Shown here one piece after another: positions 1-64,000 of a stretch of 64,000 nt of DNA; position 1 is the first letter of the stretch, and the number at the start of each line of letters is the position of its first letter. The stretch lies in contig DTSZ01000001.1 in NCBI GenBank assembly GCA_012965045.1, forward strand, positions 439,763 through 503,762. The letters run 5' to 3'. Under the pieces are notes generated by a model. It had not been told where the DNA came from, searched no databases, and saw only the letters and a program-made list of their open reading frames with translations. The DNA is from Candidatus Saccharimonadota bacterium (lineage in GTDB: Bacteria > Patescibacteriota > Saccharimonadia > Saccharimonadales > DTSZ01). The position numbers and the translations under genes are program-made.

Positions 1-1170
1 TATCTTACATACAAATTTCTAACAAGCCTTTGGTTTGTTGGTGCTGTTTGGCTATATTTTTACAGAATTTTCATAACTGACCAACAAGTTGGCGTTCTAG
101 ACGGAATGGCTTTTGCGATTGGTTTATTAGCTGAAGTGCCGTCTGGTGCATTAGCAGATAAGTTTGGTAGAGATAGGATCGTTAAACTGGGTCAGGTTCT
201 AGCAGGTAGCGGTTTACTAATCCAAGCTACGGGTAGTAGTTTTATGCCCTTTTTTGTTGGTCAGGCAATAATGATGATTGGTGTTGCTTTTGTGTCTGGA
301 GCTGACGAGGCTTTGTTCTTTGAGAGGTTGAAGTTCAGCAGAAAGTCTGTGGACTGGAGAAAGCTAGTTACAAGAGGCTCGCAAGTTGCCTTAATGGCTA
401 CCCTACTGGCTACAGTTGTAGGTGGATTACTCCACACTATAAACCCTCGTCTACCGTGGTATTTGAACGGATTAGCTTTCATCGTTTCGATAGGGGCTAT
501 TTGGTCAGTCAAAGACACTAGGCCTAGAGCTAAGCGTGAGAAGTTTATGCCTGAGCTAAAAAGCTACTTTGTAGATATAAAAATGGGCTTCGCTGAGTTT
601 AGTAGACCAAAGCTACGTCTTTACGTTCCTTATATACTTGCAGTACAAGGGCTATTTTATACAACTGGCTACGGTTTACTAAGGCTTATTCTGTTAGATC
701 GGTTTACTTTCTCTCCATTCTGGGGATCCGTTGCTATAGCTAGCAGTAGCTTAATTACAGTAGGGCTTCTAGCTTATATGCACAAAAATGCCGAGGATCT
801 AAGCGAGCGTAACGTACTTGTAATAATTGGCTTAATCGCTTCATCGAGCCTATTGCTGTCTTTGGCAAACATCGGTTTATTCGGTTATATAGTCATTCTT
901 GCTCTATATGCTGGTGAACACGTTCTGCAACCGTTCCTTAGCGAAGTGTTAAATCATCGAGCATCTGACGACAGAAGAGCTACAGTGCTATCCGTTGCTT
1001 CATTCCTGAAGTCATTGCCATATGTGTTACTTGCTCCAATAATTGGCTACCTTAGCTCTAACGATAAAATAGAGTACTTCTTCATTGCTTGGGCTGGAAT
1101 AATTTTCTTCGCAGTGTTGCTGTATATCAGCCAGAAGAAGCAAGATACACACATTAGCCTAACTGACTGA
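1..1170 (+). CDS. MFS-type transporter, 5' end outside the window
   Basis: Frame 1 is open from nt 1 (YLTYKFLTSLWFVGAVWLYFYRIF... precedes the tracked Met at 106). Many hydrophobic helices. MFS loop motif GALADKFGRDRIV after the second visible helix. Confidence 0.8.
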   Translation, partial: YLTYKFLTSLWFVGAVWLYFYRIFITDQQVGVLDGMAFAIGLLAEVPSGALADKFGRDRIVKLGQVLAGSGLLIQATGSSFMPFFVGQAIMMIGVAFVSGADEALFFERLKFSRKSVDWRKLVTRGSQVALMATLLATVVGGLLHTINPRLPWYLNGLAFIVSIGAIWSVKDTRPRAKREKFMPELKSYFVDIKMGFAEFSRPKLRLYVPYILAVQGLFYTTGYGLLRLILLDRFTFSPFWGSVAIASSSLITVGLLAYMHKNAEDLSERNVLVIIGLIASSSLLLSLANIGLFGYIVILALYAGEHVLQPFLSEVLNHRASDDRRATVLSVASFLKSLPYVLLAPIIGYLSSNDKIEYFFIAWAGIIFFAVLLYISQKKQDTHISLTD

Positions 1171-1193
1171 CCACCCCCCTATGCTTTTGGCCT

Positions 1194-1209
1194 GACTTTT
1201 CGAAAAGTC
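1194..1209 (+). terminator. 16-bp perfect palindrome GACTTTTCGAAAAGTC, 24 nt after the MFS stop; weak terminator or protein-binding site
   Basis: Read directly from the sequence. AU-rich stem with no following T-run, so terminator function is doubtful. Confidence 0.25.
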
Positions 1210-1268
1210 CGTAAACGCACCCATCAGCTAAAAACACGTCTACTTCAATTTTTGGTTTGATTTGGAAT

Positions 1269-1366
1269 ATACCCAACAAAAACGGGATTTTCTAAAACAG
1301 GGGTAGCGTTAAAAATTTACACCCAACAAATCTAATAGCTTAACAGAGGAAAAATTGTTGGGTAGA
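1269..1366. repeat. Three copies of YACCCAACAA upstream of the island operon: two direct, one inverted
   Basis: ACCCAACAAA occurs at 1271-1280 and 1321-1330, exactly 50 bp apart. The inverted copy TTGTTGGGT lies at 1355-1363. All three sit 60-150 bp upstream of the ATG at 1424. Confidence 0.5.
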
Positions 1367-1423
1367 AACTGTTAGTTATTTGCTAGTTTATATAGTCTCA
1401 ACACATCGGTATAATAAAGTTAG

Positions 1424-3970
1424 ATGAGACGCAAGTTAATTAGTAAGAGCTACCTTTTCTCCCGCCTAGGCACTTCTAGGTATTTTTGGCGTGCTCGGCA
1501 TAAAATTGCAAAAATTAACTTTAGACGGTTACGGACTAGTCTTGTGCTCAAAAATACCACCGCTACTGCAAAGACAGAAGTTCAGTATTGGCAAGCGATG
1601 TCCAAAGGCTCTACTGCTCCAATAGTGTTGGCGGTCGTGGTCGCACTTGCTTTGTATGCTCTTGAGCGAAATATCGCCGTCATAGCAGACCTAGGTTTGA
1701 TACAAAACACCTTTATTGGCAGGTACTTAAGTCGAGGCCTCGATCAAAACACATATGTGCAATTGCTAACTGCTATCGCAAGCGTAACGGGCGTATTCTT
1801 GGGTTTATACTTTACTGCCGTCAGTACCGTGATCTCTAACACATACTCTTCTGTTTCAGGGAATGTAAGAGAGCTTCTTCTCAAGGATAAGATTGGGAAT
1901 AATTACGTTAAGTTGGTGTCATTCTTGACTGCGCTATCAGTCATTCTTTTGTCGGTTAGTGTAGCTGGAGTTGCACCCCTTCATATAGCGGTTCCGCTAT
2001 TGGCAGTCGTTTCGTGTTTAGCCATTTTTGCTTTTGTTAATCTCGGTAAGCGTGCTTTTTTCTTATCTGACCCAACTCTTTTCTTCAACACGTTGTCGAG
2101 CGAACTACTTAAGTGGGTAAGGCAGGCAACTCATCGCGGTCATCACTGGAGAAATTCTAATTTTCAAGAGCATTATCGTAGACAGGCTCTAAAATCTGTT
2201 ACGACTGTGGCGACGCTCGCCGAAATATCTAGCGAAAAGCCTGAGTTGCAAGGTCAGGCACATCCAGAACTGTTAAGAAAAATGCTATTACTTGTAAATG
2301 TCTACCAAGAAGAAAAGCTTTCTATACCCTCTACGAGTAACTGGTTCAGCAAAAAGGCTCAACATAAGCAATGGTATCTGACAGAAAGTACTGAACTCGA
2401 GAGTGCTACGCAGACATACACGTCCCTAAAACCAAACGAAATGCCAGACACCACTTGGCTAGAGGACGCTATGCTAGATGTCATATTCAAGGCAAATAAG
2501 GCAGATTTAGAGCAAGGTAACTATCAAGCTCTTTATAATAAAATACTAAGTTTGGATGATTTTTTTAAGGAAACTAGCAATAAATGGCTTAGCGAGAGCG
2601 GTATCGAATGGCAGACAAAGCTTTCTAAAGATATAGTCAGTCAGTTGGCTAGCGATGCTGAGATTGATGAGCAACAGGAGCAGTACTCTCTTGCTGTTGC
2701 CGACATAGTAGCAAGCCTACCAATGTCTTTGGAGCTTGGGTTTGCGAAAGCTGTGGGTGAACTTAACGCGGATAAACTACGCACAGATCTACTCAATACG
2801 AACTGGCTTAAAAACAGCTCACCTTATGGCTTTAAATTACCACCAAACACAATTAAGACACTAGAGAAGATGCACGAGGGATTTGTATTTGAGAAGCTAG
2901 CTAATGCTTCACACAGAACCCAGAATTGGTACGTTACCGAATTAATACTCCACGACCTTGATATGGCACTCTATGGCCAATGGCAGGCACTTATATCGAT
3001 GCTCGAGACTTGGTACAAAGACGCTGGGGTAGCTTTAAGCAAAGCTAAGAAATATAAGCACTCTGCAATTATATACAGTAGAGCTATTGAACAAGCCTGG
3101 AAACTCGATAGTCACATCGAAACATTAAAGGAGCTTTCAAAGAAACTGGGCGAAGATAGCAAAATTAACTTTGAAAAAAACGCTGAATGGAATTGGGAAA
3201 AAGAGCACGACAGGGTTACCAAGTTCAGGGATATGGCTATAGAGGGTCAATCAAAACTCATACCCAAATTGTGGAACACAGAGAAACCAGACCCTGAAAT
3301 GCCTGATTTATTTGGGGGTGCAGTTCACTTCACAGGAGAAGCTTGTTACCGTTCGCTGGAGGCAGGCGATGCTGAGAAGTTCAAGGCACTGTTCCGAACC
3401 TACTTCTTTGGGATAATAGGTATATTTGATAGCGTGAGACCTCAAGTTCTCGACTGGGAGCAGGCGTCGGCAATATCTTGGATGTCTGAGCCAATTCTAG
3501 ATTTATTTGATATTAGTGGCTATGCATATGTATTTGCGGAATACCACGATATGCCCGAGATATGGAACGAATGTAAAACTGTATGGGACACATACATAGA
3601 GGAACTTCCTGCTCAACTACCTATATATGCAACTATCTCCAAATATCATCAAACCCCAAGAATGATGATTACGCCTCGTGCAACGCTCCGAAGTAGGTGG
3701 CAGATTGCTTTAGGAAAGCTACTCAGCGACCTGCATAAGCAGACAAATTCTTCTGGCTACTACTCTCAACCACGAGTTGAACATTCTAGTGAACTGATAA
3801 GAAATATAGCCCCCTTGAGCGACAGTGTACCCTCTATGTTCGTGGATGCTATAGATATATTTACCGTAAAGTATCTTATTACATTACAAGCTAGTAACGA
3901 ATTAGATTTCGGTATGATCGAAGATAAGATATCAAACATTAACGGTAGTGAAGAGGTGGATAATGAGTAG
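1424..3970 (+). CDS. Hypothetical multi-pass membrane protein with a large helical C-terminal region (848 aa)
   Basis: Long ORF. Basic N-terminus, then about four hydrophobic helices (APIVLAVVVALALYAL, LLTAIASVTGVFLGLYFTAVSTVI, LVSFLTALSVILLSVSVAGV, LLAVVSCLAIFAFV), then about 630 aa of W/E/K-rich soluble sequence. Alternative start at Met59 (nt 1598). Confidence 0.75.
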   Translation: MRRKLISKSYLFSRLGTSRYFWRARHKIAKINFRRLRTSLVLKNTTATAKTEVQYWQAMSKGSTAPIVLAVVVALALYALERNIAVIADLGLIQNTFIGRYLSRGLDQNTYVQLLTAIASVTGVFLGLYFTAVSTVISNTYSSVSGNVRELLLKDKIGNNYVKLVSFLTALSVILLSVSVAGVAPLHIAVPLLAVVSCLAIFAFVNLGKRAFFLSDPTLFFNTLSSELLKWVRQATHRGHHWRNSNFQEHYRRQALKSVTTVATLAEISSEKPELQGQAHPELLRKMLLLVNVYQEEKLSIPSTSNWFSKKAQHKQWYLTESTELESATQTYTSLKPNEMPDTTWLEDAMLDVIFKANKADLEQGNYQALYNKILSLDDFFKETSNKWLSESGIEWQTKLSKDIVSQLASDAEIDEQQEQYSLAVADIVASLPMSLELGFAKAVGELNADKLRTDLLNTNWLKNSSPYGFKLPPNTIKTLEKMHEGFVFEKLANASHRTQNWYVTELILHDLDMALYGQWQALISMLETWYKDAGVALSKAKKYKHSAIIYSRAIEQAWKLDSHIETLKELSKKLGEDSKINFEKNAEWNWEKEHDRVTKFRDMAIEGQSKLIPKLWNTEKPDPEMPDLFGGAVHFTGEACYRSLEAGDAEKFKALFRTYFFGIIGIFDSVRPQVLDWEQASAISWMSEPILDLFDISGYAYVFAEYHDMPEIWNECKTVWDTYIEELPAQLPIYATISKYHQTPRMMITPRATLRSRWQIALGKLLSDLHKQTNSSGYYSQPRVEHSSELIRNIAPLSDSVPSMFVDAIDIFTVKYLITLQASNELDFGMIEDKISNINGSEEVDNE

Positions 3971-4880
3971 ACTATCTCGACGATATTTTCCAAGAAAGAG
4001 ACGCCCAAAGGATGAGCCAGCACATTATGCATTTATGTTCATACGAGATATACATACGGGGATAATGCCCTTTCGAACTGGTAGGGAGTACCCCTTTACA
4101 GTTAAATTAAAGCGAGTAAACGAAAGCTTAGAGGTACAATTAAAGGACTTTTTAAGTATCGGTAAAGGTACAGGCTGGTCGATAACAGAAGAGTTAAGCA
4201 ATATAGTTGGAACACTTTCTCATTACTTAGTGGCTCTTGGTGAAATCTATATAGAAATTGTGCAAGATGATGAAGGCGACAAGAAGAGCTTGGCAGGGAA
4301 ACAACTCGTCATCTTGCCCAGAGGTAGGGTTTTAAGAGTATATAAGTATTACATTCAAGTTGTGCCTATTGAAAGCTGGAAGCGTGGTGAGAAAAAGTTT
4401 CATCTTATACCTTCTAAGAACATTTGGCACCTCAAGTTGCCTAAAAAGCTAGGCTCTCCAAGCAGACACCGTAGAACCCTAAAGAAACTTAATCTACTAT
4501 CCAATACGACGCCGGCATTTGTATTTGAAGACGGAAAACTAGGAGGGTCGGTATATTATGATTTCGCTAAGCATCGTTTCAATAGCGAAGTAGCTGTTGA
4601 GAACGTTACTTCAGAATGGGGCAGTATATGGAGCTTGGGGCAGATTAAGGGCACTACAGAGTACTACTATATCGTTAACAGGCTCAGGTCGTGTCGTTCG
4701 CAAGCCCTACTTCGCGAACATATTATTTCTGAAATCAATAGACTGATTTCAAGAATTGGCGTCAAGAACTCTATTCAGGTTAAAGGCTTAGCAATTTCTT
4801 CAGATATAAGCGAAGCTATATCTAAACTCGAGAAGGGTGAAATTGGCTTTCAAGAGGCAATGAAAGCTACTAAGAGCTAA
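3963..4880 (+). CDS. Hypothetical protein (305 aa), translationally coupled to the 848-aa gene
   Basis: ATG at 3963 is preceded by AAGAGGTGGA (SD about 7 nt upstream) and overlaps the upstream stop (ATGAGTAG). The tracked GTG at 3948 has less support. Confidence 0.7.
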   Translation: MSRLSRRYFPRKRRPKDEPAHYAFMFIRDIHTGIMPFRTGREYPFTVKLKRVNESLEVQLKDFLSIGKGTGWSITEELSNIVGTLSHYLVALGEIYIEIVQDDEGDKKSLAGKQLVILPRGRVLRVYKYYIQVVPIESWKRGEKKFHLIPSKNIWHLKLPKKLGSPSRHRRTLKKLNLLSNTTPAFVFEDGKLGGSVYYDFAKHRFNSEVAVENVTSEWGSIWSLGQIKGTTEYYYIVNRLRSCRSQALLREHIISEINRLISRIGVKNSIQVKGLAISSDISEAISKLEKGEIGFQEAMKATKS

Positions 4881-4888
4881 AATATCGT

Positions 4889-5380
4889 ATGAGTACTCAC
4901 AAAATATCCAAAAAAGGGCTAGAAAGGCTGAAAGAGGAGTTTCCAGAAGGCTTTGACCCAGAAAGGAGTTACGGCATTATTCCAAAGCAACCGAGACCAG
5001 AAGACACAGTTTATTGGCTCGATTACGATCCAGACAAACGCTATTTGAAGCTCAATAGTTTTGTAATACAGTCCTTTCAAATGGGTAGCAATGCCGACAC
5101 TTACTTCACTAAGCTGTTTGCCAAAAAAGGCTGGATTAAGAAAGTTACTGTAAAAAAGCCTGCTAGGGCTGGTGTACTAGTAAACAATATCAAGATGCCC
5201 CTTAAGCTACGTAATGCTATCTTCGATTTCGGAGCCAAAGGAACAATACTTGAAGTCCATACTGTTATTAGACGTGAGCGAGCTAGAAACTTCAGTGTCA
5301 TAGACAAAGAAGTGCAGGATTATTTGGTCAAATGCCGAGATAAGCACTACTCCCTGGTAGACGCTGGAAAACGAAAATAA
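4889..5380 (+). CDS. Hypothetical basic protein (163 aa)
   Basis: ORF starts 8 nt after the upstream stop, on the same strand and in the same apparent operon. No recognisable motif. Confidence 0.6.
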   Translation: MSTHKISKKGLERLKEEFPEGFDPERSYGIIPKQPRPEDTVYWLDYDPDKRYLKLNSFVIQSFQMGSNADTYFTKLFAKKGWIKKVTVKKPARAGVLVNNIKMPLKLRNAIFDFGAKGTILEVHTVIRRERARNFSVIDKEVQDYLVKCRDKHYSLVDAGKRK

Positions 5381-5429
5381 ACTACACAGGATTTGCGACG
5401 ATGGCTAGTTTTCTTGAGAGGATCGGCGT

Positions 5430-5579
5430 ATGGAAACGCCATCAACGCAAAAGAAAGATAAGCAATCGGACACTCTGATTGAGTTTGTCGAGTTGTTGGC
5501 TAAAATTGAAACTACTCCCGAGAAAATAAAGAAAAATAGCGATAAGATGACCGTGGGTACGCAAGTTATCACTTACTGA
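5430..5579 (+). CDS. Candidate small ORF (49 aa), not in the ORF track, upstream of the recombinase
   Basis: ATG at 5430 is preceded by GAGAGGA with 6-nt spacing. Translates to METPSTQKKDKQSDTLIEFVELLAKIETTPEKIKKNSDKMTVGTQVITY. TGA stop at 5577-5579. Confidence 0.3.
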   Translation: METPSTQKKDKQSDTLIEFVELLAKIETTPEKIKKNSDKMTVGTQVITY

Positions 5580-5609
5580 CCATCTACAACTACGCTAAAA
5601 TGGTGTTAT

Positions 5610-7193
5610 ATGGCGAGCTTATTAGGAGATACAGACTTTACTAAATTTAGGTATGTTTTGTATGCTCGCAAGTCTACTGAAGATGAGGGCAGTCAAATGC
5701 GTTCAATCAAAGATCAGATTAAAGTATGTAAAGAGTACGCTGAACGTAATAATCTAAACGTAGTCGCCATCATTAAAGAAGACAAGTCGGCGAAAGTAGC
5801 AAACAAGCGGTCAGGCTTTAACGAGGTTGTAAGCGAGCTAGAGACTAAGGACGGTAAATATGACGCCATACTCTCCTACGCACCAGATAGACTGGCTCGC
5901 AATATGCTCGAAGGTGGACTGCTAATAAACCTGGTAGATGATGAAAAAATAAAAGACCTCAAGTTTCCAACACACCACTTCACAAACGACCCATCGGGGA
6001 AGCTAACGCTAGGAATTATGTTCTCTATCTCTAAGCACTTCTCTGACGCCCTCTCAAGAGGCGTTAAGCGAGGTAATCAAGGCAACCTAGAAGAAGGTAT
6101 CTCTGCTGGTGTAGCTAGGTGGGGTTACGACAGAGACGCCAACGGGCACGATAGACCCAACGAGATGTTCGATCTGATCAAAGAGGGCTGGGAAATGCGA
6201 GCTAGCGGAGAGACGATTGCTAGCGTAGTCAAATTCTGGAAGAGAAATAACGTTCATAGAATGACGAAAATAAACCGCAAGAACAAAGTATCTAAAAGAA
6301 AAGAAATGACTTACAGTACCGCAACGAAGCTGTTTAAGAGCCCTTTTTACTACGGAATACTGGTGCAGTCAGAGCAAGAAGTAGACTTACGGCTCTTACC
6401 TATCAACTTTGAGCCAATGATAAGTGAGGAGTTATACAATCAAGTTCAATCGCTAAGTGAAAACAGATCAAAACTTAAACCAAAGACCAGTAAAAAAGGT
6501 ATATTTTACCCTTTCAGAAATATGGTTTTTTGTGGTGTTTGTAGGGGCGATATACCGATGCGACCTGGCAAAAATAAAAGCTCAAGCGGTAGTTACGGCT
6601 TAACCTATCGTTGCGACAATAAGCCTTGCGATAGAAAAGTAAAATCTGTTAGAGCTAAGTACATTCTAGATGACTTATATAAGGTACTCGATACACTGAA
6701 ATTCACTGAAAAAGAATACAACCAGTACAGTAAGCGTATGGAGGAATTTACTGCTGAAAAGATTGTTGAACTACGAACTGAAAAGCGAAGTCTAACTGGT
6801 AGAAAATCAAACCTCGAAAGTAGTTTCAAAACTAAGTCTCGGCAACTAGCAGAGCTTGGCAAAAGTTCGCCAGCTTTCACAACCTTAGAGACAGACTTAG
6901 AAGTGATGCAAGATGAACTGCTTGACCTAGAAGATGAAATAGCAAAGATTGAAGCAAAGCTAGTAAATCCGACCAAAATCAAGATGACCAAAGATAAGTT
7001 TTTGAACCTAGCAAATACTGCTTCTGACAAGATGAGAGCGGGCACTCCGCTAGAAAAAGACGTACTGGCACGAATAATGCTTTTGAACTTCACTATAGAC
7101 GACGAAAGGGCGCCTTCCTACCTCTGGAAAGAGCCCTTTGATAGCTTATTAAAAGCTAAGAATATTCGTTCTGGTGCGCGAGAGAGGACTTGA
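5610..7193 (+). CDS. Large serine recombinase (resolvase/invertase N-domain, recombinase domain, Zn-ribbon, coiled coil)
   Basis: N-terminal YARKSTEDEG catalytic-serine context, DRLARN motif, Cys cluster CGVCRG...YRCDNKPCD, and a long charged coiled-coil tail. The 527-aa size is typical of large serine integrases. Confidence 0.9.
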   Translation: MASLLGDTDFTKFRYVLYARKSTEDEGSQMRSIKDQIKVCKEYAERNNLNVVAIIKEDKSAKVANKRSGFNEVVSELETKDGKYDAILSYAPDRLARNMLEGGLLINLVDDEKIKDLKFPTHHFTNDPSGKLTLGIMFSISKHFSDALSRGVKRGNQGNLEEGISAGVARWGYDRDANGHDRPNEMFDLIKEGWEMRASGETIASVVKFWKRNNVHRMTKINRKNKVSKRKEMTYSTATKLFKSPFYYGILVQSEQEVDLRLLPINFEPMISEELYNQVQSLSENRSKLKPKTSKKGIFYPFRNMVFCGVCRGDIPMRPGKNKSSSGSYGLTYRCDNKPCDRKVKSVRAKYILDDLYKVLDTLKFTEKEYNQYSKRMEEFTAEKIVELRTEKRSLTGRKSNLESSFKTKSRQLAELGKSSPAFTTLETDLEVMQDELLDLEDEIAKIEAKLVNPTKIKMTKDKFLNLANTASDKMRAGTPLEKDVLARIMLLNFTIDDERAPSYLWKEPFDSLLKAKNIRSGARERT

Positions 7194-7258
7194 ACCTCCA
7201 CGGGATTACTCCCACTACCCCCTCAAGGTAGCGCGTCTACCAATTCCGCCACTCGCGC
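7172..7258 (-). tRNA. tRNA-Leu (anticodon GAG), class II with long variable arm and encoded CCA
   Basis: The reverse complement folds as acceptor GCGCGAG/CTCGCGC, anticodon stem CTACC/GGTAG with loop TTGAGGG, variable arm TGGGAGTAATCCCGT, T-arm GGAGG-TTCAAGT-CCTCT, discriminator A and CCA. Confidence 0.9.
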
Positions 7259-7401
7259 ATATAGACACTATCGAATAGTTTAGAACAGATATTAAATATA
7301 GGCTAGTTACTCCAAATATATTCATAAACCAGAATTTAAATATACCCCGACCTACAACCATCCAACGCATCTACAGGAACCAGTGATCTGTATGATTACC
7401 T

Positions 7402-8712
7402 TTACAACTGCTCTTCTATTTCTTCTACATGAGTGATGGCATCGTCACCCATAAGACGGCGGAGCGTGTTTTTAAGCATGGTGTGCTGAATAAACAGGTC
7501 GTGTTCAGACGGGGAGCCGTCACTTGTTTGTGGGCCCTTGAAATAAAAGCTCAGCCAATCTTGTACTCCACCTAACCCAGCTCGGGCAGCAAGGTCTGTA
7601 AACAAAACAAGATCAAGGACAATTGGTGCAGCCAAAATTGAGTCTCTGCACAAAAAGTTGACTTTAATCTGCATTGGATACCCCATCCATCCAAAGATAT
7701 CGATATTATCCCAGCCTTCTTTTTCGTCGCCGCGTGGTGGGTAATAGTTAATTCGAACTTTGTGGTAATAGTCTTTATACAGTTCTGGGTATACATCTGG
7801 CTGTAGCACGGTGTCGAGCACCCCAGCTTTGGTAACCTCTTTGGACTTAAAGTTTTCTGGGCTGTCTAAAACTTCACCATCGCGGTTGCCTAAAATGTTA
7901 GTCGAAAACCAACCATTCAAGCCCAGCATGCGAGCCTTTAGCCCTGGTGCAATAATCGTTTTTATTAAAGTTTGACCTGTTTTAAAGTCGCGACCAGCAA
8001 TTGGAATATTACTACTTTGTGCAAGATTCGAAAGTGCTGGTACATTTACAGTGTTATGTGGAGCGCCGTTAATATATGGCACGCCTTCTTTTAAAGCAGC
8101 GTAAGCGTACAGCTGAGATGGTGACAAATCGTCGGAATCGTCAGCTATCGCCTTCTCGAACTGCTCAATGTCCTCGTGCACTAAACTTGGCTCGCTGTGA
8201 GCCTCGGTTGAGCCACACCATATCATCACTAAACGCTCACAGTTATTTTCAGTTTTAAACGATTTAATTTCTTGCCGTAATTCTGCGACTTTGTCAGCCA
8301 GCGACCCAGTTTTTATATTTGGGCCTTCAATGTTTTTTATAAATTTGCTTGAAAACACCGCTTTCATAGGCTTTATTGCAGAAAGATCATCTTTAACTTG
8401 CTCTAAATGGTGCGGGCTTAATACGCCGGCGTTAACAGCTGCTTCGTACATGTTTTCTTCGAAAATATCCCAACCACCAAAAACAAGGTCTTCCATATTT
8501 GCCAATGGTACATAGTCTTTTATTTTTGGAAACGACCGGTCATTGCCAGACCCTACCCGTATGGTTTGCATTTGTGACACCGAACCAAATGGTTGAGCTT
8601 GGTCTTTTCGCGCTGCGAAAACCCCAGCCATAAATGTTGTTGCCACCGCTCCCATGCCTGGCATTAAAATACCCAATTTACCTTGTGCAGGCTTAATATC
8701 TTTAGATTGCAT
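7402..8712 (-). CDS. Inositol-3-phosphate synthase (MIPS family)
   Basis: N-terminal GILMPGMGAVATTFMAG dinucleotide-binding region and the NILGNRDG motif typical of the family. SD GGAGGGAG before the ATG. Confidence 0.8.
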   Translation of the reverse strand: MQSKDIKPAQGKLGILMPGMGAVATTFMAGVFAARKDQAQPFGSVSQMQTIRVGSGNDRSFPKIKDYVPLANMEDLVFGGWDIFEENMYEAAVNAGVLSPHHLEQVKDDLSAIKPMKAVFSSKFIKNIEGPNIKTGSLADKVAELRQEIKSFKTENNCERLVMIWCGSTEAHSEPSLVHEDIEQFEKAIADDSDDLSPSQLYAYAALKEGVPYINGAPHNTVNVPALSNLAQSSNIPIAGRDFKTGQTLIKTIIAPGLKARMLGLNGWFSTNILGNRDGEVLDSPENFKSKEVTKAGVLDTVLQPDVYPELYKDYYHKVRINYYPPRGDEKEGWDNIDIFGWMGYPMQIKVNFLCRDSILAAPIVLDLVLFTDLAARAGLGGVQDWLSFYFKGPQTSDGSPSEHDLFIQHTMLKNTLRRLMGDDAITHVEEIEEQL

Positions 8713-8778
8713 GAATCTCCCTCCAGGCAGTTTGCTGCCTTCTCGTATTTAAGCTGATTTATGTCTAATTATAGCAGC

Positions 8779-10410
8779 TTAGCGATGCGAGCGTGGCAGG
8801 TGGTCTGAAAGGTGTTCCATAGAATATTCTTTACGCAAAATTGGTACGAGATCTTTTTTACTAACACCAATTTTTACACCTGGGTTAAGAATTCCGTAGG
8901 GGTCAAAAATCTTTTTTACTTTTGCAAATACATCATACATTTTTTCACCGTAAAGCTCTTTCAGGTACGGTGCACGCAAACGACCGTCGTTGTGCTCTCC
9001 AGCGGTGGATCCGCCCATACTCATTACTAATCCGTAATAATCGTCCATTAACCTAAATACTTTTTGTCGATCAGCGGTTTTGGTTAAGTCTAGGAATGGC
9101 TGCATGTGAATATTGCTATTTCCGGCATGACCCCATAGTGCAACGTCAAGGCCGTATTTTTCGTACAAGGCATAGACTTTTGGAATAAATTCGGTCAGTT
9201 TTTCTTGCGGCACAACACCGTCTTCTATAATTGGCAGAGCTTTTGCGTTTCCTTTGGTGTGCCACATCACAGCAGCAGCTGACCGCCGTAGTTTCCAAAG
9301 CATTTCTTGCTCATGCGGGTCTTCGGTAACCTGAAACTCAAGAGCGATTCCCTCAAGTATTTTTTTAGCTTTCTTAGTTAGCCGTTTGCGCTTACTTTCA
9401 TTGTTGTCGTCAAATTCAATTAATAAAACAATCTTCGGGAATGGCTTCTCGACCAAACCTTCAAGTTGCTTAGAGTTATGCTCATCAACAAGTTCTAGCA
9501 GGAATTTATCTACAAACTCTAACGCAGCTGGGCCTAATGGCAGCAATTGGGCAACAGCTTGCCCAGCAGATTCCAGACTGTCGAAATGTGCCGCAATCAA
9601 CGTATTCTGCGCGGTATAAGCTTCGGTGCGAAGTGTAATCTCGGTCACCACACCAAGCGTACCTTGAGATCCAACAATAAGCGGAGTTAAATCAAACGAG
9701 CCATCTTTGCGTTTGACATCTGTTAAGTCGTAGCCCGTAGAATTTTTACTAACATTTCGTTTGCTGTCGTGAATCAATTCCCAGTTATCCATGATCAGCG
9801 AGTCAAGCTGACGATATATTTCTGACTCAAAGCTGGTACCACCCATTTTTTTATTAAGTTCACGTTTTGTGATTCGTCGTGTGTCGATTACCTCACCATT
9901 GGCAAGTACCACCTGGCACGTTTTCACAAAGTTTTTAGTAGCACCATATTTTAGGGTCATTTCACCAGCGGCATTGTTAGCAACGGCGCCGCCAATAGTT
10001 GAAAATTCGATACTTGACGGATATGGCGGCATAAACCGACCGTGGCTTTTAAGTACTTTCTGCATGGCTGCATAGTTTTCGCCTGGCTGTACAATAATAG
10101 ATTCGCGGTCGAGTTGAATAATTTTGTTCATGTGGGCAGGAAAGACCATCATTATGCCGTCGCCTAGCGCTCCACCAGCCTGGTCAGTACCACGACCACG
10201 GGCAGTTATGGGTAGCACTTTGCCTTTTTCGGCCAGCTGCCAACTAAAACGAACAGTCTTGCGTACATCTGTTGTATTGAGTGGATAGACCACCATTTTT
10301 GGCGTAACTTCAAACACAGAACCATCTGTCGAAAAGTAGTCTCTAACTTTTTTAGAAACTATTACGTCTCCGCTAATGTGTTGTTGCAAATATTCAGCTA
10401 GCTTGCTCAT
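8779..10410 (-). CDS. FAD-linked oxidase (GlcD / D-lactate dehydrogenase-like)
   Basis: FAD_binding_4-like N-terminal region (VVYPLNTTDVRKTVRF...ITARGRGTDQAGGA) and a C-terminal FAD-oxidase domain (GGSTAGEHNDGRLR). Confidence 0.75.
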   Translation of the reverse strand: MSKLAEYLQQHISGDVIVSKKVRDYFSTDGSVFEVTPKMVVYPLNTTDVRKTVRFSWQLAEKGKVLPITARGRGTDQAGGALGDGIMMVFPAHMNKIIQLDRESIIVQPGENYAAMQKVLKSHGRFMPPYPSSIEFSTIGGAVANNAAGEMTLKYGATKNFVKTCQVVLANGEVIDTRRITKRELNKKMGGTSFESEIYRQLDSLIMDNWELIHDSKRNVSKNSTGYDLTDVKRKDGSFDLTPLIVGSQGTLGVVTEITLRTEAYTAQNTLIAAHFDSLESAGQAVAQLLPLGPAALEFVDKFLLELVDEHNSKQLEGLVEKPFPKIVLLIEFDDNNESKRKRLTKKAKKILEGIALEFQVTEDPHEQEMLWKLRRSAAAVMWHTKGNAKALPIIEDGVVPQEKLTEFIPKVYALYEKYGLDVALWGHAGNSNIHMQPFLDLTKTADRQKVFRLMDDYYGLVMSMGGSTAGEHNDGRLRAPYLKELYGEKMYDVFAKVKKIFDPYGILNPGVKIGVSKKDLVPILRKEYSMEHLSDHLPRSHR

Positions 10411-10494
10411 GTCGCAGACAGGCTCCTTGTTGTTTTTTTACGCTTATGTTTCTTCTTAGACCATGGTACCAAAAAGCTGGTATTTTATACAGCG

Positions 10495-12246
10495 TTATTC
10501 GACTTGGCTGATTGATTCTGTCCGAACATACCACTCGTGAATATTAGTAAAGCGGTCAGCAGTCCGCGATAAAACGTCCCAACTATAGCCTTTTATCCGA
10601 TCAGTTTGCTGATAGTCATAGAGTGATTGGTGCAGGGCTACAGCTGGGCTTAGATCTCGCCACTGTTCAAGAAATGCTTCGTATTTAGCAATACGTAAGT
10701 TTCTGTCTGTTCGAGTTCGGCCAGCTTCTAATGCCGAATCGATAATAGAATTTTCTAATCGCGAAAAGTTTAAACCGCCTAAACCTGCCTGTGAACTGTG
10801 CCAGAACACAAAGTTGTCTAGATCGAGACCATTTTGAATTGTAGCTAATACAACTTGGTAATTTTTAGACGCTACACTTCTGCTTTGGAAATCAGCCACG
10901 CTTACAAACTCCGCATATACATCGATTCCTTCAGGCTGCCAGCTCTTTTGCAAGCCTTCAACTATCAGCCGATTTTCGAGTGTATCGGCAGCTAAAATTG
11001 TTAACGATAACACCTGCCCGTCTTTTATACGAAGCCCTTCGTCAGAACGGACAAAACCAGCAGCATCAAGTTGCTGACGGCCTTTTTCAGCATTATGAGG
11101 TAGCTGCACATGACTAGGATTATCAACCGCTAACTGTTGCGGTAAGAACGGATTGTTAATTAACGGCGCCTGAAACGTTTGAGCGGTGTATATTTGCGAT
11201 TTATCAACAAGCTGCGTTAGTGCTTGCCGCACAGCTTTAGTTTTTAAAATGTCGTTTTTAGTGTTAAAAAACAAATACGATCCAGCTGCCAGCTTGGTTG
11301 GCGTTGCGGCGGTGTCAGTTGCGGTGCTCGAAATATTGTCTTGTTTACCGAAGCCATCAACTAAGCCTTTGTCGAACGCGTTTTGGGCAGTTGCCGAATC
11401 TTCAAATAACTCGATCTCAATAGTTCTAATGTAGGGTTCTCCGCGATAATAATTTTCATTTCTGGTTAATGTGATAAGCCCAGAGTCGCCGTCGATTTTT
11501 GCCACCTCGTAAGCACCGGTACCAACAGGATTAATAGAAAACTCACTGGACCGAATACTTGCCGGATCAACCGCATGTAACTTGTGCTCAGGCAGAATTA
11601 ACTGCCTCAGAAGGTGCGGGAATGGAGCGAATGAATTAGGCAGCTTAAAAATGACGCTATTTGGGTCTGGCGTTTCGACAATAACACCCTCCCAGGTGTC
11701 GGAAAAAATCGACCCCACCTGTTTATTTTGCAGCAGATCAACGGTAAAGCGAACGTCTGACGAGTCAAACTGCTCACCGTCATGCCACACCACATCGTCG
11801 CGTAACTGTAATGTAAATTCATCGGCAGCTTCGTTGGCAATAATTTTAGTAGCTAGCGATGGGCTTAAATTACCGGCTGCGTCGTAGACCAAAAGACTAT
11901 CAAACACAATACCGGCAATATCGGCATTTGCTCCGTCCAGCGCGAATAACGGATTAAGGTTGTTTACCTTGCCGACAACTGCCTCACGGTAAACACCTCC
12001 TTGGGTCGGTATTTGTTTTAACGACGTCTGCCGAGACTGACTAATTTGGACAAGACTTGCTGCTATTAGCGCCGTGCAGAGCACTAACCAACCAGTTGCA
12101 AATCGCCGGATTTTTCTGAACTTTTTCCACCGCTTAACAACTGTTTTATCAATATTTTCAAGCGAATCAACCCATGACTTAGCCGGAAGCTTTTTTAGTC
12201 TTCGTATAAATCGCTTTGTCTTAAATTTGATATATGGTCTAAACAT
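10495..12246 (-). CDS. Membrane-anchored family-5 (peptide/nickel type) ABC substrate-binding protein; no permease genes adjacent
   Basis: Basic N-terminus plus a TM anchor (WLVLCTALIAASLV), then an SBP_bac_5-like body (GGVYREAVVGKVNNLNPL..., WHDGEQFDSSDVRFT). Confidence 0.7.
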   Translation of the reverse strand: MFRPYIKFKTKRFIRRLKKLPAKSWVDSLENIDKTVVKRWKKFRKIRRFATGWLVLCTALIAASLVQISQSRQTSLKQIPTQGGVYREAVVGKVNNLNPLFALDGANADIAGIVFDSLLVYDAAGNLSPSLATKIIANEAADEFTLQLRDDVVWHDGEQFDSSDVRFTVDLLQNKQVGSIFSDTWEGVIVETPDPNSVIFKLPNSFAPFPHLLRQLILPEHKLHAVDPASIRSSEFSINPVGTGAYEVAKIDGDSGLITLTRNENYYRGEPYIRTIEIELFEDSATAQNAFDKGLVDGFGKQDNISSTATDTAATPTKLAAGSYLFFNTKNDILKTKAVRQALTQLVDKSQIYTAQTFQAPLINNPFLPQQLAVDNPSHVQLPHNAEKGRQQLDAAGFVRSDEGLRIKDGQVLSLTILAADTLENRLIVEGLQKSWQPEGIDVYAEFVSVADFQSRSVASKNYQVVLATIQNGLDLDNFVFWHSSQAGLGGLNFSRLENSIIDSALEAGRTRTDRNLRIAKYEAFLEQWRDLSPAVALHQSLYDYQQTDRIKGYSWDVLSRTADRFTNIHEWYVRTESISQVE

Positions 12247-12464
12247 TAGCCAAGAATAAGATTAAGCAAGATGCTTAAACTAAATGCCACCGCTAGAACA
12301 ATTGTTATTTGGTGAATCGTTTTGTCCACGCCGCGTCGCTCAGTATGAATTTCGTTGCTGCCACCAAAGCCGGCGCCTAGACTCGCCCCTCGTCCTTGTA
12401 CCAAAATAAATACTGTCATTAGTACACCAGAAATAACTGTTACCGCACGTAAAATATCTTCCAT
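12246..12464 (-). CDS. secG: Preprotein translocase subunit SecG
   Basis: 72 aa with two TM helices and the glycine-rich loop QGRGASLGAGFGGS. Its stop overlaps the downstream ATG by 1 nt (TAATG). Confidence 0.8.
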   Translation of the reverse strand: MEDILRAVTVISGVLMTVFILVQGRGASLGAGFGGSNEIHTERRGVDKTIHQITIVLAVAFSLSILLNLILG

Positions 12465-12473
12465 TTATACTCC

Positions 12474-12875
12474 CTATTTAACTTCGAGCTTTGAGCTTGC
12501 AAAGAACATGCTCAAACCATAGTTAACTATCCATACAATTATAGCAGTCATTATGGCTGCTCCGAAGGTTTTTACTTCGAAGCTGTCATATAACGCAGAC
12601 GTTAAGTAAACCATAAAACCATTAATTATCAGCATAAAAAAGCCGAGACTAAGAATTACTGCAGGTAACGTCAGCAGCACTAGCACTGGTCGAATGACGG
12701 CATTAACAGCGGTGAATATTAAAGCTGCAACCGCAATGACTACTAAACTATTTTGGTAATCAATGTTTTCACTTAAACGCGCAGCAATCCATAATCCGAG
12801 TGCGTTAAACCCCAGCCGTACTACTAATTTCGGGGCTGAACCTTTTGAAAACGTGACCGTTTTATTTTCCATCAC
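12474..12875 (-). CDS. Four-TM membrane protein of the DUF360 / phage-holin-4-like family
   Basis: 133 aa with four hydrophobic helices. Resembles YvlD-type proteins by size and helix pattern only. Confidence 0.5.
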   Translation of the reverse strand: MMENKTVTFSKGSAPKLVVRLGFNALGLWIAARLSENIDYQNSLVVIAVAALIFTAVNAVIRPVLVLLTLPAVILSLGFFMLIINGFMVYLTSALYDSFEVKTFGAAIMTAIIVWIVNYGLSMFFASSKLEVK

Positions 12876-12877
12876 TG

Positions 12878-14074
12878 CTATTCTAGCACCTCTGTTAATT
12901 TAATGCAGCCTTGTTTTGTTATTAAATAGGCATCTTCTAAACGAACCGCAACACCCCACTCCGCTACATACAGACCAGGCTCCGCCATAAACACCATGTT
13001 TTCTTTTAATGGCTGCGAATAATCACCAGCATCGTGTACGTCTAAGCCTAAAAAGTGGCCAAAGCCGTGCGGACAATATTCATAGGTATCTTTGAGCTCG
13101 GCCGAATCATCAAGCAGCTTAAGAATTTTTAACGCTTTTAGTAGTTCCTGTCGAAACGCTTTTGCTATCTCCATCGGAGTGGTGCCCGGCTTAAGATAAC
13201 TAATAATGAACTTTTGTAATTCAGCCACAAGTTGCTTAACGTGCTGGTACTCTTCGCTCATGGTGCCAAATTCCAACATTCTAGTAACATCGGCGGAATA
13301 ATAGTCCTGCTCTGCTCCAACATCTACTAGAACAGCAGTATTCTTAGCGATAGTCTGGTTATTGGCAGTGTAGTGAAGCATGAATGCGTTGTTGCCTCCG
13401 GCTACAATTGGGTCATAACCATGCGTAAATTGGTGACGGATAAATTCTGCCGTTATATACGCTTCAACATCTTGTTCAGACTTAAAGTTTGCAATGTGCT
13501 CCATTGAGCTTTCAAGCGTAGCCTCGGTAAAAGCTGTTACGGTTGCTAGTTGTTTTATTTCTGGCTCTGTTTTGATTACGCGAAGTTCGTCGAGTATAGG
13601 CGTAGCGTCATTAATTTTTTTTACACCATAGCGTTTCAAGGCTCGCTTGAACTTGCTGTGGGCAGGGTTAAGCGCGTGGGTAAAAAATGAATCTTTTCTG
13701 TTTTGAGGCATCAATACTTCAGTGGTGTTGCCAAGTATGTTTTTTATAATTGCAGCCTTTTGGGTCAGATAATGGACATGTTGTATTCCGCTTTTTTGCT
13801 GAGCCTCTGTAATACTCAGGCCGCCATCAAGCCACGTGGTGTGAGCCTTCGTAACCTGTGGTATAAACAAATGTTCTTGGCCGCCGCTATCGATTACCAA
13901 AATACAGTTTGGCTCATTGATACCTGTTAGGTACCAAAAATTACTGTCCTGTCGAAATGGGTAGTTTGTGTCTTTAGTTTTTTGGATAACTGTGTGAGCA
14001 GTACTGGCAAATACTGATCCATGGAGTTTTTGAATAAGCCTACGACGGTTATTTATATGAAATTCTGGCAACAT
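12878..14074 (-). CDS. Xaa-Pro aminopeptidase (M24B)
   Basis: Metal-ligand motifs of the M24 pita-bread fold: VLVDVGAEQDYYSADVTR, HGFGHFLGLDVHD, MAEPGLY. Confidence 0.85.
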   Translation of the reverse strand: MLPEFHINNRRRLIQKLHGSVFASTAHTVIQKTKDTNYPFRQDSNFWYLTGINEPNCILVIDSGGQEHLFIPQVTKAHTTWLDGGLSITEAQQKSGIQHVHYLTQKAAIIKNILGNTTEVLMPQNRKDSFFTHALNPAHSKFKRALKRYGVKKINDATPILDELRVIKTEPEIKQLATVTAFTEATLESSMEHIANFKSEQDVEAYITAEFIRHQFTHGYDPIVAGGNNAFMLHYTANNQTIAKNTAVLVDVGAEQDYYSADVTRMLEFGTMSEEYQHVKQLVAELQKFIISYLKPGTTPMEIAKAFRQELLKALKILKLLDDSAELKDTYEYCPHGFGHFLGLDVHDAGDYSQPLKENMVFMAEPGLYVAEWGVAVRLEDAYLITKQGCIKLTEVLE

Positions 14075-14094
14075 GGCCTTTAGTGTACGTTCTT

Positions 14095-14781
14095 TTACTG
14101 CTTACGCTCAACAAAAGGTGCAATTTCGTGCGCTTTAGACAGTAGTTTTTTTCTTGGCAGCGACTTAGCAGCATCGCGCGAAATAAAACTCACAGCAGTC
14201 GTTGCGACTGTCAAAACAGCTGCCCCACAGCGTTTAATTCTTTCTTTTACTTTAGCTTTTGCGGACAAATCTTCATTGCTATGCGCAAAAACCTTGGGTG
14301 ATTCAAAAGACAGTGCAGTTAATGCTATGCGGCTTGCTGCAATACTAGCTTTTAACCTGTCGCCGTATGTTGCTTCTGCGAACGACTCTGTTACCCACAA
14401 GTGACCTTCTGTTTGATCCGGCTTTACTGAATTTCGTGACATCCGCGCCAAAAAGAACTCAACTTTAGAGCGACGTATTAACCCCAACGCCTTTTTAGAC
14501 AATACTTCCTCTTCAAAACTTTCGTTAGAGGCTAGTGCTTGGGTTAAATTAATTTTCCCTGCAACATGATCATGCGCAGCTCTGCTTCGATGTAAAGAAT
14601 CCCAGCTAAAAACTCCCAAAGTCTGCGCAAAATCAGTCGTAGTGTTTGCTTCGTCAATAATAGCCATCGCTTCTGTAATGTCGCCATTTTCGGCATACGT
14701 AAACTGAGCAGTATCTCTCAATAATCGAGCTTCCTCTAAAGGATTCTTTTCGTAGTGATGTGGATTCTCATAGTCGGTCAT
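14095..14781 (-). CDS. Hypothetical protein (228 aa)
   Basis: Uninterrupted ORF in the backbone orientation between two confident genes. No motif recognised. Confidence 0.5.
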   Translation of the reverse strand: MTDYENPHHYEKNPLEEARLLRDTAQFTYAENGDITEAMAIIDEANTTTDFAQTLGVFSWDSLHRSRAAHDHVAGKINLTQALASNESFEEEVLSKKALGLIRRSKVEFFLARMSRNSVKPDQTEGHLWVTESFAEATYGDRLKASIAASRIALTALSFESPKVFAHSNEDLSAKAKVKERIKRCGAAVLTVATTAVSFISRDAAKSLPRKKLLSKAHEIAPFVERKQ

Positions 14782-14814
14782 ATTTTATATATTCTACAAT
14801 TAATTTGAGATGAT

Positions 14815-16263
14815 TCAAATTTTCTTATCTGAACGTTTCTGTCCGCCAATATACATTTTTAGAACTTCAGCCTTTTTAGCACCAATAGTTTTAGCTAGCT
14901 CAAAATCACGAGCTTGCATTACGCCGCGAATACTTCCGAAGGTACGTATAAGTTTTTTTCGCGTCGCAGGGCCAATACCAGGAATATCTTCAAGCAAACT
15001 GGCGGTGTTTTTTTTACGCTTAAGTGTAGTGTGGTAGCTGACAGCAAATCTATGCGATTCGTCTCGTACACGCATCAGTAGTTTTGTAACATGGCTGTCT
15101 TTTCCTAGATTGACTACTTTCATCGATCCATCTTCTTGAGGAACAATTATTTCCTCGTGTCGCTTGGCTAAGCCAATAATTGGTATTTCAAAGCCCCTCG
15201 ACTTCATAGCCTCTAGCGCAGAGCTTACCTGCCCCTTGCCACCATCAATCAAAATTAAATCTGGCTTTGGCCATTGTTCTATATTTTTACCACTAAACCT
15301 GCGAGATATGACTTCGCTCATGTGCCCAAAGTCGTTATTGCCAGGTAGGCGCATTTTGAATTTACGGTACTGCCCTTTATCGCTTACGCCGTTTGTGAAC
15401 ACCACCATGCTTGCAACGTTATTGGTTCCACTTTGGTGAGATATGTCATACCCCTCAATTCGCCGTGGTGCACCCTTTAGACTTAGTAGCTCTTGCAACC
15501 CGTTGAGTGCTTGGTCTTTACTGATATCAAACAGTTCTTTGTCGCTAAATATTACCTGTTTTTTGAGGTTTTTTAGTGCCCGCACTTGGTCTCGTAACCG
15601 TGCGGCCTTTTCAAACTGTTTGTTTTTGGCAGCTTGCTCCATTTGAACTTTTAAAGACTTTTCAAGCTTTATGCGGTCGCCCTTCAAATACATCTTTAAA
15701 TTGCGTAAATTTGCCTTGTAATCTTTTAGAGTCGTTTTACCAACTTCTAAGCCAGGGCTTAAACTCAGATGATAATCAAGGCTAGCTCGTTTTTTATCAT
15801 TTGGCACTTTGTAGTCAAAAGGGAAAATCCGACGCAAGTATTTTAAAGCTGGCCGTGCTCCACCACCAATATACGGGCCAAAATACTCTGCCCCATCATC
15901 CATTGGCCGCCGCACCACACTGACTGTTGGATGTTTAGACTTAAAATCGATCCGTACATATTGATTGCTTTTGTCATCGCGCAAATCAATATTGTATTTG
16001 GGCATGTAGCGCTTGATCATTTCGGCCTCTAAAAACAACGCCTCGATCTCGCTTTCCACCGTGATCCACTCTAAATCGGCGATGTCTTGGACTAACAGAT
16101 CAGTTTTAACATCGCGGGCTCTCGACTTTTGAAAATACTGTCGTACCCGATTGCGTAAATTAATAGCCTTACCTACATAAATAACTTTTTTATCTAGATC
16201 TTTATAAAAATACACACCTGGCTGGCGCGGTAAATCTTGTAACTTGTCTTGCAGATTTTTCAT
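14815..16263 (-). CDS. uvrC: Excinuclease ABC subunit C (compact, 482 aa)
   Basis: GIY-YIG N-terminus (GVYFYKD...VIYVGKAINLRNRVRQYF), UVR motif (FEKAARLRDQVRAL), endonuclease domain (IEGYDISH) and C-terminal HhH (IPGIGPATRKKL). Confidence 0.9.
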   Translation of the reverse strand: MKNLQDKLQDLPRQPGVYFYKDLDKKVIYVGKAINLRNRVRQYFQKSRARDVKTDLLVQDIADLEWITVESEIEALFLEAEMIKRYMPKYNIDLRDDKSNQYVRIDFKSKHPTVSVVRRPMDDGAEYFGPYIGGGARPALKYLRRIFPFDYKVPNDKKRASLDYHLSLSPGLEVGKTTLKDYKANLRNLKMYLKGDRIKLEKSLKVQMEQAAKNKQFEKAARLRDQVRALKNLKKQVIFSDKELFDISKDQALNGLQELLSLKGAPRRIEGYDISHQSGTNNVASMVVFTNGVSDKGQYRKFKMRLPGNNDFGHMSEVISRRFSGKNIEQWPKPDLILIDGGKGQVSSALEAMKSRGFEIPIIGLAKRHEEIIVPQEDGSMKVVNLGKDSHVTKLLMRVRDESHRFAVSYHTTLKRKKNTASLLEDIPGIGPATRKKLIRTFGSIRGVMQARDFELAKTIGAKKAEVLKMYIGGQKRSDKKI

Positions 16264-16281
16264 TCTGCCTCTAAGTATAGG

Positions 16282-17214
16282 TTATTTCTTTACTGGCGCT
16301 TTTACGCAGTCAATACACAATGGCTGTTTTTGCAGACAATCCTTACATTTAAGCACCAGACTATTGCAGAGTTTGTTGCTGCAGTTGGTATGCTCGCTGG
16401 TTGGTTCGCTACAGTCACTGCACTCCCCAATGTCTTTAGACTTCTCAGAAAACTCCAGTTTCATGCGCTTATCAAACACGAAGCATTTCCCGTCCCAATA
16501 CCCTTGGTCGCCAAATTCTTCTCCGTATTTAACAATACCGCCGTCAAGATGGTACACCTCTTTAAAGCCTTTGTGTTTCATATACGCACTTAGGTATTCG
16601 CAGCGAATGTCACCGGTGCAATAGGTTAGTAGTGGTTTGTCTTTATCAAGTTTTTCAAGCTCTGGCTTAAGCTCTTTAAAGGCTTTAATTTTAGGCGCAA
16701 CCGCACCTTTAAACTTACCTATGTCTGACTCGTAATCGTTGCGGGCGTCTAAAATTGTCACATCTGGATTATTCTTTATATACTCATGCCATTCTTTTGG
16801 CCGCAAGCCAACTGACTTATTAAACGGATTAAAGTCGTCTTCTGCCCCGAGCGTGACGAGTTCGTCACGGTGTTTTACAGACAAACGGGGAAACACCGTG
16901 TAGTCTCCATCGCTCCACTTGTACTCAATGCCGCTAAAGTCCGGCCAATTCACTAAGGTATCAAACTCTTTATGTTCTGCTTTAAATGAAGTGTCTAATG
17001 ATTTATTGTCGACAGTAGCGTTCATCTGTTCGATATAGCTTTCGAGTGCCTCTTTGTCGCCAGCAAGCGTTCCGTTTATGCCGTGTTTGCTAACAATAAT
17101 ACGACCATTTAAGCCGCGCTGCGCGCACACAACGGTTTGCCACTTTCGAATAGCTTCTGGGTCTGTAACTTCCGTAAATTTGTAATATAAAATTACTTTT
17201 TGCATAAAGTTCAT
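16282..17214 (-). CDS. trhO: Rhodanese-domain protein of the TrhO/YceA (UPF0176) family, with a C-terminal Cys-rich tail
   Basis: N-terminal ILYYKF...GRIIVSKHGINGT region, rhodanese active-site loop YCTGDIRCE, and a Cys-rich C-terminus. Confidence 0.75.
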   Translation of the reverse strand: MNFMQKVILYYKFTEVTDPEAIRKWQTVVCAQRGLNGRIIVSKHGINGTLAGDKEALESYIEQMNATVDNKSLDTSFKAEHKEFDTLVNWPDFSGIEYKWSDGDYTVFPRLSVKHRDELVTLGAEDDFNPFNKSVGLRPKEWHEYIKNNPDVTILDARNDYESDIGKFKGAVAPKIKAFKELKPELEKLDKDKPLLTYCTGDIRCEYLSAYMKHKGFKEVYHLDGGIVKYGEEFGDQGYWDGKCFVFDKRMKLEFSEKSKDIGECSDCSEPTSEHTNCSNKLCNSLVLKCKDCLQKQPLCIDCVKAPVKK

Positions 17215-17277
17215 ACTAACAAACAGATGTAAAATCGTAAACTACACAATTTTTTTATATATTTATCAAACAATGAT

Positions 17278-17305
17278 TTGACATATATGGCAAATTTGCT
17301 AGTAT
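17278..17305 (+). promoter_or_regulatory. Sigma-70-like promoter TTGACA-16 nt-TAGTAT
   Basis: TTGACA at 17278-17283, a 16-nt spacer, TAGTAT at 17300-17305, in the divergent intergenic region after trhO. Confidence 0.45.
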
Positions 17306-17367
17306 TGATGAGGTATGAAAAGTAAATTTCCACAAATGATCACACTCGTCTGCAACCGCAGATAAGT

Positions 17368-17428
17368 GTCTGTTTGCCGAAATTTTATCCAAATCAATCA
17401 AGCAAACAGGCCCAGGAGGCCTTTTTTT
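17368..17428 (+). promoter_or_regulatory. 5' leader with two mutually exclusive hairpins; the second is terminator-like and contains the RBS
   Basis: CTGTTTGC (17370-17377) pairs with GCAAACAG (17402-17409). AGGCC (17408-17412) pairs with GGCCT (17418-17422) and is followed by T7. AGGAGG lies at 17414-17419 and the ATG at 17429. Confidence 0.35.
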
Positions 17429-17938
17429 ATGAAAGAATCAGTAGATTCATTACATCCAGCTAGTGCAAAACGCTTAACAGAAGAGCAAGAACAAAGATTA
17501 TTTGCTGCTTCGTTAAATGCGCCAAGAATAAATTGTGATCTAGTTCCACGCAATTTTGCTGGAGATTGTTTGCGTCGTGCTGTATTTGAGGAGTCTCAGA
17601 CCCTTTTTAATAACCTGGTCTACAAAACACAAGACGGAACGAAAGAATTAAAAACCGGAATTACACTCAACAGGGACGCATTAGCCTTTGCATTGAAGTT
17701 TGGCGATGATTCACCAAAAAAATTCTTTGAACTCGGCCGAGAGAATGGTTTGGCTTTAGATGAAATCTGTGCTGGATATGATGAAGTTCTTGCCGCTTTA
17801 GATGTAATGCCTAAAGATCCAGAGGAAGACGTTGCTCAAGCAGTTGAACGTATTCAAAAAGAACTAGGGGTGACTGTTTTAGAGCCTTTAATTGACGTAA
17901 CTGACCATACGCAACCCAGAGAAATGTTATTGCTTTAG
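17429..17938 (+). CDS. Hypothetical protein (169 aa)
   Basis: ATG at 17429 lies 9 nt after AGGAGG. The tracked upstream start at 17366 lacks an RBS and would overlap the leader hairpins. Confidence 0.6.
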   Translation: MKESVDSLHPASAKRLTEEQEQRLFAASLNAPRINCDLVPRNFAGDCLRRAVFEESQTLFNNLVYKTQDGTKELKTGITLNRDALAFALKFGDDSPKKFFELGRENGLALDEICAGYDEVLAALDVMPKDPEEDVAQAVERIQKELGVTVLEPLIDVTDHTQPREMLLL

Positions 17939-17969
17939 CTATTAGCTTGCATCAACTATAATTAAACGC

Positions 17970-18569
17970 ATGCAAAAAATTAGAAATTGGATTAAGTCCA
18001 TGTACGCGTGGACTACTAAATGGGCGTCACACCCGCGAGCCGAAAAATACTTAGCTGGTATTACCGCTGCAGAGGGCGTGTTCTTCCCTATACCCCCCGA
18101 CCCGCTGCTAATGGCAATGATATTCTCAAAGCCTAATAAATGGCTGCGATACAGCTTAATAACGATTGTAGCGTCAATACTCGGTGGCATAATTGGCTAC
18201 TTAATTGGTTTTGCCTTTTTTGAAAGCATTGGTGACTGGATTATTTCTAGCTTGCACCTTGAAGAAGGCTATATATCGCTTAGTCAAAGCTTTCAAGAAA
18301 ACGCTACGCTAGCTGTATTTACAGCAGCCCTTACTCCTATTCCGTACAAACTTATAACGCTTACGTCTGGAGCGCTGCAGGTTAATTTTGGCGTGTTTTT
18401 AATAGCCTCTATTTTAGGTAGAGGAACGCGATTTATTGTTGTTGGCTTTTTAGCAAAATTACTAGGCAAAAAGTACAAAGAACAGATCGAAAAATATATA
18501 GATATTATTTCAATTTGTTTGGTACTTATACTTATACTAATACTCTGGCTGAGGAATATTACTCACTAA
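17970..18569 (+). CDS. YqaA/DedA-like membrane protein
   Basis: The motif GITAAEGVFFPIPPDPLLMAM and four or five TM helices match the YqaA (SNARE-associated domain) pattern. Confidence 0.7.
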   Translation: MQKIRNWIKSMYAWTTKWASHPRAEKYLAGITAAEGVFFPIPPDPLLMAMIFSKPNKWLRYSLITIVASILGGIIGYLIGFAFFESIGDWIISSLHLEEGYISLSQSFQENATLAVFTAALTPIPYKLITLTSGALQVNFGVFLIASILGRGTRFIVVGFLAKLLGKKYKEQIEKYIDIISICLVLILILILWLRNITH

Positions 18570-18884
18570 GCCGGTCATGTCGCTGCCGAGCTTGTGCAGA
18601 AATTGAGCAGTTAATGGTGGTAGCGTTATTTGCCGCGCGTCTTCGTTGGCTTCGTTAACTCTAATCGATGTTTGATATATAGATTCTTCTAAAACCTGTT
18701 GTTTTTGCGTGCGGCCCCCTATAACACGTTTCAGCGAGGCGAACACCACGCCTTCTTTAACTGCCTCTCCGGAAAATTCTATTCCTTCTTGGTGTGTTAG
18801 AAGACATGCCGTAATCCTTCGAACATAGGGCTCGTTTGCGGATTGAATTCTGTTACTGGTAAGGACCGATATTGCTTCTGACAT
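18537..18884 (-). CDS. Hypothetical protein (115 aa)
   Basis: ORF only. No SD before the ATG. Its 3' end overlaps the convergent yqaA-like gene by 33 nt. Confidence 0.4.
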   Translation of the reverse strand: MSEAISVLTSNRIQSANEPYVRRITACLLTHQEGIEFSGEAVKEGVVFASLKRVIGGRTQKQQVLEESIYQTSIRVNEANEDARQITLPPLTAQFLHKLGSDMTGLVSNIPQPEY

Positions 18885-19080
18885 ACAAATTTGAGATGGG
18901 CGGGATGTGGTATAGGTGTGATAGCATGCGCCATCAGTATCTTCATCCCGCCGGTGTTCCGGTGTGCGCTATCGAATTATCGACTTATATCTGCTCTGCC
19001 AAGCACAGAATTTCGTCGTTGCACTTCCAGCTTAGGGGTCGCCCTAAACGGTATATGACCGGTGATTTATATTGTCTCTA

Positions 19081-19344
19081 CTAGGTGGCGTAAACGAGCG
19101 CCGGAAACACTAGCAGCAACCATGTTATGCCGAAGATTCGCATGGTGCGATTCTTCGAAGCATAGCCAACTGCAACCATCCAGGCGCAAGCATAGCCAAA
19201 AGTGACCAGCAATGCTACCTCTGGTACCCCGTCGATGTTTTTCAAAACAACGTATGGTACCCCTAGCAGCACTATTCCCAGTGCTAAACCAGCTAGAATC
19301 GAGTTGATTGCCTCCTCTTTGCTGATTGACTCAGTCATTTTCAC
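19081..19344 (-). CDS. Small membrane protein (87 aa, 2-3 TM)
   Basis: Strong SD AGGAGGTG before the ATG. Hydrophobic helices ILAGLALGIVLLGV, VALLVTFGYACAWMVAVGY and ITWLLLVFPALVY. Confidence 0.65.
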   Translation of the reverse strand: MKMTESISKEEAINSILAGLALGIVLLGVPYVVLKNIDGVPEVALLVTFGYACAWMVAVGYASKNRTMRIFGITWLLLVFPALVYAT

Positions 19345-19421
19345 CTCCTACTATACGGCTCGCAATAAACAAGGGATTTCCTTGAGTGATCTTTTCGATC
19401 GCGAGATGGCAGAAAAGTCCG

Positions 19422-19661
19422 TTACTTCTTGTCTCGTTTGAGGTGGGGGTGAGAAGGATATTCTTCTCTCTTAGTGGTTTCTTTCGGCAAGGACACCTTC
19501 TTGAGACCATTTTCTATTGAATAGAGCATGGTGTGAACGCGCCCTAGTACGGCACTTACTTTTTGCAAGCCTTTATAAAGGATATTCAAATGAACACTTC
19601 CCATTGGTTGTGTAGACAATAAATCAAATGACCCTTCGCGGTGAGCAAAGAATCTCGACAT
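19422..19661 (-). CDS. Possible small protein (79 aa)
   Basis: ORF in backbone orientation just downstream of uvrA. Weak RBS (AAGAGA). No motif. Confidence 0.3.
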   Translation of the reverse strand: MSRFFAHREGSFDLLSTQPMGSVHLNILYKGLQKVSAVLGRVHTMLYSIENGLKKVSLPKETTKREEYPSHPHLKRDKK

Positions 19662-19687
19662 TCTCTTGATGAGAAAGCAGAATTATA

Positions 19688-22498
19688 TTATAACATTTTC
19701 TTCAAATACGTACCAGTATATGAGCCTGATACTTTGGCCACTTCTTCAGGGGTACCGATTGCCACAATCTCGCCTCCACCATCGCCGCCTTCTGGACCGA
19801 GGTCGATAATATGATCAGCCGACTTAACTACGTCAAGATTGTGTTCTATCACCACAATCGAATTACCGCTGTCAACCAGCGCATTAAGCACTTCTAGGAG
19901 TTTTTTAACATCGGCAAAGTGCAAGCCAGTTGTTGGCTCGTCAAGGATATACATAGTTTTGCCGGTTGAGCGTTTAGCAAGTTCGGTCGCCAGTTTTACA
20001 CGCTGCGCCTCACCGCCACTTAAAGTGGTAGCTTGCTGACCGAGCGTAATGTAGCCCAAACCAACACTGTTTAGGGTGTTGAGTTTTTTAGCAATAGTTG
20101 GCACATTAGAAAAGAACTCTAGAGCATCTTCAACCGTCATACTTAGTACGTCGGCAATGGTTTTGTCTTTATAGTGAATCTCAAGCGCTTCGCGGTTATA
20201 GCGCTTACCGCCACATTCGTCACACTTAACATACACATCTGGTAAAAAGTGCATTTCGATTTTTAAAATTCCATCACCACTACAGGTTTCACAGCGGCCG
20301 CCTTTTACGTTAAAGCTAAACCGCCCCGGTTTGTAGCCGCGGATTTTGCTTTCGGGCGTTTTTGCAAAAAGCTCGCGAATTGCCGTAAACATACCGGTGT
20401 AAGTTGCCGGGTTAGACCGTGGGGTTCTACCAATTGGCGACTGGTCAATTACTATTGCTTTGTCTAAGTTGTCGATTCCTTCGATAGTGTCATGTTTGCC
20501 AGCAACAGTATTCGCCCGCTGCAACTGATGGCTTAATGATTTAGCTAGAATGTCATTGACAAGACTGGACTTTCCCGACCCGCTAACACCGCTAACAACT
20601 ACCATTTGGCCAAGCGGAATGTCGACACTAATATTTTGCAGGTTGTGCTCTCTAGCTCCTTTAATTGTAAGTTTTTTACCATTGCCTTTGCGTCGTTTTT
20701 TAGGCGTCGGTATGGACTGTTTGCCGCTTAAATACTGCCCTGTAACACTTGCTTTAACCTTAGCTACTTGGGCAGGTGTACCTTGGGCGATTATCTCACC
20801 ACCGTGAATACCTGCACCGGGACCAATGTCTAGCAGTTCATCGGCCTCTCGAATAGTTTCTTCGTCATGTTCTACCACAATCACGGTGTTACCAAGATCG
20901 CGCAGCCGAACTAAAGTTTTAATAAGCCGAGTGTTGTCACGCTGGTGTAAGCCAATTGATGGTTCGTCCAGCACATACAAAACACCAGTTAGTCCAGACC
21001 CGATCTGGGTTGCCAGACGAATACGCTGAGCCTCGCCGCCACTAAGAGTGTTAGCACTTCGCAGCATTGTTAGATAATTAAGGCCAACATCGCGTAAAAA
21101 TCCAAGCCGAGCTTTAATTTCTTTAAAAATTTGCTTGGCGATCATCTGCTCTTTTTCATTAAGTTTCATGGTTTCGAATAACTGGTAGGCATCGTCAATC
21201 GACAGGTCGCAGATGTCCATAATCGACATGTCTTTAACAGTTACACCGAGTGCCTCTGGCCGTAGGCGGCGACCCTCACAGGCATTACACGGCTTTTCGA
21301 CCATGTATTTTTCAATGTCTTTACGCATAAATTCGCTGTCGGTTTCGGTGTGGCGGCGTTGTAAATTAGGAATAACTCCTTCGTAGGTTGTTTCGTAGCC
21401 GCGGCCGCTGTTAAGTTCTACCCAATACTTGTCATTGCCAGTACCGTATAAAATCTTCTCTAAATCTTCTGACTTTAATTGACTAGCAGGCACATGAATC
21501 GAAAAACCGTGTTTGTCGGCGACTGCTTCGACTTTTTTCATATACCAAGTGTCGACTTTGGCTCGGTTCCACGGACGAATAGCACCTTCGGCGATGGTAA
21601 GTTTTTTATTAGGTACAACCAGCTCTGGGTCAACTTCTAGCTTATTACCTAAGCCAGAACACGTCATACATGCGCCGTGAGGGCTGTTAAAACTAAAGGT
21701 CCGCGGTTCTAATTCTGGAATATACACGTCTGGGTGATCAGCACAGGCAAATTTTTCGCTAAAAATAGATTCGTGATCATCATCAACGTTATGAATTTTC
21801 AATACACCGTCAGCAACCTCAAGCGCCTGTTCTATTGATTCGGTTAGCCGTTGCCGTTGGCTTTCATCATTAACTAGCCGGTCTACCACAATCTCTATTG
21901 TGTGCTTGTAGTTTTTATCTAGGTTCGGCCATTCGTCTAAGTTGTACACAACACCGTCGACGCGAGCACGCACAAAGCCAAGCTTTTTAAATTCTGCTGG
22001 TATGTGTGCAAACTCACCTTTTTTATCAGCCACAACCGGTGCAAGCACCAGTAAGCGAGCGTCTTTGGGTAGGCGCAAAACTGCATCAACAATTTGCTTG
22101 GCTGACTGCTTAGACACTTGATTGCCACATATTGGACAGTGAGGAATCCCAATTCGAGCAAACAACAAACGCAAATAATCATATATTTCAGTAACAGTTG
22201 CGACTGTCGAACGTGGGTTGCGGCTTGCCGACTTCTGGTCGATCGAAATAGCTGGTGATAGGCCATCAATTTGGTCAACATCTGGTTTTTCCATTAGGCC
22301 TAAAAACTGGCGTGCATAACTGCTTAAACTTTCGACATAGCGCCGTTGACCTTCGGCATATATCGTGTCGAAAGCCAAAGATGACTTACCAGAACCACTG
22401 AGCCCAGTGATTACGATAAGCTTATTGCGAGGCAGCTCAAGACTAATATCTTTGAGGTTATGCTCCCGTGCTCCTTGGATTTTTATGACGTCATTCAC
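19688..22498 (-). CDS. uvrA: Excinuclease ABC subunit A
   Basis: Two ABC ATPase modules ([23 protein letters not shown]; LSGGEAQR twice) and zinc-finger Cys clusters. 936 aa. Confidence 0.95.
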
Positions 22499-22542
22499 AA
22501 GCTTCTACGCTAGCACATTACCCCTGTTTTTTCAATCCTATA

Positions 22543-22836
22543 CTATCGGTATACAAAGATACCAGCGATAACTAATCCGTACATAATAAGCCACACTGAC
22601 TGGCTAATGATCAGTTGCCTAATGTTGTCTGCGATCGCCCACAGCAACACCAAAAATGACATGACTGCATACAAAATCCAGGTGACTTCCGAAACACCTT
22701 CAGCCGATTTGTTGGTAAAAATCTCGATAACTTGCGGAATAGTTAGCAATGGAAAAATAATATTAACTGGATAGGACATTTTATCGAGTAGCTTTTTTTC
22801 TTTTTCGGTACTACGTTTAATACGGATAATGTTCAT
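22543..22836 (-). CDS. SemiSWEET-like PQ-loop membrane protein (97 aa, 3 TM)
   Basis: Three TM helices with a PQ motif in TM1 ([20 protein letters not shown]), the hallmark of bacterial SemiSWEET/PQ-loop proteins. Confidence 0.5.
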
Positions 22837-22899
22837 GGTTAAGATCTTACCACAGTTATTGTCACTTATTTACTTCTTAGGTTACACTAGGCAAAGTTT

Positions 22900-23715
22900 A
22901 TGAAAGTTGCAATCCAGGGCCAGGCTGGCTCGTACCACGATACTGCTCAGCGTCAGTTTTTTGCTGACGCAACAATTGTTCCAGCTATGTCATTTAGCGG
23001 AGTATTTGACGCAGTTACAAATGACCGGGCTGAATATGGCTTGATTGCAATTGAAAATTCTTTATACGGTTCGATCAATAGGGTATACGACTTATTGCTG
23101 CAACATAAACCATGGGTTTGCGGCGAGGTTTATCTACGGATAGAGCATTGTTTAATATCTAAAAGCAAGCAGGACTTAAAAAACATTACTGCAGTGTATT
23201 CGCAGCATGAGGCCCTAGAACAGTGTCGTGAATTTTTTAGAGAGCACATGCCCACAGTTCAGCTTGTAGAAACCAATGATACTGCTGGGTCTGTGGCGAT
23301 GCTCAAAGACCTCCCGCCAACCGCTGCAGCGGTTGCTAGCCAAGCTGCAGCAACGCTACACAATGCGCATATTATTCATAAAGGCATTGAAACAAATAAG
23401 CAAAACTACACTCGATTTATTGTGTTTCAAAAACAAAAAAACTATGACCTTAGTGGACAGAATAAAACCTCTGTAGTTATCGAACTACCAGAAAAAGCTG
23501 GTGTGCTACACGAAGTTCTTGGACTATTTGCGAAGGCCCAAATAAATCTTAGTAAAATCGAATCCCGTCCCATTGTTGGCAAGGCTTGGCACTACATGTT
23601 TTATTTAGACTTTGACGCAGGTGTAGACGAACCAACTAGTCGCGATGTGTTAGCAAAACTGCAAACACTAACGACGAAGTGCATTATTTTAGGTAGCTAT
23701 AAAAATTCAAGATAA
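22900..23715 (+). CDS. pheA: Prephenate dehydratase with C-terminal ACT domain
   Basis: PDT domain (VAIQGQAGSYHD..., AIENSLYGSI) and an ACT domain ending ESRPIVGKAWHYMFYLDF. Confidence 0.85.
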   Translation: MKVAIQGQAGSYHDTAQRQFFADATIVPAMSFSGVFDAVTNDRAEYGLIAIENSLYGSINRVYDLLLQHKPWVCGEVYLRIEHCLISKSKQDLKNITAVYSQHEALEQCREFFREHMPTVQLVETNDTAGSVAMLKDLPPTAAAVASQAAATLHNAHIIHKGIETNKQNYTRFIVFQKQKNYDLSGQNKTSVVIELPEKAGVLHEVLGLFAKAQINLSKIESRPIVGKAWHYMFYLDFDAGVDEPTSRDVLAKLQTLTTKCIILGSYKNSR

Positions 23716-23717
23716 TA

Positions 23718-24307
23718 ATCACGACATAGGTTTCAAGCTGGGTTTTTTGTGCTAGCTTTCGCTAACGCCAGCTCGGTGGTACGGTCTCGCCCAAGTGTAT
23801 AGCATGGCTAATGCCCTTGTGCTTGGATCCCCGTTCATGCTGCCACCCCAACATTAAAAATCTGCTGTCCTTCAGCTATGCTGGATTTTTGTCCGAATCT
23901 CATCGATCCGACCTTGCAGCTCGTGGCACCTCTTGCAAGACACTTCATACCTGGCAAACAGCCACCTGACCGACTTAAGTCGATCAAACATTGCGTGCCC
24001 ATGATACAAAGGCTTCAGTGCCAAGATCTGTGACAACAACCGCAGGTTGTAGAGCAACCGAGAGGTTACGAATGGCGTGATTACCAAAGCAAAGACAAAA
24101 CCAAAGCCTATCTTTGTTTTGTTGAGAAGATCCACAGTACTCCTTACGTAACTAGGCTTGTGTATGCAAAAAAGCGCAAAAAGCGAGTGCTTTGCTGTCA
24201 TTTTTGCCAAGCGCCCTATTGGACTTACTCAAATGAGCTTTAGCCAGAAGTTGAGTTAAGTTTTAACAATTAAAAATTAGCTCAACTTCTGGCACCTATG
24301 TCGTGAT
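23718..24307. other. Gene-poor segment bounded by a perfect 14-bp inverted repeat, with a 13(+4)-bp hairpin abutting the right repeat
   Basis: ATCACGACATAGGT at 23718-23731 versus ACCTATGTCGTGAT at 24294-24307. GCCAGAAGTTGAG at 24243-24255 pairs with CTCAACTTCTGGC at 24281-24293. Confidence 0.4.
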
Positions 24308-24438
24308 GTGTAACGTTCAACCAATCCTACGATTAGTCAAAAATACTTAACCATTAAAAATACAATAAATCAATGCTAGAGGTTTTTCGTGATAGTTTTC
24401 GTATAGCGTTATTTGGAGGGGCTTAACCGCATAAAGCT

Positions 24439-25041
24439 CTAGGTAGCGTGCTTTTCTGCATCAACCGTACCTGCCACAGACACAGTTTCCGGCAAGTCTT
24501 CGTCTACAAACTCTAGAATCATATCCAGTTGCTCCCCTTGTTTTTTTGTTTCTGGGTGTAGCGCAATTGTTCCAAGAAAAATAGTTGCAACAGGTCTCAC
24601 AATTCTTAGCCCCTCAGGCTCCATAGCTAACTCAGCTGCTGCATAAAATTGGTCAGGGATATTTTCTGCTTCAGCACGGAGAACGTAGCTGCCTGGGATG
24701 TGTTTTCGTGGTCGAACGGCTACCCATTCCAGCTCAATAGCTTCTTCCCCAATATACATATCATCTTGGTCAACTAATTTCTGATATCGTGCAGTAATGC
24801 GTCTTTTAGAATTAGGTTCCATTTTTTTGTCGTCATCCATAAACCCTAAAACCATACGAATGTTTGGAGTGTTTGAAGCTCCTTCAGCTGTTCTGACATA
24901 ATTGAACATAGCCGGTAAAAGATCAACATTGCTTATGCCGGGTAATAATTCCGCGACAGATGAAACGCTTAGTGCGCGGTCGTATGCTACGAATGTTTCA
25001 TCTCTTACATAAAATCTGCCTGTTTCAGCTCCCGCTGCCAT
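24439..25041 (-). CDS. Hypothetical protein (200 aa), last gene of the pheS-pheT operon
   Basis: The ATG directly abuts the pheT stop (25041/25042). No motif recognised. Confidence 0.6.
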   Translation of the reverse strand: MAAGAETGRFYVRDETFVAYDRALSVSSVAELLPGISNVDLLPAMFNYVRTAEGASNTPNIRMVLGFMDDDKKMEPNSKRRITARYQKLVDQDDMYIGEEAIELEWVAVRPRKHIPGSYVLRAEAENIPDQFYAAAELAMEPEGLRIVRPVATIFLGTIALHPETKKQGEQLDMILEFVDEDLPETVSVAGTVDAEKHAT

Positions 25042-27531
25042 TTAAACCTCCTCGAATTTTAGTTCTAAGCTTTCTAGTAGTTGGTCTTTGATAGCAACCG
25101 ACTGGTCGGTAGTTAATGTCGCCTCATACGGCGTTATAGTTATCTTGAAGGTATAATTTACTGTCTGGCTATCATCCTGTTGATAGGCTTCTGTCGCCGT
25201 TATAGCAATGCCAATCTTGTGAGCTTGTGCTATCTCAGTTTGCTTGGTTGCGATTTGGCTTTTGAGCTGACCAAAGCTTATAGAATTAGCGACTTTTAGG
25301 GTTACATCCAACTCTGTTGACGGAAACTTAGACAGTGGCTTGTAGGCTGGGATGGAATCCGCAGCCTTCAATATATCTAATACCGAGATTTCAAATCCGG
25401 CGCTATGCTCTGGTAACTTGAGTTTTTTAGTAACCGAATTTTTATATTCACCAACCATGCCTATCCAGTTATCTGACCCTACAATCATCACAACAGCGCT
25501 ACGGCGTAAGTCAAATGGTGCTGTAATGCTAAGTTCAGGGTCTTTCTTTATCGACTTATATTCAAACTGTAATCCTAGCCTATCGGCAAGCGTGTTCAAA
25601 TACGCCTTAGCCGCATAGAACGCCGCGCCACTGCTTGCTGGCTTTTGGTTGGCGTACGTTAGTGCAAGTGTTTCGATTTCTAGCGGTAAATCACCTTCAA
25701 CTAAATGGTTTTTGTTATGTGTTTTAGCTATCTCAAATAATGCGAATTCTTTGTGCCCAGCCTTAATATTTTGGTGTACATGAGTTAGCAAACTTGGTGT
25801 CAGGCTTAGTCGATACTTTTGTAAATCAGGGCTTAGCGCATTATTCAAAGTGTAGGCTTGGTCAGGGTCTTGGCCGACTATTTCGAGCAGATTTTTGTGA
25901 ACAAAACTATAGGTTAACACTTCGTTAGCACCGGCTTTAGCTAACGCCTCGCGTAGTCGCTTTTTGAAACTAAAAAGCTCAGACCGTTTTTGCGGCTTAG
26001 TAGTGCGGGTTGGCAGTTCTTTGGGTAGATTGTCGTACCCGTATAGCCTACCAACTTCTTCAACAATATCCTCTGGAATATGTATATCGGTTCGCCAGAA
26101 TGGAGCGGTAAATTTCATCATTGAGTCCTCTGTATGAACACTAAATTCTACTGCCTCTAACATTTTTTTAACATGATCTACTTCCAGATTAGAGCCAAGC
26201 CGAGAATTGATAAAATCGACCGAGACTTCGATTTCTGGATTTTGCGATAAATCGGCTTTATTATCTATTACTTTACTTGCAATACTGCCGCTTGCTTCTT
26301 TTGAAATGGCTTCTATGGTCATGTTTAATACTCGGTCATTTTGCCATGGTGACTGACCCTTGCTGTAACGCGTAACGGCATCGGTAAATAGTCCGTGCTC
26401 CATGGAGGTTCGGCGAATAGAATACATATCAAATGTAGCGCATTCTAAAATGATATTTTTGGTATCATCGTCAACTTCAGTATCTGCTCCGCCCATAACA
26501 CCACCAACGCCAATCAGTTGATTTGGAGTAGCTATCATAATTGCTTCAGCTCGGGGTTTAATAATTTTGCCGTTTAGTAAAAGAATTTCTTCGTTCGGTT
26601 TTGGATGTCGAACTTCTATAACTGCTTCTCCGCCGCTAGCTTTAGCGACTTTATCGTAATCAAAAGCGTGCATTGGTTGGCCTGTTAAGTACATGTAGTA
26701 ATTAGTTACGTCGACAATATTGTTTACTGGCTTCAAGCCAACTCTGGCCAAGTAGGTTTGTGTTAAAAAGTTACTCGGCTTGATTTCTACATCGCTCATC
26801 GCCACTGCCATAAAACGTGGGACTAGCTCCAGCAATGTGTTCGTCACAGTAAGCGGCAGTTCGCTCCCTTGTATATCCCAGCTTCCCTCGATCTGCTTGG
26901 CATAATCATCTGGGCTAGTAAATTGATTTCCTAAAATACCGGCTATTTCTCTGGCGACCCCCAACAATCCAAAACAGTCAGGGCGGTGGGTGAACATTTT
27001 GTTCTCAATATCAATTATTACTTCGTCCTTAAGATCAAATAGCTCTGCAAAACTATCACCTGGTTGTGCTTCTTCGGTAATTTCTAAGATTCCATTATGC
27101 TCATCACCAATACCGAGTTCTTTTGCACTCGCTATCATGCCGTTACTTACAACTCCGCGCAATTCTCGTGCCGACAGCACAAACGGTTCCTCGTCAAAAT
27201 ATGTTTGTGGCACGGTCGCTTTTGGCGGGATCCAGGCAATAGACATGCCTGCTTTAACGTTAGGCGCCCCGCACACCACCTCGACTAAGCCGTCTTTTCG
27301 CTCAACGTCTTCAACTTTGCCACCATCATCGAGCAAGCACACGCTTAGCTTGTCGGCATTAGGATGCTTTTCGCAGCTTTTTACTTTGGCAATTACGACA
27401 TTTTCGTACGCGTTGCCAAGGTGAATAACTTCCTCTACTTCGCCAAGCTGACTGCCAATTTTTGCAACTAGTTCATCAACCGAAACATTAATTTCTGTGA
27501 ATTGCTTAACCCAATTTAAACTGATCTTCAT
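25042..27531 (-). CDS. pheT: Phenylalanine--tRNA ligase beta subunit
   Basis: N-terminal tRNA-binding domain (MKISLNWVKQF...VVIAKV...HPNADKL), then B3/4, B5 and C-terminal anticodon-binding-like regions. 829 aa. Confidence 0.95.
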   Translation of the reverse strand: MKISLNWVKQFTEINVSVDELVAKIGSQLGEVEEVIHLGNAYENVVIAKVKSCEKHPNADKLSVCLLDDGGKVEDVERKDGLVEVVCGAPNVKAGMSIAWIPPKATVPQTYFDEEPFVLSARELRGVVSNGMIASAKELGIGDEHNGILEITEEAQPGDSFAELFDLKDEVIIDIENKMFTHRPDCFGLLGVAREIAGILGNQFTSPDDYAKQIEGSWDIQGSELPLTVTNTLLELVPRFMAVAMSDVEIKPSNFLTQTYLARVGLKPVNNIVDVTNYYMYLTGQPMHAFDYDKVAKASGGEAVIEVRHPKPNEEILLLNGKIIKPRAEAIMIATPNQLIGVGGVMGGADTEVDDDTKNIILECATFDMYSIRRTSMEHGLFTDAVTRYSKGQSPWQNDRVLNMTIEAISKEASGSIASKVIDNKADLSQNPEIEVSVDFINSRLGSNLEVDHVKKMLEAVEFSVHTEDSMMKFTAPFWRTDIHIPEDIVEEVGRLYGYDNLPKELPTRTTKPQKRSELFSFKKRLREALAKAGANEVLTYSFVHKNLLEIVGQDPDQAYTLNNALSPDLQKYRLSLTPSLLTHVHQNIKAGHKEFALFEIAKTHNKNHLVEGDLPLEIETLALTYANQKPASSGAAFYAAKAYLNTLADRLGLQFEYKSIKKDPELSITAPFDLRRSAVVMIVGSDNWIGMVGEYKNSVTKKLKLPEHSAGFEISVLDILKAADSIPAYKPLSKFPSTELDVTLKVANSISFGQLKSQIATKQTEIAQAHKIGIAITATEAYQQDDSQTVNYTFKITITPYEATLTTDQSVAIKDQLLESLELKFEEV

Positions 27532-28031
27532 GTGTACTCCTTCAAAAAAGTATCTAAAACTCTAGGCATGGAAGGAACATAGTTTTGTGGATTTTCTTGT
27601 ATGTCTTTTGCTAGTTCTTTAGCATCAATCCATTTAACTTGTTCGACTTCATCTTCTTGAACTGTAAAGTAGTCAATCGGTTTGTCTAAAACCAATGAGA
27701 ACCACTGCAGAAAGTACTTCCGTGGACTTTCAACATACTCTTTTTGTTCTTTTGTAAGAGTTTCATTTTTAAGGCCAATTTCTTCGTCGACCTCTTTATA
27801 GGCATTTTCGTCATACGTCTCTCCCTCATCAAGCGTGCCTGCCATAGCGGGCCCCCAAAGACCTGGGTCTTTCTCTTTTGTGTGCTTTCTTTGAGCCAAC
27901 AACACCTGATTGCTGCTATTCGTAAGCCAGAGTGCAGTGATTCTATAGATGTCTTTTGAATAATCAACCTCAGACCGCTCTTTATGGCCAATCAGATTAT
28001 CATTTTCATCAACTATTTGAATCAAACTCAT
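27528..28031 (-). CDS. NUDIX hydrolase
   Basis: Nudix box GTLDEGETYDENAYKEVDEEIGL. 4-nt overlaps with both neighbours. Confidence 0.8.
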   Translation of the reverse strand: MSLIQIVDENDNLIGHKERSEVDYSKDIYRITALWLTNSSNQVLLAQRKHTKEKDPGLWGPAMAGTLDEGETYDENAYKEVDEEIGLKNETLTKEQKEYVESPRKYFLQWFSLVLDKPIDYFTVQEDEVEQVKWIDAKELAKDIQENPQNYVPSMPRVLDTFLKEYT

Positions 28032-28348
28032 GCCGCAAGCTCCTTCTCTACGCGCTCTTTTAGAGTTTTCATGTTGTTCTTGTAGGTTTTGTCTAGGTCA
28101 ACGTCGAGCTTACTTGCAAGTACTAGTAGCGACCACAAACAGTCAGCCAATTCATGCTCTAATTTCGCTTTTACGTCATCCTTTTTGCGCATACCTTGCT
28201 GTGCCATTACAAGCTTAGAAAGGTCACCAACATCACCAAGAAATCCCATTAAATAGTCTTTAACTTCCCACTGTTTATTGCCTTGCTTTGCATTAAAGCA
28301 CGCATATAAATTAGCTATTTCTTGTGCGACCTGCTGCTGGCTACTCAT
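28028..28348 (-). CDS. MazG-like nucleotide pyrophosphohydrolase (single domain)
   Basis: 106-aa all-helical protein with the pattern E...ELADCLWSLLVLA..LDVDL, typical of small MazG/NTP-PPase proteins. Confidence 0.65.
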   Translation of the reverse strand: MSSQQQVAQEIANLYACFNAKQGNKQWEVKDYLMGFLGDVGDLSKLVMAQQGMRKKDDVKAKLEHELADCLWSLLVLASKLDVDLDKTYKNNMKTLKERVEKELAA

Positions 28349-28869
28349 CGCATAATCTCCTCGAGCAGTTCTGGGAATTTACCGTTTAGAGTTTCGCCTA
28401 GGTGGCCCTGCTCTTTAATGACTAACTTTCCGCCAAATGCACTTTGTAATTCTTGACCTTTTTTGTCGTCGCATCCGTAGGGGTCATTTGTAGAGTTATA
28501 AATATAAAATTCTTTGCAATTTTCTTTAATCTTCTCAGTGTCGTAACTATCCTGTAAGACCACGCTGAATTCTGGGTCAATAACCGACATAAAACCCGCT
28601 ACTAAAAACGACTTCGCGACTTGAACATTAGATCTTTCTAGAATAGACAGAATCAAAGGAACCCCCGCGGAATGGCCAATAAGAACAGTGTCTTGGTCTA
28701 ACTCGATATCTAGTAATTTAAGAGTCTGCTCTACGGGTTCTTTGTTAATGCTGGGCATTGATGGGCTCGCGACTTTCCACCCCTGGTCGATAAGTTGATC
28801 AGCAAGCCAGCCATACCAATGACTTCTTGGATTTAAGCCAGTTCCATGAAAAATAATCGCATTCTTCAT
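28345..28869 (-). CDS. Small alpha/beta serine hydrolase (YdeN/RBBP9-like)
   Basis: 174 aa with nucleophile elbow GHSAG, and a later D and H (NDPYG..., GHLG) consistent with a catalytic triad. Confidence 0.65.
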   Translation of the reverse strand: MKNAIIFHGTGLNPRSHWYGWLADQLIDQGWKVASPSMPSINKEPVEQTLKLLDIELDQDTVLIGHSAGVPLILSILERSNVQVAKSFLVAGFMSVIDPEFSVVLQDSYDTEKIKENCKEFYIYNSTNDPYGCDDKKGQELQSAFGGKLVIKEQGHLGETLNGKFPELLEEIMR

Positions 28870-28926
28870 GCTTTTCGCCTCGTGGTACTGTCTTCTCTAT
28901 CTTCCATCTTCAATCTATCCATCTAT

Positions 28927-29952
28927 CTAATTCCCAAATTGTTTCAAGAAATCTAATTTACCACTATGGAAATGTCGCACATCTTCTATGTCATGCTTCA
29001 TCATTACAAGTCGGTCGATGCCGCCGCCCCAAGCAAAACCAGTGTATTTTTCTGGGTCGATATCGGCCATTTTGAGCACATTGGGGTGAATCATGCCACA
29101 ACCTAAAATTTCCACCCAACCTTGGCCGCACACCTTGCAGCCGGCTTTGTCGCAAAACGGGCAACTCATTGCAAATTCAAAACTTGGTTCGGTGAATGGA
29201 AAATAAAATGGCTGAGTTTTTACTTCAAGCTCTTTTTCATAGTACGTTTCTAAAAAAGTTTGTAGCGTGGCAATTAAATGACCAGTGTTGATTCCTTCGC
29301 CCACAACCACGCCTTCAAGCTGGTAAAAGGTGTGCTCGTGACGGGCGTCTAGGTCTTCGTTTCTAAATACTCGACCAGGAATAACAACTTGGATTGTTTC
29401 GCCTGATTCGATTCGTTCTTTGCGAGCTTTTAAGACCCGATTTTGCATAGTGCTGGTGTGGGCTGGGGCGATCAAACCTTCCTCTGTCATAAAGGTGTCG
29501 TAATCGTCGCGGGCTGGGTGGCCTTCAGGGAAGTTTAGGGCTTCAAACATATGATAGTCGTCATCGATCGCCCTTGATTCTTCGGCCTCAAACCCCATAC
29601 GTTCAAAAATAGAAAGCAAATTGTCCATTTCGCTCATAAGCGGGTGGATGCTGCCGTTGCTTGCTGGCAAAACCTGTGGTTGATCTGTAAGTTTTACATT
29701 TACATCAAACGGGGCCGTTACGTCGATTGCCGGCTTTGTTGAAGTTGAGTCCTGTAAACTTGCAAGCTTTTGCTCAAATTCTTGCTTTAAGCCGTTAACT
29801 GCTTGGCCAAACTCCCCCCGTTGTTCTGGCGGCAATGCAGGGATCTGGCTGTAAAGTTTTTTAAATTCTACAGAGCGTAAAATCTTGGTTTTATCGTCTA
29901 GTTTTTCGTACTCCGCCAATAAATTTTGTCGGGCGTTTTCAATCTGTTCCAT
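28927..29952 (-). CDS. pheS: Phenylalanine--tRNA ligase alpha subunit
   Basis: Class II aaRS motifs (HPARD, FRNEDLDARHEHTFYQLEG, GFAWGGGIDRL). Confidence 0.95.
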   Translation of the reverse strand: MEQIENARQNLLAEYEKLDDKTKILRSVEFKKLYSQIPALPPEQRGEFGQAVNGLKQEFEQKLASLQDSTSTKPAIDVTAPFDVNVKLTDQPQVLPASNGSIHPLMSEMDNLLSIFERMGFEAEESRAIDDDYHMFEALNFPEGHPARDDYDTFMTEEGLIAPAHTSTMQNRVLKARKERIESGETIQVVIPGRVFRNEDLDARHEHTFYQLEGVVVGEGINTGHLIATLQTFLETYYEKELEVKTQPFYFPFTEPSFEFAMSCPFCDKAGCKVCGQGWVEILGCGMIHPNVLKMADIDPEKYTGFAWGGGIDRLVMMKHDIEDVRHFHSGKLDFLKQFGN

Positions 29953-30065
29953 TGGTTATTTAGTATACACGCTCGTCTATACAGATTGCTAACAGTTTGC
30001 TCACAGCAACTAAACAGTCGTAAACATATACTAACTATGTCAGTAAGTAATTAGGGAGGGTCACT

Positions 30066-30203
30066 ATGGGATTTTTAACAAAATCTAAAAAAATAAAAAC
30101 TTCCAACATTACATTCGAAATGCCCGACGACGACGATTTTGATCAGTCGGTCGATAGGTTTATAAAAAACGACTTCAAAAACCGAACTGTATCAGCTATT
30201 TAA
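30066..30203 (+). CDS. Candidate small ORF (45 aa), not in the ORF track
   Basis: ATG at 30066 lies 5 nt after GGGAGGG. Translates to MGFLTKSKKIKTSNITFEMPDDDDFDQSVDRFIKNDFKNRTVSAI. The stop overlaps the convergent photolyase stop. Confidence 0.3.
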   Translation: MGFLTKSKKIKTSNITFEMPDDDDFDQSVDRFIKNDFKNRTVSAI

Positions 30204-31624
30204 GAGAATTTTCGTATATATTTGTCGATATCAAATTTACGCCTAAGCCCCTTTTGGTTCATGTAGCGAATTTGTCCAAACACCTCACGCTCCATCCATG
30301 GCCTATCGTGTATACCAGCAATCGACCACATCACACCTGTATAACCATTAGGGTCGCCACCATCTAAGCTATATGTGTCATTAAATTGGTTCGTCCAATC
30401 GAGAGCGGTTTGTGGGTCTTTGGTCCATTCAAGTATTTTCTTTGCCCAGTACATTCGCATGTAGCCATGAATTTTGCCGGTTTGTAGCAGTTGGTTTTGC
30501 GCCGCATTCCATGCCTGGTCATGAGTTTGAGCTTTTTCAAGCTGTGTGTATGGGTATATGTGTTCCCGTGGATCATCTTGGTGTTTTTGCAGAGTGATCA
30601 AGGCCCACTTTTTTGCCCCGTCCAACTGGTCGTAGTCACTGTTGTAGTAGCAAAAATTATCAGCCAATTCTTTTCGAACTACCAGTTCTTCAAACAGGGC
30701 ATCGGCTCCTGATCTTAACGGTTGGCTAAGGTCAGCCTTTGGCATTTTCTTCGAACTGTAAGCATGTAAGTCTAGATTAGATTGATCAAGGAGTTTTTTT
30801 AGCTCCAATACAACTCGCAAACTAGAAATTTGGCCGAAATGTAAATACGGACTAAGGTTAGTGAGTTTATTTAATGTTGGGTCGTTTCTTTTTGTCGCAT
30901 AATCTTTAAGTTTCTTTTTTAAAAATATCTGTAGGGTTTCATGAGCAGCCGTTTCACCAGATGCAAACGGTGGACTGTACTGGTCGCCCAGCGATTTAGC
31001 TGTTATCGATTTCATGGCAGCATCTAGCGAATCGTTATGAAATTCTTCACTAGACTCCTCTTGTGTGGTAACTAGATCTGGCTCTTCAATAAATTCACCA
31101 AATTTAGAATGAATTTTGCCACGAATGGTGTGAGCAGCAAATTCTTGCTGGTCGCTTGTAATCCAAACTGGCACGACGTTATGAGTGTCGACTTCATAGC
31201 ATGCTGCGTCGACGCTGTTCGCAACTTTTTTTCGGAGTGCTTGTGGCCCGCGCAAAGGATTAAAGTCAAAGTAAATAGCACCTGGTTTTATGTCTGATAC
31301 AAGCTCTTCAATAGCCTGGCTTGGTTTACTTGCCATCCGTACAATAAATGGAATATTTAAAGCTTCGAGCTCGTCTTTAATGTGCGTTAAGCCTTCAAAC
31401 ATGAATTCATACTGCTGCAGTACGCGGTAGCCGGTTTTTGGATATACCATAAACGCAACAATTACAGATTGATCATTAGCCTGAGCATGTTTTTGAGCAG
31501 CGATAAGCGCATGGTTGTCTTGTACGCGCTGGTCGCGACTCATTATGTACAAGACTGGCTTTGCGGCATCTTGCTTTATTTCATTTAGTTTTCGGATTCG
31601 CCTAGTAAGTGCATCTTGAACCAT
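30200..31624 (-). CDS. Deoxyribodipyrimidine photolyase, class II type
   Basis: The N-terminal pattern YIMSRDQRVQDNHALIAA and C-terminal FAD-binding region (GKIHGYMRMYWAKK...GVMWSIAGIHDRPW) match class II CPD photolyases. Confidence 0.8.
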   Translation of the reverse strand: MVQDALTRRIRKLNEIKQDAAKPVLYIMSRDQRVQDNHALIAAQKHAQANDQSVIVAFMVYPKTGYRVLQQYEFMFEGLTHIKDELEALNIPFIVRMASKPSQAIEELVSDIKPGAIYFDFNPLRGPQALRKKVANSVDAACYEVDTHNVVPVWITSDQQEFAAHTIRGKIHSKFGEFIEEPDLVTTQEESSEEFHNDSLDAAMKSITAKSLGDQYSPPFASGETAAHETLQIFLKKKLKDYATKRNDPTLNKLTNLSPYLHFGQISSLRVVLELKKLLDQSNLDLHAYSSKKMPKADLSQPLRSGADALFEELVVRKELADNFCYYNSDYDQLDGAKKWALITLQKHQDDPREHIYPYTQLEKAQTHDQAWNAAQNQLLQTGKIHGYMRMYWAKKILEWTKDPQTALDWTNQFNDTYSLDGGDPNGYTGVMWSIAGIHDRPWMEREVFGQIRYMNQKGLRRKFDIDKYIRKFS

Positions 31625-31628
31625 AGCT

Positions 31629-33041
31629 TTATTCTACCGACGGATATAGCGACTGAGCGTATAGTTTTAATTCCTCTAGTAGATATTGCTGCTGATCAGT
31701 CGACTCTTTTTGTGCAAGTTCTAGTAGTTGTTTTTCAAGTTGCGGAAAGGTTTGCCAGGCGGCTCCGTCCTGCAGGAGTCGCTGTGCTCTAAATTGCTCC
31801 CATTGCTGGTGCTGAGCTTCGTTTAATTGATTTGGAAAGTTCCTGAACAAATACCGTTTTGCCAAGCTGGCGTATTTTTTATTTTCAAACAGCAGTTCAC
31901 CCCACTGAGCTGGCTCTGTTGAGCGAACTCGCTCCAGCTCTCGCTTGTCGGCAGGGCTCGGAAAGCCGTCATACAACTGAGCGTCAACATCGGGCTCTGG
32001 CTGAAAGTCGTTGGCCGTAAATAAACTAATGACCTTTTTCTTAAAGTCATTTGTAAGCAATGCTGCATGTTTTTGAGCCACTGACTCGTCTAATTGAATT
32101 CTGGCTGCGACAGCAGTATTGAACCAGTCCATACTAGCAATAAACGGCGATTTATTGGTACCGATTTCTTTAATAGGCAGGCGTGTGTTTGCGTCGTCGA
32201 GGCTAATAAACCGCCTGTCTGCCAAATCTTGCTTGCTTAACTGTAAAAATTCCTGGGGGTTTACGCGCAGGTCATACACAATGTACTTATTGTTTTGTAC
32301 TGGGTGCTTGCCAAGTACCGCCACTAAACTAGTGTTTAAAAACTTGTTCGCAAAACGACCAGTTGAGTGAACCAATATGCTATTTTTTTCAAGCGCCTCT
32401 TGTAGGACGCTGTTAGTCTTTTTTTTGTCTATTAGGCTGAATGCATAGCTATACAGTTCGGGCTGGCTTTGTTTGATTATTTTAGCCAAAGAAATGGTGG
32501 CGCGAACATCCACCAAGGCGTCGTGTGCTCCTTCGTGTTCGATATTGTTAATTTTAGTAATTTCTTCGAGCCGATTACTTGGCTCGCTGTCTACAAACGG
32601 CCAATCTAAGCCGTCTGGTCGCAGCGCTCGCATAGCGCGAACTAAATCAAGAATGTCCCAACGATTATTGCCGTTCGCATACTCACGTTCATAGGGGTCG
32701 TAAAGGTTGCGGTACAACATATAGCGCAGCATTTCATCGTCGAACCGAATTGTATTATAGCCACTGGTTATGGTGCCTGGTTTTATCAGTTCGCTGTAAA
32801 TGCGTGCAATAAAGTCTTTTTCAATAAGACCGTCTTGTTGGGCTTTTTGGGGCGTTATGCCAGTAGTCAATATTGCACCTGGTTCCGGCAGCATGTCATT
32901 ACGTGGCTTGGCGTAAATCATTAACGATTCGCCGATTTCGTTTAAATCTAAGTCGGTGCGGATGCCAGCAAACTGCGCAGCAGAAGAATATTTTGGGCTC
33001 AAACCCCATGTTTCTAAGTCGTACCAATACAATGTGTTCAT
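31629..33041 (-). CDS. sbcB: Exodeoxyribonuclease I
   Basis: DEDDh exonuclease motifs (YDLETWG, NTIRFDDEMLR, HDALVDV) and an ExoI C-terminal domain. Start placed at the ATG giving MNTLYWYDLETWG; the tracked TTG at 33134 adds an implausible Cys/Thr-rich extension. Confidence 0.85.
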   Translation of the reverse strand: MNTLYWYDLETWGLSPKYSSAAQFAGIRTDLDLNEIGESLMIYAKPRNDMLPEPGAILTTGITPQKAQQDGLIEKDFIARIYSELIKPGTITSGYNTIRFDDEMLRYMLYRNLYDPYEREYANGNNRWDILDLVRAMRALRPDGLDWPFVDSEPSNRLEEITKINNIEHEGAHDALVDVRATISLAKIIKQSQPELYSYAFSLIDKKKTNSVLQEALEKNSILVHSTGRFANKFLNTSLVAVLGKHPVQNNKYIVYDLRVNPQEFLQLSKQDLADRRFISLDDANTRLPIKEIGTNKSPFIASMDWFNTAVAARIQLDESVAQKHAALLTNDFKKKVISLFTANDFQPEPDVDAQLYDGFPSPADKRELERVRSTEPAQWGELLFENKKYASLAKRYLFRNFPNQLNEAQHQQWEQFRAQRLLQDGAAWQTFPQLEKQLLELAQKESTDQQQYLLEELKLYAQSLYPSVE

Positions 33042-33116
33042 ATTCCAAAAGTATACCGCATGCACTAAAAAGCTAGTGCTTGTAGTAATGCAGTTAGTAG
33101 GTGTACATTTTAAAAC

Positions 33117-33578
33117 ATGGCAATGAGCAGACAATCTAGAGACGTGCTTCCATTAACCGACGGGCTAAATTTTGCCGAAATCGGATTAAAAGACCGTGCT
33201 GCAAATATTGCTCGAGAAGCTATAAAGCACACCCTTGTCCATTACTACGAAGCACAAGAATCAATCGACTTATTGGATTTGTGTATAAGAAAAGAACTTT
33301 TTCTTGGGGAGACCGAAGATTTTAGTTTAGCAGTCAGCGCTCGAGCGATCGAGAGCGACGAACTAGATGAATGTGCGACCGTTTTAAAAGCACTTGCACG
33401 ATATCAAGCAGATTTGCTGGAACCTCGGTATGCCGGCATGGTAGCTATGACACATCTAGATATAACCGAACACTACCAGCAGATGTTAGCGCCTGCTGGT
33501 CGCAGCCCAGAGTCTCAGGCGACGGCTGTGAATAGAGCCGAAAAACTCCAAGCTCTACTTGCAAGCCCAGTTACGTAA
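33117..33578 (+). CDS. Hypothetical protein (153 aa)
   Basis: ORF only, acidic and helical. Plus-strand gene wedged between minus-strand housekeeping genes. Confidence 0.5.
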   Translation: MAMSRQSRDVLPLTDGLNFAEIGLKDRAANIAREAIKHTLVHYYEAQESIDLLDLCIRKELFLGETEDFSLAVSARAIESDELDECATVLKALARYQADLLEPRYAGMVAMTHLDITEHYQQMLAPAGRSPESQATAVNRAEKLQALLASPVT

Positions 33579-33615
33579 TTTGGTTAATTAACAATTTTCT
33601 TTTAAAGTAGCTCTG

Positions 33616-34002
33616 ATGAAACTAATCGGAAATGTCACAACTGTAGTAGAAACTGGAAACGTAATATTAAGCGGCGAGTACGCTGATTTGGTTGCAGCTG
33701 CAGTTGAACGTACGCAACCGCCAACACTAGAAGAAATAACCGAAGACCGAAGAAATACTATACAGCAACTAGGGCGGGTCGCAGAGGAAAGCTGTGCTGT
33801 CTTAACCCCTGAAAGCATGTTAGTAGCAACTGACGCTGTACATGACTATAATGCCAACCTGCAAAGACTCCTCGATAATGTTCCGTGGCATCAAATCATA
33901 AAACACTTTCAAATAGGTCAACTATCGAGAAAACTCCAACAAGTTGGCAACGTAATGGAACGCTATACCAACAGAGATGTCACAGACAGCGAGCCAGCCT
34001 AA
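33616..34002 (+). CDS. Hypothetical protein (128 aa)
   Basis: ORF only. Follows the 153-aa gene after 37 nt. Its stop overlaps the convergent obg stop by 4 nt. Confidence 0.5.
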   Translation: MKLIGNVTTVVETGNVILSGEYADLVAAAVERTQPPTLEEITEDRRNTIQQLGRVAEESCAVLTPESMLVATDAVHDYNANLQRLLDNVPWHQIIKHFQIGQLSRKLQQVGNVMERYTNRDVTDSEPA

Positions 34003-35258
34003 GCTGTTTCGTCGAAGTTAAAAACCTTGTCAGCCACATGAATATCTTGCGAGCCGTCGTAACCTAATTTTTCAAGTTCTTTAATTATGCCTTTTCGTTC
34101 AAAAATGTTGTATAGCCGCGTACGACCAAAATAGTCGTCTGCATTTGTCTTTAAAGCAAATCGCTCCATAGCTTTACCTTCGACAATAAATTTTTTGCGG
34201 TGTTTACGCACAAACCAGTCGTCCTTGGTTTCTTCGACTGTATACACTGGCATGTCCGGTTTTTCTGATTCTTCTTGTAGTTTAGTTTTTTCAAAATGCG
34301 CGGTTGCTGTTTGCTTCGCTAGCCGAAGAAGTTCCAACGTTCCCTTTTTAGCCACCGACGAAATTGCCAAGGTTTCACTGCTAAATTGTTTTTTAAGCTC
34401 AATTAATCTGTCGGGTTCAATTAAATCAATTTTAGTTAATACACTAACCACGGGCTTATCTTTAAGCAAATCACGCTTTGAAACTTCTTTTAAAATAGTT
34501 GCTTGGTCAGCTTTGGGGTCTTCGGCGCTGGCATCAATTAAGTGCACCAACACCCCAGTACGCTCAACATGGCGCAAAAACTCGTCGCCAAGCCCTTTGC
34601 CTTCGCTCGCACCTTCAATTAAACCGGGGATGTCTGCAATAACTAAACTGGTTTCGTCAAACTCTGCCACGCCTAGGTTGGGTACCAGAGTTGTAAACGG
34701 ATAATCTGCAACTTTTGGCCGCGCAGCGCTCACGGTTTTCAGTAGCGTCGACTTACCTGCATTTGGTAGGCCTATCAAGCCGACATCGGCAACTAGTTTT
34801 AACTCTAGGGTGAGTTCTTTTTCTTCCCCTGGTGTTCCGAGCTCTGCAACCTGCGGGGCTTGCCGGGTGGAGCTTTTAAAGTGAGCGTTACCAAAACCAC
34901 CTTCACCGCCTTTTGCAACAACTAGTTGTTGACCTTCTTCATATAGGTCGCCTAGAACCGTGTCGTCCTCTGTGACAACTGTTCCTACAGGTACGACTAC
35001 AATCTTATCTTCGCCGCTTTTTCCGCGCTGTCGACGCTTTGCGCCGCTCTTACCGTGGTCGGCTTTAATTTTAGGGTCGTGCCTAAAATTAGCCAAGGTG
35101 TTGGTATTTTTTTGTGCTACAAAAACTACATTGCCACCATCTCCGCCGTCACCGCCATCAGGGCCACCACGATCCACATAAATCTCACGCCGAAAACTTT
35201 TGGCGCCATTCCCACCGTTACCGGCTTTTACAAATACTGTTGCTGTGTCTACAAACAT
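33999..35258 (-). CDS. obg: GTPase Obg/CgtA with C-terminal OCT domain
   Basis: Glycine-rich Obg fold (GGNGGNGAKSFRRE...GGPDGGDGGDGG), G motifs (GLPNAGKS, DIPGLIEGA, TKID) and a C-terminal DUF1967-like tail. Confidence 0.95.
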   Translation of the reverse strand: MFVDTATVFVKAGNGGNGAKSFRREIYVDRGGPDGGDGGDGGNVVFVAQKNTNTLANFRHDPKIKADHGKSGAKRRQRGKSGEDKIVVVPVGTVVTEDDTVLGDLYEEGQQLVVAKGGEGGFGNAHFKSSTRQAPQVAELGTPGEEKELTLELKLVADVGLIGLPNAGKSTLLKTVSAARPKVADYPFTTLVPNLGVAEFDETSLVIADIPGLIEGASEGKGLGDEFLRHVERTGVLVHLIDASAEDPKADQATILKEVSKRDLLKDKPVVSVLTKIDLIEPDRLIELKKQFSSETLAISSVAKKGTLELLRLAKQTATAHFEKTKLQEESEKPDMPVYTVEETKDDWFVRKHRKKFIVEGKAMERFALKTNADDYFGRTRLYNIFERKGIIKELEKLGYDGSQDIHVADKVFNFDETA

Positions 35259-35281
35259 GTTTAACAGTATAACTGTTAAAC
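35259..35281. promoter_or_regulatory. 23-bp palindrome GTTTAACAG-TATAA-CTGTTAAAC directly abutting the obg start codon
   Basis: Perfect 9-bp arms at 35259-35267 and 35273-35281. The obg ATG occupies 35256-35258 on the minus strand. No SD is visible. Confidence 0.4.
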
Positions 35282-35518
35282 CCTAATAACTTTAGTGAAT
35301 TTAAGAAAATAATTATTACCATTTTGTCTTGTTAAAACACCTAACCCAAAAACCGCTCGGCATATTGCTACTCCTTTATGCCTCTTTTCATAAATAACAA
35401 TTGGTTGAGGGAGTAAACTGCGAGTGCTCGCTTCCGTGGTCCCTGCCTTACGACAGGTAAACTCACCGAGTGCAGGCTGTGGCCAATAAGATAAGTATTC
35501 TGTGGTTTTGCAAACCTT

Positions 35519-35546
35519 AAAAGAAGCCGATTTCTCGGCTTCTTTC
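35519..35546 (-). terminator. Rho-independent terminator after the LysM/CHAP hydrolase gene
   Basis: On the minus strand: GAAGCCGA-GAAA-UCGGCUUC followed by UUUUAAGGUUU, about 30 nt after the stop at 35574. Confidence 0.7.
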
Positions 35547-35573
35547 TATATTCTATCTTCAATATTCAAGCTT

Positions 35574-36812
35574 CTAACGCAGGAAGTTCCAGTGACTCTG
35601 CACAGCAACCCAGTCATTAGTTACAGCTGCAACACCACGACCAGCGATACCGTTCATGTCTGAATATTTGATCATGCTGCCGTCTGAACTAACTGCCTCT
35701 ACAACACCAACGTGTCCGGCACCATAGTTTTTGGTTTGAACAACTGCACCAACAGTAGGGGTTTTACTTACTGATACACCGGCACGGTTATCCCATGCTG
35801 ATGCGTTACCACGGATCTTGTTAGCAACAGGGTTACCAAGATCAGCAGCACGTACGTCAGCCCACCATGTACATTGACCACCGTAGAACTTGTTAGGGCT
35901 CATACTCCACACGCTTCTACCGTTATATGTACCAGATGCAAGAACTGTGTAGTTACCGAAGTAGCCATAGCCAGTTCGTCCAACACCTGAATCAGTAGTG
36001 CTGGCGTTGTTAACAGCTGCGAAGTATCGTCGTACAGGTACAACAGGAGCTGGTTTTTCGCCGTCAGGAATAATAATAGTTTCACCAGCAACAAGGCCAG
36101 TTAACTCAGCGTCGTTAAAGGTAATAATTTCGTCAGCTTCAGCTTTGTATGTTTCGGCTAGCTTTTCAGCAGTATCGCCTTCTTTAACTTCGTACACAAC
36201 ACCGTTAACTGGGGGAATGGTAAGTTCTTTACCACTTGCAACAACATTACTTGTCATGTCGTTTGCCCACTTAATTGTGTCGGTTGAAACACCGTATTGT
36301 TCGGCAATATCGTCTAATGACTCACCGTTAGCAACAGTGTGCTTAGAAATGTCTTCGGTAGTTACGGCGTCGGTTTGTACAACCTGAGACTTAACAATGT
36401 GTGCAGTTTGGGCTTCATAACCAATTGACTCTTCGGTTTTAGCTTGTAGCTCTTCTGAGTCAGTACCAACAACATCGGCTAGTTCTGCAACCATTGCTGT
36501 AACGTATTGTTCGGTTATACCGTCAACAATCTCAACATTGGCGCTTTGAACGTCGGCGTTGAAAACAACCGGTTGTTCAGGAGTAGATGTGTTAGCAACA
36601 AGAAGACCAATCATACCACCAGCCAGCGTAAGCTTAGTGGCAACAGGAAGGGCTTTTTTACCAGCAGAAACAAGTCCAGAAATATACTTACTGGTTACTC
36701 TGTTTACTGATGTATTTGATTTCTTAGCTTTTGAGGTCTTTGATAATAATGTAATCTTATTATCTTTTGAATTGAATACGCGAAAATTTTTCGCAAGTAC
36801 TTTGGTACTAAT
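35574..36812 (-). CDS. Membrane-anchored peptidoglycan hydrolase with two LysM domains and a C-terminal CHAP domain; probable ATT start
   Basis: LysM repeats (HTVANGESLDDIAEQYGVSTDTIKWAN; YEVKEGDTAEKLAETYKAEADEIITFN). CHAP Cys/His (GGQCTWWA...GHVGVVEAV). The frame stays open for 66 codons upstream of the tracked Met (36614) and encodes the TM anchor KKALPVATKLTLAGGMIGLLVA. ATT at 36810-36812 lies 7 nt after AAGGAG. Confidence 0.75.
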   Translation of the reverse strand: MSTKVLAKNFRVFNSKDNKITLLSKTSKAKKSNTSVNRVTSKYISGLVSAGKKALPVATKLTLAGGMIGLLVANTSTPEQPVVFNADVQSANVEIVDGITEQYVTAMVAELADVVGTDSEELQAKTEESIGYEAQTAHIVKSQVVQTDAVTTEDISKHTVANGESLDDIAEQYGVSTDTIKWANDMTSNVVASGKELTIPPVNGVVYEVKEGDTAEKLAETYKAEADEIITFNDAELTGLVAGETIIIPDGEKPAPVVPVRRYFAAVNNASTTDSGVGRTGYGYFGNYTVLASGTYNGRSVWSMSPNKFYGGQCTWWADVRAADLGNPVANKIRGNASAWDNRAGVSVSKTPTVGAVVQTKNYGAGHVGVVEAVSSDGSMIKYSDMNGIAGRGVAAVTNDWVAVQSHWNFLR

Positions 36813-36971
36813 ACCTCTGCTCCTTGGCCCGGTATCTCTACTGAGCCTACTACTTTGTCGCGTTATACGATTGCACGAGTCTTCGACCTTGTGATTAATT
36901 TCTTTGACTCTTATGCGACCTAGTAGGTCATCTAAGTAACTCTGCGTTAACTGCTAAGGGACAAATCTGAA

Positions 36972-37107
36972 ACGTTCTTAGCCAGTTAGCTCCACCCGAG
37001 CACACTTGATGAACGAATAAATCTTACCATTACGCTCACCCCGGGTCAATAGGTTTTCACCCCTGTTATTGATCTGTTAAATGCGTTATTATGCAATACT
37101 TAAGCGT
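36972..37107 (-). ncRNA. Structured 5' leader resembling a ydaO-type (c-di-AMP) riboswitch
   Basis: On the minus strand, P1-like pairing of ACGCUUA (37101-37107) with UAAGAACGU (36972-36980). Internal GGGGUGAAAAC, GACCCGGGGUGAGCG and GGAGCUAAC-UGGC-UAAG resemble ydaO blocks GGGGUGAAUC, GACCCG and CAGCUAAC-CUCG-UAAG. The first G-rich block of the consensus is not evident. Confidence 0.3.
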
Positions 37108-37186
37108 TTTGTGTCAAATATACAATTTAACAGATGTAGAATGAGCCTTTATTGCTACTTTTAAAAGTGTTGTAAAATTGTAGTTT

Positions 37187-38269
37187 TTACAGCTTACACA
37201 GTTCAATACAGTACTGATCAACGTCAGCTTGGTGCTCTTGGAAGGTGCGATTGAAGTAGGTATTACCGTCGTCTCCAGCTACAAAGTACAGAAAATCACC
37301 TTCTGCCGGGTCGGCTATAGCCTGTAGTGAACTGCGGCTAATTGCACCGATTGGCCCCGGAGGGAGCCCTGCATAAATTCGGGTGTTATATGGTGAATCG
37401 ATCGAAACGCTGTCAGCAACACCCGCAAGCTGTGAGGCGTACCTAAATGTAGGGTCGGCCCCTAGCGGCATGCCAATTTCGAGCCGTCTTAAAAATACCT
37501 GTGCAACCTGTGGTCGATCACCACTAGCTGATGACACCTCTTGCTCGATAATAGACGCCAATATAATTGCTTCGTGTAGAGTTAACCCCTGTGACTCTAT
37601 TCCAGCCCGTATAGCAGGGTCTTGTAAAACTTTAGCGGTTTCATCCAGTGCTAATCCCAATAACGCCTGTGGTGGCTGTAAATGGCCTGCAAGATAGGTG
37701 TCTGGGTATAAATAGCCTTCGAGCGTTGCGTCTTCTGGAGCATCTGCAAAAGCTGGGTGATCACTGTAATCAAGAGCCAGGGCTTGCTGAGCCTCGGCCT
37801 CGCTATAGCCAGCTGCAACAATTGCCGCTTCAACATCAAATATAGTAGAGGCCGGCACAATAGTTAGTTTTTTCTGTAACACCTTGCCTTCTACAAGACT
37901 AGAAAGTATCTCTTCCACAGATTGGCCGGAATTTAGCTCAAAAGCTCCCACTTGTAGCTTTAAATCGTTTTCAGCTTCAAAACGCAGATACCAGCGCATG
38001 GCATCGGCGCTGCGGATCAACCCCTGATCCTCCAGTTTAGTTGCCACTGCCGAAAACGTATCACCCTTTTCAACGATAAATATCTCGGTCTGGGGATTGT
38101 TATGGTCGACAGGCTCGAGGTCCGTTTTGTACGATGAGTACTGTGAATAGCCTACTACAGCCCCAATAATCGCCACTACAACAAACACCATTAGGGTAAT
38201 TTTTAACCATTTACGTGGTTTTTTTGCTGGTTGGTCCGCTACAAATAGAGGTTTTTTCGATGAAAACAC
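37187..38269 (-). CDS. mltG: Endolytic murein transglycosylase MltG (YceG-like)
   Basis: N-terminal TM anchor, a LysM-like subdomain and the conserved YceG core (ILASIIEQEV..., DSPYNTRIYAGLPPGPI). Confidence 0.9.
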   Translation of the reverse strand: MFSSKKPLFVADQPAKKPRKWLKITLMVFVVVAIIGAVVGYSQYSSYKTDLEPVDHNNPQTEIFIVEKGDTFSAVATKLEDQGLIRSADAMRWYLRFEAENDLKLQVGAFELNSGQSVEEILSSLVEGKVLQKKLTIVPASTIFDVEAAIVAAGYSEAEAQQALALDYSDHPAFADAPEDATLEGYLYPDTYLAGHLQPPQALLGLALDETAKVLQDPAIRAGIESQGLTLHEAIILASIIEQEVSSASGDRPQVAQVFLRRLEIGMPLGADPTFRYASQLAGVADSVSIDSPYNTRIYAGLPPGPIGAISRSSLQAIADPAEGDFLYFVAGDDGNTYFNRTFQEHQADVDQYCIELCKL

Positions 38270-38278
38270 TGTGGCCTC

Positions 38279-38653
38279 CTAGGCTCTTTCTAAATAATCT
38301 TGCAGTATTATAGCCGCTGCCCACGCGTCTTTGTCGGCTTTTGTCGCGCCCTTGGCGTAAGCTCTTTCGGTCGAGCTGGTTTCGTCCTGGAAAACGGTCT
38401 GAATTGAATGCTTTTCCAATACTCGCTGAAAGTCACGCACAACCTTAGTTTGATCGGTGTCTTCAGCGCTTAAATTCCGCGGCAACCCCAAGACAACTGT
38501 CGAGATTTTTTCCTCATCAATAATTTTTTGTAGTTTTGTGACCGTTTCATCGTCATTGTCGATCGTACTCAGTGGATAGGCGATTTTTACTCCACTGCGA
38601 GCAATAGCCAGCCCAATATGTTTTAGCCCGTGGTCAATCCCTAATATGTTCAC
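38279..38653 (-). CDS. ruvX: YqgF/RuvX family putative pre-16S rRNA nuclease / Holliday junction resolvase-like protein
   Basis: MNILGIDHGLKHIGLA..., VVLGLPRNLSAEDTDQT and AAAIILQDYL are typical of YqgF. Confidence 0.85.
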   Translation of the reverse strand: MNILGIDHGLKHIGLAIARSGVKIAYPLSTIDNDDETVTKLQKIIDEEKISTVVLGLPRNLSAEDTDQTKVVRDFQRVLEKHSIQTVFQDETSSTERAYAKGATKADKDAWAAAIILQDYLERA

Positions 38654-40467
38654 TCGGTGGGGTTCTCGGTTTCTGCGTCAGAAGAGGATTCATCCTGCTC
38701 AGCCTCATCTGTATCTGTTTGATCATCCTCTAAGCCAACTATTTCAATAGCTATGTTTATTTTGTCAGCACGTTTTGGCATGCCTGACGCCCAGAACGGT
38801 GACAACTCAATTTCGGCTTTTAAAATTCCGTCCAAGCCTTCGGCATAGCTAATTGCCTCGGTGTAGCCCAGTCCTTTAAGTTGTTCTTGAAGGGACGGAA
38901 TGTCTATATTTGGCCCAGCAGTGGCCGTAACTTTTATTTGCATACTTGCGACCTCTGTAGAGACATCAAGGAGTGCGTAAATAACAGAATCAATTCCAGT
39001 ATCAACCACTGTTTGTTGCTCGCTTAACTTAACCGTGACTTTATTGCTTAAAAATTCTTCGTACACCGACCGTTCAACGGCATACACCGAATAAACTGCC
39101 GTTCGCTTAATTGTGACGTTGTCGGCCTCGTCGCCAGGATTATGCGATACAACATCGTTTTCATTATCGGTAGAGATCGTTTTTTCCAGCAGCACAACAT
39201 CACCTTCAAACTGAGTTGAAAGTTCATTGGTAAGTTCGCTTATGTCGTCATCTGTTAATTTGTCGCGGGCTGTTTGTATGTCGTCTTCGGTGACGGTGCG
39301 AATAATATCGTTAGTTCCACCGCTCATAGCGTCACCATTTATAAGGAGATTGTCGTTTTGGTCGGTGGAGAAATTGACAATTGTGTACGGGTCACCATCA
39401 AAATCATTGCTAGAAGTTCCGGCGATGTTGTAGTTGTCGCCGGCTTGTTCGGCAATAACCTCGACAGAAGCTGTTCCTGGCTCGTCGCAGGTAGCACTAA
39501 AAAAGACTACGTCAAAATCACCACCAGGCACCGTTACTTTTTTAGTAGTTTTATATATTAAGCCAGATGAATGTTGAATGCGTGTACCTGCAGACAAAGT
39601 GAACGAATTAGACTGCATGCAGTTTTCGATAGTGATTTCACCGGTAGCCTGCTCGCCTATGTTTTTTTCTCCAGTTGTTGGTGCGCTTACTTCTTGAGTG
39701 GCTTCTACCGACTTACGCTGAGCTGGAATTATGTTTGAGGTTAGATCAATTTCACTAACACTAGTAGAAAAGCGAACTTCTTCGTCCAAGATTATTGAGC
39801 TGGTTTGACCGCGAAGGCTAACCTGCGCTTCAGGTACGTTATTTACAGCCCACGCGCCGCCGCCAAAAATCAATACAATCGCCAATAATCCTAAAATCAC
39901 TCGTTTTCTGAATTGCTCAAAATTAGGCAGTTGTTTCTCTTTTTTAATTGGCTTGAGTTTTTTAAATTTCTCTTTCAAAGACAGTTTTTCAGTTGTTTCT
40001 GTGTCGGCTTCGTCTATTTGTTCAACCTCTTCGTCATCTTGTTGGTCAGTTGCTCTGTTTTTCGCTGTTTTCTTAGGTGCTGCAGTACTGGCTTTTTCGC
40101 TAGTTGAAACAGTTTTTTCTTGTATCACTTCTTTTGACACTTCAACTTCACTGGCCTCAATCACATCACTTGGAAGGTCAACGCTATTTGTAGTCGCCGG
40201 AACCTCTGGTTGAGTTGTTAGATTTTTAGCAACATATACGCCCAAGCCACCCGCTAGATTACGCAATGTTTCATCGGTAGTTATAAGTACAAGTTGCTTC
40301 TTATTAGTTTCACTGGCTTTTTTAAGGAGCTTTAAGTTAACGACACTGGCCAGCATACTGGAACGTTTAGGTGGCACAAGGGCAACAATCTTACTCTTTG
40401 ACTTCTTAAACTTAGAAATCGCAGAAGTAATGTCGTCTTCAATATCGAGATAAATTACATCTTTCAT
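38650..40467 (-). CDS. Hypothetical bitopic membrane protein (605 aa) between ftsA-like and ruvX
   Basis: Cytoplasmic N-domain (about 90 aa), charged linker, one TM helix (VILGLLAIVLIFGGGAWAV), about 380 aa outside and an acidic tail. The ATG follows the ftsA-like stop directly (TAAATG) and the gene overlaps ruvX by 4 nt. Confidence 0.7.
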   Translation of the reverse strand: MKDVIYLDIEDDITSAISKFKKSKSKIVALVPPKRSSMLASVVNLKLLKKASETNKKQLVLITTDETLRNLAGGLGVYVAKNLTTQPEVPATTNSVDLPSDVIEASEVEVSKEVIQEKTVSTSEKASTAAPKKTAKNRATDQQDDEEVEQIDEADTETTEKLSLKEKFKKLKPIKKEKQLPNFEQFRKRVILGLLAIVLIFGGGAWAVNNVPEAQVSLRGQTSSIILDEEVRFSTSVSEIDLTSNIIPAQRKSVEATQEVSAPTTGEKNIGEQATGEITIENCMQSNSFTLSAGTRIQHSSGLIYKTTKKVTVPGGDFDVVFFSATCDEPGTASVEVIAEQAGDNYNIAGTSSNDFDGDPYTIVNFSTDQNDNLLINGDAMSGGTNDIIRTVTEDDIQTARDKLTDDDISELTNELSTQFEGDVVLLEKTISTDNENDVVSHNPGDEADNVTIKRTAVYSVYAVERSVYEEFLSNKVTVKLSEQQTVVDTGIDSVIYALLDVSTEVASMQIKVTATAGPNIDIPSLQEQLKGLGYTEAISYAEGLDGILKAEIELSPFWASGMPKRADKINIAIEIVGLEDDQTDTDEAEQDESSSDAETENPTE

Positions 40468-41736
40468 TTAAACCCTTAACAGTGCATTTAATTTGTCGCG
40501 CCACGTCTGATTAGTGTCTGTGGTCTGCAAAGTATCATACCCGATTTTCAGTAATCCCATAGCCGTAATCATGGTGTGGTCTTTTACTTGCCCAGTTGCA
40601 TCAACAACATCAGTAACTTCATCTGGATTAATAAGCTTTACCACAGGTTGGCGCGTAAACGGCAGGTCATTGTGCCAATCTTGGCTATTGAGCCGCTTCA
40701 ACAGAGGTTTGAGCCCGGCTCCACCACCACAAAGCAGTACTCGCGGTGGTAAATGATCTAAACTATCAAATTCACTTAATGCCAGCACCACGCCGTCAAT
40801 CCACACATCCAACACTTGTTCGAGCGCTTCGTTGACTCTGTTAGCGGTTTTAGATTTTTCTTCTACCTGGTTACTGCGCAGCTTCATGGCTTCGGCTTTT
40901 TCAAAATCTATGTCAAATTCGTGGGCGATGGCATTAGTAAAGCTCCGTCCACCGATCCCAAACATTTTTGTACCCTCAACGCCGCCGTCGTTTACCACGG
41001 CAATGTCTGTAGTGCCGCCACCGACATCAATTAAAATCGCGCTAAAGTTGTTGTCTGCTTCGGACTTAGTTACTGATCGGGCCACAGCATACGGCTCAGC
41101 ACTGAGCGACAATAATGCAAGATCAAGCTCGTCAGACACTCGTTCTAAAGCCCCAATATGAACCATCGGGGCAAAGGCCGTGAACAACTGAATGGCAACA
41201 TCGCCGCCTTGAAACCCAATCGGGTTGGTCACTTTATAACCATCGACGTTTACATTTACCAACGCACTGTTGACTAAACGGATTTCTAACTCTTTATTGC
41301 CAGATTCCCACGCGAGTTGGGCCCGAGTCCGCGCTGCTGCTCGGTCACGGATTTTTTGCATTATGCCTTCAAGTTCTTCAATTTCTAGGGCAGTCTTAGC
41401 ATCTTTTCGCCGGTATTTAATAGTAGTGGTGCCACCTTTAACAAGCTCACCAGCAAGACCCAGCACCGCACTACGCGGACTAGCCTCGGCCATATCTTCG
41501 GCTTTTTGTAGGGCTTTTTCGCAGTTTTCTACAACTCCAGCAATATCGGCAATCGCTCCACTATGCATGTCGCTAAGTTTTTGGTGCTGTCGACCAACAC
41601 CAACTACCTCAATGCGGTCGTCTTCGACTTTACCAATAAGAGCTTTCACAAACTCAGTACCGACGTCTAAGGCAACGATGTATTCGTGTGTATCTTCGGT
41701 TTTTTTACCAACAACAGATTTAACTTTATTAAGCAT
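40468..41736 (-). CDS. ftsA: Actin-like ATPase of the FtsA family
   Basis: Phosphate-1 motif ALDVGTEFVKALIG, the FtsA-type inserted subdomain (VDGYKVTNPIGFQGG), DVGGGTTDIAV and CGGGAGL. Confidence 0.75.
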   Translation of the reverse strand: MLNKVKSVVGKKTEDTHEYIVALDVGTEFVKALIGKVEDDRIEVVGVGRQHQKLSDMHSGAIADIAGVVENCEKALQKAEDMAEASPRSAVLGLAGELVKGGTTTIKYRRKDAKTALEIEELEGIMQKIRDRAAARTRAQLAWESGNKELEIRLVNSALVNVNVDGYKVTNPIGFQGGDVAIQLFTAFAPMVHIGALERVSDELDLALLSLSAEPYAVARSVTKSEADNNFSAILIDVGGGTTDIAVVNDGGVEGTKMFGIGGRSFTNAIAHEFDIDFEKAEAMKLRSNQVEEKSKTANRVNEALEQVLDVWIDGVVLALSEFDSLDHLPPRVLLCGGGAGLKPLLKRLNSQDWHNDLPFTRQPVVKLINPDEVTDVVDATGQVKDHTMITAMGLLKIGYDTLQTTDTNQTWRDKLNALLRV

Positions 41737-41790
41737 ATACGGATTTAATTGTAACGCTTATTTCGTTTAGGAGCTAGCAACAAAAAACCT

Positions 41791-41820
41791 TTTACGTACC
41801 CCAACAAGCAATGCTAGAAT
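41791..41820 (+). promoter_or_regulatory. Possible promoter TTTACG-18 nt-TAGAAT for the beta-helix surface protein gene
   Basis: Hexamers at 41791-41796 and 41815-41820, 25 nt upstream of the ATG at 41845. Confidence 0.3.
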
Positions 41821-41844
41821 AAGCCTGTTACTAAAAAACAAAAA

Positions 41845-44454
41845 ATGCCAAACATTAAAACACTTTTTTTTACATCTGCGTTTATTGCTGTGTCTGTACT
41901 GGGCCTAGCTCACACCTTTAATAACACCGGTCATTCGGTGGTTAGTTGTGACGTCGTTGTTACTACCAGTGATGATTTAGATGCCTTGGCAGATGCAAAC
42001 CCAGAGAATACGGTGTTTTGTATCGAAGCCGGCATCCACTACGAGACTTCTGTTACTCCTAAAAGTGGCCAACAATTTATTGGAGACTATGGGGCTGTAC
42101 TGTCCGGGGCGCGGGTATTAGACCCTGTTGCTGCCATAGATACCTCCGGTGTGGGTTCTGGCCCATGGTATTGGACGGGTCAAACCCAAGCTGGCATGCA
42201 GCATGGAAGCATAAAAAGCGGCGGTAATCCCATGGACCGCTATCCTGAAGACGTTTTTGTCGACAACACTACGTGGCTGACCCAAGTCGACTCGCTTGCT
42301 AATTTAGACCAAAGCGGTGAATGGTACTTTGATTATGCCGCTGACCGAATATACCTTTATGATGATCCTTCTAGCTTTAGCCTGATTGAAACCAGCGTTG
42401 AAGATACTGCAATCGCCCCTGTTTGGTGGGAGTACGCCGATGCTTCAGAGTTCCCAGATGACGTGGTTGTTGACAACCTAGTTATCGAAAAATACGCCAA
42501 CCCAGCGCAATTCGGTGCTATTGGAGCTCAGTCGTATGGACCAGCCGGAAACGGAAGTGATAGCTGGCAAATTCGTAATGTTGAAAGCCGCTATAACCAC
42601 GGCTGCGGTATTCGAATTGTTAACGGCGGCTTGTTAGAAAATAGCTCTATTCACAATAATGGACAAATTGGAGTCTGTGGCAGCGGTGAAAGTGACGAAG
42701 GTGCCATGCCGATGACAATGCGTAATAATAACGTGTTCGAAAACCTCGTGCTTGATTTTAGCTGGGGCTGGGAGGGTGGCGCTATGAAATTTAGCCTTAC
42801 CGACGGCATGACAGTTGAAAACAACTGGGTGCACGACAACGCTGGCCCTGGCATTTGGTATGACATCAATAACTACAATGCAGTCATCGAATCGAACCTG
42901 GTTGAAGACAACGAAGAACAAGGCATATTCTACGAAATCTCTTATGGCCCAGCTTTAATAACCTGTAACCAGTCCCTTAATAACGGTGTCGGTGCTATAG
43001 GCGACAACGGAGCTGGAGTATTTATTAGTAGCTCCGACGGTGACAGCGGTGAAATTGTTATTAGGGACAACCTTATTGATGGCAATAAGTGGGGCATTCT
43101 TATGCACAGCGAATTGCTTAATAACGGTCGCTACGACGATTTAAATGGCAACGGCTCAAGAGACCCTGGTGAACCATATTACGAAGTTGATAAGCTCAAT
43201 ATTCAGAACAACGAAATTGGCGCAGTTAATGACTACTGGTTGATTCACCTGCGGACTAATCAAACCTCTATAGCTACCGGACAACCAACAACCTACACCA
43301 TAGATAATAATGTTTATTACACCGACGAGGGCGGGGCTGGGGCAGGCTCTAGTGATGACGACTGGCTGTTTAGATACAACACCGAGCCAGATTCTTCCAA
43401 CCCCCTAAATTTTTATAATTTTGTCGAATGGCAAACGAACACCGAAGAATACGGTGGCTTTGATGCTAATAGCACCAACCTAGACTCAGACCTTCAAAGC
43501 CCAAGTTTACCGGCTAGCTGCCTAAGTCCATTTACGCCGTCTACCTATGGACCTGTAAACACTAATCCAACTGTTGCCATTAGTTCACCTGCAAATGGCT
43601 CAACCGTAACAGACACTGTTACGGTTAGTGCAACTGCCGATGACGATTTTCAAATCGACCGAGTAGAGTTCACTTTCGACGGCAGCTTGATTGCTACAGA
43701 CACCGCGGCGCCATACTCATTCGACCTAAACACCACGTTGTATGCAGACGGCAGCTACCCACTCCAGGCCGAAGTCTTTGACAGTTTAGGTAACAGTACG
43801 ACCGACTCTATATCTATGACGATTGCGAATGCCGACACTACCGATCCGACCGTCAGCATCACCAGCCCCAACAATAACGCCAAACTAACCACGACTACGT
43901 CTATAACAGCTAATGCCAGTGACGATGTGGCTGTAGACCGGGTTGAGTTTACAATAAATGGTTCGCTTCTAGCCTCAGACACGACTGCTCCGTATTCTGC
44001 CAGCTTGAATCCAGCTAACTACAACAACATCAATTACACCCTAACTGCTACGGCTTATGACAGTTCTGGCAATTCAAGCGTTGACGCAATTACTGTACAA
44101 ATCGCCAACGTAACTGCAGGCGACGACGAGGAACAAGATTCTAATAACAACAGTGGCGACACAAGCAGTGACCAGCCAACCAATAGCGATGACGAATCAG
44201 AAAATACAGACGAAACAGAAGCCGACCAATCTGATGCCAGCGAACTCCAAGACGAAACCACGCCAGCTACACCTGTGGACCAACCATTCAATAACAGTCC
44301 GTCACCATCACCTAATCAACAAAATGTAGAACCAGAAGAACCAGCCACCTTTCTTGGTATAGAGCTAACCCCACCGATTATTATTAGCTTCACAGCTGTA
44401 CCAATAACACTCGGTGTTGTTGGGCTCTTTATCCGCCGGATTATATTACCCTAG
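41845..44454 (+). CDS. Secreted right-handed beta-helix protein with two Ig-like repeats, an acidic linker and a C-terminal TM anchor (869 aa)
   Basis: Signal/anchor at the N-terminus. PbH1-like repeats (NLVIEKYAN..., IRIVNGGLLENSSIHNNGQIG, VENNWVHDNAGPGIWYD, SNLVEDNEEQGIFYE). Tandem repeats of about 90 aa (PTVAISSPANGSTV...DRVEFTFDGSLIATDTAAPYSF and PTVSITSPNNNAKL...DRVEFTINGSLLASDTTAPYSA). C-terminal IISFTAVPITLGVVGLFIRR. Confidence 0.8.
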   Translation: MPNIKTLFFTSAFIAVSVLGLAHTFNNTGHSVVSCDVVVTTSDDLDALADANPENTVFCIEAGIHYETSVTPKSGQQFIGDYGAVLSGARVLDPVAAIDTSGVGSGPWYWTGQTQAGMQHGSIKSGGNPMDRYPEDVFVDNTTWLTQVDSLANLDQSGEWYFDYAADRIYLYDDPSSFSLIETSVEDTAIAPVWWEYADASEFPDDVVVDNLVIEKYANPAQFGAIGAQSYGPAGNGSDSWQIRNVESRYNHGCGIRIVNGGLLENSSIHNNGQIGVCGSGESDEGAMPMTMRNNNVFENLVLDFSWGWEGGAMKFSLTDGMTVENNWVHDNAGPGIWYDINNYNAVIESNLVEDNEEQGIFYEISYGPALITCNQSLNNGVGAIGDNGAGVFISSSDGDSGEIVIRDNLIDGNKWGILMHSELLNNGRYDDLNGNGSRDPGEPYYEVDKLNIQNNEIGAVNDYWLIHLRTNQTSIATGQPTTYTIDNNVYYTDEGGAGAGSSDDDWLFRYNTEPDSSNPLNFYNFVEWQTNTEEYGGFDANSTNLDSDLQSPSLPASCLSPFTPSTYGPVNTNPTVAISSPANGSTVTDTVTVSATADDDFQIDRVEFTFDGSLIATDTAAPYSFDLNTTLYADGSYPLQAEVFDSLGNSTTDSISMTIANADTTDPTVSITSPNNNAKLTTTTSITANASDDVAVDRVEFTINGSLLASDTTAPYSASLNPANYNNINYTLTATAYDSSGNSSVDAITVQIANVTAGDDEEQDSNNNSGDTSSDQPTNSDDESENTDETEADQSDASELQDETTPATPVDQPFNNSPSPSPNQQNVEPEEPATFLGIELTPPIIISFTAVPITLGVVGLFIRRIILP

Positions 44455-44869
44455 TAGTAGAACTTGTTTTTTCTGGGTAATATCGAGCGGTAGTCTGTGG
44501 TCCCAGTACTCTTGTATCAAGACTTTTTGTTGAAGAAACTATATGTAAGTTACTTCTATTTGCATAAGATCCAACATACAACCCTAGTGCTACGACAAAT
44601 TCTTTAGAGAACGCTGGAAAACACGGGTCAATAACCACGCCATCTTCTGTTTCTGCCCAGACATGTTGATGATCATAAAACGATATATTCCCTATCTCCA
44701 CAGTACCTCTTTTTTGCACAGCCAATACACCTGCGTTGCCCATGAGTTTAATTACTTCAGGAACTACCGCTCTGGATCTAAACACGCTCAGCCCCCCGTC
44801 GCTGAGTTCATGCTCAAGATATTCAGTAACCTCTCGTGGTTGACCAGAAGCTATGGCCTCAACACTCAT
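44441..44869 (-). CDS. Hypothetical protein (142 aa) coupled to alaS
   Basis: The ATG overlaps the alaS stop by 4 nt (ATGA). No motif recognised. Confidence 0.5.
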   Translation of the reverse strand: MSVEAIASGQPREVTEYLEHELSDGGLSVFRSRAVVPEVIKLMGNAGVLAVQKRGTVEIGNISFYDHQHVWAETEDGVVIDPCFPAFSKEFVVALGLYVGSYANRSNLHIVSSTKSLDTRVLGPQTTARYYPEKTSSTTRVI

Positions 44870-46746
44870 CGTAGGACTGCTTTTATTCTCCGCACCCCAG
44901 CAGACGAACTCTGCTCTTTAGTAATTTTAAATACCTTACCGTCTTCTGCTAGCTGCCCCGTATGTTCTACATGTGGACCGCCGCAAATTTCAAAACTATA
45001 GGCTTTTCCTGATTGGTCTTTCATTGAATACACCTTAACAGTGTCGCCATATTTGTCGCCAAATGCTCCGTATGCGCCCTGTGCGATTGCTTCGTCGGTT
45101 GGCAGCTCTTCAAAACTAACGTCTAAATCCATGGCAATTTTTTCGTTCACAAAGTCTTCGACTTGTTTAATCTGTTCAGGGGTCATTTTTTCTGGGTGCT
45201 CAAAATCAAATCGCATGCGCTCACCGGTGATGTTGCTGCCTCGTTGCAAAACATGATCACCCAATACTTCGCGCAGCGCACGGTATGTTAAGTGCGTAGC
45301 GGTGTGATATTTTTTATGAATTACATCATCACCGCCAAGCCCACCTTTGAACTGGCCTTTAGTGGCTGTGCGAGACCGGTCTTTTTGCTCTTTCATTAGT
45401 TGCTCAAATTCTTTCTGCCAGTTTTCTGCTACTTCAATTTCCTGATTTTGGGCTTCTTCAAGACTCAACTCCACAGGAAAACCATAGGTGTCATACAACT
45501 TAAATGCTACTTCGCCGTTAAAACCATCTGTACTTAGTTTTTTTAGCTCTTTCACACCTTTGCGAAGGGTCTGCCGAAACGTAGTTTCTTCTTTCGTGAG
45601 CCCAGCTAGAACCGCGTCTTTTCTATCGGTGAATTCGCTAAAGTCTGCTTCGTAAACCTCAAACACCGTCGGCAGTATGTTCTGCATAAGATCTCGCTCT
45701 ATGCCAAGCTCCAAGGCAAAGCGAATTGCTCGTCTACACAAACGTCGAACCACATAGCCTTGTTCGTTGTTACTTGGCATGGTTCCATCCACCGCAAGCC
45801 AGGTAGCAGCTCGCAAGTGGTCAGCAATAACCCGCATTGGCTGTTTGTTATCGCTATAGGTTCTACCAGACATTTTTTCGATCTGCTCAATAATCGGCTT
45901 AAGTAGACTTATTTCAAATACATCAGGATTGTCTAATACCGCTGCAGTAATCCGTTCCAATCCAGAACCATGATCGATATTTTTGTTGGCAAGTGGCTCT
46001 ACGCCGTCTTTGGTTTTACGGTAAGCCATAAAAACATTATTACCCAGTTCAAAAAACCGTTGGCTATCACTGGCTGGGTGCGGTTTACCCCATACTGATT
46101 CGTCGTGATATTGCTCGCCAAAATCAAAAAACATTTCGCTGTCTGGGCCGCATGGGTCACCAATAGGCGTATTTTCTTCGTTGCCACCACGACTCCACCA
46201 GTTTTCGTTTCCGTCGTATAAGAATATTCGGCCACCCTGCATGCCAACTTTGTCGCCGTTTTCGGCACTGCCAATCTCTACAACTTTTGCGTCTATGCCG
46301 CGTTTGGCAAATTCTGCTTTCCACAACTCTATTGCTTCATCGTCGCGGGGTATACCCAGCTTTTCATTACCTATGTAACAGCTGACGTAAAAGCGATTAA
46401 TATCAAGGCCAATCTCGTCAAAAAAGAATTCACTTATCCATTCAATCTGCTCTTTTTTAAAGTATTCACCCAACGACCAGTTGCCGAGCATTTCAAAAAA
46501 GGTAGTATGGCTGTCGTCGCCAACTTCGTCGATGTCTTCTGCGCGCAAACAGGTTTGGCTGTCTACCAACTTGGTACCACTTGGGTGTTCCTCACCTAAT
46601 AGGTAGGGAACCAATGGTTGCATGCCGCTGCCAGTAAACAGTGTCGTGGCATCTTCATGTGGCACTAAATTAGCCCGTGGAATCACTGTATGGCCACGTT
46701 GCTTAAAAAACTCCAAATATTTTCGTCTAATTTCTTGTGCAGTCAT
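44866..46746 (-). CDS. alaS: Alanine--tRNA ligase, short form (626 aa) lacking the C-terminal C-Ala/oligomerisation region
   Basis: Class II catalytic core (FTGSGMQP, FEMLGNWS), tRNA-recognition region and editing-domain metal motifs (HTATHL..., CGGPHV). The ORF ends soon after the editing domain. Confidence 0.9.
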   Translation of the reverse strand: MTAQEIRRKYLEFFKQRGHTVIPRANLVPHEDATTLFTGSGMQPLVPYLLGEEHPSGTKLVDSQTCLRAEDIDEVGDDSHTTFFEMLGNWSLGEYFKKEQIEWISEFFFDEIGLDINRFYVSCYIGNEKLGIPRDDEAIELWKAEFAKRGIDAKVVEIGSAENGDKVGMQGGRIFLYDGNENWWSRGGNEENTPIGDPCGPDSEMFFDFGEQYHDESVWGKPHPASDSQRFFELGNNVFMAYRKTKDGVEPLANKNIDHGSGLERITAAVLDNPDVFEISLLKPIIEQIEKMSGRTYSDNKQPMRVIADHLRAATWLAVDGTMPSNNEQGYVVRRLCRRAIRFALELGIERDLMQNILPTVFEVYEADFSEFTDRKDAVLAGLTKEETTFRQTLRKGVKELKKLSTDGFNGEVAFKLYDTYGFPVELSLEEAQNQEIEVAENWQKEFEQLMKEQKDRSRTATKGQFKGGLGGDDVIHKKYHTATHLTYRALREVLGDHVLQRGSNITGERMRFDFEHPEKMTPEQIKQVEDFVNEKIAMDLDVSFEELPTDEAIAQGAYGAFGDKYGDTVKVYSMKDQSGKAYSFEICGGPHVEHTGQLAEDGKVFKITKEQSSSAGVRRIKAVLR

Positions 46747-46799
46747 GGAGGGAATTGTAACAGATTACACCCTTTGAAAAAATGACCCTCTGTGTTGTT

Positions 46800-47984
46800 T
46801 TATTTTATGCTTAATCGAATTATTTGATCACTACCACCACCGTTGTCGGTGGTTATGTAAATATCTTGGTTTGGCGCCTGCACAACAGACCGCACCCGAC
46901 CAATGTCATCAAGGACTTCAAATTCTTGAGCCACACTCCTTGCGTCATCGTTAAATAATAAGGCCCGAACATGCTGGTCTTTTTGAACTGCCAGCAGCAC
47001 CGCGCCATTCAACAAGCCCCACTGCTCACCTTCAATAAATTCTGCTCCACTTACAGCAATAGTAGGGTCGCCAGACAACCATACAGCCTCAATAGCGTTA
47101 GGGTAGCTATCGAGATCAGTCATAGGAGTGCCAGACTCTGTGTAGCCAGGTACCGGGTCCCAGCCAAAATTGCCTGTCGCTAACATGTTTAGTTCGTCGT
47201 CAACATCGCTGCCGTGCTCGGCGCTATAACCAAATCCATCGCCGCCAAGGGCAAGTCCTTGAACATTCCGGTGGCCAAAGCTAAAAATTCGCTCATCAAA
47301 CTCGCCGCCTATATTTCCTTCAATACCGCTGCCGTCTCTGTCGACGCGCAATACCTTTCCGCCTAAACTTCGCGGGTTTTGTGGAGTGGTACCAATAGCG
47401 GCATCGCCGGTGCCAACCCACACAACACCACCGGTATCAACCCGAACTCTACAGCCACTATGTCGCCCCGGGAAGGTTGATAAATTATACGGAATCCCAG
47501 TAATTATGTCGGTGCGATCAATTAAACTATTTGCGTCTTGAGCTACCTGCCATCGAACAACGCGTACGTCCGGCTGGCTGTCACTGTTTGAAGCAAAGCA
47601 GGCATATAAAAATCTGTTAGTCTCAAAGTCTGAGTCAAGCGCCAGTCCCATCATGCCTGCCTCACCTTCAACTCGCGCATCCAGCGGAGCTGCGATTACC
47701 TTTCGCTTACCATTCACTAACCGCGATATTGTGCCGCCTTTTTCGGTAAAGAAAACCTCCCCTGCTGCCGACACCGCTACATCCCACGGTTTGGTCAAGT
47801 TATCAACCAAGGTTATTCGACTAAATTCCGGCAAGGTGCCATTGGCTAAAACTGAAATATTTTCTTTGGTCGCAAGATTTGGCTCAGGTGCCTCAACCAC
47901 ATTCTCATTTACAAGGTAGGTAAAGCTGGCAACTCCGGCTACAACAGTTGCGGCTACAAAAATATAGGCTATGAGCTTTCTCAT
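46800..47984 (-). CDS. PQQ-dependent sugar dehydrogenase-like beta-propeller (YliI/sorbosone dehydrogenase family), membrane anchored
   Basis: N-terminal anchor plus the motifs FSFGHRNVQGLAL and EHGSDVDDELN, which are typical of the GSDH family. Confidence 0.75.
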   Translation of the reverse strand: MRKLIAYIFVAATVVAGVASFTYLVNENVVEAPEPNLATKENISVLANGTLPEFSRITLVDNLTKPWDVAVSAAGEVFFTEKGGTISRLVNGKRKVIAAPLDARVEGEAGMMGLALDSDFETNRFLYACFASNSDSQPDVRVVRWQVAQDANSLIDRTDIITGIPYNLSTFPGRHSGCRVRVDTGGVVWVGTGDAAIGTTPQNPRSLGGKVLRVDRDGSGIEGNIGGEFDERIFSFGHRNVQGLALGGDGFGYSAEHGSDVDDELNMLATGNFGWDPVPGYTESGTPMTDLDSYPNAIEAVWLSGDPTIAVSGAEFIEGEQWGLLNGAVLLAVQKDQHVRALLFNDDARSVAQEFEVLDDIGRVRSVVQAPNQDIYITTDNGGGSDQIIRLSIK

Positions 47985-48005
47985 AAGCTTAATTATAGCA
48001 GTCTG

Positions 48006-49256
48006 CTATGCGGATATGATTCCACCACCAAGACATACGTCGCCGTCGTACACAACTGCCGATTGTCCTGGGCTCAAGGCTTTAACGTCTTTGTTTAGTG
48101 TTATTGAGTCATTTGCATAGCTGCAATCGATCAACTCTCCTTGGTGACGGTAGCGAACTTGGTAGGTTTTATCTGGTTGTGGTTGGTTGTTAATCCAGTG
48201 TTGGCTGGTAAGTTGTATTGTATTTGACCATAACTTTTGGTCTGTAATGTCACTGGTCACATAAACGGTATTTGTCGACATGTCTTTATGGGTGACGTAA
48301 TATGGCAAGCCACCGCCAACTCCAAGGCCAGACCGCTGGCCAATAGTGTAGAAAATTGCACCATCGTGCTGCCCAATTTCGTTTCCGTTTTGGTCAACTA
48401 TTGGACCGGGGTTGGTTTCTACGAATTCTTTCAAAAAATCTTTTATTCCGACCTTGCCGACAAAACAAATACCCATGCTTTCTTTTTTGCCGGCGGTTAC
48501 TAAGCCACGTTTTTTAGCTTCGGCTTTTACGTCAGTTTTAAGCATGTCGCCAAGAGGAAACAACGTCTTTTGCAAGGCAACTTGCTCTACTCGGTATAAA
48601 AAGTATGTTTGATCCTTAAAATCATCACGAGCCTTAAAAAGACCATGTGTTCCGGATGCACTCTCTTTCTCTGACATCGATGAAATACGATGAAGATTTG
48701 ATGCACGCAAGGAAGTGTGCAAATTAGCACTCTGACTGAGTACAGCAGAATCTGAAGAAGTAGTTCGCGATGAGTCGTGTGGCGCAGCCGGCTGTGCCGT
48801 GTTGGCAGACACGACGCTCAGAGGAAGAGAGCGGGCATAGTGTCCGGTTGCAATCAAATCAGCCCCTTGCTCCATAGCCGTATCAAAATATAATCTAAAT
48901 TTAATCTCTTGATTACACATTACATCTGGATTTGGAGTTTCGCCGCGCTTGTAGGTGTCGAGCATGTAGTCCACCACCTTTTCGCGGTAATCATTCTGGA
49001 AATCAAACATTTCAAATGGAATACCCAGCTGCACCGCTACCCGCTTAGCGTCTTGGTAGTCGTCCCGCCACGGGCATTCCCAGCCGCCAATATCTTGAGC
49101 CCAGTTTTTCATAAAAACGCCAACCACGTCGTAGCCCTGCTCTTTTAATAATGCAGCGCTAACTGATGAATCTACACCGCCACTTAAACCGACGAATACT
49201 GTTTTCATAACAGAGATGAGTGTAGCACAAAACACCCACCTATATTTCTCGTCCAT
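48006..49256 (-). CDS. mnmA: tRNA-specific 2-thiouridylase MnmA, with a low-complexity internal insertion
   Basis: PP-loop VGLSGGVDSS, GHYAR, KDQTYFLY and the C-terminal barrel. Start placed at the ATG (49256) preceded by GAGGAGAGGGAGAGG. Alternative start at 49208 (MKTVFVGLSGG). Confidence 0.9.
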   Translation of the reverse strand: MDEKYRWVFCATLISVMKTVFVGLSGGVDSSVSAALLKEQGYDVVGVFMKNWAQDIGGWECPWRDDYQDAKRVAVQLGIPFEMFDFQNDYREKVVDYMLDTYKRGETPNPDVMCNQEIKFRLYFDTAMEQGADLIATGHYARSLPLSVVSANTAQPAAPHDSSRTTSSDSAVLSQSANLHTSLRASNLHRISSMSEKESASGTHGLFKARDDFKDQTYFLYRVEQVALQKTLFPLGDMLKTDVKAEAKKRGLVTAGKKESMGICFVGKVGIKDFLKEFVETNPGPIVDQNGNEIGQHDGAIFYTIGQRSGLGVGGGLPYYVTHKDMSTNTVYVTSDITDQKLWSNTIQLTSQHWINNQPQPDKTYQVRYRHQGELIDCSYANDSITLNKDVKALSPGQSAVVYDGDVCLGGGIISA

Positions 49257-49300
49257 ACCTCTCCCTCTCCTCACCCAACCGCTACCCAAAAGCTCTTGCA

Positions 49301-49337
49301 CTAAAACTGATTTAAAACTGTTTTAAATCAGTTTTAG
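49301..49337. repeat. 37-bp perfect palindrome (18+1+18) between pilB and mnmA
   Basis: CTAAAACTGATTTAAAAC-T-GTTTTAAATCAGTTTTAG, read directly from the sequence. Confidence 0.8.
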
Positions 49338-49485
49338 CGATAGATGACGGCTGCGGACTGTAACGTTGATGTTTAGTTACATGTTTTATATGGGTATATG
49401 CCTGGGGTTGTATCGGTCTACGCATAGTAAATGCCTAGCTATGTGTTTGGGTTTATAGGGTTTTTGCTTAGATGAGTGGCAGGGA

Positions 49486-51054
49486 CTAAGGACGGCCGAG
49501 AACTCGATACACTTCATCGAGCGTTGTCTGGCCGAGTAATGCTTTTAGTAGTCCGTCTTGCACAATAGTTATCATGCCCTTCTCTACTGCAAAGTTATGA
49601 ATATCAAGGGCTGAACCGGCTTGTTTTACAATAAAATCTGCCATGAGCTCGTCGACTTGCATTTGTTCAGCCACCACTACCCTGCCCTTGTAGCCAATAT
49701 TATTACAGGTAGCGCAGCCATGGGCGGTATAGAGCCGTGGTTCGTGCATAGCTTTGCCTTTAATGGCGTCTGGTACAGTTTGCATATAGCCAAATAACTC
49801 TTTTAACTCTGCCTCATTTGGTTTTCGCGGCTGTTTACAAGCATCGCAGACTCTGCGCACCAATCGTTGAGCCATAACCAACCGAATAGCTGACGCCAGC
49901 ATTGAATTTCGACCAATCATATCGGTTAAACGACTTACTGCGGCGGCTGCCGAATTAGCATGGAAGGTTGACACCACGAAATGGCCAGTTAACGAGGCTT
50001 GCAGTGCGGTCGCTGCGGTGTCTGGATCACGAATTTCGCCGACCATAATAATGTCTGGGTCTTCTCGGACCACGCTGCGCAAACGCCCAGCAAAGGAGTC
50101 ACCGCGCGAGCTGTCGACAGGAATCTGCGTAACCCCCCGTAACTCATACTCCACCGGGTCTTCTAAGGTAACGATTTTGTTATTGTCGCTGCGTAGTTGA
50201 TTTAGGATCGAATACAGCGTTGATGTTTTACCCGACCCGGTTGGACCAACAGACAGCAACAAACCATGCGGTTGTGCGACGATCGAGTCCACGACCGCTT
50301 GCTGGTGCGGCAGCATACCCAAATTTTCAAGGTTTAAATATTCTTCTTCGATGGTAAACAACCGTAAAACAATGTCGTCACCACCGACTGCTGGAATAAT
50401 TTCAATACGAATATTAAGTGTTTTGGTCTGGCCGTTTTCATCCTCCACATCAGTGCTTATGTGACCAGTCTGGCCATACTCACTCATCACATTGGTGTCG
50501 CCCTTAATTTTAATATCACCAAGAATGCTGCGGTAAGCTAGGGCATCGATTTTGTCGACAGGCTGCAGCCGTCCGTCAATTCTAAACCGTATGCGGGCAA
50601 AATCGTCTTCTGGTTCTATATGAACGTCACTGGCATGAGCCCGAAAAGCTTTGGTCACCAAAAACTCCAGCCGTTTCTTGCCTTCGACCTTCATTAATGA
50701 CTGATTTAAATCTTTAAGTGGGTCAATTTCTGGCTCATAGACTTGCTTGAAACGACTAAACATCTCTGCAAATCCAGTTTGAGAAATCATTCGTAGATCC
50801 AGGTTTTCGTTGATGTACCGCTGCTTTAAAGCGCGTAAATAGGTCTGCGGCGTCCGCTCGCTAAATGCCAAGCTAACCCCAAAATTTGTACGGCCGAGTG
50901 GAATTACTTTGTTCTCCTTTATCTCGGTATACGGTAGTAAATCTTCATTTACCTCTGGTTCAGGTAAGCTACGGGCATCGCTATACCGCGCGCCTATTCT
51001 ATAGGCTAAGCGCTCTACTTGGTCTTCTTCTTGGTCTCGTTGGTACTGATTCAT
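49486..51054 (-). CDS. pilB: Type IV pilus / type II secretion assembly ATPase (PilB/GspE family)
   Basis: Walker A GPTGSGKTST, Asp and His boxes, Walker B (IMVGEIRD) and the tetracysteine motif CDACKQP...CATCNNIGYKGR. Confidence 0.9.
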   Translation of the reverse strand: MNQYQRDQEEDQVERLAYRIGARYSDARSLPEPEVNEDLLPYTEIKENKVIPLGRTNFGVSLAFSERTPQTYLRALKQRYINENLDLRMISQTGFAEMFSRFKQVYEPEIDPLKDLNQSLMKVEGKKRLEFLVTKAFRAHASDVHIEPEDDFARIRFRIDGRLQPVDKIDALAYRSILGDIKIKGDTNVMSEYGQTGHISTDVEDENGQTKTLNIRIEIIPAVGGDDIVLRLFTIEEEYLNLENLGMLPHQQAVVDSIVAQPHGLLLSVGPTGSGKTSTLYSILNQLRSDNNKIVTLEDPVEYELRGVTQIPVDSSRGDSFAGRLRSVVREDPDIIMVGEIRDPDTAATALQASLTGHFVVSTFHANSAAAAVSRLTDMIGRNSMLASAIRLVMAQRLVRRVCDACKQPRKPNEAELKELFGYMQTVPDAIKGKAMHEPRLYTAHGCATCNNIGYKGRVVVAEQMQVDELMADFIVKQAGSALDIHNFAVEKGMITIVQDGLLKALLGQTTLDEVYRVLGRP

Positions 51055-51058
51055 AAGC

Positions 51059-51838
51059 TTAATTCAAGGCTGCAATATAGCCGCTCAATTGGTCAAGGTC
51101 AAGCTGATCAGCAGACTGAATAAACACCAGTAGTTTATTTTTTGTAAATATAACCGTCTCAATGCCATCTAAAACTGACACCCCTCGGTAGGCGTGCACA
51201 TCTTCGCCTACACTAATTTTTTCTGTGGCTGCAAAACCTTCAGCTAAGTCTTTTACGTTTGTATCGGGGTCACCTAAAAAATCGCTTGGCAGTGACTGCA
51301 TGCTAACAGTTACGCCGACTCCGCCAATGGAATCGACAAAACTAGACACCCCTTTGTCAGGATCAAAACGAATGTTTTCTTCGGTAACTTCAGCAGTGGC
51401 TGGCAATAAGTAATCGGTCGGCTGCGCAGTGGCCGCAGCAGCCGAGCCAGTTGTGGCTGCTGTGTCGGAGGTTGAAGAAATTTCCGGCGTTAGCTCTTGA
51501 CTAGACGATCCAGTAAGCGGTCCGTAAGCAACCCCTAAATAGACGACTAAAGCCGCTCCAGCGATATAGCCAAGGTGCTTAGCCTCAAATTTTAATACAA
51601 TCCAGTCTGTTAGTTTTTTTAGTTGAGTTTTCGGCACAAAATTTTTTAGGTCTTTGGCCTGAGCTCTAAGTTCCTTGGTAGTTAATTTAGCCTTAGCTTT
51701 ATAAAACTGCTTTAATTTGTCGGCGTCACCACTGTCTTTTAGGTCTTTTACAACCAGCTGGCGTACAGCTTTTTTAAAAGCTTTTTCGTCAGCATACAGC
51801 CAGCGCAGTGCCTTAATTTGTTGTTTATCTACCGCCAT
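51059..51838 (-). CDS. Hypothetical bitopic membrane protein (259 aa) immediately upstream of pilB
   Basis: Lys-rich cytoplasmic N-terminus, one TM helix (LGYIAGAALVVYLGVAYG), a Ser/Thr/Ala linker and an extracytoplasmic domain. Its stop lies 4 nt before the pilB start. Confidence 0.6.
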   Translation of the reverse strand: MAVDKQQIKALRWLYADEKAFKKAVRQLVVKDLKDSGDADKLKQFYKAKAKLTTKELRAQAKDLKNFVPKTQLKKLTDWIVLKFEAKHLGYIAGAALVVYLGVAYGPLTGSSSQELTPEISSTSDTAATTGSAAAATAQPTDYLLPATAEVTEENIRFDPDKGVSSFVDSIGGVGVTVSMQSLPSDFLGDPDTNVKDLAEGFAATEKISVGEDVHAYRGVSVLDGIETVIFTKNKLLVFIQSADQLDLDQLSGYIAALN

Positions 51839-51919
51839 GTTTTTCTCTCGTTCAGTATGGTTTTATTTTAACACAAGCACCATCGCACCGAAGCTGGTTG
51901 GCTGGTACTGTTCAATTTT

Positions 51920-54900
51920 TTAAATGTCATAGTAAACCTCAATGACCATATGATCTGCTCGACCAGTATTTATACCTGTTAGGTTAAATAGCCTAAATTC
52001 TGCACCAAAGCTTGATGAATTAATGTCGTCAGGTGTCCAGGTCGTCCCCCACAATTCAGTGCTGTCACCTATCCAGACCATCTGGTCAACATCAGTTAAT
52101 GTTGCTCCTGGATTTGATGATGCTGGTGTGCCGCCCTTGATCATGCGAACGCTATCGATCGACACATTGCCGCTGTCGGCAGTGTCAGACGCCTCAATGC
52201 CGACACGTATGCCAGTTATATCGGCAGAGGTTGGGATATTAAATCCAAAATCTGTTCCGCGCAGATAGTCAGTTGTGCCGACAGTGGCAAATATCGCCGT
52301 GGCATACGAATCGTCTGAATCATCTACATTAGATGCACTAGTCCAAGAGACATTGCCCGATGAATCAGTCGTGAATGTGCTACCACTAAATGGATCGCTG
52401 ACTTCATTGGTAGTGAATGGAGTATCGAGCGGTTGCTTTTCACCACCAGTAAAGGTTTTACCATGCCGCAGGCGCTTGCTTGGGTCTGACGTAAAGAATA
52501 GCGACAAGTCGTCAATAGTTGGACCACGAGCAATGTCGTCTGGATAGCCATAGGTTCTTGAACTATCTATCTCGATTGTAAAATAAAAGTACCGAGCAAA
52601 GTTAGTGTTAGACCCAGCGCCGTCAAGCGGTAGATATGATTCTGGTTGACCAAGGGTAGCTTCACCGAAATCAGTATCAACACCCCAAGAGTTCGCTGCA
52701 TCCGTCGAAGACCGATAGGCAACTTCCCAACGTGAACCGATTGAGTTATCGAGTCCGTTTAACAGCCATTTAGTTGGGAATACGTCAGTATCGGTGTCAA
52801 TTAAACGCGAGTAGCGTGCAACTTGTGGTTGCGAGCGAACGCTACCGTAATAATGCTGGGTTGAGGTCAATTCACTGCCACACCCACCGCCAGATACGTA
52901 CACCTTGCCGTCTGCATAAGCCACCGCTGAAGAATATCTGTCGCCAGTAAATTCAATGTTTGTTTGATACCACTCACCAATACCAGTTGGATTGTTGCCC
53001 GTAGCAATTGTTGTATTAGCACTCATTGGTGCGACGTAGGTATTGTTGGTGCATGTGCTAGTAGCCGATCGACCGCCAACAATATACATAAATCCATTAA
53101 CAGCAAAACCCTCTGCATCGCTAACTTGCCGCGGCAAGTTAGTACTAAAAGTCCACGGGTCAAGCGTACCGTCGCTGTTTATTTGCGTGAACTGCACGTC
53201 GCTCAAGTAATTAGTCCCGTCATTACCGCCAATTACATACAGGTTGTTGGCGTAGGCAATGGCAGTTGCGCCACTCCGCGCCACGTCAAACTGGTCGGTG
53301 TCAGAGCTCCAAGCAGTGGTAATGTTTCCGCCACTACTAAGTTGCGGCGAAATGTAGATGGTATTTGTTTCTGAGTTTGAATCATCAAGGCCGCCAGTTA
53401 CAAACAGACGGTCGTCCCAAACCGTGGCGCCATGGCGCGTTCTGTCACCAGGTAGTCCATTGGTTGCCGTCGCCCAAGTCGTAACGTCACCCGGACCACC
53501 GCCGTTGCCGGCAAAGTTACCAAAGTCCACCGACTGCACCCAGCCTTCTTGGTTATTGCCGCTGTAGCTTTTGTTCATGCTGATAGAGTTTGACGAATCA
53601 TGATAATGACTCCAGCCCGCTGTACGCGAATAGGCTGTTCCTGTACCACTGTCTGAGTAGTAAAACAACGGGACTCGATAGCCTTCCGAAGTTGTTATAT
53701 TACCAGCCGTCGACACATTCTCGCTGACAATGGCATTGTCGACTGATTGGCTAAAGCTGGTTCCATAATTTGCTTGGCTCACAAACTGGTAGTCAGTAGC
53801 TATGTTCGAGTGGGCCATGACATAGACTGTGTCATCACGTACATCAGCACCAGCTGAATGGTGTGAACCAAGGGCTACGGTTGTTTCTGAAGTATTTTCA
53901 TTAACACCATCACCTAAAGTTAGAATCTTACCAAACGAACCATCACCTAAACCATTTTGCTCTGATGTACCGGGAGACTTCCACAGCCAGGTGTTATCGC
54001 GGGTGGTCGATGTAATAGACTGGGTTGTGTATTCACTGGTTGCGTCTGCCCCTGCACCACCAGCATTCCAGTTGTCAAAATCAACTTCTTGAACCGTCCA
54101 GTTACTCCCCCACTCCACCACATAGACTGTCACATCGGCTGCTGCGGCGGTGCCGGCACTACTGTCTCGTTCAATTCTAATTTGGTTAGTACTATTTTTG
54201 CTAATACGCACGCCAGCTGTGGGGCTGAAGTTATTTTGGTTTGATTCTGACGTACTCAACCCACCGCCAAGATAACCACCAAAGGGTACCGTTCGGCTGT
54301 TATGAGCAGATGCTAGGGTGGTGTCAGTTAATAAGTTACCATTGGCCAGCGACACGTCTAACACCTCGCTTAACTCAAAACCATCAGTTGTACAACTACT
54401 AACACATTCAACGACGGTGACAGAACCAACCCAATCCTCGGCACCGCTGCCTTTTTCTAAGCGAATTTCGTCGCTACTTGTTGTGGCCGTCAGATCGCCA
54501 AATGGATCGCCGTCTACCCGCACTTGTGAGTGGTCTGGTCCACTGGTATTACCTGAATCATCGCCACCAGCGACCATCACAAAATAATCAGACTCAAGGT
54601 CTTGCTCCAACGAGAGGGTGTAGGTTGTCCCCGTAAATTCACCACCTGCAATTTTATACTGTGTAGTACGTATTGTGTCCGGCGTAGCAGCGCTGGAGGT
54701 AGGGGTTGCGTAATAGACCTCGGCTTTTTCGTCGCCAGCGGTGTCTTCACCACCAATGTAATATAACGAACCACCAGCGGTTTCTAGCTGTCCATAGGCC
54801 CGAGCTGCAGGAAGCGCTGCTGTGGTGTCAGCCCACGGGCCAATAGTTCCGTCAGCCGCTAGTGTCGCAAACTGGACATTATTTGTGGCTGTGCCACTAT

Positions 54901-57900
54901 TTTCGCCACCAGCTACATATATTTTTCCGTCTAAAATGGTTGCGGTAGAGCCTATTCGGCTGTTAAGAGTCTCAAAATCTCCCGTCGATTCTGTATAGTT
55001 CGCTGGCGCGCCAGAGTCGTTGTTATATAACTGAAAGGTTTGGATCGATGGCTCAAAACTCGAACAACCACCTGGGCTTGCACCATTATCACAACCACCA
55101 ATAACGTAGGCGTATGAATTTGATACCGTCATACTCAAACCCCAACGTTGCGTAATCTCAATGTTAGATGTCGTATAGGGATCTATGCTGCCGTCGCTCA
55201 CGTCAATTTTAGCCCATTCAATAAATGGCAAGGTTCCAGAACCTGCGTCGAATCCACCAACAGCGTATAAGTGTCCGTTGTAGCCAAAACCGCTACCGCG
55301 GCGGCGGGGGGTACTTAGTAGGTTCGGTTCTTCGTTCCATATACCACCACTTATGGCCACAATATTATTGCTATCATCAATCTGGGCAGATATTGTTTCG
55401 TCTCGGTCTCCGTTGTTTTCGTCAAGACCGCCAATAAGATATAGCCTGTTAGCATATAGCGTACCAGTATGAGCGCCGATGCCTTGATTGCCACCGGCTG
55501 CTGGGTCTGAGTCAATTTGTAATTGCCCCGATGTTGTACAACCACTCACCGCCCCCGAGGTAGCAATATTGCATTTATATGTTCGGGTTGAGTATCGATC
55601 GCCACCACTCGCAGAACAACCAGCGCCACTCGTCGCCTCACAGCCGCCAAGAATATACAGATTACCCGGAACCGACCCAGCATTATTAGGATTAGCGCGA
55701 GAAAACGCATAGACATACGCTACATCCTCGGCGCCAATACTTGTTAAGTCGTTACTGCTCCAACCCCCGTTAAGACTGCCGTCATCATTAACGTCGTTGT
55801 AGTATATGTCGGTATTATTACCACCTCCATCTAAGCCTCCTACAACATAAATACGATTATTGAAGGTTGTAACACCCGCAGCCGCAACTCCGCTGGTTCC
55901 ATTTACACGATTTGAACTGTCAACGCACCATGCCCCTACCCGGGTATGAGGACAAACCGCTGGTTCGTTTAACGACCCGTCGCTCCCAACTTGAGTGTAG
56001 GATACATTGCCGCTCGCCCCCGTACAGGCAAAGTTAGTACAGCCACCAATGACATATAAATAGCCGTTCAAAATAGTGGTCACATTCAGCATCTGACCGC
56101 CCTGGCCAGAGCCATCGCCCGTCGGCGGAAGGTCACAGTCTTGCGGCGTTCCGCCAGAACACGACCCAACACCATCGGCATCGGTAACTCGCACAGTTGA
56201 CACCTCGCCCGGAGGATTAATGACTGCCTTATCAACTGAACTTAACGACAAATTACATTCGCCACTCGTGTCATTCGGCAAACTACAGCCGCCGACTCTA
56301 TAAATATTATTACTCCAAGCATGAAGCCCATAGCCTATGCGGTCATTTGTTATGGTGCTGATGGCGCTCCATTCGTTCAAACTACCGTCGGCGTTGATAC
56401 TCGCTAGCTGCACCTCTGTTCCGACCGACTGGCAATTACTGCCACTCAGCGACGTACAGCCACCCATCAAATAAATGTACGCTCCAAAAATTGTAGTGTT
56501 CTTGCCACCAGCTGTGGACCGACCAGTAGTGAATCCATTCGTCTGCACCCAACTGCCGGCCATAGTTCCATCATCAGCGAGTTTTACGTAATGAACAGTG
56601 TCCAGCAGCGTGCCGTTTTGATTACCACCTAACACATACAGAAAGCCGTTATACACTTCTGCAGATAGTCCTTCACGGGCCGTCGGCAGCGCGTTCATAC
56701 CAGTAGTTGTAATTGTACCCAAGGTGCCTGTTGGTTCGAAGTCAGCATAGCGTACTGTACTTATTCCTCCCGGCGAGGCATTTGTTTGACCGCCAAGAAT
56801 ATATAGCCGGTTATTGTAGGCTACTGCCGAGCTATAGCTCAGTTCTGTCGGCAAGGAGGTGTCCTGATACCAATATACCCAGTTAGCCTTATCTGGATCA
56901 GTTGGATGCCATAAGCTTGGTTCGCCATTTGCACCAAGCTTAGAAATATACACCGTAGATTGACGAGTGCCAGTGTCATCTTCGCCACCAATTACATATA
57001 AAAAGCCATTGTAAGCAACCATGCTAAAACCACGTCGTTCATCTGGTAAATCGTAATCAGCGTCTGTGCACCAGTCCGTACATACCCCAGCCCCTGGATT
57101 TGGACTTTCCAGTTCGCCGGTAGTGTCATTTATGCTCGCCCAATAGACAGAACTTTCGTAGGAATTGGTAACACTTGAATAATAGGTAATAAGCACTTTG
57201 CCGTCAGTACCGGCTGTTCCACTTGAGCTCGTAGCTCCACCCGTACCGCCTTGACCAGCAGAACCTCGGTCAGGGTCAGAAGAGTTTGCGGGTGTCGAAC
57301 CGGTACCGCCTTCTGTAGAATCACTGCTGCCGGTTGTATAGTTTGATCCACCACCACCGCCACCACCGCCGGCATCACCAGCGCTCGAACCAGACCCGCC
57401 ACCGCCGCCGTAGTATCCAGACCCGCCGCCGCCGCCAGCCCCGTAGCCATTAGCATTTGCGTCACCGTCACCACCGTCACCGCCGTTATTGGTACCGCCG
57501 TTATTTTTGCCGCCGTCAGCACCATTGCCGCTGCGACCATCTGCGCCATCGCCACCAGTCTCCGAGCCACCAGAAGAGCCAGAGTTGTTGCCGCCCGTAC
57601 CACCGCTGCCGCCGGCACTGGTTGTGCCTCCACCACCGCCGCCGGCGTCACTCGAACTGTCACCATTGCTACCATCAACACCATCAGCGCCGCCACCCGG
57701 ACCGCCATCCCCGCCATCTACAGAAGATGAGTTATCACCACCACCGCCACCACCGCCGCCAGCAGCTATAATTAGCGGAGTGCTACTTCGATTAACCTCT
57801 GAATGTCCACCACCACCGCCGCCGTCACCAGACAGCGAACCACTACCACCACTACTAAAGTCTCCTTCTTGACCAGCACCACCCACAACTACGTTTAAGG

Positions 57901-59290
57901 TTTCAGACGGTGTAACTGTAAGTGTTGTTGTTGAATATCCGCCACCGCCGCCGTCTCCACCATCACTAACATCACCACCACCACCGCCACCACCGCCAGC
58001 TCCCCAAGCTTTAACAGTAATCGTAGATACGCCAGCTGGCACATTAAAGGTGTCATTGCCTGCAGTTGTATATTCGGTTGTAGTTGGCGTGCCTGAACTA
58101 TTCACGCCGCCTATCTGGTACACATAGCCACCAGCGACAGCGGTTCCGCCATCGAACCGGCTTTCATTCAGAGCCATAGTACTATCCCAAGTGTCGATTC
58201 GCGCTCCAGTGGTAAAGGCTTTCTGAATTAATTCGTTGCTAACGTCAAAATCGATATTAGTTTCGTTATTACCGCGCATTAGCTTGGCAGCGGTTTCAAC
58301 GTAAATACTTGGGTCAATCGTTAATGGATAGTTGGCGTCTTTTAAACCACTAGACTTAAGTGTGATAATGTCGCCATCTAAGTCAAAATGAGACTGAGTG
58401 TTAGTGTGGCTCTTACCAGTCTCAACAATAAAAGGTGCTGGTATGGTAAAAATGATTTGATTTTTTTCACCGTTTTTTCGGGCATCCTCTAATAGCTGTT
58501 GGTCATCTTCAGTTTCAGCGGCTACGTCACCAAGCAACGCAGGGTTTACGCCGTAAATTCCAATCGACCCATCACTTTCAAGTCGCGCTTCTAGGCCTTC
58601 TGGTGTGTCTAGTTGGTACGAAAATTCAATATTATCAGACGGGTGGCTGTTTAAAATTATGTCTTCTTTAATGCCAATGGTAGCAGTGGTGTAAACCAAA
58701 TGACCGTCAACATTTTCGATGTCATATAAAATTCTGTTGCCGTCGCGTGCACCCTCATTAATTTCAAAATTGGGGATGAGCGAAACTGTTTGAGAGGTAT
58801 AGGGGTCGGTAACAGAAACTACGCCACTGGTGTCGCTTTTAATACTAGCTTTTATACGAGGTATGCCATAACTGGAGCTACTAAGGCCATCGCCTTGGTC
58901 GGCGGTATAGCTTTCATTGTATTCGTAGCTGCTGGTTTCTGGCTCGTAGGCAATATAGCTATTAAGCGAAGATTTTTGTTCTGGCAAAAGAGCCTCGGCC
59001 TGTTCGCTAAGACGTATGCTTTTTGGAGCCATGAACAGTGACACTAATATAGTTAAGGCAACAAACAACGCAAACACTACATTTAGCCCCACAAAAACGG
59101 TATTCTGTTTTAGTGATCTTCTTTTAAATTCTTTAAAGTCAAAATTATAGAATTTTCGGACGTATCTGTACGACCGAACAAATGCAAAAACCACCCAATC
59201 GTACACATCAATTGGACGAACTTTTTTTAAACGAGAAAGTTTATATAAAACCCTCTCTTTTAATTTTTTTACTACTCCCGATCCCCGCAT
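51920..59290 (-). CDS. Giant surface protein (2456 aa): N-terminal TM anchor, glycine-rich domain, about 18 Kelch-like beta-propeller blades, additional beta-rich domains
   Basis: One uninterrupted 7.4-kb ORF. TM helix VFVGLNVVFALFVALTILVSLF. Glycine-rich module (FNVPAGVSTITVKAWGAGGGGGGGG...LNVVVGGAGQ...LIIAAGGGGGGGG). Recurrent Kelch-type blades (NGFLYVIGGED, NNRLYILGGQT, NGYLYVIGGCT, ANRLYLIGGLD, ANNLYVIGGND and others, each with DGSL..W). Confidence 0.85.
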   Translation of the reverse strand: MRGSGVVKKLKERVLYKLSRLKKVRPIDVYDWVVFAFVRSYRYVRKFYNFDFKEFKRRSLKQNTVFVGLNVVFALFVALTILVSLFMAPKSIRLSEQAEALLPEQKSSLNSYIAYEPETSSYEYNESYTADQGDGLSSSSYGIPRIKASIKSDTSGVVSVTDPYTSQTVSLIPNFEINEGARDGNRILYDIENVDGHLVYTTATIGIKEDIILNSHPSDNIEFSYQLDTPEGLEARLESDGSIGIYGVNPALLGDVAAETEDDQQLLEDARKNGEKNQIIFTIPAPFIVETGKSHTNTQSHFDLDGDIITLKSSGLKDANYPLTIDPSIYVETAAKLMRGNNETNIDFDVSNELIQKAFTTGARIDTWDSTMALNESRFDGGTAVAGGYVYQIGGVNSSGTPTTTEYTTAGNDTFNVPAGVSTITVKAWGAGGGGGGGGDVSDGGDGGGGGYSTTTLTVTPSETLNVVVGGAGQEGDFSSGGSGSLSGDGGGGGGHSEVNRSSTPLIIAAGGGGGGGGDNSSSVDGGDGGPGGGADGVDGSNGDSSSDAGGGGGGTTSAGGSGGTGGNNSGSSGGSETGGDGADGRSGNGADGGKNNGGTNNGGDGGDGDANANGYGAGGGGGSGYYGGGGGSGSSAGDAGGGGGGGGSNYTTGSSDSTEGGTGSTPANSSDPDRGSAGQGGTGGATSSSGTAGTDGKVLITYYSSVTNSYESSVYWASINDTTGELESPNPGAGVCTDWCTDADYDLPDERRGFSMVAYNGFLYVIGGEDDTGTRQSTVYISKLGANGEPSLWHPTDPDKANWVYWYQDTSLPTELSYSSAVAYNNRLYILGGQTNASPGGISTVRYADFEPTGTLGTITTTGMNALPTAREGLSAEVYNGFLYVLGGNQNGTLLDTVHYVKLADDGTMAGSWVQTNGFTTGRSTAGGKNTTIFGAYIYLMGGCTSLSGSNCQSVGTEVQLASINADGSLNEWSAISTITNDRIGYGLHAWSNNIYRVGGCSLPNDTSGECNLSLSSVDKAVINPPGEVSTVRVTDADGVGSCSGGTPQDCDLPPTGDGSGQGGQMLNVTTILNGYLYVIGGCTNFACTGASGNVSYTQVGSDGSLNEPAVCPHTRVGAWCVDSSNRVNGTSGVAAAGVTTFNNRIYVVGGLDGGGNNTDIYYNDVNDDGSLNGGWSSNDLTSIGAEDVAYVYAFSRANPNNAGSVPGNLYILGGCEATSGAGCSASGGDRYSTRTYKCNIATSGAVSGCTTSGQLQIDSDPAAGGNQGIGAHTGTLYANRLYLIGGLDENNGDRDETISAQIDDSNNIVAISGGIWNEEPNLLSTPRRRGSGFGYNGHLYAVGGFDAGSGTLPFIEWAKIDVSDGSIDPYTTSNIEITQRWGLSMTVSNSYAYVIGGCDNGASPGGCSSFEPSIQTFQLYNNDSGAPANYTESTGDFETLNSRIGSTATILDGKIYVAGGENSGTATNNVQFATLAADGTIGPWADTTAALPAARAYGQLETAGGSLYYIGGEDTAGDEKAEVYYATPTSSAATPDTIRTTQYKIAGGEFTGTTYTLSLEQDLESDYFVMVAGGDDSGNTSGPDHSQVRVDGDPFGDLTATTSSDEIRLEKGSGAEDWVGSVTVVECVSSCTTDGFELSEVLDVSLANGNLLTDTTLASAHNSRTVPFGGYLGGGLSTSESNQNNFSPTAGVRISKNSTNQIRIERDSSAGTAAAADVTVYVVEWGSNWTVQEVDFDNWNAGGAGADATSEYTTQSITSTTRDNTWLWKSPGTSEQNGLGDGSFGKILTLGDGVNENTSETTVALGSHHSAGADVRDDTVYVMAHSNIATDYQFVSQANYGTSFSQSVDNAIVSENVSTAGNITTSEGYRVPLFYYSDSGTGTAYSRTAGWSHYHDSSNSISMNKSYSGNNQEGWVQSVDFGNFAGNGGGPGDVTTWATATNGLPGDRTRHGATVWDDRLFVTGGLDDSNSETNTIYISPQLSSGGNITTAWSSDTDQFDVARSGATAIAYANNLYVIGGNDGTNYLSDVQFTQINSDGTLDPWTFSTNLPRQVSDAEGFAVNGFMYIVGGRSATSTCTNNTYVAPMSANTTIATGNNPTGIGEWYQTNIEFTGDRYSSAVAYADGKVYVSGGGCGSELTSTQHYYGSVRSQPQVARYSRLIDTDTDVFPTKWLLNGLDNSIGSRWEVAYRSSTDAANSWGVDTDFGEATLGQPESYLPLDGAGSNTNFARYFYFTIEIDSSRTYGYPDDIARGPTIDDLSLFFTSDPSKRLRHGKTFTGGEKQPLDTPFTTNEVSDPFSGSTFTTDSSGNVSWTSASNVDDSDDSYATAIFATVGTTDYLRGTDFGFNIPTSADITGIRVGIEASDTADSGNVSIDSVRMIKGGTPASSNPGATLTDVDQMVWIGDSTELWGTTWTPDDINSSSFGAEFRLFNLTGINTGRADHMVIEVYYDI
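57190..58010 (-). repeat. Low-complexity (GGN)n coding DNA for the glycine-rich domain
   Basis: Long runs of ccaccgccaccaccgcc-type triplets on the plus strand. These generate spurious His/Arg- and Pro-rich antisense ORFs. Confidence 0.8.
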
Positions 59291-59363
59291 TTTTTTACTA
59301 CGTTTCTGTTGTTAAATGCTTATCGTTAGTTTACCAAAATTTACAGTAGTCGTAAACAGTAAA

Positions 59364-59422
59364 GACGGGGCAAGGATAGTCCTAACAAAGGGCGCTATTG
59401 TTAGAACTGTTCCTGCCCCGTC
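59364..59422 (-). terminator. Nested GC-rich hairpin between the two giant genes; likely a bidirectional-type terminator
   Basis: GACGGGGCA (59364-59372) pairs with TGCCCCGTC (59414-59422), with an inner stem CTAACAA/TTGTTAG. T-rich tracts on both sides (UUUACUGUUUAC on the minus strand, AAUUUUGUUUUUGG on the plus strand). Confidence 0.5.
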
Positions 59423-59478
59423 AATTTTGTTTTTGGTTTTATTATTTGTCTTTGTTTTACATGGTCATACCACCCCTT

Positions 59479-62400
59479 CTAATCGTTTGTGTATGTAAAG
59501 TTAATGTCGCTTACGTAGACTGCTTCGTTGTCACTAGCAATCATATTCAGTTTGAAAATTAATCGGTCGCCACCAGCAAAACTACAACTGTTTTCGTTCG
59601 CTGCGTGCGCCACAACTTGCCACGTGTCTGAAGCAGTTGTCACAGTTGTGTCACTGCCACATTCGGTAATTGCGCTGTCGGTACTTCTGAATAGTTCGTA
59701 AGTGACATCTGCTACGGTGTGATCAGTTGAGCGAGCCTCAAGCGTGATTGTGTCGTTGGTTAAGAAGCTGTCAAAGGTTTCTGGTAACTGGAAAGTAATG
59801 TAAATACTGTAGGTTTGGTCAGTAGCCTGTGGAGACGTCCATTCGTAGTAGTTACGAGCCTCACCGCTAGCACAGAAGCTAGTGTTTACACTGACGCCGC
59901 CGCCGTTACCACAGAAGTCTGCAGTCATTGTTCCGACACCATTACCGTTTAAGACCGCACCAGCGTATTCCGGAGTAAGGGTTATTACGTTGTTTGGAGG
60001 GCTACCACACGCACCCCAACCATCAGCCTCGTAACATTGAATTCGGCCAGTGACAGTGTCGTAATACATGCTTCCTAAGTATGCTTCGTTTCCGTCTGCA
60101 ACTGGAGGAGCACTTGAGCGGTCAAGCGTAAACAATGTAACCGGGCCACCGTTTATTCCGCCACCGATTTGCACGTGGTCTGGCTCTGAAGTTGTGTCGT
60201 TTTCGACGACACTAAGGTTGTCTATGTAAAATTGCCTAGAAGTTCCGTCAGTGTGTCGAACAATAACAATTGGATCGGTAGCTGTGGTTGCATCCGTCGT
60301 AAATGTACAGGTGATCTTAGTAAAGCCAGTGGTAACTAGGGTTGTCCCACTGTAGTTTCCGCAAGAGACAGTATTTGAGCCACCATCTCGTGAGTACAAG
60401 ACTTCAAGCGTTGAGAAGCTACCAGAGCTTGAAGTACCCGTGAACGAAACTTGGTATGTTGTATTAGTTAATGGGTTGGAGCTTAGACTGTTTTCGACAC
60501 CAGAGTTCGCTCCAAAGGTCAACACCTCTACAGAGGCCAAGCCTGTGGCAATATTAGATGAGCTACCCACATACCGACTGACGACAGCAGAACCGTGATC
60601 AGACCAATCAGAAGTGAATGACGATGAATTTTCTGCGCCACCATTCGAAGCAAACTCAGGTGCAAGGTTGTTTACGCTAAACAAGTTGGTGCCAATAGAA
60701 CTTTGGACTTCGAGAATACCACCGACGATCGGGGTTGTGTCGTTGTTTCGGATGGTAAGACCGTCTGCACTACCACCAGGAGAAGCTAGAACAATTTCTG
60801 CACCACCTGCACTTGTAGCAGTGTTGTCGTAGGCAGCCTGCAAGTCGGTTGAGCTAGACGCACCCGCAGCTGTCCAATCTGTACCGTTCCATACCATTGT
60901 CGCTGTAGTGCTTGGCTTTAATGTGACTTCGTTTCCGGTGCCGCCAGCGTTTACTACAAGGGTCATGTCGTAGCTACCAACGTTGGTTACGTATACCACG
61001 CGACCAGTTGTAGTGTTGGTTGGGTCGGTCAAGGTAGCTTCGTAGCCAGACGCATTACTGCTTATCAAAATCGTTCCGTAGCTGTCGATGTTGCTTTGGG
61101 TAATGTTGGCGCTACCAGTGAAGTTTTGGACAGCTGCCGCGTCAAATGCGGTGGTGTTAACAACTACCAACCCTTGTACGCCAGTACCAGTGCCGGCTCC
61201 ACCACTTAGTACTACATCGCCGCCGTTAGCGTTGCCCGTTCCTGCAGCTGAGCCACCTTGTAGTTGTAGTTCTCCGCCAGCAAATGCGCTGCCGCCAGCT
61301 CCAGCATTTCCTGCACCAATTACTAAATTGTATCCAGCAGCGTTGGTGCCTGTTGTCTCTACTTTTATTGTCTTGTTCGCATCACCACTGAAAGATAAGT
61401 CGTAGCTTGGTCCGCTTGTTCCTAGGCCAACTCGACCATTGCTGTAATCAACAAAGAGTGAACCGTCACCCAAGCTAACGTCGCCGTCAGTTTCTACCCG
61501 TAATGAGTCATAGCCACTGGCTCCATCGTCCACATATAGTGTGAAGAAGCTCGCAGAAGAATCGAGACCAAGTTGATACCACGGGTCGCCAGCACTCGCA
61601 GCACCTGCACCTGAAAACTCTATCGTAGAGAGGCCATTGTCGTCAGAACGCTGCAGGCGAAGTCGAGCGTCTTGAGCACTACTGCCAGAACCCACCCCTT
61701 GGATATCAAGTTTGTAGTCTGTATCTGGAGCAGCTCCAATGCCGACATTGCCATTACCCGCAACCACAAAGTCAGTAGTGTTTACCTGGAAAGAGTTACC
61801 CGAACCAGTGTTGTCTACCTGAAGTGCGACATTATTATTAGTAGTGTCATGCTGGGTAACAATAAGTCCTATGTAATTTTCGCCGTCATCAGTGTCTACT
61901 CGTAATTTCGCACCGCCAACAAACTCTTCACCAATTGAAACTCGTCCACCGTTGGCGTTCAGTTGTACATTTCCACCTTGATTATTTATTTGTAAATCAT
62001 CTCCGCTCGATGATTGCAAGAACACACCGCCAGAAGCATTAGACCCAACGAATAACGACGCACTAGCGGTTCCTTGTTGGAAGCTAGCAAGATAAGAGCT
62101 TGTGTCGCCAACATCAATTGCAGTGCTGCCGGTGTAGCCAATTTCTAAGCCTTCACCGCGGAAGTTGCCGGTAGTTGCGATACCAAGCCCAGAATTAGTT
62201 CCAAGCGCATCGACGACTTTAGCTGTGCTACTTTCTGTTTCTGCACCGGCAGCAAAGTCAGGCTCATATGTAGCACTGCTATCAAGTGTGACTTCTGGGC
62301 CGTACCCGTATACACGAATAACGCCAGGTGTAGTCGCACTGTTTACATAGATATCGAGTACCGATTCGTCGGCGTCGGTGTTTCTACCAACACGTACTTG

Positions 62401-63999
62401 TGTAACTGGCCCGTTGTTGTAGCTTAGATTTCGCAGCACTGTAACTGTACCAATCTCGTCGCCACCGCTGTAACGTCGGCCACTATACGTGAATTCTAAG
62501 CTTTGAATTTTATTGTCGTGATCCGCCTCGACTAAAATTCGACCGCTGTGGCTGCTGTTGCCAGTTGTAATAATTCGGTACCAACCTGTTTCTGTAGCTG
62601 TTGGTGTGAATTCTAGGTATTGCTCAACTAAGACACCGTCAATTTTGGTATCTCCACCAACCTGCAATGTGTAGCCAGTATCAACAGAATTGACACCGAT
62701 ACCAACAGTACGATTTGTAGTGTCTACAGTTAGTGCCCGTGTGCCACCGTTTTGTACGTAGAATGCGTTAGTACTGTCATTGCTCACTGCAACGCCGCCA
62801 GTAAATTCAGTGTTGCTGGCAACGTTAAACTGAGCGCCGCCAGAACCAAGGTCGATAGTGCCGTCACCTTGGATTGTTAGACGTGTAGTACTGTCTGTTC
62901 TAAATACAAGATCTTGCAATTCGTTGGTGCCGAGCGTTGCTGTGCCACCGAAAGTATTGCCACCGTTAACGAACGCTTCACCGTCTAGCGTTGCGTTCTG
63001 ACAACTATCGATTTGACCGGCAGCATTTAGACACAGCAGTGAGTCGGTGTCGGCGTCGCCTGGAAGCGTACCAAGTTGAACGGTATCGTTTAAGTAAATT
63101 ACTCCGGTGCCATTAGCTACAACCGTAAGATCTTCGTCTGTTCCAGTAGTTATGTCGGTTGCGACGCCGGTGAAAATTGCTTGGCCTGCGAGTGTACTGG
63201 TTCCAGATACTTCTAGATTTCCGTCAATATCAATGGTAGTTGCTACTAAATTAATGTCGCCAGCTGGCTGGATGACAAAGTCGTTCGATGCATTTAACTG
63301 ACCGCCGTAAATATTATCAGTTCCCTGGTCGTTGATACCTGCAGTGTTGGTAAATAAATTGTCTGCTAAATAATTATCTTCAGCGGTAGCTGTCATTATG
63401 CTAATAGCGTAGCTGCCGTCTGCACTATCCTCCCGAATAAAGTTACCTACAACCACGTTATCGTCACTATTGCCTTCAATTTCTATGCTCGCAGTTTCCC
63501 CACTGTCGTAGGCGTCATTATTATGCAAGCTATTTCCGGTAACCGTATTGTGATATGAAGCATTCAAGCGCACACCTGCAAGATCGCTATCTTTTATCGA
63601 GTTGTTGCTAATGATATTGTATTGAGCGCCAGACGCTACAACGCCGTACCCCCCAGTATTAATTATTGTGTTCCCGTCTATGGTGTTGTACCTAGAACCA
63701 TTACTTAAAAGGATAGCGTGATCTATAGGACCAATAACCCCTTCTATGAGGTTGTTTTGGATGAGGTTGTTATCGCTTCCGTACAAGAAGATAGCGTCTA
63801 TTTGGACTGCGAAAAATTGGTTTCCGGATACTGTTATACGATCACTTGCTGTCAAGTCCACACCTTCACCACCAATGTCAAAAATAAAGCTGTTCTCAAT
63901 GAGGGAATTAAAGGATGTGTCAGCTTCTATGGCATCACTGCCAACGTCATCGATTGTTACATTAGTTATAGTGAAGCCGTTAATGGCGGCGGTCCCCAC
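59479..63999 (-). CDS. Giant surface protein, 5' end outside the window (>1506 aa): parallel beta-helix repeats then fibre-like repeats
   Basis: The ORF is open to the window edge. N-terminal PbH1-type repeats (NSFIFDIGGEGVDL, NNLIEGVIGPIDHAILL, NNSIKDSDLAGVRL, GNSLHNNDAYD). Later recurring motifs of the type NVGIGAAPDTDYKLDIQG, RVGLGTSGPSYDLSFSG and TVGIGVNSVDTGYTLQVGG, typical of tail-fibre-like proteins. Confidence 0.85.
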   Translation of the reverse strand: MGTAAINGFTITNVTIDDVGSDAIEADTSFNSLIENSFIFDIGGEGVDLTASDRITVSGNQFFAVQIDAIFLYGSDNNLIQNNLIEGVIGPIDHAILLSNGSRYNTIDGNTIINTGGYGVVASGAQYNIISNNSIKDSDLAGVRLNASYHNTVTGNSLHNNDAYDSGETASIEIEGNSDDNVVVGNFIREDSADGSYAISIMTATAEDNYLADNLFTNTAGINDQGTDNIYGGQLNASNDFVIQPAGDINLVATTIDIDGNLEVSGTSTLAGQAIFTGVATDITTGTDEDLTVVANGTGVIYLNDTVQLGTLPGDADTDSLLCLNAAGQIDSCQNATLDGEAFVNGGNTFGGTATLGTNELQDLVFRTDSTTRLTIQGDGTIDLGSGGAQFNVASNTEFTGGVAVSNDSTNAFYVQNGGTRALTVDTTNRTVGIGVNSVDTGYTLQVGGDTKIDGVLVEQYLEFTPTATETGWYRIITTGNSSHSGRILVEADHDNKIQSLEFTYSGRRYSGGDEIGTVTVLRNLSYNNGPVTQVRVGRNTDADESVLDIYVNSATTPGVIRVYGYGPEVTLDSSATYEPDFAAGAETESSTAKVVDALGTNSGLGIATTGNFRGEGLEIGYTGSTAIDVGDTSSYLASFQQGTASASLFVGSNASGGVFLQSSSGDDLQINNQGGNVQLNANGGRVSIGEEFVGGAKLRVDTDDGENYIGLIVTQHDTTNNNVALQVDNTGSGNSFQVNTTDFVVAGNGNVGIGAAPDTDYKLDIQGVGSGSSAQDARLRLQRSDDNGLSTIEFSGAGAASAGDPWYQLGLDSSASFFTLYVDDGASGYDSLRVETDGDVSLGDGSLFVDYSNGRVGLGTSGPSYDLSFSGDANKTIKVETTGTNAAGYNLVIGAGNAGAGGSAFAGGELQLQGGSAAGTGNANGGDVVLSGGAGTGTGVQGLVVVNTTAFDAAAVQNFTGSANITQSNIDSYGTILISSNASGYEATLTDPTNTTTGRVVYVTNVGSYDMTLVVNAGGTGNEVTLKPSTTATMVWNGTDWTAAGASSSTDLQAAYDNTATSAGGAEIVLASPGGSADGLTIRNNDTTPIVGGILEVQSSIGTNLFSVNNLAPEFASNGGAENSSSFTSDWSDHGSAVVSRYVGSSSNIATGLASVEVLTFGANSGVENSLSSNPLTNTTYQVSFTGTSSSGSFSTLEVLYSRDGGSNTVSCGNYSGTTLVTTGFTKITCTFTTDATTATDPIVIVRHTDGTSRQFYIDNLSVVENDTTSEPDHVQIGGGINGGPVTLFTLDRSSAPPVADGNEAYLGSMYYDTVTGRIQCYEADGWGACGSPPNNVITLTPEYAGAVLNGNGVGTMTADFCGNGGGVSVNTSFCASGEARNYYEWTSPQATDQTYSIYITFQLPETFDSFLTNDTITLEARSTDHTVADVTYELFRSTDSAITECGSDTTVTTASDTWQVVAHAANENSCSFAGGDRLIFKLNMIASDNEAVYVSDINFTYTND

Positions 64000-64000
64000 A

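Follow-up and report, generated by a model that had tools for sequence, protein, structure and literature searches.

A stretch of 64,000 nucleotides from a hydrothermal-vent Candidatus Saccharibacteria genome (the window) very probably holds most of an integrative, mobile island of ∼8.0 kb, mobilized by a large serine recombinase (LSR) whose target is the very 3′ end of tRNA-Leu genes. Junction comparison places the island between a core TGGTGC that lies 841 bp to the left of window position 1 (attL; L003 3550–3555) and a second core at 7172–7177, with 8,013 bp between the two. An earlier note on this DNA had recognized an LSR island at the 3′ end of tRNA-Leu(GAG), bounded on the right by a 527-residue recombinase ORF that ends at 7193, 22 nt inside the tRNA gene; this is supported, with the ORF calls and ARAGORN confirming the overlap. 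The left end, for which the note considered 1171–1423 or a position to the left of the window, is not in 1171–1423: no att-like site is present there, and a candidate second junction in this spacer, with a weak AAACGC resemblance only and no core, tail or remnant, was rejected. The note's statement that the window has no long direct repeat stands, but a short repeat, the 6 bp TGGTGC, does exist at the island ends. Far more telling as an end-mark is the 3′ part of the recombinase gene that has been displaced, which the earlier note could not see. All ORFs in 1424–7193 are on the plus strand, and the minus-strand backbone described to the right is confirmed for the next three genes (7402–12246). 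The features are as follows (window coordinates, strand).

1–1170, plus: 3′ 1170 nt of the gene for an MFS transporter of 400 residues (Pfam MFS_1, E 4e-15)
1171–1423, no strand: intergenic spacer inside the island, not its left end; free of P-type att motifs, of the tail and of any remnant of the recombinase 3′ end
1424–3970, plus: 848-residue cargo protein, first gene of a conserved two-gene cassette; N-terminal membrane helices and a large all-α domain
3948–4880, plus: 310-residue cargo protein, partner of the 848-residue gene, whose reading frame it overlaps
4889–5380, plus: 163-residue protein of the conserved recombination module; proteins with 36–53% identity to it directly precede the recombinase in L086, L088 and L091
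5430–5579, plus: 49-residue ORF of the conserved module, directly upstream of the recombinase; called in L003–L005
5610–7193, plus: large serine recombinase, integrated (short) form, 527 residues (Pfam, PHROG)
7142–7196, no strand: attR (junction table; dyad and motif analysis)
7142–7171, part of attR: P arm, recombinase codons
7172–7177, part of attR: core TGGTGC
7178–7196, part of attR: B′ arm, tRNA acceptor/T-arm, with CTTGAAC at 7189–7195
7172–7258, minus: tRNA-Leu(GAG), intact host target gene with a fully paired acceptor stem (ARAGORN, Rfam)

The recombinase contains a Pfam Resolvase domain (PF00239; E 3.8e-19, residues 16–159) and a Recombinase domain (PF07508; E 7e-07, score of 29.9 bits, above the cutoff of 21.1), and matches the PHROG integrase family phrog_95 (E 3e-61). 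Residues S22, R94 and R97 of the resolvase-type catalytic domain, which includes the catalytic serine, are invariant among 30 homologues, as are the zinc-ribbon cysteines C308, C311, C335 and C340. More than 500 homologues of ∼525 residues were found. Matches to NCBIfam families fall far below the cutoffs, with XisF the best (72 bits versus 375) and CcrB at 52 bits versus 900, and sequence matches in the PDB cover the catalytic domain only. An AF2 model of the homologue P0059 (predicted, not solved) has β-strands in 310–352 and long helices in 371–483; together with the invariant cysteines and the Pfam match, this fits a recombinase domain followed by a zinc ribbon with an inserted coiled coil.

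The only tRNA gene that ARAGORN finds in the window is tRNA-Leu(GAG), which is convergent with the recombinase gene and overlaps it by exactly 22 nt (7172–7193). The Rfam match covers 7175–7258, so the CCA at 7172–7174 is genome-encoded. The last six nucleotides of the tRNA, GCACCA, form the crossover core, of which TGGTGC is the complement; the last six sense codons and the stop of the 527-residue recombinase are read from the tRNA complement, with the TGA (7191–7193) situated in the complement of the T-loop. The insertion leaves the tRNA whole, and its original terminator hairpin now flanks attL; the junction table likewise records terminator hairpins to the left of attL. The overlap is not due to chance, since six independent sister elements in other Saccharibacteria (L086, L088/090, L091, L185–192 and L193–198) likewise overlap a convergent tRNA-Leu by 22 nt, here with anticodons TAA, CAG and TAG.

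Because the recombinase gene spans its own attachment site, insertion separates the final 48 codons from the rest, and they come to lie at the opposite end of the island. The uninterrupted gene, as reconstructed, encodes 569 residues and ends ...SGA-TNAQTFELINRIAEWLYKNPDESIFKLPKLTLSEKQNQRLQQVYAY. When integrated, the ORF runs through attR and on into the tRNA complement for six codons, until the TGA in the T-loop ends it, which shortens the product from 569 to 527 residues and exchanges a conserved 48-residue C-terminal tail for those six codons. At the left end of the island the 48-codon tail is unexpressed, has no start codon and is closed by an upstream stop codon; the core followed by the tail is found at the left end of all of the sister elements. 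Uninterrupted recombinase–core–tail ORFs occur naturally in P0059 (575 residues, L095), P0067 (584 residues, L096) and L088 (1–1037), although these may stem from tandem-array junctions rather than from circles. The six tails align without gaps, each with exactly 48 codons and a stop; third-position differences outnumber the others (397 versus 309 and 216), 136 codon differences are synonymous and the other two frames contain 14 and 25 stops, a pattern that identifies the tail as coding sequence. In an AF2 model of the long form the tail has low confidence (pLDDT ∼62–66 for a helix at 531–547 and below 50 for the remainder), too low for a structural role to be claimed.

We tentatively suggest that this C-terminal swap might act as a built-in state switch, with the tailed circular or tandem form competent for integration and the tail-less form either silenced or biased towards excision together with the 163- or 49-residue partner, and that the habit of running the ORF into a convergent tRNA might mark a very large LSR clade with at least 13 tRNA identities. 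A metagenome scan with the recombinase alignment returned distant LSRs at 28–39% identity among the matches listed, and in these same matches the tRNA-overlap habit is clade-wide. If the switch reading is true, directionality would depend in part on which of the two ends of its gene is attached to the enzyme, and the clade would be a source of ready-made attP/attB pairs for engineering CPR bacteria. It is also possible, if doubtful, that the island is a fixed relic, in which integration cut off the tail and crippled the recombinase (as in Mx8 IntP or SSV1 Int) and self-excision has been lost. Consistent with a relic, only the integrated form is seen for the element in the window, the tail is present in just two of the 120 closest homologues, matches to the 150 best cluster representatives stop at the core and older units of the tandem arrays lose the recombinase. 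Against it, the 527-residue ORF is intact with all of its invariant catalytic and zinc-ribbon residues and the detached 48-codon tail is likewise intact and still coding, which together argue for recent or recurring rejoining.

With attL 841 bp to the left of the window, the MFS transporter gene and a 170-residue ORF are counted as island cargo. The MFS gene, which starts 32 nt to the left of the window (full gene L003 4359–5561), lies between attL and attR and is not part of the backbone. The 848-residue protein has 64 homologues of ∼845 residues but no match in Pfam, PADLOC, NCBIfam or PHROG, and a fold search of its AF2 model (pLDDT 84) against the PDB gave no real match, only generic α-solenoid noise. 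A gene for 306–334 residues follows the 848-residue homologue in every case examined, and the 310-residue protein has no family match in Pfam, PADLOC or NCBIfam; at tRNA-Pro and tRNA-Gln this cassette is again found, next to other serine recombinases. In the conserved module, the 163-residue protein (24 homologues, none annotated) is a candidate accessory or directionality factor, and the 49-residue ORF has homologues of 47–50 residues in L088, L091 and L096. Cargo in the sister elements includes GajA/GajB (Gabija), a CBASS cyclase with a 2TM effector and a DRT-type reverse transcriptase. PADLOC detected no defence gene in the cargo of the window. By analogy, this cargo (the 170-residue ORF, the MFS transporter and the 848- and 310-residue proteins) may be defensive, but the label of defence island fits the family and not yet this member, since defence systems were detected only in the sisters. 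A degraded prophage or phage satellite with a serine integrase is improbable: the recombinase does match PHROG 95 and serine integrases are classically phage enzymes, but the island has no other PHROG match and no genes for virions, packaging or lysis, no close relatives of the recombinase turned up in viral contigs (IMG/VR) and the elements, of 5.6–10.4 kb, carry only defence or unknown cargo.

Evidence of mobility comes from the sister elements. Starting exactly at the core, L088 and L089 share 7,613 bp with 99.97% identity, whereas their backbone segments are ∼78% identical and their left flanks are unrelated. The element is 98.5% identical between L185 and L188, compared with 66–90% for the flanks, and L185-type elements are found with three different left flanks. 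A tRNA-Leu(CAG) gene between FAD-oxidase and SpoU is empty in L091 and occupied in L185, so the unoccupied tRNA-Leu(GAG) site envisaged in the earlier note has a counterpart by analogy only, in the sister elements. Sister units are also stacked in tandem arrays at one tRNA together with decayed remnants of recombinases, their cargo varies behind a constant module and four tRNA-Leu isoacceptors are in use across the family. It is thus very unlikely that the recombinase is a resident, non-mobile gene (an invertase, a resolvase or a developmental excisase such as XisF or SpoIVCA) that merely abuts a tRNA in ordinary backbone, despite XisF being its best NCBIfam match, the lack of compositional contrast (GC 0.38–0.44 on both sides) and the failure to find an empty site for the genome of the window.

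Sequence comparison confines the crossover to TGGTGC, the sole block (6 bp) common to attL, attR and attP. The predicted attP junction of the circle or tandem is AAGAATATTCGTTC-TGGTGC-AACAAACGCACAAACGTTTGAAC and the predicted empty attB is GGGCTATCTTTAGTT-TGGTGC-GCGAGAGAGGACTTGAACC. The right arm of attP has [C/T]TTGAAC at +17 to +23 in six of six sites, and the right arm of attB, formed by the tRNA acceptor/T-arm, has CTTGAAC at +12 to +18 in all sites, an offset of 5 bp; a 5-bp shift of the zinc-ribbon-domain motif between attP and attB has been described for the LI integrase (PMC3783163). No TTGAAC motif is shared between the left arms of attP and attB. Dyad symmetry in attP peaks at the core in all six sites and is centred on GC, which would be unexpected as the crossover of a directional LSR because this dinucleotide is palindromic. 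A crossover within TGGT is favoured, since attR in L091 is TGGTAC and attL is TGGTGC, but the exact position within the 6-bp core is ambiguous from these alignments. An attB-like 28-nt copy with three mismatches lies ∼160 nt to the left of attL, off the junction; an Rfam scan of the odd region to the left of attL gave no match.

The 16 nt beyond the core are host tRNA and pair with the 5′ acceptor strand of the element's own tRNA in every case, and at attP-type junctions tail-coding sequence stands in their place. The proposal in the earlier note that 22 element-encoded nucleotides rebuild the tRNA 3′ end consequently reduces to the 6 bp shared. The corresponding model, a classic tRNA-integrating island that brings the tRNA 3′ end along as a copy of 22 nt, has its left end in 1171–1423 and would show GCGAGAGAGGACTTGA after the core in the excised circle, has the real 22-nt overlap in its favour, and tDNA islands with tyrosine integrases do carry such copies (PMC4383910); it is nevertheless highly improbable, given the match of the 16 nt to each tRNA's own acceptor strand in six elements, the unrelated tail-coding sequence at the attP-type junctions and the absence of both a tRNA-body fragment at attL and an att-like site in the spacer.

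For an island that integrates through the 6-bp core, the following mechanism is proposed. The circular form would express the full-length 569-residue enzyme, which would bind attP and attB through the right-arm [C/T]TTGAAC and CTTGAAC motifs, respectively; exchange between the two sites would then follow from a staggered cut of 2 bp inside TGGTGC. The full gene would be restored on excision, for which an accessory factor is probably required; the 163- and 49-residue genes are candidates. For the element in the window, neither an empty site nor an excised circle was found: JGI metagenome contigs lack the predicted attB 27-mer, viral contigs (IMG/VR) the predicted attP 27-mer and a collection of 15 billion proteins the 569-residue protein. 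The island seems to be present on all eight contigs that have MIPS, a neighbouring gene of the backbone, and a genome scan with the flanking MIPS protein gave best matches of 65% identity, from Gemmatimonadota, with no relative of the host genome. A break of Logan contigs inside the tRNA (L002/L003) was considered as a sign of population heterogeneity and rejected as uninformative, because the contigs overlap by just 13 nt, within a conserved stretch of tRNA.

Documentation of serine integrases that target tRNA genes is very scarce; earlier work offers a single hint, 14 cases from computation that were marked as in need of proof (PMC7192596), and literature searches for this recombinase family in Saccharibacteria or Patescibacteria found nothing. 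Here, an entire clade targets tRNA genes systematically and its att sites are given at base level. An LSR with attP in its own ORF alters its own C-terminus at each integration, which bears on the control of LSR directionality. The islands are a vehicle for the exchange of defence systems in Saccharibacteria, human oral lineages included, a CPR group with tiny genomes and few known mobile elements, and the predicted attP/attB pairs could serve as integration tools in bacteria that are hard to engineer.

The recombinase resembles A118/LI, phiC31, Bxb1, TP901-1 and SPbeta SprA in its Resolvase and Recombinase domains, four-cysteine zinc ribbon and long coiled-coil insert. The att sites also follow the phage and ICE large serine integrases in part, with a pseudo-palindromic attP, very short attP/attB identity and, in the right arms alone, a putative zinc-ribbon motif that lies 5 bp closer to the centre of attB than to that of attP (PMC3783163). 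Unlike these systems, the island targets a tRNA 3′ terminus and is a small non-phage element in a CPR host. XisF (the fdxN element) and CcrB (SCCmec) share the LSR architecture and the movement or excision of a discrete chromosomal element, but the scores against both families are far below cutoff and the targets and biology differ. As in Islander tDNA islands and tRNA-linked defence islands, an intact tRNA gene and an adjacent integrase gene mark one end, and the sisters accrete in tandem at one tRNA and carry defence cargo; in contrast to Islander islands, the far end has no displaced fragment of the tRNA body (attL is TGGTGC followed by recombinase-tail codons) and the integrase is of the serine rather than the tyrosine family.

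The integrase genes of myxophage Mx8 (as reported by Tojo et al. 1996) and of the fusellovirus SSV1 extend across attP. The island likewise has attP inside the integrase ORF and a C-terminus that is altered by integration. As far as Mx8 IntP and SSV1 Int are cited in PMC4383910, the likeness extends to the tRNA target and to a C-terminal region that is changed or split. Those enzymes are tyrosine recombinases with long blocks of tDNA identity, whereas the island has a serine recombinase and a 6-bp core, and the piece that it displaces is a 48-residue tail beyond the conserved catalytic and DNA-binding domains. The resemblance lies in the mode of working and not in ancestry.

The recombinase gene at the right end of the island converges on a tRNA gene and runs into it; the MFS transporter gene of the island straddles the window start.

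5610-7193, + strand: recombinase of 527 residues, with Pfam Resolvase and Recombinase domains (PHROG 95 'integrase', E 3e-61)
7172-7258, - strand: tRNA-Leu(GAG), the sole ARAGORN call in the window (Rfam match 7175-7258)
Window start, + strand: MFS transporter gene, 400 residues (Pfam and gene call on L003, the contig carrying the island); the window begins 32 nt inside it

ARAGORN and the ORF calls bear out that the 527-residue frame ends at 7193 and that its final 22 nt (7172-7193) are complementary to the tRNA 3' end, the complement of the T-loop TTCAA supplying the stop codon TGA. The strand switch is also borne out: the ORFs in 1424-7193 are uniformly on the + strand, and the genes that follow immediately on the right are on the - strand. 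The feature is genuine and the observation in the earlier note stands as written; its interpretation, an element inserted at the tRNA 3' end, named the correct kind of feature and had the anatomy wrong. A composition scan of the window did not set the region apart by GC content. The recombinase has the sequence characteristics of a large serine integrase. More than 500 homologues share 48-72% identity with it, nearly all of ∼525 residues and many labelled Saccharibacteria or Patescibacteria; exact protein matches originate from hydrothermal-vent metagenomes (JGI 3300001678 'Mariner'; NCBI TPA EYO12_02340), from Candidatus Saccharibacteria (TM7).

The ends of the element are delimited by comparison of two contigs, L088 and L089, which share one element (P0008 recombinase) with 99.97% identity over 7,613 bp and backbone genes with ∼78%. 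Their leftward divergence is abrupt and its breakpoint is the core TGGTGC. The left junction reads unrelated flank-TGGTGC-ACCAAACGC... and the right junction recombinase 3' end-TGGTGC-GGATGAG... (tRNA). A peptide in the recombinase reading frame is encoded directly after the left core, and homologous 48-codon tails occupy the left end of every element. The pattern TGGT[GA]C-N16-[CT]TTGAAC matches exactly once per element, on the recombinase strand. For the window's island this places attL at L003 3550, or window -841 (L003 4392 being window 1), and gives the island a core-to-core length of 8,013 bp. Of the two locations proposed earlier for the left end, 1171-1423 or left of the window, the second holds; core, tail and recombinase remnant are all absent from 1171-1423, which is only spacer within the island. 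The island thus delimited comprises the displaced tail, a 170-residue ORF, the MFS gene, genes for 848 and 310 residues, genes for 163 and 49 residues and the recombinase.

A terminator-like hairpin (acagcccttcgggct) lies left of attL, as it does in L086 and L091, and is as expected downstream of a tRNA gene. About 160 nt left of attL, at L003 3367-3393 (∼window -1025 to -999), TTAGTT-TGGCGTGCGAGAGAGGACTTGG reproduces, with three mismatches, the empty attB predicted from the flank and the 3' 22 nt of tRNA-Leu(GAG), and between this copy and attL are more tRNA-like fragments (CACCTCCACGGAGGTTCAAGAC); the tRNA-like stretch left of attL gave no Rfam match. The copy may represent a pseudo-attB or a scar left by an earlier event. 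An apparent empty-site signal from the ends of L002 and L003 (window ∼7230-7242; Logan assembly, SRR1217452) was rejected: the contigs break inside the tRNA with an overlap of only 13 nt, probably a repeat-induced break.

Joining the recombinase 3' end in silico across the core to the left end of the window's element gives an ORF of 569 residues ending ...QQVYAY, and the same join in three sister elements gives 566-567 residues. Uninterrupted genes of this kind occur naturally, in publicly available DNA:

P0059, 575 residues, contig L095
P0067, 584 residues, contig L096
L088 1-1037, the upstream recombinase of the L088 tandem array

All three have the arrangement recombinase-TGGTGC-tail and end in ...YAY or ...YAF. 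The attP site lies within the recombinase ORF. These natural long forms could be junctions of tandem arrays rather than circles; the L088 array has three units, and recombinase 3' remnants lie left of attL in L089 and L189. As for the part of the ORF beyond the attP core, six tails are gapless and exactly 48 codons plus stop; they differ at 397 third, 309 first and 216 second codon positions, with 136 synonymous codon differences, and their other two frames contain 14 and 25 stops. By these measures the tail is under coding constraint. In the integrated window element an in-frame TAG precedes the tail and there is no start codon, so that it is translatable only when rejoined to a recombinase gene. 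Integration swaps 48 conserved residues for six dictated by the tRNA. An AF2 model of P0059 predicts the usual domains of large serine recombinases (LSRs), with the tail at low confidence only.

The overlap is a trait of the family. Besides the uninterrupted forms on L095 and L096, the elements compared were those on L086, L088/089/090, L091-094, L185-192 and L193-198. Every integrated element examined has a recombinase ORF that overlaps a convergent tRNA-Leu by exactly 22 nt; the sister elements have the anticodons TAA, CAG, TAG, CAG and TAG. The C-terminal residues vary (GARERT, GAKSGT, GADERT, GTRERT), and in each case their codons are complementary to an acceptor stem paired with the 5' strand of the same tRNA; the overlap beyond the core is therefore host tRNA and not element. 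The proposal that an element-borne 22 nt rebuilds the tRNA 3' end is thus not sustained. By the author's count, at least 45 of 68 distant LSRs with a complete 3' end (JGI contigs, 28-39% identity) also run into a convergent tRNA. The tRNAs hit by distant LSRs (L097-L176, JGI metagenome contigs) have 13 identities (Val, Pro, Phe, Gly, Ser, Asp, Asn, Gln, Glu, Tyr, Trp, Arg and Leu), and some of these ORFs, lacking an in-frame T-loop stop, extend at least 57 nt into the tRNA. Among 415 cluster representatives (E <= 1e-30), the best 150 match the long form no further than the core position.

All six attP sequences reach their maximal dyad symmetry with the centre at the GC of TGGTGC (8-11 matches of 20); other centres mostly score 1-7, the exception being one L091 position scoring 10. 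The attP right arm carries [C/T]TTGAAC at +17 to +23, where the tail codons are F-E-L, and the attB right arm, formed by the tRNA acceptor and T-arm, carries CTTGAAC at +12 to +18. The right-arm motif of the predicted attB is thus shifted inward relative to attP by the same 5 bp as the zinc-ribbon-domain motif in the attB of LI integrase (PMC3783163). A TTGAAC-type motif is not common to the left arms of attP and attB. Crossover is inferred to fall within the 6-bp core. The GC is the symmetry centre but a palindromic dinucleotide, and the mismatch in L091 between attR (TGGTAC) and attL (TGGTGC) favours TGGT (ACCA in the complement) as the place of crossover.

Evidence of movement comes from the L185-type element of human oral metagenomes, which has three unrelated left flanks, each starting exactly at the core, and is 98.5% identical between loci where flanking genes are just 66-90% identical. 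The backbone trio tRNA-Leu(TAG)/FAD-oxidase/tRNA-Leu(CAG) is kept between loci and the landing site differs: L091 has the island at the TAG gene and L185 at the CAG gene. In both contigs a recombinase-bearing element is absent from the 3' end of the other tRNA-Leu. This alternate occupancy is the nearest equivalent obtained to an empty-site comparison. The two tRNA genes are divergent and bracket the FAD-oxidase with their 3' ends outward (L091 11557-13583; L185 11575-13575), and the pair is a conserved double hotspot, either gene being used in different genomes. For the window's element, searches of JGI metagenome contigs, IMG/VR and the protein collection found no empty attB, attP junction or long-form protein, respectively, and all contigs with the neighbouring backbone gene are apparently occupied by the island. 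In L088 the backbone cluster SBP_bac_5-SecG-holin-M24 is to the right of the tRNA; L089 has it to the left of the island, in opposite orientation. The arrangement points to an inversion or to insertion at another locus, for which inverted tRNA-Leu or att sites may have recombined.

The 848-, 310- and 163-residue ORFs upstream of the recombinase had no match in Pfam, PADLOC, NCBIfam or PHROG. In the window element, L088 and L091 a conserved module of ∼160- and ∼49-residue proteins lies 5' of the recombinase; L086 has only the ∼160-residue protein. The 848-residue membrane/all-α protein and its ∼310-residue partner form a conserved two-gene cassette without known domain or fold:

Window 1424-4880
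L180 10001-13451
L182 10001-13454
L184 10001-13683

The cassette accompanies different serine recombinases at tRNA-Leu, tRNA-Pro and tRNA-Gln, has GmrSD and an EcoRI-type methylase as neighbours in L182, and is a candidate new defence system. Sister elements carry Gabija genes (GajB, and GajA with E 7e-161 and 3e-195), a CBASS cyclase plus 2TM effector and, adjoining a MutH/methylase pair, a reverse transcriptase of defence type. The 170-residue ORF at the left end (L003 3782-4294; window -609 to -97) matches Peptidase_C39 below threshold (E 9e-4; 19.5 bits, cutoff 22); its position adjoining the MFS transporter is a possible hint of a small pair for export or processing. Outside the island, the myo-inositol-1-phosphate synthase gene beside the tRNA (7402-8712, - strand) has its closest relatives in the genome collection, 65% identical, in Gemmatimonadota, and is absent between tRNA and FAD-oxidase/SBP in sister Saccharibacteria loci; it may have been acquired horizontally.

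The window's island works like the tDNA islands. It departs from the Islander criteria in two respects, having no displaced tRNA fragment and an integrase outside the tyrosine family. An integrase ORF that spans attP is likewise found for two tyrosine enzymes, Mx8 IntP and SSV1 Int (PMC4383910); the window's enzyme is a serine recombinase. In 2015 the use of tRNA genes by serine integrases was 'not known' (PMC4383910), and in 2020 such use comprised only 14 of 297 computational cases 'requiring experimental proof' (PMC7192596). No description of this recombinase family was found in the literature on Saccharibacteria or Patescibacteria.
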